A stretch of 64,000 nt of DNA from contig CAUYUJ010000026.1 of assembly GCA_963575745.1 (NCBI GenBank), positions 496,001 through 560,000 on the forward strand, in the 5' to 3' direction. The DNA is from Prorocentrum cordatum. Its lineage: Eukaryota. Numbering within the stretch: the first letter of the stretch is position 1; each line of letters starts with the position of its first letter. The notes beneath the pieces are model-generated. The model was given only the letters and a program-made list of their open reading frames with translations. It made no database searches and was not told where the DNA came from. Below are positions 1-64,000 of this stretch, one piece after another. A program made the position numbers and the translations under genes.

Positions 1-3
1 GTC

Positions 4-52
<49 letters not shown>
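1..52. repeat. (GT)n microsatellite
   Basis: Direct observation. Confidence 0.95.
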
Positions 53-53
<1 letters not shown>

Positions 54-800
54 TCGACTTGCTGCGTGGTCGCAGGAGGAGGGCCCAAGCATTTGGCGGA
101 TGGAGTTTTGTCACCAGTCGTGCCTTTTCGGTTCCGACATCCGGGGGGCAGTTTCCGGACCTCGGGTGCATCACAATTATTCTGGGCTGGAAAGAGATTT
201 CTGGGGATGTGGATTCCCCCAGAGGCTATACATCGGGTGTCTGGGGGTGGCGGAGGGTTCTCAGGAGATCTCCAGGACTTCTGAGGGCTGAAGCGGAGAG
301 CGAGACGGAGGAGAAGGAGGAGGAGGGGGAGGTGAAGGAGGAGGAGGAGGAGGAGGAGGAGCAAGGAAGGCAGGAGGAGGAAGGAGAGGGGAGGGAAGAA
401 GGCCTCCCTGTGTCATCCCCCCCGTCGTCGCGCTCGTCGGCCCCACCAACGGCCACAACGAGCCATTTTCCGAAAGATCCCCTCCCTGCCGCACGGCAGA
501 GAGGGGGTACAGGCTTCGGGGCAGTACAGACCGAAAAACAGCCGTCAGCAGCAGCAGCAGCACCAGTGGGAGGAAGGAGGAAGGAGGAGGATTAAGAGGA
601 ACGGGAGGAGGAGCAGAGTTCTGAGTGAAGGAGCTTCCCTGGGCAGGACTGGCCTGCAGGGTTGGTCGGAGATCCGGCTGCTTGACCGGACATGATTACC
701 CTGAGCCCCCCCCGCCAGACATCATTACCGGGATGCCGCGGCCATCGCCTTCGAAGGGACATGCGTTGAGCCTCTTCCGTTTCCTGGCGGCGCGCCGACG

Positions 801-990
801 GAGGAGGGAGGAGGAGGAGGAGGAGGAGGAGGAGGAGGAGGAGGAGGAGGGAGGGAGGAGGAGGAGGAGGAGGAGGAGGAGGAGGAGGAGGAGGAGGAGG
901 AGGAGGAGGAGGAGGAGGAGGAGGAGGAGGAGGAGGAGGGAGGAGGAGGAGGAGGAGGAGGAGGAGGAGGAGGAGGAGGAGGAGGAAGAG
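801..990. repeat. (GGA)n microsatellite, one of many GGA/CCT tracts across the window
   Basis: Direct observation. Confidence 0.95.
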
Positions 991-999
991 AGAGTGATC

Positions 1000-1920
1000 A
1001 GACCTTCGCAGCAGCGAGGCTTCGAAGAAGGCTTGGAACGCGTCTCAGACGGCCGTAGTAGGCCTTCTGAGCCGCTTGAGGAGCTTCCGCCCACTCTGCA
1101 TTTCCACCCCGGGGCGCGGCACCTTTCACCCTTCGCCTCTCCTGGCTACGCGCGCTCCTTCTCCTCCGTTCGTCTCTTGCTTTCCCTCCTTCCTCTCGTC
1201 CTTGTCTCCTCCTCTCCGCTCCCTCGCGAAGGATCAGCATTGAACTGGCCAGGATCAGTGTCAGTTCTTGGCATCCGTTGTGTACGGTGTCGTGCGAGAA
1301 GCTGTTCCTGACCCCCCTCCGGCGCCGTACGGACCGTGGGCGCCCCCTGTGCGGCCCCGCCCCCCATCCTCAGGTCGAGCTTGTCGCGCCCTTCGCCGCC
1401 AGCGCGGCATGCGGCATGAGCTTCGACGCGTCGGGGTCAACTGACCCACTAGGCAACGCCACGTGCCGCGGCTTGGCGGGAGGAGGTGAGAATGAGGATG
1501 TTTGGATCGGACCTGGCAGTGCAAGGCAGGAGCATACCAGACCGGCGCGGATCAGTACCCCGCGCTAGCCCCCAGCCAATCTGGTGAGGCCTTTGCAGCC
1601 CGCGGCGCGTTCTGATCGAGGCCACCCCTCCTCGTGGGAGCTCCTTCTGCGAAGTCTCTGGAGGCTAAAGCAGGCGAGAGGCCTTCGTAGCCAGGGCCCA
1701 CAAGGTTATCGGCATGCGTTCGCGAAGCAGCCGGGCTTCGGTGATCGCCTGGCTGCTGCATATACGCAGTCCGGCTATGGCACCTGCCCGGCCAGAGCAC
1801 CTGGCGTCGATGTTGGCTTTTCAGTGCACTTGACCCTTGTGGTAGGGTGTACAAACAGGCTACTGTTTACCTCTAACGTCTTCGGCTGCTCAATGGATAA
1901 GACAGTTGTCTGAAGTCATG
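1000..1920 (-). mobile_element. Possible highly degraded 3' remnant of a second LINE
   Basis: Frame-broken minus-strand fragments (DFRQL, RVK, ANIDA/ALAG, ARLLRERM, HSHLLPPSRGTWRCL) recall the RNase H C-terminus and Cys/His tail of the element at 3660-6172. Weak. Confidence 0.3.
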
Positions 1921-3603
1921 GAGCCAGCATCGCAAAGCGGATTTCGTTCGGAAAAGAGTAGACGCGGCCCGAATTGTCCTGGAGAGTTTCGTTCCGGATT
2001 TCGAAGTGACTTTCGTGCTGGTTTTCCTGTGGTCAGGAATGAAGACAAAACAAAATCCACGAGACATTCATTTCGTTTTTCGCTCGCTGGTTCGGGGGCT
2101 TACATGGACAGGAATCCGAGCAAAAATCCGCTGCAGCACGTCTGCAAGGTCGGTTGGGAGTTGTGTCAGAGTCAGGCTGTGTCAAACAATCACCCCAAAC
2201 GATGCGAACCAGAAGGGCAGACATTTCCGCCTCAGATGCGTAGGGCGGAGTTTTCCGCAAAAGTATGGCGGATCCAGCGGCGGTCAGTGAATGTGGGTGG
2301 AGACCGACACGCCTGCCTTGGGCAGACATTTCTGGGCGGACACATCTCTGCCTTGCGCACGGAAATCCCCAAGAAGTACGGCAGATCCGAATTCGTGGTC
2401 CTCGTCGTCCTCGTTGCCGGCCCCGTCCTCTTATTCTCCCTCGTCCTCCGCCTGCTCCGACCCCCCGCCTCCCTTCCTCCTCTCTCTCCTGCGCCCCCTC
2501 TCTTCAGATGAGGGCTGACCTGAACGGTGTTTTTGGTGATTTCGTGGGCCGTTTTCGTTTCGACTTCGTTTTGAGGTCAAGGCGGATTCGAGACAAAAGC
2601 GAGGGAAAACGAAAACAAAACGAAAACGAAAAACACCGTTTCGGTTCAACGGTTCAGCCCTGCTTCAGATCCCGCGAAATCGATCCCCAGATCTCACCTG
2701 GGGTACGTTCTGAAGGGATCCCGGCCGTGGCGACAAGGAGCCCCACGGAGGCCCAGAGACGTTGAGCGCCGAACCAGGAGCCCGCCCCTCGATCCTCTGG
2801 TGCCCGCCCCGACCCTCGCTGCCTCCCTCCTCGATCCTCCTATGCCTCCCCGATCCTCGATGCGCCTCCCTCCCCGATCCTCGATGCCTCCATCCCCCCC
2901 CCCCCTGGCGCCTCCTCTCCGAGCCCAAAGTCGCCGCTCTTTGGGGCCCAGGCCGCGCGCGGCGAGGGCCCGTCGGGCGCGCGGTGCGGAGCGGGCCGCG
3001 CAGCGGCGGGGGAGGGAGTCCCCCCCCCGGGCGCCGGGGGACGCCGATTGCACGCCGAGGCCCTCGGTGGGGCCAGCTGCCGGGACGCCTCCGACGGCGA
3101 AGCCCCAGAGGGGCCGGAGGCAGGCCTCGCGGAAGGCACGGAGGAGGGGGAGGAGGGGGAGGGGGAGGGGGGGGAAGAGGAGGAGGAGGAGGACAAAAAA
3201 TCGGCGAGAGCCGACGACCCCGTCCGGCAGCCTCGGGCCTCGAGCCTCGGCGTCGGCGTGCAGCTGGCGTCCCCCCGGGCGCTGGGGGGGCGCCACTTGC
3301 GCGCCGACGCCGGCCCTGCCTCGCGGCGGGAGGCGGCAGGGGCGGGCAACCCAGGAGCGGGCGTCGAACCCAGACGGGGTCGCGGCGTGGCGAAATCAGG
3401 GCGGCAGGTTTTGGGCTATCTTCGGCACTCCTCCTCCTCCTCCTCCTCCTCCTCCTCCTCCTCCTCCTCCTCCTCCTCCTCCTCTTCCTCGAGTCCTCAC
3501 TAAGACCCTATGCAACCTCTGGTGGAGCCCCAGGATATTGCGATTCGGAGCTCATCATAGCCCCTTGCCGCTTTTCGCCCAGTCAGGCCTCCCAGCAGGA
3601 GAC

Positions 3604-3620
3604 ATACATATATACATAGA

Positions 3621-3656
<36 letters not shown>
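3604..3656. repeat. (TA)n microsatellite abutting the 5' end of the LINE remnant
   Basis: Direct observation. Confidence 0.95.
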
Positions 3657-3657
<1 letters not shown>

Positions 3658-3659
3658 CG

Positions 3660-6172
3660 ATGTGTTTGTAAAGGTTTATGCCCGTTCTGCATTCGGAACC
3701 CCCAAGTCTCCCTGGGCTCGTACATCGATGACGATACGGTCGCAATGTCAGGAGCAGAGGACGTCGTCGTCCGCACCTTGGTCGAGGCTGCTGCTGATTT
3801 GAAGCAAATTTTGGATGAGCGACTGGATGTTCGTCTGGCTGAGGACAAGGCCACCACCTTCGCGTCGACTCAGCGTGTTCTCGAGGCGCCTCACCAAGAA
3901 ACTGGCTTGATTCTGCCCCTCGCTCGCCTGCAACTCTGTGGTCTCCCTCGGCAGCGACTTGGCACCAGGACAACATCGGTCCTGCAAGCAAGGGTGAGCT
4001 GAGCTAAACGGAAAGAGAGGGTGAGGAGTATGAAGACAAGGCACGGTTTTCTCATTAATTTTCGGAGAACACTTCCACGGGATCGGACCCGAATGAGCAA
4101 GATCTATGTTTCTGGACTTCGGCCTGCTGCGGGCTACGGTACGATGATACTGGGGATGTCCGGCAAGGAACTAGGCGAGTTCCGCAGCGTCCTCTTGTCA
4201 GGTTATACGCCTGCTCATCGTGGAGTTTCTCTCTCTGCCAAGATCTGTACGCATGGAGACCCAGCCTGGATGCAGGCGACAGCCCCAGCGAGACAGTGGG
4301 CGAGTTCACTTTGGAGGAGTTTGACGACGCCGCACACCAGCCCCTTGAGCTTCAGAAAGCTCATTTGGATCTGGCGAACCCTGGAGGCCTTTCAGAGAGC
4401 ATGGTCTTGGTCCCCAGCAGTGGCGTACCTCCAGAGGCCGTGGCCATCGGATGCTCCTGAGCCTGCACAGACAAGTCTGGAACACTATCGATTTTCACTT
4501 CTGGCAAGATGATCTAGGCAGATTGATTGATTTAGTGTACACGTCGCCAGCCATGGTTTCGAGTTTGCTGCAGTCAGGCGTCCAGCGATCCCACGAGAGG
4601 TACCTCGCCGCGTCGACCACCTCCTTAGATGGTGAGCGTGTTTCGGTTGACCCCCTCCGCTCCCTTCTCCGCTCGAAGCGAACCACGCCGCGAGCGAGAT
4701 ATTAGAGCCACGCCTGTTTTGCTAAGGGTTGCTGGGCAGCCGACCGTCTAGTCGAGTCGTGCTATCATTCTGATGGCCTGTGCCCAAGCTGTGGCAAGCC
4801 TGACTCCGTCTTTCACCGCCAGTGGCTTTGTGATGCTCCTGAGTTGGCCCAGGCGCGAGCCGATGCCATTTCCCAGGACATCATTGACCTGGCTCGTGCG
4901 AGCCCCGCGGGGGAGCATGCCTTCTGGTCACGCCTGATGATGGCCCAGCCTGATCCTAAGATCTTCCCCCCTCCTTCCTCGGCGACGGACCCTCTGCTCC
5001 AGGATGGCGAAGGCAGGCCAATGCCGGTTCAGGAATTTGTCGGGAGGAGCGAGAGCTGCGACGTGGTCCTGGATGGCTCCGCCTCCTAGTGTATGATGGC
5101 TGATTTGAAACGTGCCAGCTTTGCGGCGGTTTTCCTGGAACCTGGACCCGAATACAAAGTTCGGACCCGTCTCATGGCCCCGCTTTGGCCATGCATGCGC
5201 CAGACTCCGCAGGCTGCTGAAAATGTTGGCATTGCCACTGTTTGTGCGCTCGCGATTGGGATGTCTACCCCTTACAGCGATTGCAAAGGCGCGGTCCGAC
5301 TGCACAATGCTGCGGACCAGGCCCAGTTAGGGCCTAAACACATGTTTGCTGGTGTGCGCCGTGCTGCCCAACAGGCCCCTGGTTTTGTGGCCGCGGGGGA
5401 AGCCCACTATACCCAAGCGCACCGTTCAGATGACATAGTCCAGGCACTTGACCAGAGAGGAATCGCGCTGGGCAATCAGGAAGCGGACCGTCTTGCAAAG
5501 TTCGCTCTCTCGCTCCATCCTCAGGCTGCACCTGCTGATCTTGAGGAGCTGGATAGGCGGGTGCATATCCTCTTCTCTTGTGCCAAGACGCTCGGGGCTG
5601 TCATGCCTCTTTTCACGAAGTTTGATGTCGTTCGGCCTCCGAAGGCCGCCCGCCTCTCCCGAGTGAAACCCCCGCCCGACTGGCATGAATGGGAGCAGCT
5701 CGAGGGAGGCGATTTCAGATGTTCGCGTTGATTTCTGGTGGCTTTCGCTGGCAAGGACCGACCTATGTTGGGGTGCGCTGGTCTGTCGACGGCCCTGCGG
5801 CGCCTCGAGGGTGCTGCGTCGGTTCGTTTTCACAAGTTTGGCTTTGCCACACTCAGCCGTACCCAGCAGCTTCTGATTTTCTGCACCAAGTATAGCGCGT
5901 ACACTTCCCGTAGGTGTCAATTGCTCGGCCAGCTATGTTCTGAAAAGCTGGGGGCCTCAGGAGAATGTGCCCTCAAGCGGATCGGTGACGGCCTCCGCCC
6001 TCACTACAGACGGGATGCTGAGGGTGCGGAAACTGTTTCTCGAGCGCCGCCCAAGACGGTGTTGTTTGCTCCTCCAGGCCCCGCTGCGGCAGGAAGTTCG
6101 CGCCTCGTCGACAACGATCGATTGCGTGCATTCGCCGGGCGGGTTCGGGCCAGAGAGGAGGCCGCCCGATAG
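3660..6172 (+). mobile_element. 5'-truncated, degraded non-LTR (LINE-like) retrotransposon: RT C-terminal half, CCHC zinc knuckle, RNase H, Cys-rich tail
   Basis: RT motif YIDD at 3721-3732. Zinc knuckle CPSCGKPDSVFHRQWLC from 4781. RNase H motifs VLDGS, QAAE, YSDC, QAH and GNQEADRLAK lie between ~5065 and 5500. In-frame stops at 4000, 4703, 5087 and 5729 and one frameshift near 4460. Confidence 0.88.
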
Positions 6173-6629
6173 GCGGCGCGGATCAGGGATGTTCTGCCTC
6201 AGGCTGCTCGGTCCTCCTCCTCCTCCTTCCTCCTCCTCCTCCTCCTCCTCCTCCTCCTCCTCCTTGCTCCTCATCCTCATCCTCTTCCTCCTCTCCTCCT
6301 CCTCCTCTTCCTCCTCCTCCTCCTTCTCCTCCTTTGGGGGGTCCTCGCCGGGCCTTGGGGCCGTCAAGAAACGACTCAGGACGAAAGACCAGTCCGGGAA
6401 AAAGGGTCGGGATTTCCAGGGACGCCGTCCTGAAAACATCGGGGCGTCGCATGTCTGGGAACGCGTTCGCCCGAGAGCCTCGCCAAAGGCATGGACCATC
6501 GGCGCCCCTGGATACATGTATGGGCTATTCGCCTCCAGCGTCGCCCCCGACAGCCATGACTTTGGATCTGCCGCAAGCTGGGCGAATTCGTAAGCAGGGC
6601 GGGGGTGTCTGCCCTGCAGTCGACTGTTA

Positions 6630-6760
6630 GTTCGACCTTGCCAAATCCAGGGTACCCGTGTGTCCTGTGTTTCGCGACACATGCCTTCTACATTCGTATG
6701 GCAATGTGGCCATCGGAAGGCTCTTGTGCCCTCTCGCGTGTTTCCTCCAATCAGATTCGA
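6630..6760 (+). repeat. ~130-bp dispersed repeat; second copy at ~60512-60640
   Basis: Both loci share TCGACC.TGCCAAATC.AGGGTACCC...CTACATTC...GGCAA.GT.GCC.TCGGAAG..TCTTGTG.CCTCTCGCGTGT. Confidence 0.8.
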
Positions 6761-7204
6761 CTGTGCTACTCAAGCTGCTTTAGTGCCAATTCCCGCCCTA
6801 GTTTGCCGTCGCTGTTCGCCATACCGTTGCGGAAGTATCCGCCCTACTTTTCCGAGGCTGACATTTCTAGCTTCGTTGCGCCGTTTGGGGCGCATTTCCG
6901 ATATGTGTTGAATTTTGAAAATCAACCCAAGCACGGCGGATCCGAAGTCAGGGCCTTCCCAGGACCCCCTCGCGTCGTGACAAAATGGCAACGCACGGTT
7001 TTGGCGACCGTCGATGGACGACTCGGGATGAAAAGCCGGTCCCAGGGAATGGGTCGGGATTTCTGGGGGTCATCGCTCTGAACAAATCACGACGTCGTGG
7101 GCCCAGGTGCTGGTCCGAGGGCCCAGACATCCGACGATTCAGATGTTCCCCCAAACAGTGCTTGCACTGACGAGAGTTTCTTGCTTGTGTTCTGGGAAGT
7201 ACCT

Positions 7205-7432
7205 GGGCCCCAGTGGTCAGTTCGGCCAGCTCGTCGCTGCCCGTCGCCGGCCTCGTCACTGGGCCCCAGTGTCGGTTCGGCTGACGTGCCGCCGCCCGTC
7301 GCCGCCGTCGCCGCTGGGCCCCAGTGGCGGTCCAGCCAGCTCGTCGCCGCCCGTCGCCGCGTTGGCCCGTCGCCGCCGTCGCCGCTGCGCCCCAGTGGCG
7401 GTCCAGCCAGCTCATCGCCGCCAGTCGCCGCG
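7205..7432 (+). repeat. GC-rich ~55-bp minisatellite, about 4 copies
   Basis: Recurrent GGGCCCCAGTGGCGGTCCAGCCAGCTCGTCGCCGCCCGTCGCCG. Confidence 0.75.
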
Positions 7433-9080
7433 TTGCCTGTCATTGGTTTGCATTGCTTTTGCATCGCATTGCGTTGCTTGAGCAGTGTGTTGCGTAGTTC
7501 TGCGCCACGTAGTTTGCACCACCCAGGTTGCACCTCCCAGATTGCACCACATGGACTGCACCGCCCAGGTTTGCACCAAAGGCAGACTGCGAGAAGCCAT
7601 GCTGATTGGGGCGCGCGCTGGCTACAAGGCTCGTTTTCGTCCTGGCGTGTCCTCCCTCGATGCCCGGCATCCTCGGGGGCCCGCCGTCGGGCCCCGCCAG
7701 GACCAGAAGTGCCAGGAGGGGAAAAAACACACAGACACAATGAATCGACGATTCCCCAGAAAATATGCGAAAATATGGCAAGTGGGGGAGAAGGCAGAAG
7801 CCCAGAAAGTGTATGAAAAGATAGGGGGATCCTGGGATTTGCGTGTATTCGTTTGTGCGTGTGTGGGCCCCTTCGAAGTGGAGCTGGGACGGAGCGCCGA
7901 CACCTGTGGGAAAGGGTCCAGAGACCTTTGGGAGTCCACGCCGTGAACAACACCTCGTCGCCGGGTGCGCCTGGAGGGTTTCCCCGAAGGGCTCAGGCGA
8001 CCCCTCCACCTCCTCCTCCTCCTCCTCCTCCTCCTCCTCCCTCCTCCTCCTTTTCCTCCTCCTCCTTCTCCTCCTCCTCCTACTCCTCCTCCTCCTCCTC
8101 CCTCCTCCTCCTCCTCCTCCTCCTCCTCCTTCTCCTCCTCCTCCTCCTTCTCCTCCTCCTCCTCCTCCTCCTCCTCCTCCTCCTCCCTCCTCCTCCCCCT
8201 TTCCCTCCTCCTCTGCCTCCTCCTCCTCCTCCTCCTCCTTGGGTCGCCTACGGCCCCGGGGGAAACCGTGCAGGTGCGCCCCGCACGGCCAGGCCAGGGA
8301 GTGGTTGCAGAAGCACGGCAGACGCTCTCCGCGCTGACGCGGCGTGCGGCCCCGGCGTGGGCGCTCGGGGTGGAGCGCCGCGCCGGTGCGATGACCACAC
8401 CCTGCCTGGCGGCGCGCACGACTCTGTAGGGGCTGGGGGAAGGAGTCTCAGAAGGCGGCTGCCTCTCAGAGGGCGCGGGCCCTGCATCTATAGACAAGGC
8501 CCGCTCCCTCTAGGAAGCAGGGGTGCTTCAAAGAAGCCTTCCCCTACTCCCCGCGCGTGCTCGACCTGTCCTGAGTCAGTGGGGATTCGGGGCAAGGTTT
8601 CGGGACTCGTTCTCCGAGGATGTCTCGGGCGGTTGGGGCATCCGAGGCCCCTCAGAGCCGTGCGGTGACGGACCGCGCATGTGATGACAGCTAGCACCCA
8701 TGCCTCTGCGACCCCTATATTCCTCGGGGTGGAATTCGGTAGGGGGCTGTGGATGTGTGTGTTGTCGGATGGGAGTCCCTGCTCGAACGGAAGCCCCCCA
8801 TCGGCCCATCGGGGTCCGACAACCCGCACCCATACCTACAGCGCCCTCATCTCATTACCCTTCATGCCCTATTGCGCCTCCAGCTCCTCCCTATAGGTTT
8901 GAGCGTGTGTTGTTCTTTCATCGCTCGAGAACGCCATGTGGTCTTTCGCCGCACGGTCTGTCAAGTTTTGTCACATCGTCGACCCCCGGAGGTCTCGACT
9001 CATTCCCCGTGACCAGTCTTCCGTCCCGAGTCGTTATTTGCCGGTACTGGAGCCCGGCGAGGGCCCCCAGAGGCTGAAAA

Positions 9081-9286
9081 TTGGTGGTCTCCAAACCAGG
9101 TGGTGAGACACCCGGTGGTGACCCCGATTCCCCCGAAAAATAATTCTGGGTCACCACCGGGTTTGGGGACACGCGGTCGCCACGAGGTTTTGCGTCTCCT
9201 TGGCCAGCCAGCGCTCGAAAGACATTACCCAAATCGCCCAAAACTCACCACCGGGTGTTCTCACCACCACGTTTGGGGACCACCAA
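9081..9286. mobile_element. MITE with ~41-bp TIRs and 5-bp TSD
   Basis: TTGGTGGTCTCCAAACCAGGTGGTGAGACACCCGGTGGTGA ... TCACCACCGGGTGTTCTCACCACCACGTTTGGGGACCACCAA, with GAAAA on both flanks. Confidence 0.85.
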
Positions 9287-9357
9287 GAAAATATCCCACC
9301 CCAACCATCAAAGAACCCGCCGTGTATGTTCACGACGCGAGGGGGTCTGGGTTCTGT

Positions 9358-9839
9358 GATGATGACGATGATGATGACGATGGTGTTGTTGATGATGATC
9401 ATGATGTTGATGATCATGGTCGTGATGATCATGCTTACGATGATGACGATGATGATAATGATGATGATGATGCTGATGCTGATGATGATGACCCTGATGA
9501 TCATGATGCTGTTGATGCTGATGATGCTGATGATACTGATGATGATGCTGATGATGATGAGAATGATGATGAGAATGATGATAAGGTTGTTGATGCTGCT
9601 GAAAATGATGCTGATGATGATGATGTTGATGTTGATGCTGATGATGATAATGATGATGATGCTGATGTTTGTAATGGTGATTATGCTGATGATGATACTG
9701 CTGATGCTTATGATGAATATGATGACGGTGATGGCAATGATGCTACTGATGATGATGCTGATACTGATGATACTGGTGATGCTGATGCTGAAGATGATGA
9801 GGGTGCTGATGATGATGTTGATGCTGATGCTGATGCTGA

Positions 9840-9910
<71 letters not shown>

Positions 9911-9946
9911 GTGATGATGGTGATGATGCTGATTGCGATGATGATG
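9358..9946. repeat. Degenerate (GAT)n/(GCT)n tract
   Basis: Direct observation. Confidence 0.95.
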
Positions 9947-11861
9947 GGGTCTTGGTCCCCTGGGACGCCGAGGTCGCCGCACGGCCTGTCACCGCACGGC
10001 TGGGGGGGAACCCAAGCTCCACACGGTTTGCCAGGGCGGCCGCCGGCGACATATCGCAGCGTGGGGCCCCCCGTTCGCCGGCTGTGGCCAGGCTAGGGGG
10101 ACGTGTGATCAGATTCTGTGCCAGCATTTCGACAGTAAGTCATGGGATTCTTGTGTACCCTCGCAATTCCGTCGTTAGAGTGCACGAGCGTCGATTAGTC
10201 TGGTAATCGACGGGAAAGCGCTGATCTAGCGTCGATGAGCATAGGTTCGCTTCGATCGGCGTCGATTTAGATTCGATTAGCGTCGACGAGGGTCAATTAG
10301 CTTCGATTCTCAAGAGCCAAGAAGATGATATTGGAGAAATCCGCGCGGAGCTTCGAAATATTATATGTCTGCAGTTTTTTGTTCCACTAGATGGCTACAC
10401 ACTTTTTGGGCGTCGCGCCCACGCGCGCGGCGGCGCGGCGTAGAACCAGGTCAAGCGGGGGCGCGAACCAGCCCAGCTCTCGCGGCGAGGAGAAGCTGGG
10501 TCCACTCATAGGGGATCGACAGCAAGACTCACGGGGGGGCAGTCGTGAGGGGGCGGACGGAGGAAAGAGGGGGGAAAAAGGGGGGACAGAGGGGGAAGAC
10601 GAGGCAGCGTGGCAGTGCCAAGCTGAAGCGGCGAGCGAGCCGTGGCGGGGTCGCGGCAGTGGCAGCCAACCAAGAAGGAGTACAACGACGGTGCAGGGAG
10701 CTTGGCCCAACCAGGGAGGCCCAAAGGGGACCCAAGCGCTAGGGCTACACACCGGTCACACACAGTGTTTTGGCGCCGCGGCCACGCGCGCAGCAGCGCG
10801 ATGGAGTCAGTCAAGCGGCTGGGGATAGAAGCTGAAGGCGTTCGTTGGACACACACACACACACGTGTTCCGACGTCCACGCGGGCTTCTTTGAGGCCGC
10901 CCTCCCCACTGCACCCCCTTCCTCGGCGCTCGGAGCAGCGCATACTTCGAGGAGCGACGTGCACATAAAGCTGGCCTTTCGGAGGTCCGCGTGGAGTTCT
11001 TGGGATCGACGCTGTACTACCTTTTTCGGGCGCGCGGAGCTCACCTGGGCCGTTGCCAGAGGCGCCGCAAGACTGTTGCGCAATTGTCGCCACTTTCGTG
11101 AGCTCCTGGCAAATCCAGCGGAGTGGCCTCACACCCCGCCGTCGCCGCCTTTTCTGAGGCAGCGATTCTTTGGTGCATTTTCCGACTCAGAATTGTGTCG
11201 GACATGCAGGGCGGACATCACCGCCTCAGGAAAGTACGGGGGATACGTCCGCACACGGATGGTGGAAACAGCTACGACAAAGTCAGGCGAGAATCGACAT
11301 CAAAGCAGCTTGAAGAGCAGGGAGGCCATCTCTGCCCTGCCTGCGAAGGCGCCCCGCCATCGCCACCTTTTCTGAGGCGGCGTTGTCCGCTCACTTTTTC
11401 GCATCCTGCGGGGTGCATCTCCGACACAATTCAAGGGCGGAGAATCCACCAAAGTACGGCGGATCCAGAGACATTCCAAGACGCCGTCGAGCAAGGCGAC
11501 GAGGAGCTGGCGGAGCAGTCGCAGTCGCAGACGCAGGAGCAGTAATAGTAGGAGTTGGAGTGTTAGTGTTATTTGCGGCTGATGCCGTAGAGGGGGGAGG
11601 AGGAGGAGGAGGAGGAGGAGGAGGAGGAGGAGGAGGAGGAGGAGGAGGGAGGAGGAGGAGGAGGAGAAGGAGGAGAAGGAGGGGGAGGAGGGGGAGGAGG
11701 AGAAGGAGGAGAAGGAGGAGGAGGAGGAGGAGGAGGAGGACAAGGAGGGGCGGAGGTGCGGAAAGAGGGGGCGGAGGGTGAGGACGAGGAGGAGGAGGAG
11801 GAGGAGGCGACCTGAACGAGACCTCGCCGTCCCCGGGGGCTGCGATTGGCGTCTGCCCTTC

Positions 11862-12054
11862 TCGAGGGTGGCAAAGAGGGGGGTGATGACTAGGGGGGGG
11901 GGATACCATGGCGGGGCAAAGGTTTTTCCCCAGATATCATGGCGCCTCTTCTTGTTTTAATGCGTCCCTGGCCCCCCCGCTGGGCCGCGCACATGCCGCC
12001 AGTCATGATTTGCACCCCCCCCCTCTTGGACGCCCCCCTCTTGGCCGCTCCCGA
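11862..12054. mobile_element. MITE family A, copy 1 (5-bp TSD CCTTC)
   Basis: TIRs TCGAGGGTGGCAAAGAGGGGGG / CCCCCCTCTTGGCCGCTCCCGA, CCTTC on both flanks, homologous to 62902-63094. Confidence 0.85.
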
Positions 12055-12288
12055 CCTTCGGAGCGACCGCGCCGCCCTCCATGCGGCGCGCCGGCCAGCC
12101 GCGCGCGAGCGCGCCGCAGCGGCGGCGGCCGGCGCCGCTGCTGCGCGCACTCGGCGCCGCCGCGGCGGCCTGTGCGGCGGGCCTGCTGGCCGGCAGCCGC
12201 GGCGGGCCCGCGGAGGGCGCAGGCGAGGCCCTGAGGACAGGGGGGCCACCTGCCCAGACGCCCTCGCGCTGTGAGATCACCAGCTTTA

Positions 12289-12454
12289 GGTCGGGCGTGT
12301 CCCCCTACAGGGGGCTTTTGGGCGAATATTCGGTAAACAACAAAGGAATCCACAGAAAATGCCCCAAAGATATTCAAAAGTGGTGGAAAAATCGTCCCCC
12401 GAATATTTTTGGAGTATTTTTTAGATATCCTCCTGTAGAGGGACAGGCCCGATT
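12289..12454. mobile_element. MITE family B, copy 1 (TTA/TAA flanks)
   Basis: GGTCGGGCGTGTCCCCCTACAGG ... CCTGTAGAGGGACAGGCCCGATT with an AT-rich interior. Confidence 0.8.
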
Positions 12455-13634
12455 TAACACCAGCTCAAAACAGACGCCCAATCTCTTCAACGCGAAAGCC
12501 AAAACAAAACGCAGGCTCCTCGAGACTTCGGGGCGTGAGGTTTCGGGGCAGGGTTTTACCAGGGGGACAGCAGCGAACGCAAGCCATACCCCGAAATCTT
12601 TGTCTGGTGTTCGAGTCCTCGGTGACTTCGCGAATTTGGGATTGGGAGTGTGTGTGTGTGTGTGTGAGAGAGTGTGTGTGTTTTGGTCATGAAAAAAACA
12701 CGACGAGAGGTATTTCTCCATTTTCGGCCTCTGGGGGCCCTTGCGGGGCCCCGGGGCCGTGAAAAAGAACAGCTCGGGACGAGAAGCTGGTCCAGGGGAA
12801 GGGGTCCAGACCTTTGGGGGTCAACGTTGTGAAATAAATCATCACGACGTCGGTGGTCTGGGTGCGAACCCTACCCCACTACCCTTGGATTTCTGAGCGG
12901 GGAGGTGGTGTTCACCTCGCTCGGGAGGTCCTGAGCGAAGTGAGCCCCACCACTCCCCCCTTAGAAATCGTGGGGTGGTGGGGTAGGGTTCGCAGGTGGA
13001 CTCCCAGAGCAGGATCTGCGGCGGGCCCGCGGCGGACGTGGGCGAGGCTCTGAGGACCGAGGCCTCCTACTAGATGGTGTCCGAGCAGATGGGGTCGGAG
13101 GATCGCGCCGCATCGCCAATGCACCAATGCATCGGCCATACGGCTCGCACTGGCGACGTCGCCGATGCATCGCCGATGCATGGGCGATGTTGCGCGATCC
13201 TCTGACCACATCTACTCCGGCCCCATGTAGGAGGCCTCTCGAGGAGGATCTGCGGAGCCCGGCTACCGAGGCTCTACACGCCGGGGGCGCCGTCGTCCAC
13301 GCCAGAGGGCCCAGAGAGTCCCTCGCGTTGCGGCACAAATGACGCTGGGCGGCGTTTTGCATTTTTTGTTCGGCCCATTGGGTCCCTCGCCCGGCCCCGG
13401 GACTGTGGAAGAACGACTCACCGTGGAAAGTTCGTCCTTGGGAAGGGGTCCAGATCTGTGGGGGCCCACGCTGTGAAACAGTGGGGGCCCACATTGCGAA
13501 ACAAATCGTGACGTCAGGGATCTGGGAAGCTCGGCGACAGTAAAACGGGAGCGGCTCCGCCGGCAGAAGTTCGGCGGGAGCGGCGGAAGTAAAAGCAAGA
13601 CGTCAACGTGGTTGGGTTTCCTGAGCCGGTCAGA

Positions 13635-14340
13635 TTCAGGAGGGGAAAAAACATGCAGACACAATTCATCGTCGACTCCCAGGAAAATATGTGAGAAGAT
13701 GGGAAATGGGGGGGAAGACAGAAACCCAGAAACTATGGGGAAACATGGGGAATCTTGTTATCTGTGTGTGTGTGTTTATGTGTGGTCCCTGGGCCACTCG
13801 ACAGATCGATCTGAGGACGTGCCCCCGGAGGCCCCGCGGAGCGCCGGAGTCTGGAGGCGAGCCCAGGGGGGGAGGCGAGAGAGGGCAGGCCTCCTCGGAA
13901 GGCGGCGGGGCCGCTCGGAAGCCCCCGCGGATTCCGAGGAGCCTCTGCACGCCTTCTCTCGGGAGGGGAAAAAACACAGAGACACAATTGATCGTCGATG
14001 CCCAGGAGAATCTGGGAAAATATGGGAAGTGTGGGGGAAGACGAAAACCCAGCAAATGAATCCATGTATTTGTGTGTATTTATTTGTGTGTCTCAGGGCC
14101 CCTTCATTCTCCGAAGCCAGCAGGCGGCTTCTCAGAAGGCGCGAGGGCTTCTGAGAAGCTCTGCCGCCTTCTGAGAACCAGGAGGGACAAAAAGAACACA
14201 CACACAGGCACAATTCATCATCGATTTCCCCAGAAAATGTAGGAAAAAAGTATGGGAAGCGGGGGGAAGGCAGAAACCCAGAAAATCGGGGGAATCCTGT
14301 TATGTGTGTCTATCTATTTGTGTGTCCGAGGATCCCTTCA
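13635..14340 (+). repeat. Three copies of a ~150-bp dispersed unit; a fourth at ~7715-7870
   Basis: Recurrent GGAGGGGAAAAAAC...ACACAAT..ATCG.CGA...CCCAG.AAAAT...GGGGGAAG.CAGAAACCCAG.AAA. Confidence 0.75.
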
Positions 14341-15331
14341 GAGAAGGCCTGCCTTCTAGTCTTCTCTCGCTTTCCCCTAGGCTCGCCGCCGACGGATCTG
14401 GCAGTCTCGCGTCGTGTCGGCCGGCGGCAGCCCCAGCGCGGGCGTTGCAGGTGGAACGCCGCCAGTGGCCCAGAATCAGGCCATCGTCAAAAGATTCGTC
14501 GTTTCTGAGACGGCCGATCGTTCAAGGCTGAACGATCCCCGCGGCGTCGGGAACCAACACTGGTGTCGACACGACGAGAACCTGCGGTACAGTCAACCCG
14601 CATAATAAGGATGGGCAACCTTCCCAAGGGTACCCTTGCATCCTTGCCTCCTCGGCCCATCCTTCGCTGCTTTCGCTGGCCGCGCCCCGCTCGAAAAGCT
14701 TCGAAATCGGCATCCAAGGCGCATCCCTACTATACTGGTTGACTGTAGGTACTGGGCGCTGGTTGGGGTCCCTCGATCTTCACCTTCCGCACCTTCCGCG
14801 CTCCGCGGCGTCGTGGCCGCAGCGGCGGCCGCCGCCGAGGCCGCAGCGGAGGCCTCCGCGGCGGTCGCCGTGGCCAACGCGGCCGCGCCGCGGCGGCACC
14901 TGCCGCGCGGAAGACGCGGATCCAGACGCCCGCGCCTCGTGAGAAGCAGACGTGCTGATCTGTGTATGGCAAATGTCTGCCCGTGTGGGCCCCCGCCGGG
15001 CTCCCGGGCCGTGAGCAAAACTGCGAGCGAGGCCCGGGGAATCAGTCGAGGCCGATTGTGGCGTTGGAGATGTGGGAGGGTGGAGAGTGGACGCCGAGGG
15101 ATGTCGGTCGATCTCCACCACGCCGGGGATGTTGTGGTCGGTCGATTCGCACCCGCGTGTTCCCAGCGCTGGCCACCATCGAACGGCGTTTACATCAGAC
15201 ATCTTGTTTGGCGCGCTCCTGGACATTTCCCGCCCTCAGGGGGCGGGGCGGTGTCTGTATCCAGCGCCACGCGAGGTCGTCGGGGGCATTTTCGAAGTCG
15301 GGGAATATGGGCGAGTCCCCAGCGTGCAGAG

Positions 15332-15610
15332 GCTGACTCGGGCCACGGACATCCACCCGAAGACGCCAGTGTCGACGAAGATCATCAAGGGCTACCTGGC
15401 CAAGAGCATGTTCTTCCGGTCCCTCGGCCCCGAAGAGATGACGGTGGTCATATTTGCAATGAGGCCACGAGAGGTGAAGCCGGGCGAGAGGCTCATCACG
15501 ATCGGGGCGAAGGGGGATTCCATGTTCTTGGTGGTCTCTGGCGCCCTCGATTGCGTGATCCCCATCAACGGGACCGATACCGTCGTCAAGACGGTGCACG
15601 CTGGCGACAT
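15332..15610 (+). CDS. Internal exon: N-terminal part of a cyclic-nucleotide-binding domain (PKA regulatory subunit type); boundaries approximate
   Basis: LTRATDIHPKTPVSTKIIKGYLAKSMFFRSLGPEEMTVVIFAMRPREVKPGERLITIGAKGDSMFLVVSGALDCVIPINGTDTVVKTVHAGD fits the CNB pattern (HPKT...FRxL...AM...GExLIxxGxxGDxxFxVxSG). A candidate AG|G acceptor lies at 15330-15332. Confidence 0.85.
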
Positions 15611-16123
15611 ATCTCAGACACTTCGTGGCATGTTGCCGCCTGCACCACCATGAGGTAGCGAGGTCTTTGGCGCACAAGAGACTGTTTCTTTTTCCAAGCT
15701 CCGGCGGTAGCCCAGGTTATCGGGCCCGCCCGCCCCCCCCCCTGGATAACCTGACCTTGTCGGTTGCGCAGGTCCGCAGGGGGTACGCAGCTTTGCCTCG
15801 CGCGGGCATATCATGGGCTGCCCAAAGCGAAAAGCTTAGGTTCTCGGCTGGCACCTGCGCGCCCACCCCTGGGTAACCCGTGTTATCGCCACAAAGTGCA
15901 AAACGCTCTCCAATCGGAGGAGGGCCAGTTGAGACATCGGCGACTCTGCCGCCTGGCCGGAATACGTTGTGAAAAGCTGGTCCTTGGGCACGCCCCAGGG
16001 TCCCATTCAGAGTCCATGTCCCTCACGATACAGTCCCTCGCGCCTCTCTTGGGGAGAAGCGGGAGAGGGCGCACGACCCTGCGGAGGATGAGCAGTGGCG
16101 GTAGCTCCTGAGTGTGGAGCCAG

Positions 16124-16240
16124 CGGAGTGGGCGAGCTCGCCATACTCTACAATCGGCCGAGGGCCGCGAGCGTGGTGTGCCGGAAGCAGGCCACCGTGC
16201 TTGAGTTGCACGGCAGCGTGTTCTGGGCGGTCGCGAAGCA
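16124..16240 (+). CDS. Internal exon: phosphate-binding cassette of the CNB domain; boundaries approximate
   Basis: VGELAILYNRPRAASVVCRKQATVLELHGSVFWAVAKQ contains the canonical GELAxxYNxPRAAxV cassette and continues the previous exon across a ~500-bp intron. Confidence 0.85.
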
Positions 16241-16811
16241 GTGCCCGGAGCTCAGACCTGGCCCAGACACCTTGGGCGTTGCAAGAAGTCATGGCGGCCG
16301 TTTCAAACCACGTTGGCGTGCGGCGTCTGCAGATGCCGTCCGTTGATGGGTCCCGGGGCTTGCAGAAAGCTACCTGGTGCGAGAGATCGGTCTTGGGGGT
16401 GGAGCTGAGTGCACTGGCCCTGAGATCCTGGCGCCGCAAGTTTTTCACATCCGCCGAATTCGGCAGGTTTCCTTCCCCGGGGCCATCGCCGACCGATCTG
16501 GCCTGAAAATTGGAGCAGAAAGATAGAGTCTAGGGTCTCGGTCTTGATTTCTTACGGTGTCGCATTGTTGTCGTGACGTCGGATCTCAGGAGGGGGGCTC
16601 GTGTCGCGAAAACAATGACATAAGTCTAGTCGGAAGTCTGACTGGGCCGAGGTGGGCTCAGGAGAGCGACCAATTCCAGCGTGCACGACACTTTCGGAAG
16701 TCGCTCTCGTCCCCTCCCACTCCTTGTAATTAGGTGATCAGCTTTCCAGGGGCGCCGTTTTGAAGCCCAGGCATTTCCGCAACGTTAGTTAATGACGCTC
16801 TCCTGTCTGAG

Positions 16812-17075
16812 GAGCAGTGGAAGCTCGTGGTGCGAACAATTTTTGATTATTTCGATTCGGACAAGAGTGGGCAGATTGACAAGGAGGAGGTACGCCTGGC
16901 CATGCGTTCTCTGGGTGCAATCCTCTCAGAGAAGGAGCTGGACGACTTCATGCGACGGCACGACTCAGACGGCAACGGCGAGATTGATTTGTTGGAGTTT
17001 ACGGAGATGCTTGAAGAGTTGCCGTCTCGCTACGCAAATTTTGAAGACATCGCACCTACCAAGGAAGTTATGTAG
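16812..17075 (+). CDS. Terminal exon: calmodulin-like pair of EF-hands
   Basis: An AG|G acceptor at 16810-16812 is followed by EQWKLVVRTIFDYFDSDKSGQIDKEEVRLAMRSLG...RHDSDGNGEIDLLEFTEML...EVM*. The two 12-residue loops DSDKSGQIDKEE and DSDGNGEIDLLE are canonical. Confidence 0.88.
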   Translation, partial: EQWKLVVRTIFDYFDSDKSGQIDKEEVRLAMRSLGAILSEKELDDFMRRHDSDGNGEIDLLEFTEMLEELPSRYANFEDIAPTKEVM

Positions 17076-19652
17076 GGGTGTGTCGGTTTTCCCAGATGGC
17101 CGATGCAGAGCCATACATACTTCGCATCGTGCACAGTGAGTGCCTCTCTGCCGATTTTTTTCCGCTCTGTATCGCAATTTAACACAATGCATTTCGCATC
17201 CGGTCAGAAGCGTACAGGACAGCTGAGCAACAGTGCATTGATTGGGTATCCGAAACAATTCTTCATGTCAGACGATTTCATCATCAGCGTAGTTTCGTAG
17301 GCCTGACCTGCAGTCGCCGCATATATGGAGGGTGTGTGTTTTTATTTTAATGATGGCCTCGCATCTTCGCTCTCTTGGCACGTTCTTAGCAAGGTTTTTC
17401 CTAGCCCCTGAAACGACGCCATCACTTGGACCCCCAGGGTTCCTGTATCCGGGCCTTGGTTTCTTACGTTGCGCCGCGGCTGTAGTGTACCTCTCCCTCC
17501 CCGCAGGACGTTGTCGTTCGCCTATGTCTCGGCACCGCCTCGATTGCACACCGCCTTGCATGTCGATGAGGTTTGCAAGGGCGTGCTGTCGTCCTCGTGA
17601 CTGGTCCACGTGCTCTTGTCCTCATGACTGGACAGCCACTTGTGTTATGTATCTTTGTACCATGTAGATAGAGCGATGAGGTGATATATACTTCTGGAAG
17701 GCACCGCGCAAGACGGGGCTGACTGCCTCAGTCCCCCCCTGACCGCGTTTTGGCATCTGCTCAATTTACGCGCGGGGGGGGAGGAAGAGGTGGAGGAGAT
17801 GTCTGCTACCGGCGAGCCTGCCTTCAACACAGTCGGGAGCCTTGAGACGGGGGTCAATGCAAACGGGGGTCAGCCAGGGCACCAGATCCTGCAGGATCCT
17901 GAGAAGACCCCCTCTGGTTGACCCGGGTTAGGGAGCCGCTCGTGGCCGCGAGGCGGCCGCGCATATTGGCTTACCCGGGTTTGCGAAGATTTGCGTTGCA
18001 GTTTTTTGTTCCCTGCATCGCAGTTTTTGGTTTCCCGCGGGTCAGAAGATCCCCGACACAGGAGGAGGAGGAGGAGAGGAGAACATTAAGATGTCTCTCC
18101 TCTGGTTCTTTTTGACCATGCTAGACCGTTCATACTCCTCACGTGCCATGCCCTGGCGTCCCAGAATTTTGACGTGGGTGCCCATCGGGGCGCGGGGTGC
18201 GAACATGCGTCGAGACGAGGAGGACATCGAGCAGGATTAGGCGCAGGAGGAGCTGCGCCGAGCTCTCTGCTCTTCATCGCGCCCCCCCCCCCCCCTGCGC
18301 TTCCCCGTTCGCCCTCGCTCGCCCTCCCGCCCCGGCAACTGTGGACAGGGGTCGGCTGCCTCCTGAACGCCACTACCAAGGGAGGAAAAACCACCCGGAG
18401 GAGACAATCGGCGTTTACTAAACGGCCTTGGCGTTTACGAAGCAGCCCTGCCTTGGTCGGTTCCTTCAGTGGGGGCGTTTAGGAAACGGCATCGCTTGTC
18501 GGGGTGGTTATTTTGGGGTTTGATTTTTTGCCCTCTAGAGTAAGCGTCAATGCCATACTCCTGCTATGCTTCCACCGCAAGATTCAGCAACGCAAGAAGC
18601 ATGTTCTCGCTGGTGAGCGACTGGTATGCCAGCCCATTTTGTCAAATCCCGATAGCGAGCGCACCGAGTGCACTTCATGGTTCACCCCAGGTGCCGTCGC
18701 CCAAAGAAGCATCAATTCCCAATGTCAGCACTTCGCTTCCAGGGCATTCTGAAGCGGCATCGTCGCTAAACATTTGTCTGCGGCAGTAGGGGAATCGGCG
18801 TGGCGCATGTTTAAGCACGATCCAAAGCGGGCCGGCAAGAAGCAACAACCGGTTGCGCGGGCGAGCGCGCGCGAGCCGCCTGCGCAGGGTGGCGCGCGCG
18901 CCCTCTGTTGGGGTGTGCCCGCGATGGCGGACCGTCACAGCTCGAGGACCAAAAACAATAGCGATGACATGTCGCAGCGGGGAACCCCCTCTGGCGGGCT
19001 TGTTCCCCACCACCACCACCATGAGTTGGAGGGGGAGAGGGTCCTCCTCCTCCACCTCCTCCTTCTCCTCCTCCTCCTCCTCTCCGTCCTCCTCCTCGTC
19101 CTTCGTCTCCTTCCCCCCTCCAACTTATGGTGGTGATGGTAGAAAACATGCCCATGGCCCTCAGTGTGTTAACGGAAAGGAAGCACCAGGCTTGCGGACG
19201 AGAGCGAAGCCACCGCCGCCGACGGCGGGCCAGGTGGTCCGCCACCACCTGCGCAGTCGGTGGCCAGCGCCTGAGGCGATGCGCTGTTCAAGGAAAGCAG
19301 GGAGACACCCCGACCTCTGTCCCCCCCCCCCCGGCCTGGATGCACCGCCTTTAGGCCCACTGAGGGCGTAGCAGGCGCGCGGCCTGCCAGGCGCTGTGCG
19401 CGATGCACGGACCACCGAGTGGAGCAAGGCGGCCGCCGAGAACCGCGCTGATGCCCCCCCCATTGCGGCCCGCCGCCGTTGGGAGCCCATCAGCGCCGGA
19501 GGCCGCCCCCGCGAGGCCGCCGTGCCCTCATCGCCCACATGCGGAGCCCTTCGGAGTTCCGGCCCCTGCCGGGACACCCGCGGGCCGTAGCCGCAGCTGC
19601 GGGCATGGGCGGCCAGCTTCTCCCTGGCCTCATGGGCCACGTCGGGAGTTCA

Positions 19653-19836
19653 GTATCGTTAAAAACGATCCCCATCCCCATCCCCATCCCCTTCGAGACC
19701 CCCACCAGATTACCACCCCAGTTGGGGATACACCCCTCGAAACCCGAAGGGAACGACCTACATCCCCATCTAAGGGGTGAATCGGCCAGTGGGGCCCAGG
19801 CCACGCCGCTGGGGATGGGGATCGGTTAAACGATAC
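19653..19836. mobile_element. MITE family C, copy 1 (TCA flanks)
   Basis: TCA|GTATCGTTAAAAACGATCCCCATCCCC ... GGGGATGGGGATCGGTTAAACGATAC|TCA. Confidence 0.85.
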
Positions 19837-22006
19837 TCAGGAGTGGCCAGGCTCAGGGCGGGACGTGATGGGTTCAAGGTTTGAGGTCCTCGGTCGTCTT
19901 CGCTGGCTCTCGGCGGTCTTCCGGCTCCGCAGTGCCCTCCAGGGGCTGCGCCTCGCCCAGAGCGTTCCGGGGGGCCCCGGTCGTCCCGAAGGGCCGCCCG
20001 AGGTTTGAGGTATGGCCCGAAACCCGAGTCAGGGGCAACCGTCAGGGGGAGGGACAGGCTCATGGGGAGGGCTGCGTCGGCCCCCAGTCGCCCACTCATC
20101 GCCAGCAGGGGCCCGACAGCCCATCCCGGTCGTGACCGTGCGGCTTCGCAATCGGAGCCCTGTCGCCGATCCATCGGCGGTGTATCGGCGATTCCAGGCC
20201 GATGTTCCCCCCCTGAGCCAGTCCCCCCCAAACGTTTCCCCTCATGGCCACGGCCCCACCCCCTGAACATCGGTTCCGCTGGTGGGGGCTCGTTCTGCTG
20301 CTGGCCCTTCGTGTCTGCCTGCTGTTGCCACTCCTGCCTGCCTGCGTGCTAGCCCTTCGTGCCGTCGTGCCCCTCGATCCGCGGGTTGATGGACCCGCTC
20401 ACGTCCAGGCTCTTCGGCTGCGCCGCTCCAGACACGTTGTGGTGGAACGGGCTTTGGCCCCAATTCAAGATGTGTGAGTCGTGCCCGAGCAGCTTCACTG
20501 ATGCGGCCCGAACCCGATCGACGTTGAGGATCACGGCTTTGAGCTGCGAGCCGGGCAACCACTCGAGGATCTCGCGCGCGCGGCGGCTGGGCGTCCGAAG
20601 GCTCAGCCCGCACCTGGCAGCCATTTGCGCCACTGCAGCACGGTCGGAACCCGGGCTCGAGGAGGACCACTGCGCGGCTCCGCCCCGCTCCTCTTCCTTT
20701 TAGCTGGGATGCAATTCCTGGGATGTCTAGCTCAGCCTCGGCGATGGTATATCCGTGGTTGAAAACGGGCCTACTCAGTCATACAGCCGCCTAGATCCTT
20801 TGAGTCTGGCTTTATCCGGCTTGGTCGCTGGCTTCATCTTGGCTCATCCAGCTCAACGGCCCCGTGATCGGGCCTAGTAGCCCTTCATCGTTTTTACGAA
20901 GACCTCCCAGCAGTTGTCTCCTAAGCATCGCCCCTCACCCGTCACCCCTCTCACACAGAGAGGCATTATTCAGACAAGGAGGCGCGGCGGACTCAGCGTT
21001 TGTCGTGGATCACCAAGCAGATCTGGGCTTACCCGTCAGGCCGCAGCGATCTCATCGACGGGCTTACCATCGATGCCGAGGGCGCTCCAGTGCCTAGTCG
21101 ATCCTGCCCTGCGCTGGAGGCAGCGCCGCCATGCCTGTCCTTCTCGTGGGAGCGAAGAGAGTTGTCAGGGCGCACGGCCCCTCTCAGCCCAAAAGGCAGC
21201 TTGGCCGAGATTCGTCGGTGACCGATCCGATCAAGGGCCGAAGTTGTTACCGAACACGCAGTGTGACCGAAAGTGCGACCAGAATGGAACATCCTTTCGG
21301 ACCAAACAATTCGGTCACACTCGGGCGTGTTCGAACAGACTCGGGCGCCGGCTCCGGTCACGCTCGGGCAGATCCCCGAGCACAGTTTCGGCCATCGCAC
21401 CCCCCCTGCCACAGACGAGGCTACGTGAGATGTGTCCCGGGCGGGGCTAGGACGAGCAGAACTCCGTCTCAGAACGTTCCGGAACACTCTGAGAGGGCCC
21501 CGGCGCGCGAGACACCCTGCCGTCGGAGTTCAGAGATTATCGTCTTGTCCTCACCCGACGTTAACTTCGTCCTGGCTTCGTCTGGGCGGAGGTGTCCGCA
21601 CCAAATGTCACTCGGCGAAGGTGTCCATGGCCCAAAGAGTCCCCAGCTGTTCGCTCCACTTGAGAGCCCCGGGATGCCCTGAAGCCGTGGGGGCTTCCTT
21701 GGAACTGTTGGGGACCGCTTCAGCCAGGGACACCTCTGGCAACACCAGAGGAGGGCGGAAGTGGTCCTTTGGGCCACATCGGTCGCCCCCCGCCCGCCCG
21801 TCCGCGGCGCCGCGCGCGCGGCGCCAGGCGAGGCCCTGAACTTCTCGTGGGGCTGCAGCGCGGGCGACGGCCTCGCCGCCGAGGACGCGGGGGCGCGCCG
21901 CTCTCCCGCGCGGCGCGGCGCGGCGCGGGCGGGGGCGCGGCGCTGCGCGGCTCGCGCAGCGGGGGCGGGCGCTCTCGGGCGGCTCGGGGGGGGGGGCGTG
22001 GCCACC

Positions 22007-22150
<144 letters not shown>

Positions 22151-22859
22151 TGGGGGCCCGTCCCGCAAAAACGGTTGCGCCTTCTTGGGGGACCCCCGAA
22201 CTCAGCCACGCGTTCAGGGGGGGGGGGTAGGGGGCACGCCCTCTCCGAAGCACCCCTGCTTCTTTCAGAGGGCGCGGGCCTGGACTCTAGATGCGAGGCC
22301 CGCGCAATTTGGAACCAGCCTCCTTCCTAGAGGCCTTTCCCCCTCTCCCTGCCCCCTTGTGCGCGCCTTCAAGAGACGGCGTGCTGGCCACATAGTGTCG
22401 TGAGTCAGTGGGGACTCGGGGTCACCACGCGGTTTTGGGATTCGGGTAGTTCTCCGAGGGCCTCTCTGGGCGACTGGGGCCTCCACGGCCCCACTTCCGT
22501 GCAGTGCCGGACCGCGCGGTGGGGTCTCTTGGGATTTCGAGGTCACCGCGCGGTCCGTCACCATGTAATACTTGGACCCCTAATGATTTGGACCCCCAAT
22601 CTTCGACCGTCAGATCGGGGCGCTGCAATTCGTTTCTCACACGGGGCGCTGCTCCGTGATCGAGTGTCACCAGAGGGTGGTAATTGTACCAAGAAAGGAC
22701 AGTTCATGCTTGTTAGATGCAGATTTGGATGGCGCGCGGCCCTTCCGTTTGCGCTCGCGAACAAAAAAGAATGGACAGCAGGGAAGTCCCGCAGGGGGGA
22801 CGGGGAGCCCTGCACCGCGTATGATTACCAGCCAGCCCCGCCAACCCCATGGGGCCGCA

Positions 22860-23510
22860 AATATTGTAGGCCAGGCCATGGCCCAGGCGGCCACTCCGCT
22901 CGACGCCCGCACCGGTGTTGACCCGTCGCAGCAGGGGGCGATTACGATTTGCAGGGGCTGGTGGAAAGCATTCAAGGAACAGGCCCTGACTCTGCCATTC
23001 GAGGATCTCGCAGGAAGGGAAACAAGTTGTTGGGATGTGATAGACGTGGTCGCCATACACGCCCACGCCAAGAATCTGGAGCCGATCAAGAACAAAATCA
23101 AATACCAACCGCAGATCTTTCAAGCGAATTCCGGTGGCGCAAATGGGCGCAGTAAGAATATGTTTTAGCTCGCTGAGGTGGCGGCCGGATTTTCCACGTC
23201 TGGAGAGTTCGTTCCGTTTGTTACCAAGCTGATGAATTGCCATGATGGCCTTGTCAACCACAGCTTGCTTGACTTTGTGGAGCGCGTGAGTTGGTTCAGC
23301 GAGGGGCTCCTTGATGCCTTCACCGTTGACGGCCCAAATCCGAGGCCTTTCGAGGCCTGGGGATCCAGCACGTTCGAGCCCTTTGGCGGCCTCTCCGCCG
23401 TGGGCCGGGAGTTCTTCTCCCACTGTGGACCCGCGTCAGCTTCGGCCGAGGATGCACGGGAGGCGACGCTGGAGGAGGCTCGCCCATGGATACGGGAGGA
23501 GCTTGTGTGA
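22860..23510 (+). pseudogene. Glycoside hydrolase family 128-like (beta-1,3-glucanase) C-terminal half, disrupted
   Basis: GWWKAFKE...CWDVIDVVAIHAHAK...NGRSKNMF*LAEVAAG...FVTKLM...FVERVSWFS...FEPFGGLSAVGREFFSHC follows the GH128 motif order (W..F, D.+A+H.Y, K.+WLTE, VERY.WF, G.L+.+G). TAG at 23166-23168 sits where Trp is expected. Confidence 0.6.
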
Positions 23511-25729
23511 GGCGGTCCCCTTTGCGGTGTCGTGCCCCGTGCCGCGTGCCCGGTTGGCGAGGCAGCGCTGAGCCGTGCCCGAGTCTGAGAAGATGGATCG
23601 GTGTTGCTTGCTGTGGCGTCGCCGCGTCACTGCGCCCGTCCAGGCTGCTGGCGGCCCGTCGGCTTCGGTCGGTCTCGGTTTCGCTGCTCGGTCGGTTTTC
23701 GGTTGTGTTGTTGCTGTGCACGGCGTCGTTGACGCCGCGTTCCCGAGTTGCTTGGCGATTTGTTGTTCCACGCCGAGATGACGCACGTGTTGGATGTGGG
23801 GATGTTTTCCCGTCGCGTTCCCCCCCCCAGAAAACATGGGGAGCGAATCGGGGCTGCCGCCTTCAAGTTCCCCCCCTCCTGGGGCCAGAGACGGAGTGTG
23901 AGCGCGCATTGCACGCGCTCGACGCATACACCGCATGACTTTGTCGGCCCAGGAGCCGATGCACTCGGCGAAGGAATCGCTGGTTCAAGCCCTCCACGCG
24001 TCGGCGCGCCACGCTGACCACATTCCAGTCCTCAAGCGTCAACGTCCCGAGTGGGTCCCAGCTTCCATCCCGCGGAGCGGAGCGACACGCTACCGGCTCG
24101 CGGAGCGACACGCTACCAGTTCGCGTGTTTCCAAGGCCGCCCCTGCGGCACGCCAGTCAGAAGTGCCTGCCCGTAGACGGTCCAGTGTCCAACAAGTTGG
24201 GCTGCCGGGGCGTCTGTATGCCGAGCTCCTTGGGCGACCAGTCGATGTGGTGTACATATCAAGCCCTGCCAAAGCGCACGGGAGGGCGCCACAGGTGCAG
24301 CGGAGGTAAGGGCCGAGCCTCCAGGGGGCCACGGCCCCCCACCCCGGACGCACGGTCACAGCATCCGCTGAGCCGAGGCTGCGGCCTCCACGCTATGCCC
24401 TCGCTGGCACGCGCGGGCTTCGTTCCGGGACGCGCGCGCGACAGAACAAGACCGCCCCCCCGGCCAGATCTCAGGCGTCGTACTTCAAGATGGCCTGGAC
24501 CTCTTCCCCAGGACAGGCTCTTCGTGACGTTGACTCAGAGAGTCCTGGATCTTCCCCGCGACCGGCTTTCCATGAAGCTGACTTCCACGACGTGGACTCC
24601 CAGAGAGCCCAGACTTCTGGGACCAGCTGTGCGTGGGCGCCGCGGGGCTCGAAGGAAAAGAGGATGTTCCAAGACCTGCGCTTCTGGAGACCCGCGCTGA
24701 TTTCCTGGGCCTGCGCTCAGCGCCGCAAACTCGGCGCCGCCCTTTGCGCGCTCGGCGCCACCAGGGAGGGGGGTCCAGTGCCTATCAGAGAAATCCGGGC
24801 GGACCTCGGACAGTCAAGTTTTTTTTGTACATCTGTATATGTATATCTATATTCCCCGCCTCCTGCTCCAGCGAGGGGGTCCACGATGCTTCCTCGAGCT
24901 GGGACTTGGAGACGTGTTCGTTTCTCCGTCCAGGTGCGAAACAGCATTCCGTGAGAAGTGAGAGGTGCCCGCGGATATTTCTGACCCGCCGAACGCCCCA
25001 GGGACCAGCAGAAACTTCGGGGCACCTCGAGGCCTTCAAGATCGACGAAGAATATATCGCGATATTCCGTACATCAAGATCTCTTGTCGTGTGCGCCCGC
25101 CGCATTGGCGGAGTTCTTGGCCCCCGTGCTTAGGGCAGTGTTTGGACCGGGGCCTGTCCCTCTCCCCCCGTCATCCCTCTCCCCCTCCCTCCATTCGTCC
25201 TTCCGTACGTGCCTTTGCTTCCCCCCCCCCGTGCTGCTGCTTCTCTCGTTGATCTTCCTCCGCCTCCTCCCCCGAGTCCCCCAGAAACGCTTGAACCCTG
25301 TCCGTCCCCGGAGCCATTCTTCCTCCTCTTCCTCCTCCTCCTTCTCCTCTTCCTCTTTCTCCTCCTCCCTCCTCCTCCTCGTCCTCCCTCCTCCTCCTCC
25401 TCCTCCTCATCCTCCTTCTCCTCTTCCTCCTCTTTCTCTGGAGTCTTTCCCCTCCCTCCTTCATCGCGCACCCCCCCTTCTCCGTAGAAATCCGGAAGCC
25501 ACCAGATTGCCTCAATTCGTTTGCAACCTCTTCCGTCCTATTCCGCCTCCCTCATGCTGCCCCTTTGTCCTCTTACTCCGTCTTTCTCCTACTTTTTCAT
25601 CGGCGGCCGAGACTCTCCAGAACCCCAATCGAAGCAGATCAAGCACAGTGCAGCACTCCTTGTTCCCTCCTCCAACCTGTCTTCTTCCTCCTCCCCCTTC
25701 GCACATTCGTCTCACAAGTTGGCAAGAGC

Positions 25730-26285
25730 TTGACGGATGGAGGGCGGAACGTTTTTCAAAATTTGGTTATCGCTTGAGTGTCGCGCATATTCGTCTTATC
25801 AGTTTGCAGTCGTTTCACGTGTGGAAGGCGGTTCCTTTTCAAAATGCGGTCGTCGCTTTAGCGCCGCGCGCATACGTATGAAACGTTTGCAAGAAGTTCA
25901 CGGGTGGAGGGCGGCTCATTGTTTAAAGTTGGTTATCGCTTTAGTTCCGCGCACATACGCTCTAACATGTCACAGCATGTTCCATATTCGTGTGGTTGAC
26001 GTCTCAAAATTGTGCGCTGGCGCTGTCTAGGGTTGTGAGGGCGCAGCAGTCACGTTGTCCCAGAAACAGCGTTCTGGTTCGATTGGTCAGGCGGCGACAG
26101 TGACGTTGATCTGCGGCGTTGAAGTTCCAGGGATGGTGTGTTGGCACGGATCAAGATTTTCAAACGGTTGTCTTCCAACGGGTCTCTTCCCGCCGGGGAT
26201 ATAGGTCCTTATAGGAGTCCATGAAGATGGAACTCGGACGGAGGGTTGATTGCAACATCGTTGGTGAGTCGTGGGTTTGCACTGC
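25730..26285 (+). repeat. Dispersed repeat with ~80-bp internal subrepeats; inverted homologue at ~40585-41260
   Basis: GGAGGGTTGATTGCAACATCGTTGGTGAGTCGTGGGTTT is the reverse complement of AAACCCACAACCCATCAACAATGTTGCAATCGACCCTCC. The subrepeats also correspond. Confidence 0.7.
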
Positions 26286-27369
26286 TCTTCCTCCTGCCTC
26301 CTCCGCTTCCCCTCTCCTCCTTCTTCTCAGCTCCCTCATCCTCCTCTCCGCCCTCCTCCTCGCCGCCTCCTCCCTCCGACGTCGACGAGGGCGTCCTCCA
26401 CGACGTGGCCCCGCCAGGAGTTGGCCATTTGCCAGGAGCTGGTCCAGGCGACGGGGTCGACCCTGGCCGTGGCCGGCAACCAGCTGGGGCTTGGCGCGCC
26501 GCCGCCGCCCAGAAGAACGCGACGGGATCCTCGTTCTTCTTTTCTTTGGGGTTTTGGTTCCTCCCCCCCTCCTCATCCTCCTCCTTCTCCTCCTCCTTCT
26601 CCTCCTCCTCCTCCTTCACCTCCTCCTCCTCCTCCTCCTCCTCCTCCTCCTCCTCCTCCCACCCCCATCTTCCTCCGCCCGCAATCTGCGCATGCATCCT
26701 TCGCTCCGCCACTCAAATCGGATGCTTTGCCGCCGTTCGGCATCAGCATTGGCGCGTACATAAGTTGTTGAACGAAAAGCGCGCTATCCACGATTTACCC
26801 CTTGTAACCGCACTTCTTTCGCCTCAGCATTGGTACCTTCCTCCAATCTTTGAACAGGGTAATCCGCCTCAAACACACGCAGATGAACACCATAGTTCGA
26901 GTCTCTGTGCAGGTCGGCCTGCGACGGCATAAGCAGCTGCAGGCGACGCGATGTGGAGCGAACCGCCAACGGGAACTCTGCGACGCTCCTACGACCCATC
27001 GCACCCCACAGGTACTGACCCCAACTTCGTGTCGGGCATGACTGCGAGCCCCCCCCTGGGCTAATACCGTGCCCCGCGATGTGCGCGACACTGCTAACCG
27101 TCTTTGGAAGCACGTCGCACCAATCGAATGGAGCACCGAGAGCCAACCCACCAGTCTCACCACCCTCGGCTTCGACCAAGATTGACCACACTATTACGGA
27201 TGACCCCAACCTCGACATGGCGCTCGTCCGTGCGCAGGCCCATGTCCTAAGGCACCTCCGCAGCACCCTTCGTGGTGGATTGTTTTTAACCAGGGCGATC
27301 TGCATCTTGACGTTCTGGGGCAGCATCCCCATGTTCTTCGTGGGAGCCCTTCTCTGGCTAACTTGCATG

Positions 27370-28340
27370 AAGCCTGGTGGTGCCAGCCCACAGGGCGGCG
27401 GTGGTGGTCGCGGCGGCAGCAACTTTAGCCAGCCGCCCTCATGATCACCCGTGCGCGAGTCTATGTGTCCATACCGTCACTGGAAACAGCACCTGCTTGT
27501 TTGGAACGTGTTCGCCATCGATATGGACAGTGTCCCACAATGCGTCGCCGTTTTCCTTGACCTCGGTGGGGCCGCTCGCGCCCTCACGCGCTCCATGAGC
27601 CTCAAAGAGATGGCGGAGGGAGAGTACGAGGATGCCGTGGCCTACCTCATCGCGAGCCTTGCCAAGCAGTTCGGCCCCCTGTGCGAGGAGTCGTGCTTCC
27701 AGGCTACCCGCGAGCCCTTCGAGTTATGGGGGTGCCGCAACGAGACCACCGATTCGCTGCCCTCGCGGTTTCTCACGCTGCGGTTCCGAGCTACGCACAA
27801 CGGTAGAGCTGCGATGTTTTGGGAAGGCTACAGTTGGCTGTTCTCCGAGTGCTCTGCGTCGCAGCTAGCCAATTCATGACGCTGCTCCAACCCTCAGGCA
27901 ACCGATGCCCAGCCACGGGGCCGGAGTTCAGCAGCCTCCGACGAATTTCAGGCGCGTGGGTCACACCGTGGAGCACGGCACCAAACAACATCGCCGGCGC
28001 CCGCCCTTCGCCGCCATCGTTCGGAGGACCCGCGGGCATGACCAACGACGACAGTCAAGACGCACCTCCCGCAGACCCCTGGCACACTCAGGGTCTCGAC
28101 CCCTGGGCAGCCAGAGCCTCCGAGCTTCCCGGTGCCGGAGGTGCTGCAACCTACGCAACCTGCCCGTCGCAGGGCGCCGTGCCGCCGCAGTCCGCGCATC
28201 CTGCCGCCGCATGGGCGTCAGCGGGCGGGTCCGTCTTCATCGATGGAGCCTCCTCAGACGCCCGCTCGGATCCTCGTGGAGAGATCAACTACCAGGCCCC
28301 AGCGTTCCATGGTCCAAGGTCTCAGCCCTGCCCAGGTAAC
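27370..28340 (+). mobile_element. Degraded gag-like N-terminal fragment of an LTR retrotransposon polyprotein
   Basis: PPS*SP...PYRHWKQHLLVW...LGGAARAL...YLIASLAKQFGPLCEES...ETTDSLPSRFLTLRFRA...WEGYSWL, then frameshifted LLQP...RRVGHTVE. This resembles the helical gag capsid region of algal retroelements (recognised from memory). No LTRs or pol seen. Confidence 0.55.
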
Positions 28341-28764
28341 CGACCGCGGGCGATAATAAAGCACGCCCCCCTGAACCCCCTGAAGGGTTTTTGTTTTAGC
28401 CAATAGGTTTTAACGGTGGGGGAAGGCGCGGAGGCCGAACTTTATAATCCACGGGGAAGTTGCGGGGACCGAAGTTGCTATCATATCGTGTTGACTAGCA
28501 GCAGCATCAAAATCGCTTCTCTTCCTTTTCTCTTTCTCTTCTTTTCCCCCCACCAGGGGCCGAACTTTTTATTGAATCGCTTCGCTCATTCCGCCGGCCC
28601 GTGATATGGCATCGCTGGTTTTTGTCTGTGTGTTCGTTGCCCATGTTGCGCTCTTGGGGGCGGGTGTCGTTCGGACGCGTTGCGTGGGGAGTTTTGATGG
28701 TGAAGCAGTTCCCTGGGGGTCGTCTCTCGATGGGGCGAAATAGAGTCGTCGTCAAGATGCTTCT

Positions 28765-29390
28765 TTGGGGGGCCTCTTGGGGTCTGTTGAGAGGCCGTTC
28801 GGGGGCGCCTGGGAGACATGTTTGAAAGCCTCTGGAGCCTCCTGGGAGTCTCCTGGGGCCTCTTGGCGACATCTTGGGGCCTCTTGGAGGCCTCTTGGGG
28901 CCTCTTTGGGACCTCCTGGGCGCCTTCTGGGACGGAGGGCTCCATTTTTGAGTTCTCGGTATCCCTCCTGAGTCCCTCTTGGGCCCGTCTTGGGGCCTCT
29001 TGGTCCGTCTTGGGCGGCACTTGGGCCGTCTTGAGGGCTCTCTTGGGTCGTTTCGGCGCCGTCTTGGGAGCTTCGTGGGCCGTCTTGGAGCGGTCTTGGG
29101 GGCCTCTTGGGCCGTCTTGGAGCGTCCGGAAGCCGAAAAAGCCAGAACACAAAAAACATCGAAAAAACAATGAAAATCAACGATTTTGGCCTCTTGGGGC
29201 TCTCTTCGGAGGCCTCTTGGAAGGCTCTTGGGGCGTCTTGGAGGCCTCTTGGGCTGTCTTGGGGGCCTTTTGGGCCGTCTTGGGGTCATCTTCGGCGTCT
29301 TCGAGCGCTCTTTGGGCGTCTCGGGGGCCTCTTGGGCAGTCTTGGGGGCCTCTTGGGGCACTCTGAGCGCGCTCTGGGGAGCCTGAGAGG
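28765..29390 (+). repeat. Degenerate ~11-bp minisatellite family (GGGCCTCTTGG/GGGCCGTCTTG); also at ~29920-30090, 41385-41940, 42130-43160, 45580-45845 and 51525-52060
   Basis: Many imperfect tandem copies visible on both strands. Confidence 0.85.
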
Positions 29391-32300
29391 CCGCACCCAG
29401 AAGGAAAACCATCTCTGAGTAGACTTGGTCGGGCGGCGGTCGGGCGGCGGTCGGGCGGGACCGGGCGTTGGTCGGGGTACTTTTCGCCGGGGGGCCCCCA
29501 GGGGCCGCCCCGCGCGCGCGAACTAGAAATACTGTTAATACTGTTAACCAGTTACCGGAGATCTTAGCACGCCCTGGCCCGTTGGGCCGGCGAATTTCCG
29601 GGTTTGTTTCATTCCCCCGCGGGGTCCCGCCATGGGCCCCCGCCCAAGCGATCCTGAAGACGATTAAACAGCATTTGTTATTTCACATAAACACATGAGG
29701 CCCCGAATCCCATCTTTTTCAAAATTGATCCTGGGACCATTATCTTCTCTCTTCTGTCTCCCACCATTATTATTGGGCTGGCCTCCGCCCAGCGCCGCCG
29801 ACCCGGGGGGGTGAGAGCGAGCCGTCTTGGACACTGTGAAGGCCCAAGAAACGAATAGGCCGAACACATGTTTGTTCCCAAGGGAATGGGTCGATTTGTC
29901 TGTTTTGGGCATTCTTGGGAAGTGTCGCGAGGGATCCTGGGGGCGTCTTGGAGGTTTCTGGAGCTGTCTTCCAGGCATCTTGGGCGGTTCGAGCGACGTT
30001 TCGGCGATTCGGGGCCCTCTTGCATTGTCTAGGGAGCCTCTGGGGCCTCTCTTGGCTTCCTCTTGGGTTGTCTTGGGCGGTCGGGGCTCCGGAAGTGGAG
30101 TTTTCTATGCCCCCCTGTCCCCGGGTGCCGAAAAACGTCAGAAATGACATCCGTAATATCCCCGCGCGCCGAAAAAACGTCGGAAATGACGTCTGAAATA
30201 ACGCCCCCCCCCCCCCCGCAGAGCAAAGCTTGAGCGAGCTCAAGTCCACGCTCTCAGAAACTCGCGCGCCGGATCAGCGGTTTCCTTTCTTCCTGCTCGT
30301 GCTCCAACCAGCAATGTTACAATCCACCCGCGTGGTAGGGATGAGCAATCTTGCTATACCCTTGCATTCTTGCCACTTCGGCCCGTCTCTGGGCCTTGCA
30401 AGGACCTTGCATCTTCGCCGTCCATCCTTACTACGCGAGTCGACTGTAGTGCTATGAGCATCCCTTCCCCCCCATGCAGGAGCGACTCGCGTAGGCGCCT
30501 GCTTAGCCACGAGCGTCGAGATCGCTCGAGTCAGCCTTTTGTCGCGCGCCTGGTTAATCACGAGCCTCGAGATCTCTCGAGTGAGTCTTGCGCCGTCATC
30601 ACCGTCGCCATCGTCATCATCGCCACCATCATCATCATCAAAACTTACCTTCCCCGGGACAACCTTTTATTATCCCAGCCAAAACCGCAAACTCTATTAT
30701 CCCAGGGGGGTCATTATCGCCCGCGGTCGGTTAGATGCCCCGCTGTTTTGGCAGATGACGATAGAGAAGCGTCAACGGCGCAGGCGCGCGCGCGCAGCCA
30801 CGCCAACGGGCGCCCTGGACCCATAGATGGTGCCCTGGACCACGGCCCCATTGGTAGCATTTCAGGGGTCGCATTCATGGTCACGGACAGCGCTCCTCAG
30901 CCGCAGCCATGATCCAACAACGCGCCAGCGCAGCCAACTGTCGACGGCCCCCGGCAGCAACCTGGACCAGTTCACGTTGCGCGGTCAGCAGCTTCGCTTG
31001 CCATGGTCTAGAGCCGCGCGTCCACCGTCGCCGCAGAGCCGGCAGCAGCCGCGGGCCGAGCTTTCAGCTAGTGCGCCGCTGACGATTGCAGGTCTACGCG
31101 GCCCCCGCGAGATGAGCCTCATCGATCATCGGCGCAGGGCGTGGGCCGCCGTCCTGCCCATGGGCCGTATCGCAGTCCCCGGCGACAAGCGAAGAAGCAT
31201 TCCTCGCACCAGCGGCTTCGGTTAACTCTCGCGCCTACGGCAAGGCCAGCTAGCGCAGGCTGCCCTGCCAGACAAGCCACATTGCCTCGGACCTGGGCGC
31301 GTTGATGATGTGCCGACCGCAGCGATCAGGACAAGCGCCGCGCGCGACCTGGCCCCTGAGATATCCATCCGGCCGCCCCCCACGGCCAGCTTGGGGACCG
31401 AACGCGACGCTCCGATGCAGCGGCGACGCGCCCACAAACGCGCCCAACATATTACCGACGAGGTTAGGGCGTGTCTTCGCACCGTCGCGCCACCGCCATC
31501 ACCGTCGGATCTACGCGCTCAGCCAGAAGTCATATTAATAGTTGTAGACGCCCGTGAGATGTGCGGCACCTGTTCGGATCAGCACGGCAGCGTAGACGTC
31601 GCAGGCATCCTTCCACGCGGTCGCCGTTTCCATCCGAGCTGCGCCGTCGCTTGGGCCGCCGCAAGCTAAAATAATGCTCCGTCGCGAGCAGTGGAAGAAG
31701 CGCATCGTGGCGACCGGTCGCCCTCATCGCCTGAATCGGCTTGCGCGTCTACGTGGTAGCGCCCCGGCGCCGCGCGGCCGCGCCGACGCGCGGCGACGCG
31801 CGACGGCTCAACGGTCTGGGCTGGTGGGCCCAGGCCGCGCAACTACGGGCCCGCTGTTCGCCGACGCGCCGCGCAGGTGAGCTGGAGGCGCGCAGCGACG
31901 CAGCGCTCATAAAGGAGCAACGGGAAAACGTCGGCGCGGGACGGGGGGATTCTGAGGAGCCACGACGCGAGACCTGGGCGCGGCACACGCGCACCTGGGC
32001 GCGGCACCTGGGCGCACGACAGGCATTCGTTGGTCGACGAGCGCGCCACTTCTTGGACTCGCAGCGCGGGGCGTTCGAGACGGTGGCGCGAAGCACTTTC
32101 GCCAGTGGGCCGACGGCCGCCATCAGTTCGCCAGATCACGGCCTCGCTTTGGCCACCGCGCTCCGCAAGGCGCGCGAGGGCCTGCGCGGCCCCGAAGCGG
32201 CGCGCCACCGGCGAGATTTGCAGCGGCCTCTCTCTCACTGCAAACCGAACTCTGCCTGGGTCCATGGGCGGGGCCACAGCCGTTAAGACTGCGAGACCAA

Positions 32301-35159
32301 AGCCGTTCGCGTTGCATTCGCTGTTGCCGCGCGTGACGTGCTCTGGCCCGTTGAACCCCTGCGCTCCGGCCAGTTAGGGGTTCTGAACAGGGATGGCGCG
32401 CTAGACACGGTTGCAGACGGGCTGGCCAACGGCAGCATCGACTAATGCGCCCTGCACGACGTAGCCTGCGGCTCCCGCCAGCGGCCACGCGCGCCGCGCG
32501 CTGCCGCCCTTCGCGCTGCGTGCCAACTCACTGTGCTCTGACAACTGAACTATCATCAGTATACGGAGCAGCTCGTGCCCCATCCACATTGCCACCGGTC
32601 CTTCCTCATCCTCCTCGAGTTCGGGAGTCGCGCGCGCCATGTTCGGGGCGGATTTTGCAGCGCGACGATCTAGGCGCAGTTATGGCGAGTGCCTCGAGGC
32701 AGAAGCACGCGGAATACGCAGACGCGCGCCTGTGCACATGCGCACAAGAGACATGGGATCAGCCAGAGTAGCCAGAGAAGGTAGTAGATGGATCCGCCGC
32801 GAATTGCCCCGCGAGGAGACCCGTGCGCGGGCTGGCCGTGGCGCGCGGGGCCTCGCGGCATGCCTTGCGCGCCGGCGGGCCCGCGCGCCGGCGCCCGACG
32901 CTCGCCGCTGCGCGCTGGCGGCCACCCGCTGCCGCGCGCGCAGCCGCGGCCTCCGATGCCGCGGGTCAAACAGCGTCTCCAGCAGAAGTGCCATTCTCAG
33001 GCGAGGGGCCCGCGGCGCCCAGGAGTCGCGCAGCGTCCTGCGAGCGTGCTCGGCACGCCGCTCCTCCGAAAGGCGGTTCAAAAGGTATCGCCACCAATCG
33101 TGGCGAGGCCGCTAGGAATGCCGCCAGCAATGCCACCGCCAACCGATGGCCTCGCGGGCGCACGCGGGCCGAGCGTCGGCCACCCAGCCCGCGGCGCGAC
33201 GTGCCTCGCGAGCGAAGGCAGCGCGCGCCATCGGCTCCAGGACCGCGCCGCTGTATAGGCACCGCCGAGACATCGCGTCTGACGCAGCGGCGCTGATGTG
33301 CCATGTCCGGGGGGGTGCCGTGCACCCCTTCGTCAACCGCGGCGCGGCGGCCCCTGCGTCGGCTCCTCGCCGGGTGCCGCGGGCGGCGCCTCGAGCGGGG
33401 GAGGCGCCCGCGGTGGTGGAGTTGGCGCAGCCTTGCTGGTCGGACGCGCGCGCGCGGGACCAGACATTGCGGCGGTCGGGCGGCGCCGGCGGGGCGTCGG
33501 AGGGCGTTCGCGAGAGCGAGTGGCGGCGGCCATTCGAGCTCGTGGATGCCCTCAAAGCACCAGTCCTGCGACCATCCTCTGGCCATGCCCATCCTCGACG
33601 AGCCAATCCAAGTGCCGGCGATCCTTCGGCGTGGGCCCATGGCGCTGCTGAGCGCCAAGTTGTTTCAGATCTGGGCGGCTCGGGCGCTCCAGGAGCGGTT
33701 CGAGTGCCGCGGGCGCTGGCAGTTGGTCGACTTCGGCACCTGGCCAGGCTGCGGTCTGGATCTTCGCGCGGACGAGGCAGCCCGAGGGCTGCCCGCCAGC
33801 CAGAGCGGCCCTCCCATGCCGTCTTGGATGTCGCCGCGCCCCCCGTCGCCGCGGGTCGAGCGCGCGCCGGCCGGGTCGCCGCGCCCCCCGCCGCCGAGGG
33901 GCGAGCGCGCGCCGGCCACGCAGCCGCGGCACTCCCTGCCGAGGCCCCCGGCGCATCCGCCTGAGCAGCTATGGGACAAGGAGAGAGGGCGCTGCGAGCA
34001 GCAGTGGGGCCAGGAGAAGTACTGCGGAAGGGGCGCCACTCACGGCTCAGGATGCCGCCCGCGCCCGTTCTGGCAGCGCGCCAGCGGCGCGGCGCCGATC
34101 AGCCTTCGCGGGCAAGCAGCCGTCGTGACAGGCATGGACAAGGTGCGCCCAGGAAGAGGGCGCGCTGCGGAGGCGAAAAAGGGCAAGCGCCAGCGCGCGG
34201 CCGCGGCTTCGCGCGCTGCAGCCAGTGGCGACGATGACCTCGAGACCTCGCTGGACAGCGTTGCCCCGGGCGCGCCCAGCGATAAGGCTATGGTGCAGCG
34301 AGGCTTCGGCGGCTCCCATCCTCAAGACAACTGAAACCGTGAGCCCGAGGCGATGGTGCCAAAAAGAGTGCGCATCCCTCATGGTCATCCTTCATCCCGC
34401 ACCTTCTCCATCCTGCCCGGTCAAGACGTCGGCGCGCCTCGACCTGACCTCCCCGCGCGACCCCTGGGCCATGCACTGCGGCTACCAAGAGAGCTCCAAA
34501 ACGGCCCAAGATGGCGAGCTCCAGATCAGGGTCACCAAACATACGCAGGTACGGCCTGGCTCACACCACTTCTACTCGTGTGTGCTCCGCGACAGAGGTG
34601 GGCCCTCCTCCCGCCGCGTGCGGTCAGGCCAGACAGCGACGGGGCACCTCTGCTGAATTTAGAATGTGCCTGGAGTTGGACAGTTCTTGTTCCCCTTTTC
34701 TCTGGTCTTGCGTCTCCGCCGGAGCTGTTCGATCGTTCGCACAATCCCTACTCAAATCTGAGATTCTGCCGCCTTTTGGTCTCGGCGCCGGCGCGTACTT
34801 AGCATAATTTGTTCAATGAAAAGCCCGATATCTACGTCTTGTTGCCGCAATGGTTTCTCGTCAACGGGGGGGGAACAGGTGGCGAGACCACCACTCCCCA
34901 GACTTCCCCCAGGGTATATTTGAAAGAGCGCGTCCTGTGGTCGCTTGGAGGGGGGGGGAACCGACCCCCCCCCTTTGGATGGATGGGGGGGGGGGTCGAG
35001 CCCCCCTCCCTCCCTCATCTGCGTCCCCTCTCCTCGGGCCGGCGCTTGTGTCGGCGGCGGCTGGCGACGGCGGCGGGGACGACGATTTCCATTTCTGGGC
35101 TGGCACTGGCGCCTGCGGCGATGGGCGGCGGTGGCGGGGAGCGTCGACGACGGCGACGG

Positions 35160-35455
35160 TAGTTTGTGGTGGTGGTGGTGGTGGTGGTGGTGGTGGTGAT
35201 GGTCATGGTGTGGTGGTTTGTGGTGGTGGTGGGTTGTGCTGCTGGGAGTGGTGGTGGTTGTGGCGGTGGTGGTGGTGTGGTAGATTGTGGTGGTGGTGGT
35301 GGTGATGGTGAGTTGTGGTAGTGGTTGTGGTGGTGGTGGTGGCTGTGGTGCTGGTGGTGGTTATTGTGTGGTGCTGTTGGTGGTGGTGGTGGTGGTGTGT
35401 TGACGCGGTGGTGGTGCTGGTAGTGGTAGTGGTGGTGGTGTGGTAGTGGTGGTAA
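35160..35455. repeat. Degenerate (GGT)n tract
   Basis: Direct observation. Confidence 0.9.
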
Positions 35456-36109
35456 GTGTCGTTGCGTCCCCGCCGTCGCCGGCGCCAGCGCCAGCGCTGC
35501 TGGCCGCCGCCAGCGCTGGCGCCGGCTCGAAGGGGGGGGGGGTTTGAACCCCCCCCTTTGGGCTGCCTTTGGTCATCGTCGCTGCGTCCCCGCCGTTGGC
35601 GCTGCTGGCAGCCGCCAGCGCCGGCGCTGGCGCCGAAGGGGCGGGGGGGGTTGAACCCCTCCCCTTTGGGAAGGGGGGGGGAGGGGGTTCGGGAGGGGGG
35701 GGGTTGGGGGGAGGGGAGCCCCCCTGGTTTTGATCGGCGGTGCCGAGTGTTGGGGATCGAGGGGGGGGGCCCACCCCCCGGGTCGAAACGCGCCGCCGAG
35801 TGTTCCCCAGGCAAGCGCCCGTGAAACGCGTTCTCGGCCAGAATTTCAAGGAGAACCAGTCCGTCGTGACGAGGGCTCTCCAGGACGAGCAGCGTATCAG
35901 TTTTTCTTCCTCTGACGTTCCTCCCGCCTCCTCTTCCCCCCCCCGCTCCCTCCCACCCGCCGAGGCAACTACACCATCACGGTGGTGGCCACCCGCCCCG
36001 ACGGCTCCAGCGGCAGCGCGAGCGCCAACTTGGAGAGACGGGGGGAGAGGCAAGCAGACGGACGGGCGCGTTCGAAACGGGGGGGTGGCAGGGAAAATAA
36101 GAAGAGTAT

Positions 36110-37245
36110 GAGGAGGAAGAGGAGGAGGGAGGAGGAGGAGGAGGAGGAGGAGGAGGAGGAGGAGGAGGAGGAGGAGGAGGAGGAGGAGGAGGCGGAGGAG
36201 GAGGAGGAGGAGAGACGGAGGAGGAGGAGGAGGAGGAGGCTGAGGAGGAGGAGGAAGAGGAGAGGAGGACGAGGACGAGGACGAGGAGGAGGAGGAGGAG
36301 GAACAGGAGGAGGAGCAGCAGGAGGAGGGAGGAGGAGGAGGAGAGGAGGAGGAGGAGGAGGAGGAGGGGAGGAGGAGGAGAGGAGAGGGGGGGAGGAGGA
36401 GGAGGAGGAGGAGGAGGGTGAGGAGGAGGAGGAGGAGGAAGGAGGAGGAAGACGAGGAGGAGGAGGAGGATGAGGAGGATGAGGAGGAGGAGGAGGAGGT
36501 GAAGGAGGACGAGGACGAGGACGAGGAGGAGGAGAGGAGGAGGCGAAAGAGGAGGATGAGGAGCTAGAGGAGGAGGAGGAGGAGGAGGAGGGGAGGAGGA
36601 GGAGGAGGAAGAGGAGGAGGGAGGAGGAGGAGGAGGGACGAGCACGAGGTCGAGGAGGAGGAGGAGCAGGAGAGGAGGAGGAGGCGGAGGAGGAAGAGGA
36701 GGCGAAGAGGAGGAGGGACGAGGAGGAGGAGGGAGGAGGCGAAAGAGGAGGATGAGGACGAGGACGAGGACGAGGGGGAGGATGAGGAGGAGGAGGAGGA
36801 GCAGGAGGAGGGGAGGCTGAGGAGGAGAGGAGGATGAGGGGAGGAAGAGTAGGAGGAGGAGGAGGAGGAGGAGGAGGAGGAGGAGGAGGAGGAGGAGGGA
36901 GGAGGAGGAGGGAGAGGAGGAGACGGAGGAGGAGGAGGGAGGAGGAGGCTGAGGAGGGAGGAAGAGGAGGAGGAGGAGGGAGGAGGCGGAGGAGGAGGGA
37001 GGCGAACGAGGAGGATGAAGAACTAGAGGAGAGGAGGAGGAGGAGGAGGAGGAGGAGGAGGAGGAGGAGGAGGAGGAGGATGGAGATTTGTGCCAACCAA
37101 ACGACGCCCATCGTCAGCCATTCGACGCCAGTCCGGATTCGCAGATCATGTCAGTTCTGGGAGGGAGGAGATGGAGGAGGAGGCGGAGGAGGAGGAGGAG
37201 GAGGAGGAGGAGGAGGAGGAGGAGCAGGAAGAGGAGGAGGAGGGA
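36110..37245. repeat. ~1-kb degenerate (GGA)n polypurine tract
   Basis: Almost exclusively G/A from 36110 to 37080, resuming at 37160-37245. Confidence 0.95.
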
Positions 37246-39911
37246 CGGGTACCGATACGGCTACCCTTCCTTCATTCGGATCCTTTTGGGGACCTCGACG
37301 CCACGGCTGCATTCGCCTCGAAAGTCTGGTCAGGACGCACCCCAGGTCAGAGGAGAGGTCCAGGGAACGGCGGTCTGGTTACGTGTTGGCCCACCAAGGC
37401 AGGAGCCATCCCAAGCTAGCCTTGGGGGACGAGGGCAGGAGAAGTAGGAAGAGGAGGCGGGAGCGCGTTCTGTGGACGCTTGAAGGGGGGGGTCGAACAG
37501 GGGGGCCGTCCCAGAATTGCATTCCGTCCCCAACCACGGCGAGCGTTGGCGCCGTCGGGCAGCGATGACGACGATGACGACGACGACGACGATCGATCTT
37601 GAGTAGTGCTCTGAAGGCTGGATCGAGCCCGAGTGCGATTCTAGTCGAGCTTGATCGAGCCTAGGTTGATTTCAACTAGAGCTTGATCTAGATATGGTAG
37701 TGTCCAACCGCCAAAGTGGCATCGATCCTCTTCAGGATTCAAGTCGAGCTGGATCCAGCTTCAGTAGGAGAGATGGACCGAGCGCGACTAGGATGATATC
37801 ACACGATGGTTGTGGAAAGCAGGTGTTTCTCGACTCTCATATTCCAATATACTTCAGGCACCTCCCTACCTCAACAATCGATATGCTTATGTTGAGCTGT
37901 GTACTTGTCTGGGAGTGCCTGAGCCCAATCTAGTTGATCCGCTTTCCTACTTCAAGTTGTGTACCTACCTTTTCTGGCCGACGTGTACTATTGGATCCAG
38001 CTGTAGTAAGATCCCGTTATAGCTGCATCGAGGGCCCCCTCCGCCCCCCTGGTTCGACCCCTCCCCCCTGCACAGAGCCCCCCCTCGGTTCGACCCCCCC
38101 CGCCCCCCTGGGAAGAGGAAGGGGGAGCGGCTCGAGAGGCCGATGTCCGCCCCCCTCCCCGTTCCGACCTCCTCCTCCTCCTCCTCCTCCTCCTCCTCGT
38201 CCTCCTCCTCCTCCTCCTCCTCCGCCTCCGCCTCTGCCTCCTGCGCCTTCTCCTCTTCCTCCTCTTCCTGTGTCTAGGGATTTGTCGACGCACGAAACAC
38301 GTTCCCTCCACGCACAATGGTCAGCCAGAGGAGTAGTACGACGAGGGAGGCAGGAGGACAGGGGCGACGGAGGGATGGAGGAGGGGGAGGAGGAGGAGGA
38401 GGAGGAGGAGGAGGAGGAGGAGGAGGAGGAGGAGGAGACGGAGGAAGAGAACAGGGAGGAGGAGGAGAAGAAGGACGATTGTGGGCAGGAGGAAGGGGAG
38501 GAAGGCAGGAGGCGCAATAGGAGCAGCAGCCCTTCCTCGGCCCTCCCGGAACACTATCTCCTCTCGCCCCCTTCTCCTTCCCCTTTTCGCACCTCAGCAG
38601 TGAATTGGCTTGATATGAAGATAAGGCCTCAGATCCTTCACAGTCGTCTGCATTGTGTTCACCGTCTCAGCGACCAGTAGCCGCCGTTCCTCTCTCCTCT
38701 CCTTCTCGTCGTCTTCCTCGCCCTCTTCCTAAAGTCGTCCTCCTTAGCCCCTCCTCCCCCCAGGAGGAGGCTAAGATGTTGCCGACTCCTCGTCCACCTC
38801 TCGCTCCTCTCCTCCTCGCCTACCTCGTTACCCCTCCCCAGTCCTCATTACTGCCCCCGTCTCTGTCGTCTTCATGCCCACGGCTGCTCCATTGTATTCC
38901 TCTCTTTTCCACCACCTCCTCCTTCTTCCTCCATGCACCCTTCTCCTCAATCCTCCTCACCAATCCTGCTCTTCCTCCTTCTCCTCCTCCTGCTTTCTCC
39001 ATCGGCGACGACGTCGCCAAGAGCGCGTAAGAGCGGGCGCGGGTTCTGCTCAGGAGATCGTCAGTCGGGACACGCCCAACGTTGCCATTGGTAGCGCACC
39101 CGCCTTAGGATGCCCTGGTCCGATATGCTTGCCGGGACTCGACGGATCGAAATGCCTCGTTCCTCCTCCCCGTCCTCTTCCTTCCCGTCCTTCTTCTCCG
39201 TCTCCCTTCTCCTCCACGTCCTCCTGCTCCCAATGCTCCTCCTTCCCTCTCCCCTCCTCTCCCCGATGTTTTGGCGGGGGGCGGAGGAGCGGCCCGGGTC
39301 CTGCCACTCATTCTCTTGTTCTTCCCCTCTCTGGCTATCAGACAGCACCACGGGGTGCCCAGACCGTCGAAGAGACCCAACATGACGCCCCGCAGACAGC
39401 TGCGACGTGTTTCTTTTGAAGTGCCTCTAGCGCTGCGTCACTGATTGTAGAGATGACGTTTGCAATCGCGCCCGTCCATTACCCTTGCCCGCGAATGTCC
39501 TGGGCAGCGTGCCTTGGAAGTTCAATGCGTAGCCGTACCGGCTTCTCGTTCATCACTCGGGAACAGGTGCGTCCCCTTGGAACCGAATTGGAAACATCCC
39601 GGGTAAGCGTGGCATGTCAAAGACCCGTTCGCTGGTTCCCCAAACTGCGTGCGCATGGACGTTTGGCCCGAAGGCGGATGCCCGTGGGCCCTCCGTGGGC
39701 GCCCCGCGCGCTGGCCGGGGCCGTCGGGGCCTTCGCCGCGTGGGCGCCCCGTGGGCGCCTCGTGGGCGCCGCGTGCGCTCGGTGGGTGCCCCGTGGGCGC
39801 CTCGTGGGCGCCCCCCTGCGCGGGCTGGGCGCTCCAGCTCTCCAGGGGCTCCGCCCACTGCCCGGACGTGGGCGCCCCGTGGGGCCCTGCACCACTCGAC
39901 TGGACATGAGA

Positions 39912-40079
39912 CATGAGAGTGACCTTTCGCCAGAGTGACCTTTGGTGCGGGCACAGATGAGTCCCCAGATGGCTGAACACGAAGCAGTAGCAGCTGGTTG
40001 CGCGCCCAGGTTGGGCCCCCCGCGGCCCCCAAAAAGCCGCGCACCAAAGGTCACTCTTACCCAGGGTCACTCTTGCGTG
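39912..40079. mobile_element. MITE family D, copy 1
   Basis: TIRs contain a doubled GAGTGACC motif: GAGAGTGACCTTTCGCCAGAGTGACCTTTGGTGCG ... CGCACCAAAGGTCACTCTTACCCAGGGTCACTCT. Confidence 0.8.
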
Positions 40080-43000
40080 TAGTCGAACCACGGAGCCTGC
40101 AATCCATAATTTGCACGAGGAATAGTGCACCACGCAGGGTGCAGACTATGAGATGCGCCGCATCTACCGCACCACGAAGGTGGCAGAACATTGCACGCAG
40201 CAGATAGCTTGCGCCGAAGACCTTGTACCACAGGAGCGCCACCAGACTTATTGCGCCGTAAATGCGGCAACACATGCGGCTCATTGACCGCAGTCCGTGT
40301 GTTGCACCACGTATGTTGCAACACGTAGCTTGCACCAGATGGCCTGCACCGCGTAGCATGTACAGAAGATCGAAGACGCCGACGGCGAAACACCGCCGCC
40401 CTCTGTCTTTTGAAAACGCCCATGCGGACAAACGTTGGGTCGAAGCCTGGCGAAGCTGTTGGAATATGGGTTTCCCCAATCGTTGTGGAACCTCTTCGGG
40501 AAACACTTTAGAGAGGAAGGCACAGGAGGAGAGGGAGGATAATGATGACGGGGAGGAGTAGGAGGAGAAGGATGAGGAGGACATGAGTAAACCCACAACC
40601 CATCAACAATGTTGCAATCGACCCTCCCTCCAAGATCCCACTTCAAAGGCCCCTACAAGAGTGCACTCTCTTTGGAGGAAGTGCCCCGTTGGAAAACAAT
40701 AGTTTCATACTCTCGAATTGTTTCAGAACGCGATGCCTGGGACTTGCACGCCGCGAGTCACCGTTGTTGTTGTTGCGTCTTGACCAAACCTCAATCGCTC
40801 CAGTACACCATTCCTGGGGATTCTGCACCACGAATCAACATAACTGGTGCGCCCTGACAATCCGACATCGAGCCAAAACGCTATTTGCGGCACGTGAACC
40901 GTGAGAATAGCTTACACCGCTGCAAACTCTGAAAATGAATGTGCGCGACGCTGAGGCGAGAGCCACATTTTCGAGTAGGATCCGCCCTCCATTTGCGAAC
41001 CACTTGCAATGTTCAACACGAATGTGCGCGGCGCTGACGAGAGCCACACGTTGAAAACGACCTGTCCCCACTGCGTGAAACCACTGCATTCGGTAAAGAA
41101 ATACGCGCGGCGCTAAGCGAGAGCCACATTTCAAACAAGACTTGTCCTCAATCCGCTAGTGCTGTGCAACTGTTAAATACGAATTTGCGCGACGCTGGTG
41201 CGAGAGTCACATGTTTTAAACGAGCAGCTCTCTGTCCGTGAAATTGTTACGCATTCAAAGTTTCAGGATCATGCGTGGTGACGAAGCTTCAGGCGAAACG
41301 CCCGACCCGCCCGTCCTACTGGCCTCGGGGTGCGACAGGGAGGAGTTACTCAGAAGGAGAAAGGATGGAGGAGGAAGAAGAGAAGGCCTCTTAAGGTCCT
41401 CTTGGGGCCTCTTGGGGGCTTCCTTGGAGCCTCCTGGGGGCATCTGAGGTGGCCTCTTGGTGTCCTCCTGGGGTCTCGTGGGGTCCTCTTTGGGGCCTCC
41501 AGGGGCATCTAAGGGACCTCTTGGCAGGTCGTCTTTGGGCACTCTTTGGGCATTCGTACATCCCTCCTTAGGCATGGGCCGTCTTAGATGTTTATAGGGC
41601 CGTCTTGGAGCCGTCTTGCGGGACTCTTGGGCCGTATTCGGATTCTTTTGGGCCGTCTTGCGGGCCTCTTGGGACGATTTCGGAGGCTTACCGGGCCGTC
41701 TCTTGGAGCGCAGGAAGCTCGAAAAGGTTGCGAAACTCATTGAACAACCTAAGGTGAACACATGATTTTTGGGCTCCCGCTGGCTTGGGCTCCTCTTGAG
41801 CTGTCTGTAGGCTATCGTGGAGCGTGCTGGGACTGTCTTGAGCCATCTGGGACATCCTGGGGCCATCGTGGGTAAACTTGGGGCCATCTTCGCCGTCTTG
41901 TAGGCCATCTTCGCCGTCTTGGAGGTCATTTGGACCCTTCTCTTAAGCGAGAGCGCCGACTGGAGACAACTTTTCGGCGCGGTCAGCGGAATGGGCCGGG
42001 ACCTCTTTGGAAATAGTTTGATAGAACCAAGACGCAAACATTTGGCACGTTGTCCACCGCTGTGGCAAGCCACAGGGGGGCAGCGGATCTGGTGGCCTTT
42101 GGCCCATCCCGCCGTCGTGCCTGGGTCGTTGTCCGAGGGCCTTCGAGGGGCCTCCTTGGGGCGTCTCGGGGGCCTCGTGGAGGCCCTTTCTGGGCGACCT
42201 CTCGGGGTCTGTGGTGGCCTCTTGGGTGCCTCGGCCCCAAGATGCCCCCAAGACGGCCTCAAGAGGAGGATCACGAACTGACATGTGGAGCCTTCCGCCC
42301 CAAGATGAGCCCCGAGCCATCCTCCAGGCGCCCACGAGGATCCCAAGCGGTCCCAGGAGGGCCTCCCACGCGGCCTGTCAGAGCCCTCTGGTCAACGACC
42401 CAGGCATGGTGGCGGGATGGACCGAATGCCTCCCATTACCCTTCGCAGTCTGCAAGATCCCATTCTTTGGGTCTCACGCTGGCACTATACATATAACGGC
42501 GCCCGGGCCCGGAGGCCAAGGGCCGGGCCCCCGACCGCAAATACGGGGCCCAGGAGCCCAAGAGGGCCCCAAGAAGGCCCCAAGAAGAGCCAAAGGCGAA
42601 GATACTGCCCCAAGATGCGCCCAGATGGCCCCGAGAGGCCCATGAGAAGGTCCAAGAGACCTCACCAGGTTGCCGCGACACGACCTCAGGAGGCGAAACT
42701 TGTTATTTTGTGTTTGCTTTTTGTAGTTTTCGTTGTCTCGGCATTCCTATGTTTTCGACGGGCCAAGGACGGCCCAAGAAGCGGCGTAAACCACCACATC
42801 ACGTCCCAAGGAAGGCCCTGGAGATCCCCAAGGCGGGCCGAGAGCAGACCGAGACGGCCCCAAGAAGGGCCAGAGAGAGGGCGCACGAAGGAGACCCTCG
42901 AGGTCTCCGCCCCAAGGGTGCCCCCGGAGCGCCTCCAGAGCCCCAGGAGAGGCCCAAGACATGGCCCGAGAAGCCTCCCGAGGTGCCCCTGAGGCGACCC

Positions 43001-43180
43001 CAACGGAAAATACAACGGTCGGAGGTTGGGGGTTCGAGCACTTCAAGGTTTCCGCCCCAACTTCGAGGTTTCCGCCCCAAGGTGCCCCCAGAGCGCCTCA
43101 AGAGGCCCAAGAGAGGCCCTTGCAAGGGATGGCCCAAGAAGCCTCCCGAGGTGACTCTGAGGCGACCCTAACGGAAGATA

Positions 43181-44879
43181 CAGCGGTCGGAGGTTGGGGG
43201 GGCGAGATCGCAGTGGAACGGAGACCCCCCACCGGGAAACCGTTTCGTTTCGTTCGTGTCGTGCGTGCGGGCGGGGCGAAGCTGCGTGGGCGCGCGAGAG
43301 GAATGAACCATTCCGTCCGCCCGTCCGTCCGGCGGTGGCCCTAGCGGTGTCCCGCGTTGTCCCGTGTTGTCCCGTGGTGTCATATGGTGTCCCGTTGAGT
43401 GAGATCGATAGCGAGGCCGATAGTGAGACCGATAATGAGATCGACAGGTGTCCCGTGGTGTCCCGTGATGTCCCGTGGTGTCCCGTGGTGCCCCGTTGAG
43501 TGAGGTCGATAGTGAGATCGATAGTGAGATCGACAGGGTACCCGTGGTGTCTTATGGTGTCCCGTTGAGTGAGGTCGATAGTGAGATCGATAGTGAGATC
43601 GATGTGGTGTCCCGTGGTGTCCCGTGGTGTTCTATGGTGTCCTGTGGTGTCCCGTGATAGTGAGATCGATAGTGAGATCGACAGGTGTTGCGTGGTGTCC
43701 CGTGGTGTCCCGTGGTGTCCCGTTGAGTGAGATCGACAGGTGTCCCGAGGTGCCCCGTGGTGTCTTATGGTGTCCCGTTGAGTGAGATCGATAGTGAGAC
43801 CGATAGTGGGATCGAGAAGTGTCCCGCGGTGTCCCGTGGTGTCATGTGGTGGCCCGTGGTGTCCCGTGGTGTCCCGTTGAGTGAGATCGACAGTGAGATC
43901 GACAAGTGTCCCGTGGTGTCCCGTGGTGTCCTGTTGAGTGAGGTCGATAGCGAGATCGATTGAATCTGATGTTGGTTCCCCCCTATCCCCCCCCCACAAC
44001 CTCCTTATCACCCAAAGGGTGGTCGTATAGGTCTATCTCCATATTGTCGTAGGTACGAACATCTGAGAGGGGAGAGGGGGGGGGAGCCAGCATCTGACTC
44101 AATCGATCTCGCTATCGATCTCACTCAACGGGACACCACGGGACACCACCGACACCTGCCGATCTCATTGTCGATCTCACTCAATGGGACACCATGGGCC
44201 ATCACAGGACACCACGGGACACCGCGGGACACTTCTCGATCTCACTATCGGTCTCACTATCGATCTCACTATCGATCTCACTCAACGGGACACCATGGCA
44301 CACCACGGGACATCACAGGACACCTCGGGACACCTGTCGATCTCACTGTCGATCTTACTATCGACCTCACTATCGATCTCACTCAACGGGACACCACGGG
44401 ACACCACGGGACACCTGGTGATCTCACTGTCGATCTCACTATCGATTTCACTCAACGGGACACCACGGGACACCTCGGGATTCAGTATCGATCTCGCTAT
44501 CGATCTCACTATCGATCTCATTCAACGGGACACCACGGCACACCACGGGACATCGCGGGACACAGCTAGGGCCACCGCGGGACGGACGGACGGACGGACG
44601 GACGGGGCAACAACATTTGTCTTGACTTCGCCCCAGCAGCGGCGGACACCACGGGACACCGCGGGACACCACGGGACACCGCTAGGGCCACCGCCGGACA
44701 GACGGACGGACGGACGGACGGACGGACGGTGGAGCAACATTTGTCTTGACTTCGCCCGAGGCAACGGCGGGTTCATTCCCCTCGCGCGCCCACGCAGCTT
44801 CGCCTCGCCCGCACGCACGACACGAGCGAAACGAAACGGTTTCCTGGTTGCGATCTCACCCCCCGACCTCCGACCGCTG
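43181..44879. mobile_element. Foldback-type element: ~800-bp inverted arms containing tandem subrepeats, ~80-bp spacer
   Basis: Starts CAGCGGTCGGAGG and ends CCTCCGACCGCTG. Arms are built from GTGTCCCGTG and GATAGTGAGATC units on the left and their reverse complements on the right. Complementarity continues inward to ~43985/44075. Confidence 0.9.
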
Positions 44880-46280
44880 GATTCGACTTTCCAGACTTCC
44901 TGCGCGCCAAATACTGCACAAGAAGCGCCGTCAACTACCACAGGTCGTCCCAAAGAAGGCCCTGGATCCGAGGCGGGAATTTATTCATACCCACCGCCTG
45001 GAGGGTCAGTTTTCGGAGCCTCGGCAGGCGGTGGATGTGGATATAGTCGGGCCCCCGGGGGCTCACTCACTCACTCGCTCAACACAAAATTTCCGAAGTT
45101 CCGAAACCACAAAAACTCCCGGGGGCCGAAATATTGATTTATATATATATATATATATCCATATCCATATCCATATCCATATCCAGATCCACCGCCCGCT
45201 GGGGCGCCAGGACGTCGGCTGCCAGGCGGTGGATATGGAGAAAACCTCGCCTCGCACCGGAGGTCCCAGAGGCGGCCGGAGAGGAGACCAAGACGGCCGA
45301 AGAGGGCTTCCAGTCGGCCTCGGGAAGGACCGAAAGAGTGGGAGCGCGAAGGAGCACTCCGAGGTCAGACAGACAGACAGACAGAGCCCGCGCCGAGGCA
45401 CCTACGAGGGGTGCGGCGGGTGGTCGCCGGGGCGCCGATAAGGGTTGGCCGCGCAGAAACAGCCGGAGTTGGAGCGGTAAGAGCGAGAGTCGGAAAGACT
45501 CGGAGACGGTGACGGAGCCGGAGTCGGAAAGATGCATTGTATAGCCGGAGTCGGAAAGATGCACTCCGAGGTCAGCCGGCCCCAAAGTCCAAGGAGACGC
45601 CCCAAGAGGCCCTGGAAGGTGGCCGCACGACGACCCCAGGAGGCCAAAACTGTGCAGGGTTTTGTAGGTGTTCGCTGTGTTGGCTCGTGCATGAGTTCGA
45701 CGAGCAGAGTCGGCCCAACAGTGGCTGTGAACCACCACGGGGCATCCCAAAGAAGGCCCTGGAGAGCCCCAAGGCGGCACCTTGGAGGTCATCTTGGGCT
45801 CTCCGAGGCTCTCTTGAAGCCATCTTGGGCCATCTTGGGCGCTCATATCGGTGGACTCGAATTGGTCCGCAGCACCCGTCCAACCTTAGAGCGCCCACTG
45901 CTACTTCCAACATTTGTCTACAAGTTCCAACGCACAGCTCGATGCAGCGGCAAACGCACTGACCCGTGATCCTGACCCTCAGGTATATTCACGGGCGCAT
46001 CGTGTTGCGTGTCTTGTTTCCTACGTTCGACATCGCGGAAAGCCAGCTCACCGCGAGTAAGGACTTGAGTTGAATTTTGGCCGCTCGCCGCGTTTCTGGC
46101 CTCACCTAAAACCTAAGCGAGCGCGTAGCGCGCGGGTGGTTCTAATCAGATGTATGGGTGACCCTGAAGTTTTGGAGTGACTCATATTTCCCGCAGTGAC
46201 GAAAAGTCTGATTGGATTTGGCGCCCGAGACCATAATATGACTAGCGGTGCTGAAGACATTTGCGCTAACCCCGATACGT

Positions 46281-46316
46281 ACGTAGGCAACTTGGCTCGG
46301 ACCAGCCTTACTCAAG
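46281..46316 (+). other. Two tandem degenerate spliced-leader relicts
   Basis: ACGTAGGCAACTTGGCTCGGA matches CCGTAGCCATTTTGGCTCAAG at 14/21. It is followed directly by CCAGCCTTACTCAAG, 10/15 to CCATTTTGGCTCAAG, without gaps and 16 nt before an ATG. Confidence 0.6.
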
Positions 46317-46332
46317 CACCGATTGCAGTGCA

Positions 46333-47659
46333 ATGCATCTTGGCCTGGTCGGCTACCCCTGTGCGATCCAGGCGCAGAGTCCGCGATTCGCTGGCGCAGT
46401 CGAAGTAGCCCAAGCTTACGCAGCAGATGTGCACGCTCATGTCCGAAGCCACATCGGCTTGACTCGTGCCGAAGTGCATGTTACCCTCTGGGGCTGGATC
46501 GGGCGCTTCAAGACGCATTTGCTCAACACGTATTCTGGCAAACCGGTTGAAGCAGCACAGTTTGGATCAGCGCATTGCTGATCTACCTCGAACGCAAGCG
46601 GTATTCGCGGGCAGTCGGTGTCTTCTGTTTGGTGTGAACGGCAAGGTCCGTGGACGAATTCTGGAAGTCGCTGCGCGAGAAAGGGATCGATCGTTGCATC
46701 CGTCTTGCAGGATTGTGGGCGCGCAGGACACTCTAAAGCTCCCAGGAAGTGACGCTCCGTTCGGTTGGTTGCGGGTTGATGGCCTCGGCTTTGAAACCCG
46801 AGTGGAGCATAAGTCAGCATAGCTGTCTTGGGATAAGTCTGGTAAGCGTCGGACCGCTACATTTCAAGGTATCAAGATTGATCAGCACGATGAACTACAA
46901 TTGGCATTATTAACGCCACCGGCAGTGCTTTGTTTTATCCTTGGAGATTCGGCTTGGCCCATTGTTGGCAAGGCATGTGGACGAAAAGGGAGGATCATCC
47001 GTCTAGTAGGACCGTGCGGGAAATTTCATGCCGACAGTGCGTTGCAGAACATGGTCACAAAGGTTGCTGCAGTGAGTTCAGTGTTTTCGAATCCTTACGA
47101 TGATCCGATATTCAAGTGGGCAGCAGCTTCGTGTACATCCCGCACACATGAGATCTACGCGGCCCTCGGGTGCCCATTCAACGGCTTAGACATCCGTTCG
47201 CGAGGCATGTTGTTCGAAACCATCGCGCGAACCCGTGACGCTGAGCGGCATACTGAGTCTGATGCTGACCACGCAGATGTATGTTTTGGCGCTGATGGGA
47301 GGCAGTTGCATGCCTCGATTCGCAAATATGATTGGAAGAGAACACACAGTCACAGTAGATCTCACGTAAGAGTTGAACACAATTCTGCCCAAGTAACATT
47401 GGACAGCACAAACAGGCGTTGGAGAGCTGAATGGAAGGGGGTGGTGTCAGACAATCACGACGAGCTGCAACTCACATTGTACTCGCCGAAGGCTTTGCGC
47501 ACATTCATTCACGATGGCTCTACAAGACTATTTAGAAGTTCCGAGCGTGACGTGGAATTTTCGGGGCCCAAGGGCGAACATGACATTCCCCGTTGTATGT
47601 CTGTACTATTGCATAAACTTGTCGTGGTTTTCGGTTCGCCAGCGACCGAATACTTTTGA
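46333..47659 (+). pseudogene. Intronless processed pseudogene with two tandem ~184-aa domains, putatively PD-(D/E)XK nuclease-like
   Basis: ORFs 46466-46822 and 46901-47659 share a frame and are separated only by TAG at 46820-46822. An internal duplication with ~552-nt period is visible (RVEHKSA*/RVEHNSAQ; HDELQLALLTP/HDELQLTLYSP). The ATG at 46333 probably joins this frame through a frameshift near 46563. SL relicts lie just upstream. Confidence 0.65.
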
Positions 47660-50105
47660 ATATCTAGTGCCGCGTTGACCATTGCGATGACACAATCGTT
47701 GTGCGTTGCTTCGGTTACAAGTGCGATCTACTGATCGCAAACACCCTCGTACCTGGAGCGTCATCGCGTTTTAAAGTCGGCTTGGTCAAGAGCATCGTAT
47801 TCAGGACCACTTGTAGACCAGCTTTGATCGGGATGATCGGGGGTGTGGGGGAAACAGTAGGAGAGGAGGATGAGAAGGAGGAGGATGAGGTGGGAGAGAA
47901 GGGGAGGAGGAGGCGGGGCATACCCCTGAGGAGGCGGAGGGGGACAACGCGGAGGAGGCAGCTGGCGGTGGAGTAGGCGGAGGAGGAGGAGGAAGTGGAG
48001 GAGAAGGTGGACGACGACGAGCAGCAGCAGTAGCAAGAGGAGCAGCACGAACAGGGTCGGCCAGGTCGTGATCGGGATCGCCTTGTGGAGCGGCCTGCAT
48101 CCAGAGACGGGAAGGCGCGCCGACGGCCTCCAGAGGCCCCCGGGGGCCCCCCTGGAGGCTACTTGGAGGCCTCCGAAGGCCTCCCCAAGGCCCCGAAGCT
48201 GCTCGCAGCGCCATAAAAACTTGCTCGCAGCGCCTCGATCCTCGAGCCTCGAACGTCGTGCCTCGTTCCTCGCGCCTCGCTCCTCGATCCTCGGGTCTCG
48301 ATCCCCCGCACGACCGAGGTGGCCGACCAGGTGTCGCCACAGGAGGAGCGCCCCCGAAGCCCAGGGGCGGGGAAGCAGGCCGGGCGGGCGGCGGTCTCGC
48401 TTCGAGGCGGCGTGCCGCTGGCCCTCTGCAGCCCTCGGTGGCCCGCGGGCCAGGGGAAGAGGGAGGAGGAGGAGGAGGAGGAGGAGGAGGAGGAGGAGGA
48501 GGAGGAGGAGGAGGAGACGCGTTGCGAGAGGAGGAGGAGGAGGAGGAGGAGGAGGAGGAGGAGCAGGAGACGCGTTGCGAGGGGAGGAGGAGGTGGAGGA
48601 GGATGGGGAGGAGGATAACCATGGTGATGAGGAGCAGGAGGAGGAGAAGCATGGCGAGGAGGATGAGGAGGAGGAGGAGGAGGAGGAGGAGGAGGAGGAG
48701 GAGGAGGGGCATGACGGGCGGGGGGGGGGGGGGGGCACGCCACGGGAGAAGCGTAAGCCCTGCAAAATGCAGGACCGAGTGCTGACCCGTGCAGGCGGGA
48801 TGGGGGACGTGCAGGCAGCACGAAAAGGGGGAAGCCCCTGCGGTCAGGAACTGGTGGGCGTGTTTTCCGCCACCACCACCCTAAGCAAGAGGAGGAGGGG
48901 GTCCTCCTCCTCCTGCTCCTCCTCCTCCTCCTCCTCTTCCTCCTCCTCCTCCTCCTCCTCCTCCTCGTCCTTCCCCACTCCAACTTGTGGTGGTGGTGGC
49001 GGTGGAAAACAAGCCCATCAGGAACTGCTGCTCAGCGTGTCGCGGCGGCGGTCCCAGAGGCACGCCGTGCCTTGCGAGTGGGCGGGAGGCTTGGACAAAT
49101 TCGGGACGCTGTCGCTCGGAGGCCAGGAAGTGGTTAGCGTGTCGTGCCGGGGCTTGGAGGGTCAGAACCGGCGGAGCGACACGTCAAGCCAACATTCCCG
49201 ACTTTATCACAGCGAGATCAGGATGCCCGGTGGGAGCTCGGGCTGCGGACCAGGAGGAGGAGGAGGAGGAGGAGGAAGAGAAGGAGGAGAAGGAGGAGGA
49301 GGAGGATGAGGAGAGTCGAGGACGAGGGGGAGGAGAAGGAAAGGAGGCGAGGGAAGATGAGCACGGAGGAGTAGCGAGGAAGAGGAGGAGGGATGAGGGA
49401 TGATGGAGGAAGAAGTCAGATACAGCCCTTGGATACGGTCGCTGTGGTAGGAAGGACTGCAGGCTCGCACTTGGGGTGCTCGGCTCTGGAGTGCACTGCC
49501 ATGGGGCAGATGGCTGACAAGAACGAGGCCATTCGGCAGGAGCACGAAAGGCAGACGGGAAGGAGAAGGAAAAGGAGGGCGGAGAAGAGGAGCAAGGTGA
49601 TGAGGAGGATTGGAAGGCGCAGGGGGATGCGGGGCGAAGACTGGGCGAACGGGGTGAAGGGGGATAGGCAGAGCATGAGGGGATGCTATATGTGGTGTCC
49701 AAAACCAAATAGGGGAGCCGTCCAACACAACATCCGGCGCGCTCGAAACCTTGTGGGGGGCGCTTCCACGGACGCTTGAAGTGATGTCTGGGGATCTTGA
49801 AAGCTCGAGAAAGGAGCTTCACAGGAGCCCAGGAAGGGGTTGCGAAGGAGCTGCGCAAAGGCTTGCGTCACACGGGCTGGGAACGAATAGGACAACGTCT
49901 TCGGGAGGACAAGCTGACACCTCCAGCGAGCCGCTGCGAGGCTCCATGCTCAGCAGCCGGGAGAGGACGCTGGGCTGCCCTGTGCTGCTGGCTTCGAATC
50001 CGAAGCCATCTTAGCTCTCCAGGGAGCTGTCCAGGAAACGGAGGGACGGCGGGGGCAGATGCGCGCGCCCATGACCTGACGAGGGTTCGTTGACATGTCG
50101 ACTTG

Positions 50106-50275
50106 ACGTGAGAGTGACCTTTCGCCGGAGTGACCTTTGGTGCGGGCCCAGTGGGGTCCCCCGATCGCCGAATGCGATGCCATAGTAGCGTCTTGCGCGC
50201 CTATGTTTGGTCCCACCGCGGCCCCCAAAAAGCCGCGCACCAAAGGTCACTCTTACCCAGGGTCACTCCTGCGTG
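50106..50275. mobile_element. MITE family D, copy 2
   Basis: Termini nearly identical to 39912-40079, same orientation. Confidence 0.8.
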
Positions 50276-52218
50276 AAGCCGAACATGGCGGTGCTCACGT
50301 CGCTCTCCACTGGCTGCCTGGTGCCGCGCCGGGCTCTGCTGGCGGCCTCGGCCACGGCAGAAGAGCCACGGCAGAAGAGCCACCGCCGCGCAGCATCCGA
50401 GGGTTCACGCGTGGTGAGTCGAGCTGGTTGGCTGGAGGAATAGGAGCAGCATTAGCAATAGGAGCAAGGCGGCGGGAAGGCGAGGGGAGAGGAGAAACGG
50501 AGCCCCGATCGGAACGGGTTCGTCTTCGTTCCAACTTGCTGCTGCTGCTGCTCCTCCTCCTTGGTCACCTCCCTTGTCTCTGTCCTCTCCCTCCCTTTCT
50601 GCCCTCCCTCCTCCCTTTTCCTGCCTCTCTCCCTCCTCGCTCCTCGCACGGTGAGCTCTTTTGGGGCCATGCCTCTCTTTTTGTCTTTTTTTCTCTGTCT
50701 GCTTCTGTTCTCGATCATCTAAGTTAGGATCAGAGATCGGCAAGCATGGTGTGTACGGATCGCTCCCATACCAGCGTTGAGCGAGCGAGCCTCGAACAGC
50801 AGGGGGGAAATAGGGAGAGAGAGAGAGAGAGGGGAGAGATGGATGCGAGAAAGAGAGGGGGATGGAAATAGGGATATACTGCATTGGCGCGTCGCGCCTT
50901 GCGCCTTGGTCCTTCAAGCTGGGCAGTTGTAGACCTTACGCGGTATCCTCTCCAAACCTGGTGATTTGGCAGTATCCTCTGGAATCACCTCCCTCATTTC
51001 GTTGTTTATCTTTTCCTCGCTGATCCAGTTTCGTGCGCCACCCGCTATTTTCTCATGTTGCGTTTAGACTGGGATGTTGCGGCGGGACCGACCTCGTGGC
51101 GACGAGGCAGCCACTGGACACCCCAAAAGAGATTCGAGTGTCGAATTTCGAACCTAAGGAGCCGTGCCGTGTTCTCTCGTCCCTGCGAAGGTTCGTGTCG
51201 TAACGTCCAGGGCACCATTTGGATTATCAGGCCTGTGCGGTCTCAACATCTCGGTATTGGGGCGCACTGCGTGTGATTGCTCTGGGTCGTATGTCCTCCG
51301 AGCTGCGCGTATCCACTGGAAGAGCGCGGCACTGCACTGGAGCGGAGTACCTCCCGCCTTCTCATCCGCTTCGTCCTCGGTCGCGTCCTTCGTCTTTCCA
51401 TTCGTTGACCTGCATTCCCGCATTCTCCCCCTCCTCTCCTTCCTCAATCCACCCCCTCCCCCTCCAACTTGCTTTCCATATTGGTCGACCTTTGGCGACC
51501 GCTGTAGGCAATACCTCGGCAAGGCCGTCTTGAGGCCTCTTGGGTGGCTCCTGGGGGTCTTTGGGGGGGCCTCTTTGGGGCCTCTTGGAGGTCTCTTCGG
51601 GCCTCCTGGGGGCCTCTTGGGGCAGAAGGCCCGAAACGTTCGTTCGGGTGGCTCGTCTGGATCCGTGTTGGAGCCGTTTTGGGGGGGGGGCGTCGTCGGC
51701 CGTCGTCGAAGCCTCTTGGACCGTGCTCGGGCCGTCTTGGGACCATTTGGGGCGGTCTTGGGGCTGCTTTGGGGGCCTTTTGCGGCCGTCCTGAAGCGAT
51801 CCGGGGGGCGTCACGGGCCGTCTTGGGGCGATTTGGGGAGCCTTCTGTGCCGTCTTTGGGTCGATTTGGAGGGTCACACCCTTCAAACACCCTAGAGAAA
51901 TGAGTGCATTTTGCCTCGTGGGGCCGTCTTGGGAGGCCTCTTGGAAGTCTCTTGGGGCGTCTTGGAACCATGGTAGGGCGTCTGAGGGGTGTCTCGGGCC
52001 ATCGTGGAGCCGACTGAGGCCATCTTGGAGCGCTCTGGGGCCGTGTGGGAGCCCCCCGCAATTCTCGGGGTGCCGTCTGCAGGGGCGTCCAAGGGGCCCC
52101 GCCGGCCAGGGATCCAGGGGGTCCAGAGGGTCGGGGGGGCCCGGGATTGGGGGGGTCCGATTTCCGGAGGGGGTCCTGGGTAATAAGAATATTTGGATGG
52201 AAATAATGAGAGAGAGAG

Positions 52219-52253
<35 letters not shown>

Positions 52254-54236
52254 GAGAGAGATATAGGGAGAGAAAGAGAGAGAGGGAGAGAGAGAGAGAG
52301 AGAGACAGAGATAGAGAGAGAGGGAGGGAGGGAGGAAGGGAGGAAGAGGGAGAGAGAGGGGTCCAGATGAGGGGCGGGGGACCAGGAAGAGAATGAGGGA
52401 GAGGAGGGGAGGATGAAGAGGGAGCGGGGAAGAGGAGGACAAGGGGGGGGCAGGGAGAGGGGGCGGAGTAGGAGAATGAGGAGGAGGAGGCGGAGGAAGA
52501 AGAGGAGGAGGAGGAGGAGAGAGGAGCAGGGGAGGTAGAAGATGGGGAATCCCCCCTTCCGGGAGGTGGAGGAGGGGAGGAGTCGGAGGCGGCAGCCAGG
52601 ACCATGATAAGGACTCGGGGGTGAGGGGCCTCCTCATCCCAGGATCTGCAACTCTCCTACACGGTGAACGTCGGCAGCGGCTGCAAGAGCCCCACGTGGA
52701 AGGCGCTTGGCGGGTCCACGCTGGAGCGGGGCAAAGGGGGGGGGGGAAGTAGTGCGGAGTAGGAGAATGGCGGAGAGCACGAGGAGGAGCAGGAAGGAGG
52801 AGGAGGAGGCCGATGAGGAGGAGGAAGAGGAGGTGTAGAAGGACAAGGAAGAGGAGGGCGAGGTCAGGAAGAGCAGGATCAGGAGATTGAGGAGATTTCC
52901 CTTGCCAATCGGTGGCTGTGTCCTCCCGCGAGGAGTTGGTCGTTGGCCTTCCCTTGGGATGCCGAGGACAAAAACAAATCAAGCTCCGACGGGCAGGCAC
53001 CCCTCCGTTGGCGCGTCAAGGACGGTCGGGCCGTGCGCTCAGCTCCCCCCACAAAGTGAGGCACGCGCAGGGGCTGAGGCTGATGCTCCTCCTTCTCCCT
53101 GTGCGCGAGTTCAGGCCTTTGCCCGTGTGCTACGCTCCTGGACGCCGCCCGACCTCTTTCGCCGCGGTCGCGATCAACAATCAAAAATGGGCTGAGGCTG
53201 ACGAGCGCGCGATCGGCACGGCGGCCTGTCACAATTTTTGGCGTCTGGGTGCCGTTTCTGGGCCCCAGGGCCGCCACCAAAGGCATGACTCGGGGTGTAA
53301 AAGCAAGGGTCGGGACTTCCAGGGGCACCGTGGTGAGAAGCGAGTTCACGACGCGGGTGGTCTGGAGTTCACAGCGCGGGAGGTCTGGGGATGGGGGGAG
53401 GGGATCGAGGATCTAGATTTTCTAACGTCTTTACCCCTTCCTTTACGCGTGCGGAGGTCTCCGGACAGCTTCGGAGGCCACAGAGGCCTCTGAGCAAGTC
53501 AGCAGGCCTCCTAGGGATCTTCGGAAAGAAGATTCCCCCCCCATCCTGGTGAGGGGGGAGCCGCGAGAATGAAACAGCAAGAGGGTCCGAGGTTTTTTGT
53601 TGCCACTTCGAGGGTGCGCTTCGTCTTCCCGGAGCTGGGTTCAAGACGAAAACTTGGTCAGAACGGGCCCCCTGCCCTAAGACGGGAGGGATGGACGAGG
53701 GGAGCTACAGGAGGAGGGCGTGATGGGAAGAGCAGGTGAGGGAGGAGGGGAAAGATGATACAAGGAGCAGGGGGGCGAGGATGAAGGGCTCGGGAGATGA
53801 GGGGGTGGCGGAGGAAGTTGTGCAGGAAGTCGATGAAAGGGAGGGGGTGGGGGAGGGCGAGGGAGGAGAGGAGGAGGCGGAGACGGAGGAGGGGGAGAAG
53901 GAGGTCGACGACGAACGAGGCGGTGGAGGTAGAGAAGGAGGAGGATGAGGAGGAGAGAAGAGGAGGAGCAGGAGGAGAAGGAGGTGGAGGAGGTGAAGCG
54001 AGGAAGGTGGAGGACACGGAGGGCGGGAAGGCGGGCGGGCGGGATGGTGAAAAGGAGGGGGAGATACGCAAGGGGAGGGAGGTGGGAGGATGCAGGAGTG
54101 TGAAGGCAGGACGTAGGAGGCAGGTGTCAGGGTGCGGCTTCCAAGAGAAAGGAGGAGGGGGCTGACACGATGTATATGTGGAAACATATGACCAGGACGA
54201 GTAAGAGTCAGGAGATACATAAATATGTGTGTATAC

Positions 54237-54278
<42 letters not shown>

Positions 54279-54927
54279 AGAGAGAGAGAGAGAGCCTGAA
54301 AGGGATTCCGCTGCAGCGGAGAACAGCCCATGACAGCACGTGCGACACAACAGCAAGGCGTAGCACAATCCGATAGCAAAGCCAGCGAGTCGTCCCCCTC
54401 ATTTTCGCAGTCCTCGGATCTCTACCTTTTTTCTCCCGCTGTCCCGCTCGCGCTCTGCACCGCGAACCCTTGCTTTGCTCCCGCTGTCACTCTCGCAGCG
54501 TTGTGCCGTGCTGTCGTTATTTGGCTCGGGCCTTTGAAGCAGAAGAAGAACAATACACAAAGAGAGTAGTTCTTCTCCCGGGGGGCCGCGCGAGGGCGTG
54601 AAGACAGTATATTCGCGCCTCGTTTCCCGCGCGGTGCGATGCAGGACGTATAGAGCATGCCATCTTGATCCCCAGATGCAGCGCCGCGTTGCAGAGCATC
54701 GTCGTCCACCGCGGCGGAGCCCCCCCCAAAAAGAAATTCAAGCAGGCACGCAAGCTCAGAGTCGAGGACTGCAGGTGCCGCAGCGCTGTCTCGAACACCC
54801 CGTGGGGCGCTCCAGAATCCCGTCGAGGATAGAGGCCGGACTGCGACAAATTGCGGGCGGCTCCGCCGGTGGGAGGCCGGCGGAAGCCAGCGGAAGTAAA
54901 CCCGTGCGTTCCCAGGAGATGACCTAT

Positions 54928-55856
54928 TCGGACGGGGCTAGGACGAGGTTAAATCCGTTCCAGAGCGTTCTGGGACGCTCTCAGGGCGTTCCAGAACGCT
55001 CCGAGAAGGCCCCGGCGCCCGAGGCATCCTCCCAAAGCCTCGGGATCTCCGAGATTCTCGATGCATATCCTTTACAGTATACCCGATGTCATCCTCGTCC
55101 TAGGTTCGTCTTACCTTCAGTGTTGTGCTTCCTGAGGAGGAGGAGGAGGAGGAGGAGGAGGAGGAGGAGGAGGAGGAGGAAGACGAGGACGAGGAGGAGG
55201 AGAGGGAGAGGAGGAGGCGAGGAGAGGGAGGAGGAGGAGGAGGAGGAGGAGGAGGAGGGGGAGGACGGGGAGGACGGGGAGGACGGGGAGGACGGGGAGG
55301 AGGAGGAGGAGGAGGAGGAGGAGGAGGAGGAGGAGGAGGAGGGCGAGGACGAGGAGGAGGAGGAGGACGAAGACGGGGAGGAGGAGGAGGAGGAGGAGGA
55401 GGAGAAGGAGGAGGAGGAGGACGCCCCCGCCCGTCGCTGCGCCTTCCGCGGCCCTCTGCCGAGGGGGGGAGGGTGGCCCCGGTCGGCCCTCCCCCCCTTG
55501 TCGAGGCCCGCCCCCAGGCAGCAGCTCCCGGGGCGAAGGGGGGGGAGGCGAGGCGCGATCGCTCCCCGAGGCTCGGGGCCGTCGAAGTGGAGGGGGGGAG
55601 GATGAAATCGGGTAAGGGTCCCACCGGGTGAGGATAAAAAAAGGCGGGTAATGATAACACATCGGGGAGGATCAGGTCGGGGTAATACGAAGCCAGGGCG
55701 AGGATAACATCGGGTAAGGATATACATCGAGAATCTCTGAGATCCGACGGCTCCGGAGGCTGCCTCGGGCGCTGCGGCCTTCTCGGAGCGTTCCGGAACG
55801 TTCTGAGAGCGTTCCGGAAGGCTTTGGAACGGAGTTCTCGTCTTAGCCCCGTCCGA
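54928..55856. mobile_element. Inverted pair of ~190-bp repeats enclosing a (GAG)n tract (long-TIR element or two opposed copies)
   Basis: TCGGACGGGGCTAGGACGAG...TTCGTCTTACC (54928-55115) against its reverse complement at 55680-55856. A third arm-like copy lies at ~21440-21582. Confidence 0.75.
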
Positions 55857-57008
55857 TAAGGGGGAGGAGGGACAGTGAGGAGGTTGCGCATCATGGCTGG
55901 AGCCAGCATTGGCAAGTGTGCCACGCGGGAGCTGAGCAGACGAGCGGCGTGGCCACGCGCTCGCAGGGAGCACGTGCACGGAGCTCGACGTAAGCAGCCC
56001 ATCGCGCCTTCAGACTTGCAGTAGGGATCTTAGCATGACCTGGGGCACGAAAGAACACGTGGCCGTGGGCACGCCGTGCCGCGTCACACGTGGTTGGTGT
56101 GCGCGCTCGCGCGTTCGCAGGCGCACATGTGTCGGTCCGCGGACGCCAGGGTGCACGGGACGGTCACGCGCTGGTCAAAACGAGCGCTGGGCTGCACCGG
56201 AAGCTGATCCAGGCACGGCGCGAAAGAGCAAGAGACGAGAGCGGAGACAGAGACGGGGCCCGATCAGACCGTGAAGGTCGGCGCGGGAGTGCCGGGAGGG
56301 CGTGCTTCGCAGGCGCACGCGCGCAGGGCCATGTCATTTCGCTTCCACGGCCCCGAGAGGCGAACAGCGGTACCCATAGTTGAAGGTAGGAGTTCTGCAC
56401 TCCCAGACTTATTACTTTAGCCTTGACCACCAAGAAGAATTTCGAGCACCAGAAAAATACCGAAACTCTAGCGTTTTTCACGTGTCGGGCCCTGGGAGAC
56501 GCTATTTCGACACTGTTTCGACACTCTTTCGACATTTTTCCGCGTGCTCGAAATTATTTCTGGGAGGTGGTCCTTAAGTACGATGGAAGCGACATAATCC
56601 CAGACGTCAATCTACTTCGGGCGCCTTCCGCTCTCAGTGGTCTTCCCTCCCCTTCCGGGGGGGGCGGACGGAGATCCAATATTCTTCCCAAGGCTGGGAA
56701 ACTTCGAGGCAGAAGACGATGCGGGAGGGGCAGGGAAATGGGGAGCAGAGGACAAGGAACAGGGGGAGTGGGTGGGGGGCGAGGGAAGAGTCACAGCCGC
56801 AGCGAGCACTCCTATCTGTGGAGCCCTTCTCCGGGCGTGCGCCTAGAACGCATCTTGCTCTTGCCTACCCGTTCATGTGCGCCGCTGGGCGAACTGAGCG
56901 TCGCGTGAAAAGCGCCCGTCTGAAAGGCTGGATGATCGTATCTGACGGGGCAGTTGGACGGTGCATGAGGAGCACGGCGAGGGGCAAGAGGGGTGCATCG
57001 TAGGATGT

Positions 57009-57042
57009 GTAGCCGTTCCGGCTCAGGCTGTCGTGGCTCAGG
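57009..57042 (+). other. Two tandem relict dinoflagellate spliced-leader sequences upstream of RPS30
   Basis: GTAGCCGTTCCGGCTCAGG (57009-57027) matches GTAGCCATTTTGGCTCAAG at 15/19, all mismatches transitions. It is followed directly by CTGTCGTGGCTCAGG (57028-57042), 10/15 to CCATTTTGGCTCAAG. Confidence 0.85.
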
Positions 57043-57091
57043 CCGGCGTTTGACCCGAGCGGCGCCGCCAGGAGGGGCCCCCGCAGCGGAG

Positions 57092-57277
57092 ATGGGCAAG
57101 GTCCACGGAAGCCTGGCGCGCGCCGGCAAGGTCAAGAACCAGACCCCGAAGGTCGCGAAGGCGGAGAAGAAGAAGGTCCTGACGGGCAGGGCCAAGAAGC
57201 GGTTGGTGTACAACCGCCGCTTCGTCACCGTCGTGAAGGGCGGGCCGAAGCGCGGGCCGAACTCCAACCAGAAGTGA
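57092..57277 (+). CDS. RPS30: 40S ribosomal protein S30 (eS30), intronless, no ubiquitin-like fusion
   Basis: ATG at 57092 to TGA at 57277 reads [61 protein letters not shown]. This carries the universal eS30 signature [18 protein letters not shown]...YNRRF...GPNS. Third codon positions are strongly G/C biased. Confidence 0.97.
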
Positions 57278-57561
57278 GAGCGGCTGGCCGGCGGCAGGCG
57301 GATCTAAGCCCGCGGCGCGAGCCCTCGACCTTTGCCATGCGGCGCGACGAGGGGGGGAAGCCAGACAGGGCGGGCCTTCGGAGCAGGCTCGGTGGCCTCC
57401 GAGGCCCCGCCGCGTTCCGAGAAGGCCCGCCTCCTCTGGCCTCCCCCGCTTGGGCGCGCCAGCGCCCTGCGGCGCCGCTCTGCGGCGAGCGGCGCGCCTT
57501 CCTCGCGTGCCCCTCCCTCGTCCTTCGAGGACGCCAGGCGCCTCCTCAAACAGTTGCCTCA

Positions 57562-57843
57562 GTATCCTTGGACCGGTCCCTCTCCAGATTCCCATCACCA
57601 TCCCGATCCCCATTTTTTTTTACAAGCGCGAAGGAGCCCTATGGCGAGGAGGGGGAAGGGAGGGATGAACAGCGGGGGAGGAGCGCGCCCCAGCACGCGC
57701 CCGATCCCCACCATCCCACCCTTCCAGTGGGGGATGTGCCCCTCGAAGCCCGAAGGGAGCCGCCTATATCCCCATCTCGGGGGTTAAATCGGCCAGTGGG
57801 GCCTAGGTCACGCCAGGGGGGATAGGGATCGGTTATACGGCAC
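57562..57843. mobile_element. MITE family C, copy 2 (longer, more diverged)
   Basis: Shares CCCCTCGAA.CCCGAAGGGA, ATCGGCCAGTGGGGCC and GGGATCGGTTA with copy 1. Flanks are TCA and TCG. Confidence 0.75.
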
Positions 57844-59724
57844 TCGTTGCCGAGGGGAGAGGACAGGGACACATCGTGGGTGAGCGATTGTTATCTGGAA
57901 CCGTCCAGGCTGTTCGCGCGGGCTGGCAGGCAGAGGGGCGGGGCGGGAGGACCTTTCGTGGGGGGGGGTGGTCTCTCGACGCAGGAGTAGCGAGGTTGCT
58001 TTCCTCCTGTGGGGTCTGTCAGAGATGCTTAGACCGATCCCACTGGTGCAGATTGCCGTGTCCCTGCTGCGAACGCATTGCCAGTGGAGACCGTGACAGG
58101 ATCTTGACGCAGGGAGGAGGGAGGTTGCTCGCGCGCCCATCCTGGGCGCTTGTTGGGCGCCTAACCTGGTGCAGGTATGCAGTTGGCGTCTTTCTACCCT
58201 GCGATCCGACGTTGCGAAAAAATGCGACAGCATCGCGAGACATCATGACCCGAGACCTAGACCCCATCTCTCTGCGGCGCATGTCAAGCCGGACCGATAT
58301 GTGATGGCCCCGGGGCCCGAGACGGGGCAAGACCGCCCGCTGTGCAAATGCTGCGACCCCAGGGATCTCAGGGACCTCCGGCCCCCTCGCCCCGAGACCT
58401 GGTACCTCATCGACGAGGACAGCCCGCTCGCGACCCCCACGAGCGTGTACCAGACCTCGCAGGCCGCGGCGTGGGTCGACGGCATCTGGCTGCGGCCCGG
58501 GGACAACATGCCAGAGCCGGGGAGGGGCCGGGGCAGCGGAGATGGCAGCACCCTCAAGGGTGTTCGCGGTTCGGTCGGTTCGGTTTGCGTCGCTGTCGGT
58601 TGCGTTCGGTCGAATCGGTTCGGGCGGTTATCGTGTCGCTGCCGCGTCGCTGCGCCCTTCCGGGCTGCAAGCGGCCTGTCGAGGTCGGTCGGTGTCGGTT
58701 GCGCTGTCGGTTCGGTTCGGTCTTGCTGTCGCCGTGCACGGCCTCGGGGAAGCGGTGATGGCAGCATCCTCATGGGCAGGATATGGGCGGGGGAAGGGAG
58801 TTGTGTTGCCTTTTTGCGTTTTGGGTGTCCTGGTCATCGCCGCGGCCAAGGCGGAGGCAAGTACGGCCAAGGCGCTCATGAGATGCTCTGGTTTTCGGGC
58901 CGTTTCTTAGATCCAGGTCGTGAAACCCATTCGTGGACGAGGTCAGCCGTGGCCAAAAAAGCCCCTCCCTTCAAACTGGGTGTTACCCAAGTTTGTACGA
59001 TGACTCTAGGGAGGGGGGGAACGAGGAACAGAAGCATCAGGAGGTAAGGCCATGTAAGGCCCACATCCCTCTGATTGTGTCTTTTTCACAATGTGGACCC
59101 CCAGAGGTGTAGACCCTTTCCCGGGGGTCAGTTTTGCATGCCGGGCTGTTTTTTTCCTGGCTGCCGGGGATGGCCCCTGGGTCCCAGGGGGCGATATTTT
59201 GGAAACCAATTTCGACGTTGATCTGTCTTGACGAGAGGAGGTGCACGAGGGAGGATGGGGTGGTGGGGAGAGAAGGAAAAGGATGAGAAGGAGGAGGAGG
59301 AGGAAGAGGAGGAGGAGGATTACTTGATCACTTCGCTATACGCGGGAGGCTGGGACGGGAGGGAGGACGGAAGCGACAGGCAAGCCAGCCCGCCAGACGG
59401 CCAACCACTCCCAGGGGAGTAAATAACCACCCGCCCCGCCGGGCACGAACACTGCCTCCCCCCCTCACAGTCGAAACCTCATAGGTCTTCGTAAGAACCC
59501 TCACAGCAGCACCAGCCCTTTCCGGCTGTGCCAGATTCGCCGATTTTGGCGCGGCCAGGAGGCTCCAAATGTGGGACTCGCCGACATGATTCGAATGCAA
59601 TGAGACCATGTCCTGGGTGCAGGAGGTGCTGAATCAGTTGCGTCATAAATCAACCGCCTCCAGTTTGGGCTTCAAGCCTGAAAGTTGTTTTGCTGCCTTC
59701 CTCGTGCTAGAGGAGGTTCGGCAG

Positions 59725-59958
59725 AGGAGGAGGAGGAGGAGGAGGAGGAGCAGGAGAAGGTGGAGGAGGAGGAGGAGGAGGAGGAGGAGGGGGAGCAGGA
59801 GAAGGAGGAGGGAGGAAGGAACGCAGACGGAAGGAAGGAGCAGCCGAAGGAAGGAGTCGACAGCGGGCCGCCCTATGTGTGCGGAAGAAATGAGCAGGAG
59901 GAGGAAATGGATGATGATGATAATGCTGCTGATGATGATGATGCTGGTGATGATGATT

Positions 59959-60039
<81 letters not shown>

Positions 60040-60300
60040 GTGATGGTGATGATGTTGATGGCGATGGTGATGGTGATGATGTTGATGGCGATGGTGATGG
60101 TGATGGTGATGGTGATGGTGATGGTGATGGTGATGGTGATGGTGATGGTGATGGTGATTATGATGGTGATGATGATTATACTGATGATGATCATGACGCT
60201 GATGATGATGCTGATGATGATGATTATGAGGAGGAGGAGGAGGAGGAGGACGAGGAGGAGGAGGAGGAGGAGGAGGAGGAGGAGGAGCAGGAGGGAGGAG
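59725..60300. repeat. Compound (GGA)n-(GAT)n-(GGTGAT)n-(GGA)n tract
   Basis: Direct observation. Confidence 0.92.
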
Positions 60301-62094
60301 GACGTGACCTCCCTCGGGCACCAAGAGGAGGAAGGCGAGGGGGGCCAGAGCGCCGACGATCGCCGAGGCCGCCTCCCTGGGCCCGCGGGGGCCCGCCGCA
60401 CGGAGCGGGCGCCCCCGCGACGGGCGCGGGCCGGCCAGCCTCGGCGGCGAAGCGGCGGGCAGGCGAGCCTCTCGGGGGCAACGACGAGGGGGGATACAGC
60501 AGGCCTGGATAGGTCGACCCTGCCAAATCAAGGGTACCCTTGTTTCTTGCGTCGCGCGACCCATGCTTCCTACATTCCTGCGGCAACGTTGCCCTCGGAA
60601 GAGTCTTGTGTCCTCTCGCGTGTCCTCTCCAATCAAGGCCGACTGTAGGCACAGAGGGGGCCATTATGCAGGGGAGGGATAGGCACAGGGGGGGGGGACG
60701 TGTTGGGTTCGACCTTCTCGGCTCCCGGACGCTTTCGTCGGTTCTCGGTGGCTCTCCAGCCTCGGGGTGCCTTCCGGCGGCTGCGCCCCGCCGAGAGCGT
60801 CCCCGGGGTTTCCCGTATCGCCGCAAACGGCCGCCCGAGGCCCGAGCTATGTGGCCCGAAGACTGCACACCGCGTCAGGGGCAACGACAGGGGGTTAGTA
60901 GGCCCAGGGGGGATGCAGTGATTCCCAGTCGCCCATCGATCGCCCATAAGGGCCCGATAGCCCCACCCCGCCCATCGCCGATCTATCGGCGATGTGTCGC
61001 CAGTTCCAGGTCGATCATGTCACCCCCTGTGCCAGCACCCCCCTGTCGTTTTCCCTCAGCCTCAGGCGGCGGGAGGTTCCCAGACCTCCGGCGGTCTCTT
61101 TCGTTTTTGGTCCAATCCTGGCGTTGGGGGCGTCCCTACAAGCGAGAGGCAAGTGCACCACCCCTCGGCGGCTCCTTCCTGAGGGGCCCATGGGGAAGCC
61201 CTGGCACTTTTCTTCGGCTTCGGCCTGAGAGGTCCAGGATCGGGCCTTCTCAGGCGATCGCAAACATGGATTAAGGGGGCGTGGATTAGCGACGGCTCCA
61301 GTTTCCATGGGAAATCGCGGATTTCCGCCGCCGAGCGAGGCGGCACCGGCCATGTAGGGGGGTTACGAAATCTGCTGCATGCAGCTGGTTTCGGCCCCGC
61401 CGCCGGGCCGATTCCTCGATAAATGGGAGCCTCCCGGCGCCGGGAGGCGCCGGGAAAATCAGCTACGTGATGAGCTGATTCTCACCCCCCGCCTTTGCTA
61501 TCCCCCCCTTTCGCCCGGCCCGAGAAGGGCACCCCCCATTACCGCCCGCCCGACTGGGGTCCCACCATGGCCAGGGCAGCCGGCGCTCAGATTGCGAGGA
61601 AGGGGCCCGGACGTTCGCAGCTGGACGTCAAGCTGACGTCTCGCTCTGCACGGGGAGCGGGGAGAGGGCAGCACGACGGCAACATCAGCAGAATTGCGCA
61701 TGCCTGTGTCCTCACGTACACACTGTTCATGTCTAATGATTCGAAGGTTCTTTGATTTTCTGGGGTGTCAAGATCCAATGATTTCTAATTGTTCTATCCT
61801 GGGCCTCTTCCTGGCCACCAGGGGGCCAGGAACAACTAGAAACGAGCACAACTAGAAACGAGCACGACTCGAAATTAACGACCTGTATTTGTCGGGGGAG
61901 GACCTACAGACTGCGGCTCGTCCTCTCCGACACCGACGACGCGGGCTGGGTGACCTCGGAGACCAACGGCGCCTGGGCCTTCGACTCGGCGGGGGAAGGG
62001 AGGGGGGAGACCAGAGCTGGGCCAGCAGGACAGGTCCACGCCAGGGGCTTCTCCACGCCAGAGGATCTCGCGAAGCGTTGCATCTGGACGAGGG

Positions 62095-62200
62095 GGGAGG
62101 GAGAGAGAAAGAGAGAGAGAGAGGGCGGATGTGGCGCACTCTGGAAAGGGCGAGGGAGAGAGAGAGAGAGAGGGCGGATATGGTGCTCTCTGGAAAGGGC

Positions 62201-62276
<76 letters not shown>

Positions 62277-62485
62277 GGAGAGAGGGAGGGAGAGAGAGAG
62301 GGCGAGGGAGAGAGAGAGAGAGAGAGCGAGAGAGCGAGAGAGCGAGAGAGCGAGAGAGCGAGAGCGAGAGAGAGAGAGAGAGGGAGGGAGAGAGGGAGGG
62401 AGAGAGAGAGGGCGAGGGAGAGAGAGAGAGAGGGAGAGCGAGAGAGCGAGAGAGAGAGAGAGGGAGGGATGGCGAGAGAGGGAGA
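62095..62485. repeat. Degenerate (GA)n tract
   Basis: Direct observation. Confidence 0.95.
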
Positions 62486-62651
62486 ACGCAAAAACGATTG
62501 CGCGCTCCACTGCGAGCCCTGCCTTCGAGGACTCTTTGGAGGCTGCCTTAACTCTTCTCCGGATGGGAGCCGAGGAGGCGGGGGCCGGCAGTGAGCAGCA
62601 CGTCGGGCGGCTCCGCCCGTGGAGAGCGTCGGGAGGAGACGCTACGCTTAA

Positions 62652-62810
62652 AGTCGGGCCCGTCCCTCTACAGGAGGAATACTCCAAGAATGGTCAACAA
62701 AAATAGTCTGGGGATTATGTTGGGGGTATTTTCCGGCCATGTTGGAGTCTTGTTTTGACTATTTTTCTTTTCCGTCCAAAATCCCCCTGTATAGAGGGAC
62801 ACGCCCGACT
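62652..62810. mobile_element. MITE family B, copy 2 (TAA TSD; PIF/Harbinger-Tourist-like)
   Basis: TAA|AGTCGGGCCCGTCCCTCTACAGG ... CCTGTATAGAGGGACACGCCCGACT|TAA, opposite orientation to copy 1. Confidence 0.82.
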
Positions 62811-62901
62811 TAACGCTGCGCCCTCAAAGTGCTGTTCACAGTGCGGGTTCAGGGGTGCCGACCTCGACCGTGCATGAATCCCCGGAGCCGACCATGTAGG
62901 G

Positions 62902-63094
62902 TCGGGGGCGGCCAAGAGGGGGGGGGTGTTTAGGGGGGCGGGGCACCATGGCGGGGGCCGTGATATCACACCAGATTTCATGGCGCCTCTTGTCATTTCA
63001 ATACGTACCCGGCCGCCCCCCTGTGCCGCGCACGTGCCGCCGGCCATGATTTGCGACCCCCCCTTTTGGACGCCTCTCTCCTGGCCGCCCCCGA
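62902..63094. mobile_element. MITE family A, copy 2
   Basis: TIRs TCGGGGGCGGCCAAGAGG / CTCTCCTGGCCGCCCCCGA. Shares internal CCAGAT.TCATGGCGCCTCTT and CATGATTTGC with copy 1. TSD not preserved. Confidence 0.8.
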
Positions 63095-64000
63095 GTATAG
63101 ATCCCCAACGTGGTTCAGGACAGATAACTTTTCATCCGGGTCGGTAATGTTAACCCGAGCGTGGTTCAGGACAGGCAACCTTTCGTCCGGGTCGGTGAGG
63201 TGTCCCACCGTCTCTGCGTGGCGTCGGTCTTTTTCCTCGCCCGGGAGTAGTGTCCCTTCTCCGCCAGATGGGCATCACTGGGTCCGGTCGACACTGCTGA
63301 CGGTTCGAGCGACCTGCGATCAAGGGCAGCATTTGGACTGGCCAGGGAGGAGGAAGAGCAGGATGGGGTTGATGATGCATGATAATGGCGATGAGGAGGA
63401 GGAGGAGGCGGAGGAGGAGGAGGAGGAGGAGGAGGAGGAGGAGGAAGAGGGTGGAGGAGGAGGAGATGGAGGAGGAGGAGGAGGAGGAGGGGAGGAGGAG
63501 GAGGAGGAGGAGGAGGAGGAGGAGGAGGAGTGCGCCAGGAGCTGTCATGCGCCCATGCTGCGCCATAAGTTGCCAGCTCGGCGCCGCCAGCCGCCAACCA
63601 GGAACCTGGGCCCCGCCCGACCTCGACTGGCTGGTTCTCGCCTGCCCCTCTGGCAGCATCCTGGAGTCTGGGCGCCGAAGCCCAAACTTGGTGCGAGCCT
63701 GGAGGGTGAGGGTGCGGCCGCCCGCAGCGGAAGCAACAGAAGCGATAGCTGTCCATCGGCTCGTGCGTTTTCTGACCCGCTCCCCCCGCCCTCCGAAACC
63801 AGGGTGCGACGGCCCATTTCTCGTCGCCCTATTCTTCAGGGGGCCGTCTCCCGGCCCCGTGGCCGTCGAACGACGCTGGGCGCTGCTTGATGGGAGGGGG
63901 TGCTCAATCGGGGGTTGAGAACTGTGCCCCCTCTTGGGCCCCAGGAGGCGGCCTCCTGGGGGCCCCTGTAGGGGACGACGGGGGCACCTGTCTTCGCCCC

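Follow-up and report, generated by a model that had tools for sequence, protein, structure and literature searches.

Retrogenes marked by the dinoflagellate spliced leader (DinoSL) carry a relict of the leader on the coding strand upstream of an intronless open reading frame, with a truncated second relict abutting the first (Slamovits and Keeling, 2008, reviewed in PMC6050394). The locus described here shares this layout, whereas its relict is strongly decayed (24/36 positions), there is no trace of poly(A) and the copy appears to be dead rather than surviving. Its two-unit product resembles several nucleases. The BisI-family enzymes NhoI and Eco15I are bacterial homodimers related to PvuII, formed from two separate chains of ~150-170 amino acids that are similar in size to the units found here as a tandem fusion, and the BisI family requires several 5mC or 5hmC in GCNGC. 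According to PMC11347163, a helix Glu, an Asp and an ExK form the canonical PD-(D/E)XK layout, the Asp motif of NhoI is 'WD', and NhoI and Eco15I have the site layout helix Glu, x-Asp and x-x-Lys, which the units here share. The BisI family motif is QxK whereas 237/296 units of the present family have ExK, the likeness being at the level of the fold only, and we found no sequence-level match of NhoI or Eco15I to the family. Single-chain PvuII (PDB 3ksk) is an engineered tandem fusion built on the same idea of two nuclease subunits in one polypeptide; it is man-made, whereas the family here is natural and carries an apparently old duplication (median unit-to-unit identity 0.35). The homing endonuclease I-Ssp6803I is an intron-encoded tetramer, and the archaeal Holliday-junction resolvase Hjc has Glu, Asp and ExK in the same order and with similar spacing. 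I-Ssp6803I is 9-16% identical to the units here, whose window offers no intron or homing context, and in comparison with Hjc the units are ~50 residues longer, are fused two to a chain and have no Pfam Hjc match.

We analysed a stretch of 64,000 nucleotides of Prorocentrum cordatum DNA, referred to as the window. Positions 46281-47659 on the plus strand are probably a processed pseudogene, transcribed, marked by the spliced leader and without introns, that derives from a multi-copy dinoflagellate gene for a tandem PD-(D/E)XK protein that would act as a pseudo-dimer. The features of the locus are as follows.

46281..46301, plus strand: putative DinoSL relict, 14/21 positions matching
46302..46316, plus strand: putative truncated leader relict directly abutting the first, 10/15 matching
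46317..46477, plus strand: 5' UTR, upstream of the ATG at 46478
46478..47659, plus strand: coding sequence of the two-unit protein, 393 codons including one TAG, then TGA; collinear with three intact 393-aa homologues
46586..47083, plus strand: unit 1, PD-(D/E)XK-like domain (unit HMM E 3.3e-29); Glu at 46664-46666, ExK at 46805-46813
46763..46765, plus strand: GGT (Gly) replacing the unit-1 catalytic Asp, which is Asp in 117/129 first units
46820..46822, plus strand: in-frame TAG; Leu, Gln or Ser at this site in homologues
47138..47638, plus strand: unit 2, PD-(D/E)XK-like domain (unit HMM E 3.2e-38); Asp at 47330-47332, Glu at 47375-47377
47381..47383, plus strand: AAT (Asn) replacing the ExK Lys of unit 2, which is Lys in 120/129 second units, the window copy having the sole Asn
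47660..47830, plus strand: 3' flank of the AT-richer island, with no poly(A) remnant

The plus-strand frame is open from 46463 to the TGA at 47657-47659, and its single interruption is the TAG at 46820-46822. The best homologue is a Prorocentrum cordatum protein with 84% identity, and the three close intact 393-aa homologues are 84, 78 and 64% identical to the window copy. Met1 of all three aligns with the ATG at 46478, from which the frame is continuous, and the collinearity with these proteins indicates that introns are absent. The frame lies within an island of 0.48-0.58 GC (~45900-47850) in surroundings of 0.59-0.73; the coding sequence has a GC content of 0.517 and a GC3 of 0.497, compared with 0.617 for the window and with the 65.9% that PMC10666404 gives as the average of P. 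cordatum coding sequences. Beyond the 3' flank of the island, a purine-rich repeat begins at ~47845.

The part of the window protein before the TAG matched the part after it in BLASTP (E 5e-7), and N-terminal and C-terminal halves matched each other with z 34-41 in 3/3 intact homologues (200 shuffles each). In the read-through protein, the unit HMM matched residues 42-207 (unit 1) and 226-392 (unit 2). Judged by the divergence between units, the duplication behind them is old. The observation made in the initial annotation was thereby partly confirmed: the AT-richer island, the intronless frame and its two homologous units were all recovered, whereas a frameshift proposed near 46563 was not, the frame being unbroken from the ATG that corresponds to Met1 of the homologues. 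Nor did 'RVDG' hold up as the source of the catalytic Asp, as the family-conserved Asp sits in (Y/F)DW, which reads FGW in unit 1 here, and the 21-mer leader relict taken alone proved to be at chance level.

Counted as clusters at 50% identity, the family has at least 344 representatives with E<=1e-3, of which 182 reach E<=1e-10; members are found in several dinoflagellates, in the bolidophyte Triparma (as a single unit) and on giant-virus MAG contigs. No Pfam family matched the window protein at E<=10, and neither Hjc nor any other family was listed for 55 relatives at E<=0.01; weaker matches were to DUF3024 in 5/55 and DUF4420 in 1/55. A relation to the RAP domain, prompted by PMC8190603, had no Pfam support in the window protein or the 55 relatives and was rejected. 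Searches of the PDB by sequence and by profile gave matches at E>1 only, NCBIfam gave only isolated matches to unrelated families (E 7e-4 to 9e-3), and PHROGs gave three unnamed families, each in 1-2 of 60 members. The Type II REase model PDLC03515 (REase_II) of PADLOC was matched by 3/62 scanned members (E 3.6e-7, 4.8e-7 and 3e-4) over the Asp..ExK core at model positions 67-126 of 186; protein P0002 did not match this model. No annotated prokaryotic relatives were found in a word-indexed protein database (5 matches for the family alignment, 29 for a single-unit alignment). Leads from a protein atlas were phage hypotheticals, Bsp6I, DpnI and PDDEXK_5, and an ORF neighbouring L001 had no match there. 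Family member P0003 was not found in metagenome contigs, nor were P0036 and P0167 in viral contigs. The parts of the literature that our search returned contained nothing on such a family. As far as these comparisons go, the family is large, lacks a Pfam model and has a tandem nuclease arrangement of natural origin.

An AlphaFold2 model of an intact paralogue, made from a 142-sequence alignment, had a pLDDT of 90.6 and a pTM of 0.83. Foldseek returned only two PDB matches at E<=1e-3, I-Ssp6803I (E 8.8e-4, probability 0.99) and single-chain PvuII (E 9.9e-4 over 362 columns). When the whole model was compared with 48,161 chains by VIA-align, the matches included I-Ssp6803I (Z 8.6, 122 aligned), NhoI (8.6), Hjc (7.2 and 7.0), EcoRV (6.8) and single-chain PvuII (6.4, 229 aligned, residues 25-391); all Z scores obtained with the model and its units are middling (<=8.9), a best score of 7-8 being typical even without a clear match. 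Unit 1 matched NhoI (Z 8.7 over 122 residues, rmsd 3.6) and the N-terminal domain of Eco15I (Z 8.3; PDB 8rpx, 8q5n and 8q5o). The best match of unit 2 was I-Ssp6803I (PDB 2ost; Z 8.9, and 8.6-8.9 over 119-122 residues across comparisons), and this unit also matched Hjc (Z 8.0; PDB 2wcw and 1gef, 7.0-8.0 over ~100 residues) and EcoRV (Z 7.3). RecU was likewise among the structural matches (Z 6.1). Most of the best 50 matches listed are, going by their titles, presumably PD-(D/E)XK-type nucleases. Single-chain PvuII and PvuII itself (PDB 1ni0) align with the whole two-unit model over 227-229 residues within 25-392 (Z 6.2-6.4), at a high rmsd of 6.8-7.3 A, and the relative placement of the two units may therefore differ from that in single-chain PvuII. 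The model thus supports a PD-(D/E)XK core in both units of the intact paralogue, each matching solved nucleases of this type at Z 6-8.9, as the initial annotation had proposed from motifs.

The Asp and ExK expected of such a core are widely kept. Across family units the Asp is present in 262/295 and the Glu and Lys of ExK in 237/296 and 277/296, and D/(E|D)/K is retained in both units of 94/129 two-unit proteins. Intact paralogues that read E-D-E-K in each unit include the 381-aa P. cordatum protein CAK0799293.1 and the 393-aa P0003 type. The helix Glu is only about half conserved, being found in 61/129 first units and 74/129 second units, the others having Gln, Ala or Thr. In both units of the model this Glu belongs to a helix, the Asp stands at or directly ahead of the beginning of a strand, and ExK falls within the strand that follows. 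Probable loss of catalysis in part of the family is indicated by 21/129 two-unit relatives that lack D/E/K in each unit and by an entire subgroup of single-unit members reading T-D-A-K. The interpretation first put forward for this locus, in which intact homologues with conserved Asp and ExK and a PD-(D/E)XK fold should exist, is supported by the three close 393-aa proteins and at least 344 clusters, by the predicted fold and by these counts.

For the intact paralogues we infer DNA cleavage in a pseudo-dimeric mode. An intact gene would yield a 393-aa protein with two anciently duplicated PD-(D/E)XK domains in one chain, each with the canonical site: the Glu carried by a core helix, the Asp where the second strand begins and the ExK within the third strand. 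The arrangement of the units would resemble that of the two subunits in type II restriction homodimers of the PvuII or BisI kind, and the single chain would bind duplex DNA and cut each strand at one Mg2+ site per unit. A possible but rather doubtful alternative is that intact members are not restriction-like enzymes specific for sequence or modification but structure-specific nucleases, akin to the Holliday-junction resolvases Hjc and RecU, or free-standing homing-type nucleases. The leading structural matches are effectively tied between I-Ssp6803I (Z 8.9), NhoI (Z 8.7) and Hjc (Z 8.0), RecU is matched as well, and many diverged paralogues with frequent loss of catalytic residues would be expected of selfish elements. 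Against this, the sole sequence-level link is to the Type II restriction enzyme model PDLC03515, the alignment with single-chain PvuII extends over the whole chain, and Pfam gave no match to Hjc or RecU.

We compared the region upstream of the frame with the DinoSL sequence, which was checked against PMC6050394. The window contains six 21-mer sites with at least 14/21 matches, compared with 8.6 +/- 3.3 in 100 simulations, and the 21-mer match alone is therefore no evidence for a relict; a further leader-like 21-mer (14/21) lies within the 5' UTR at 46443-46463. The leader with the abutting truncated leader at 46281 matches at 24/36 positions, a composite score that is the second best in the window and was reached in 1/200 Markov-simulated windows. 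Position 57007, which lies upstream of a ribosomal S30 gene without introns, is also singled out by the composite test. Of the spliced-leader relict first annotated here, the 21-mer thus falls to chance level and the composite stands as weak but above chance.

Identical 418-nt contigs in runs X1 and X2, which come from two studies, match the window from 46285 and start four letters before that position. Both of these independent runs contain the exact window copy and neither covers 45877-46261 or 47571-48100, whereas the DNA run X9 covers 47604-47858 exactly. Our guess is that X1 and X2 are RNA, with the uncovered stretches serving as a hint only. A paralogue contig (X1 record 2) resembles the window only from 46435 onward. 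The sequence at 47001-48500 has no stretch of A longer than five, and no flanking direct repeats, target-site duplication or inverted repeats were found around the island. From the composite leader match and the contig start that coincides with it in two studies, we infer that the window copy arose by retroposition and is transcribed; the earlier retrocopy reading is moderately supported by the same two observations.

The copy could instead be an intronless gene that spread as DNA, as a fragment of a giant virus or a mobile element, in which case the family would be viral, its low G+C foreign and the likeness to the leader fortuitous. We regard this as unlikely, although several observations fit it. 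The GC (0.517) and GC3 (0.497) of the coding sequence are well apart from the coding mean of 65.9% given for P. cordatum in PMC10666404, and a poly(A) remnant was not found. Giant-virus MAG contigs of 0.39-0.41 GC carry members whose two units both read E-D-E-K; another member lies on a ~90%-coding contig beside a ribonucleotide reductase, an HNH endonuclease and a ClpP-like protease, and the best BFVD matches are Klosneuvirus, Hyperionvirus and Aureococcus virus proteins over 345-365 columns. However, a composite leader match this good seldom arises by chance (1/200 simulated windows), and the contigs of two studies begin where it lies. The island has neither inverted repeats nor duplications at its flanks, and there are named members in four other dinoflagellates, represented by a genome record of Symbiodinium and by transcriptomes of Gymnodinium and Polykrikos. 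The family could be of viral origin and still have been retroposed later within the host.

The TAG of the window copy follows codon 114, and X1 and X2 each contain a 494-nt contig that spans it without a difference. Paralogue contigs have G at 47383, giving AAG (Lys) in place of the Asn codon, and they also retain the Trp of a family-conserved position that is Leu in the window copy (47399-47401). The active-site set reads E-G-E-K in unit 1 and E-D-E-N in unit 2, so that neither unit is complete, and the frame is broken by the TAG. We read the window copy as a pseudogene because of the TAG together with the Asp to Gly change in unit 1 and the Lys to Asn change in unit 2, in agreement with the initial annotation, which had called the copy disabled; with these lesions it would be incapable of the cutting proposed above. 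That the copy still functions, with the TAG an allele, read through or edited and the protein a non-catalytic DNA-binding factor, is very improbable: the exact copy does occur in runs that behave like RNA, its 393-codon frame is otherwise intact and non-catalytic subgroups of the family persist, but the same TAG is present in contigs from two studies, three independent changes affect family-conserved sites (Asp to Gly, Lys to Asn and Trp to Leu), and to our knowledge there is no indication of TAG reassignment in this lineage, nor did we meet any in the analysis.

The locus itself would be an ordinary dead retrocopy, yet it points to a large family that has no Pfam model. Its natural fusion of two PD-(D/E)XK units is the arrangement that was engineered in single-chain PvuII, and most two-unit members keep both predicted catalytic sites. 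As a long shot, intact members may be natural single-chain restriction-type endonucleases common to dinoflagellates or other marine protists and to giant viruses that discriminate DNA by base modification (a host rich in 5-hydroxymethyluracil or 5mC from foreign DNA that is unmodified or modified in another way), a eukaryotic counterpart of restriction or modification-dependent restriction that one or both sides would employ in virus-host conflict. The sole lead to an antiviral or modified-base role is the presence of the modification-dependent NhoI and Eco15I among the tied best matches of the predicted structure. If intact members cut DNA, they would be candidate restriction-like enzymes, of the nucleus or of viruses, in organisms whose DNA is heavily modified, candidate selfish endonucleases shaping very large genomes, and candidate new sequence- or modification-specific tools.

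The plus-strand frame is open from 46463 to the TGA at 47657–47659, and its sole break is a TAG at 46820–46822, where homologues carry Leu, Gln or Ser. Among 5.8 billion proteins searched, three close homologues stood out, each 393 aa long: CAK0811143.1, an unnamed Prorocentrum cordatum protein (84% identity to the window copy), one from JGI (78%) and one from Logan (64%). Because all three are collinear with the window copy to its end, apart from two single-residue gaps, and their Met1 aligns with the ATG at 46478, the gene is 46478–47659 (+) and, as the initial annotation had it, intronless; the frameshift that it placed near 46563 is not needed, and the sequence upstream of the ATG is untranslated. 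The island is indeed AT-richer, with a GC content of 0.48–0.58 against 0.59–0.73 in the surroundings. The coding sequence has a GC of 0.517 (GC3 0.497) and the whole window 0.617; in the literature, P. cordatum coding sequence averages 65.9% (PMC10666404).

The two homologous units proposed at first reading were recovered: the sequence ahead of the TAG aligns with that behind it at E 5e-7. In 3/3 intact homologues, the N and C halves align with scores of 210–226 (z 34–41; 200 shuffles, mean ~31, sd ~5). Of 165 family proteins, 144 have two units by a unit HMM. Among 137 two-unit proteins, the units of one protein share a median identity of 0.35. For 234 of 274 units, the closest unit was the one at the same position in another protein; for 13/274 it was the partner within the same protein. 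One old duplication is therefore common to most of the family; in a few lineages, units have been re-duplicated or homogenised.

AlphaFold2 with four sequences gave a pLDDT of 32, and a model of the intact P. cordatum paralogue from 142 family sequences (pLDDT 90.6, pTM 0.83) was used instead.

Structural matches of the model
Foldseek against PDB: I-Ssp6803I, E 8.8e-4, probability 0.99
Foldseek against PDB: single-chain PvuII, E 9.9e-4, 362 columns
Foldseek against PDB, next matches: Hjc, NhoI, SPARDA nuclease domains, DpnI, SwaI, EcoRV, RecU
VIA-align search (48,161 representative chains): I-Ssp6803I Z 8.6 (122 residues), NhoI 8.6, Hjc 7.2 and 7.0, EcoRV 6.8, Eco15I N-terminal domain 6.6, single-chain PvuII 6.4 (229 residues over 25–391)
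VIA-align, second look at Foldseek's matches: I-Ssp6803I 8.9, NhoI 8.7, Eco15I 8.3, Hjc 8.0

Judged by their titles, most of the 50 VIA-align matches listed are PD-(D/E)XK-type nucleases, and unit 1 and unit 2 each gathered such matches separately. The Z values are middling on the tool's own calibration; the predicted PD-(D/E)XK fold is based on the uniform match list and on motif placement, not on any single score. Hits in a protein atlas (Bsp6I, DpnI, PDDEXK_5) agree with this but are leads only. These proteins lie outside every curated family. The window protein had no match in Pfam, 0/55 relatives matched at the curated cut-off, NCBIfam and PHROGs scans gave nothing useful for the family, and searches of the PDB by sequence and by profile found no match. 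At sequence level there is one link: PADLOC model PDLC03515 ("Type II restriction enzyme") hits 3 of the 62 scanned members, with a best E of 3.6e-7, across the Asp..ExK core. Judged by titles, such a family was not found in the literature on dinoflagellate restriction endonuclease-like or PDDEXK nucleases.

Conservation was counted over 296 units.

Conserved positions
Arg-Gly opening the core helix: 273/282 and 243/282 units
Asp of (Y/F)DW: 262/295 units
Glu of ExK: 237/296 units
Lys of ExK: 277/296 units
Later Asp: 275/296 units

In both units of the model, the helix Glu lies inside its helix, the Asp directly before a strand and ExK within the next strand, the canonical arrangement according to PMC11347163. 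Asp/(Glu|Asp)/Lys is present in both units of 94 of 129 two-unit proteins, in neither unit of 21, and in one unit only of the rest (unit 2 in 9, unit 1 in 5); the helix Glu is present in only about half of these 129. In a subgroup of ~220-aa single-unit proteins (P0174–P0188), the four site positions hold T-D-A-K in 12/12 members examined, which suggests a conserved non-catalytic branch. On the best-supported reading, intact paralogues cut DNA as Mg2+-dependent endonucleases, and their fused units would stand in for the two subunits of a PvuII/BisI-like dimer, with one catalytic site per DNA strand. NhoI and Eco15I, whose closest canonical relative is PvuII, are homodimers (PMC11347163), whereas here both units share one chain. 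Restriction-like, homing-type and resolvase-like roles of the intact paralogues are not separated by the data.

The window copy itself appears dead. Beyond the TAG, it has three changes at family-conserved positions.

Substitutions in the window copy
46763–46765 (+): GGT, Gly for the unit-1 Asp, by family comparison
47381–47383 (+): AAT, Asn for the unit-2 Lys, the sole Asn among 129 second units
47399–47401 (+): Leu for a conserved Trp, by family comparison

Paralogue contigs of three runs have G at 47383 (giving Lys) and G at 47400 (giving Trp). The lesions are not assembly errors, since two runs from separate studies, X1 and X2, each yielded a 418-nt contig matching 46285–46698 and a 494-nt contig matching 46672–47165, with 0 differences. 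Coverage by X1 and X2 is absent on 45877–46261 and 47571–48100, whereas the DNA run X9 is exact on 47193–47505 and 47604–47858; this is the behaviour of RNA runs. The dead copy is thus probably transcribed, the run type of X1 and X2 being a guess. A poly(A) metatranscriptome (X19) contains paralogues that are 90–95% alike.

The spliced-leader 21-mer at 46281 matches at 14/21 positions, and the window holds six matches of such quality against 8.6 ± 3.3 simulated, which is chance level. Recycled cDNAs are expected to show a composite pattern, in which a second leader, cut short at its internal AG, directly follows a first; this pattern matches 24/36 at 46281, and at least 24 was reached in only 1 of 200 simulated windows. 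One better composite site exists in the window (25/36 at 57007–57042), and its locus is an internal positive control.

Second leader-marked retrocopy
57007–57277 (+): ribosomal protein S30 gene of 61 codons, without introns (Pfam Ribosomal_S30, E 3.6e-27) ~50 nt downstream of the relict; ATG 57092, TGA 57275–57277

The X1 and X2 contigs start four letters before 46285, at the AG inside the relict. Similarity to one paralogue contig begins only at 46435, next to a second leader-like 21-mer at 46443. Neither a poly(A) remnant nor flanking repeats were found at the window copy, which counts against a retrocopy. The retrocopy aspect is ordinary, because dinoflagellates commonly carry retrogenes marked by the leader (PMC6050394).

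Repeats near the island
44060–44560: long array in which short repeats, cgatctcact.. and gggacaccac.., interleave
44580–44730: (ggac)n tracts
45780–45850: short repeats of type GCCATCTTGGG, akin to the spliced-leader core; very high-copy in the X9 genome, since X9 word depth is ~6245 against ~2.5 on single-copy sequence
47845–48600: purine-rich GAG/GGA repeats immediately beyond the 3′ side of the island; family D1 counts 23 copies, and GC skew and AT skew are both strong

When 1.84 billion representatives were searched with a profile, at least 344 clusters scored E ≤ 1e-3, of which 182 reach E ≤ 1e-10 and 14 reach E ≤ 1e-30; most are 360–440 aa long and have two matched stretches. Six of 20 clusters examined have a named organism. 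Members come from P. cordatum (two clusters), Symbiodinium sp. CCMP2592 (1005 aa), transcriptomes of Gymnodinium smaydae and Polykrikos kofoidii, and Triparma strigata and T. verrucosa (191 aa, single unit). Virus-derived contigs also bear members: on three of them (GC 0.39–0.41), two from one giant-virus MAG plus a further IMG/VR contig, both units have full catalytic residues as far as the contigs extend. On one MAG contig, L004, the catalytic residues of the member are intact, and a C5 cytosine DNA methyltransferase (3075–4559, PF00145, E 1.2e-45) is encoded 5.4 kb upstream of it; the genes do not adjoin each other, so that a restriction-modification-like pairing is hinted at and no more. 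Member P0167, with E-D-E-K in both units, lies within positions 1–21068 of L001, a 42.7-kb, ~90% coding metagenome contig (GC 0.57). Around it are genes for ribonucleotide reductase alpha, an HNH endonuclease (HNH_3), an AAA ATPase, a ResIII-type helicase of 1582 aa and a ClpP-like protease, for which the top NCBIfam matches are phage prohead proteases; this contig looks viral. The best BFVD matches to the model are uncharacterised Klosneuvirus, Hyperionvirus and Aureococcus-virus proteins (345–365 columns aligned). One Hyperionvirus match is a C2H2-domain protein, and P0150 (621 aa) has an EsV-1-7 cysteine-rich motif N-terminal to its two units (24.8 bits, just below the Pfam cut-off of 25); both may represent fusion to a DNA-binding module. 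It is plausible that the family arose in viruses, which would agree with a later retroposition in the host. The locus is best taken as an ordinary pseudogene, yet it reveals a new, naturally single-chain variant inside a known enzyme superfamily.
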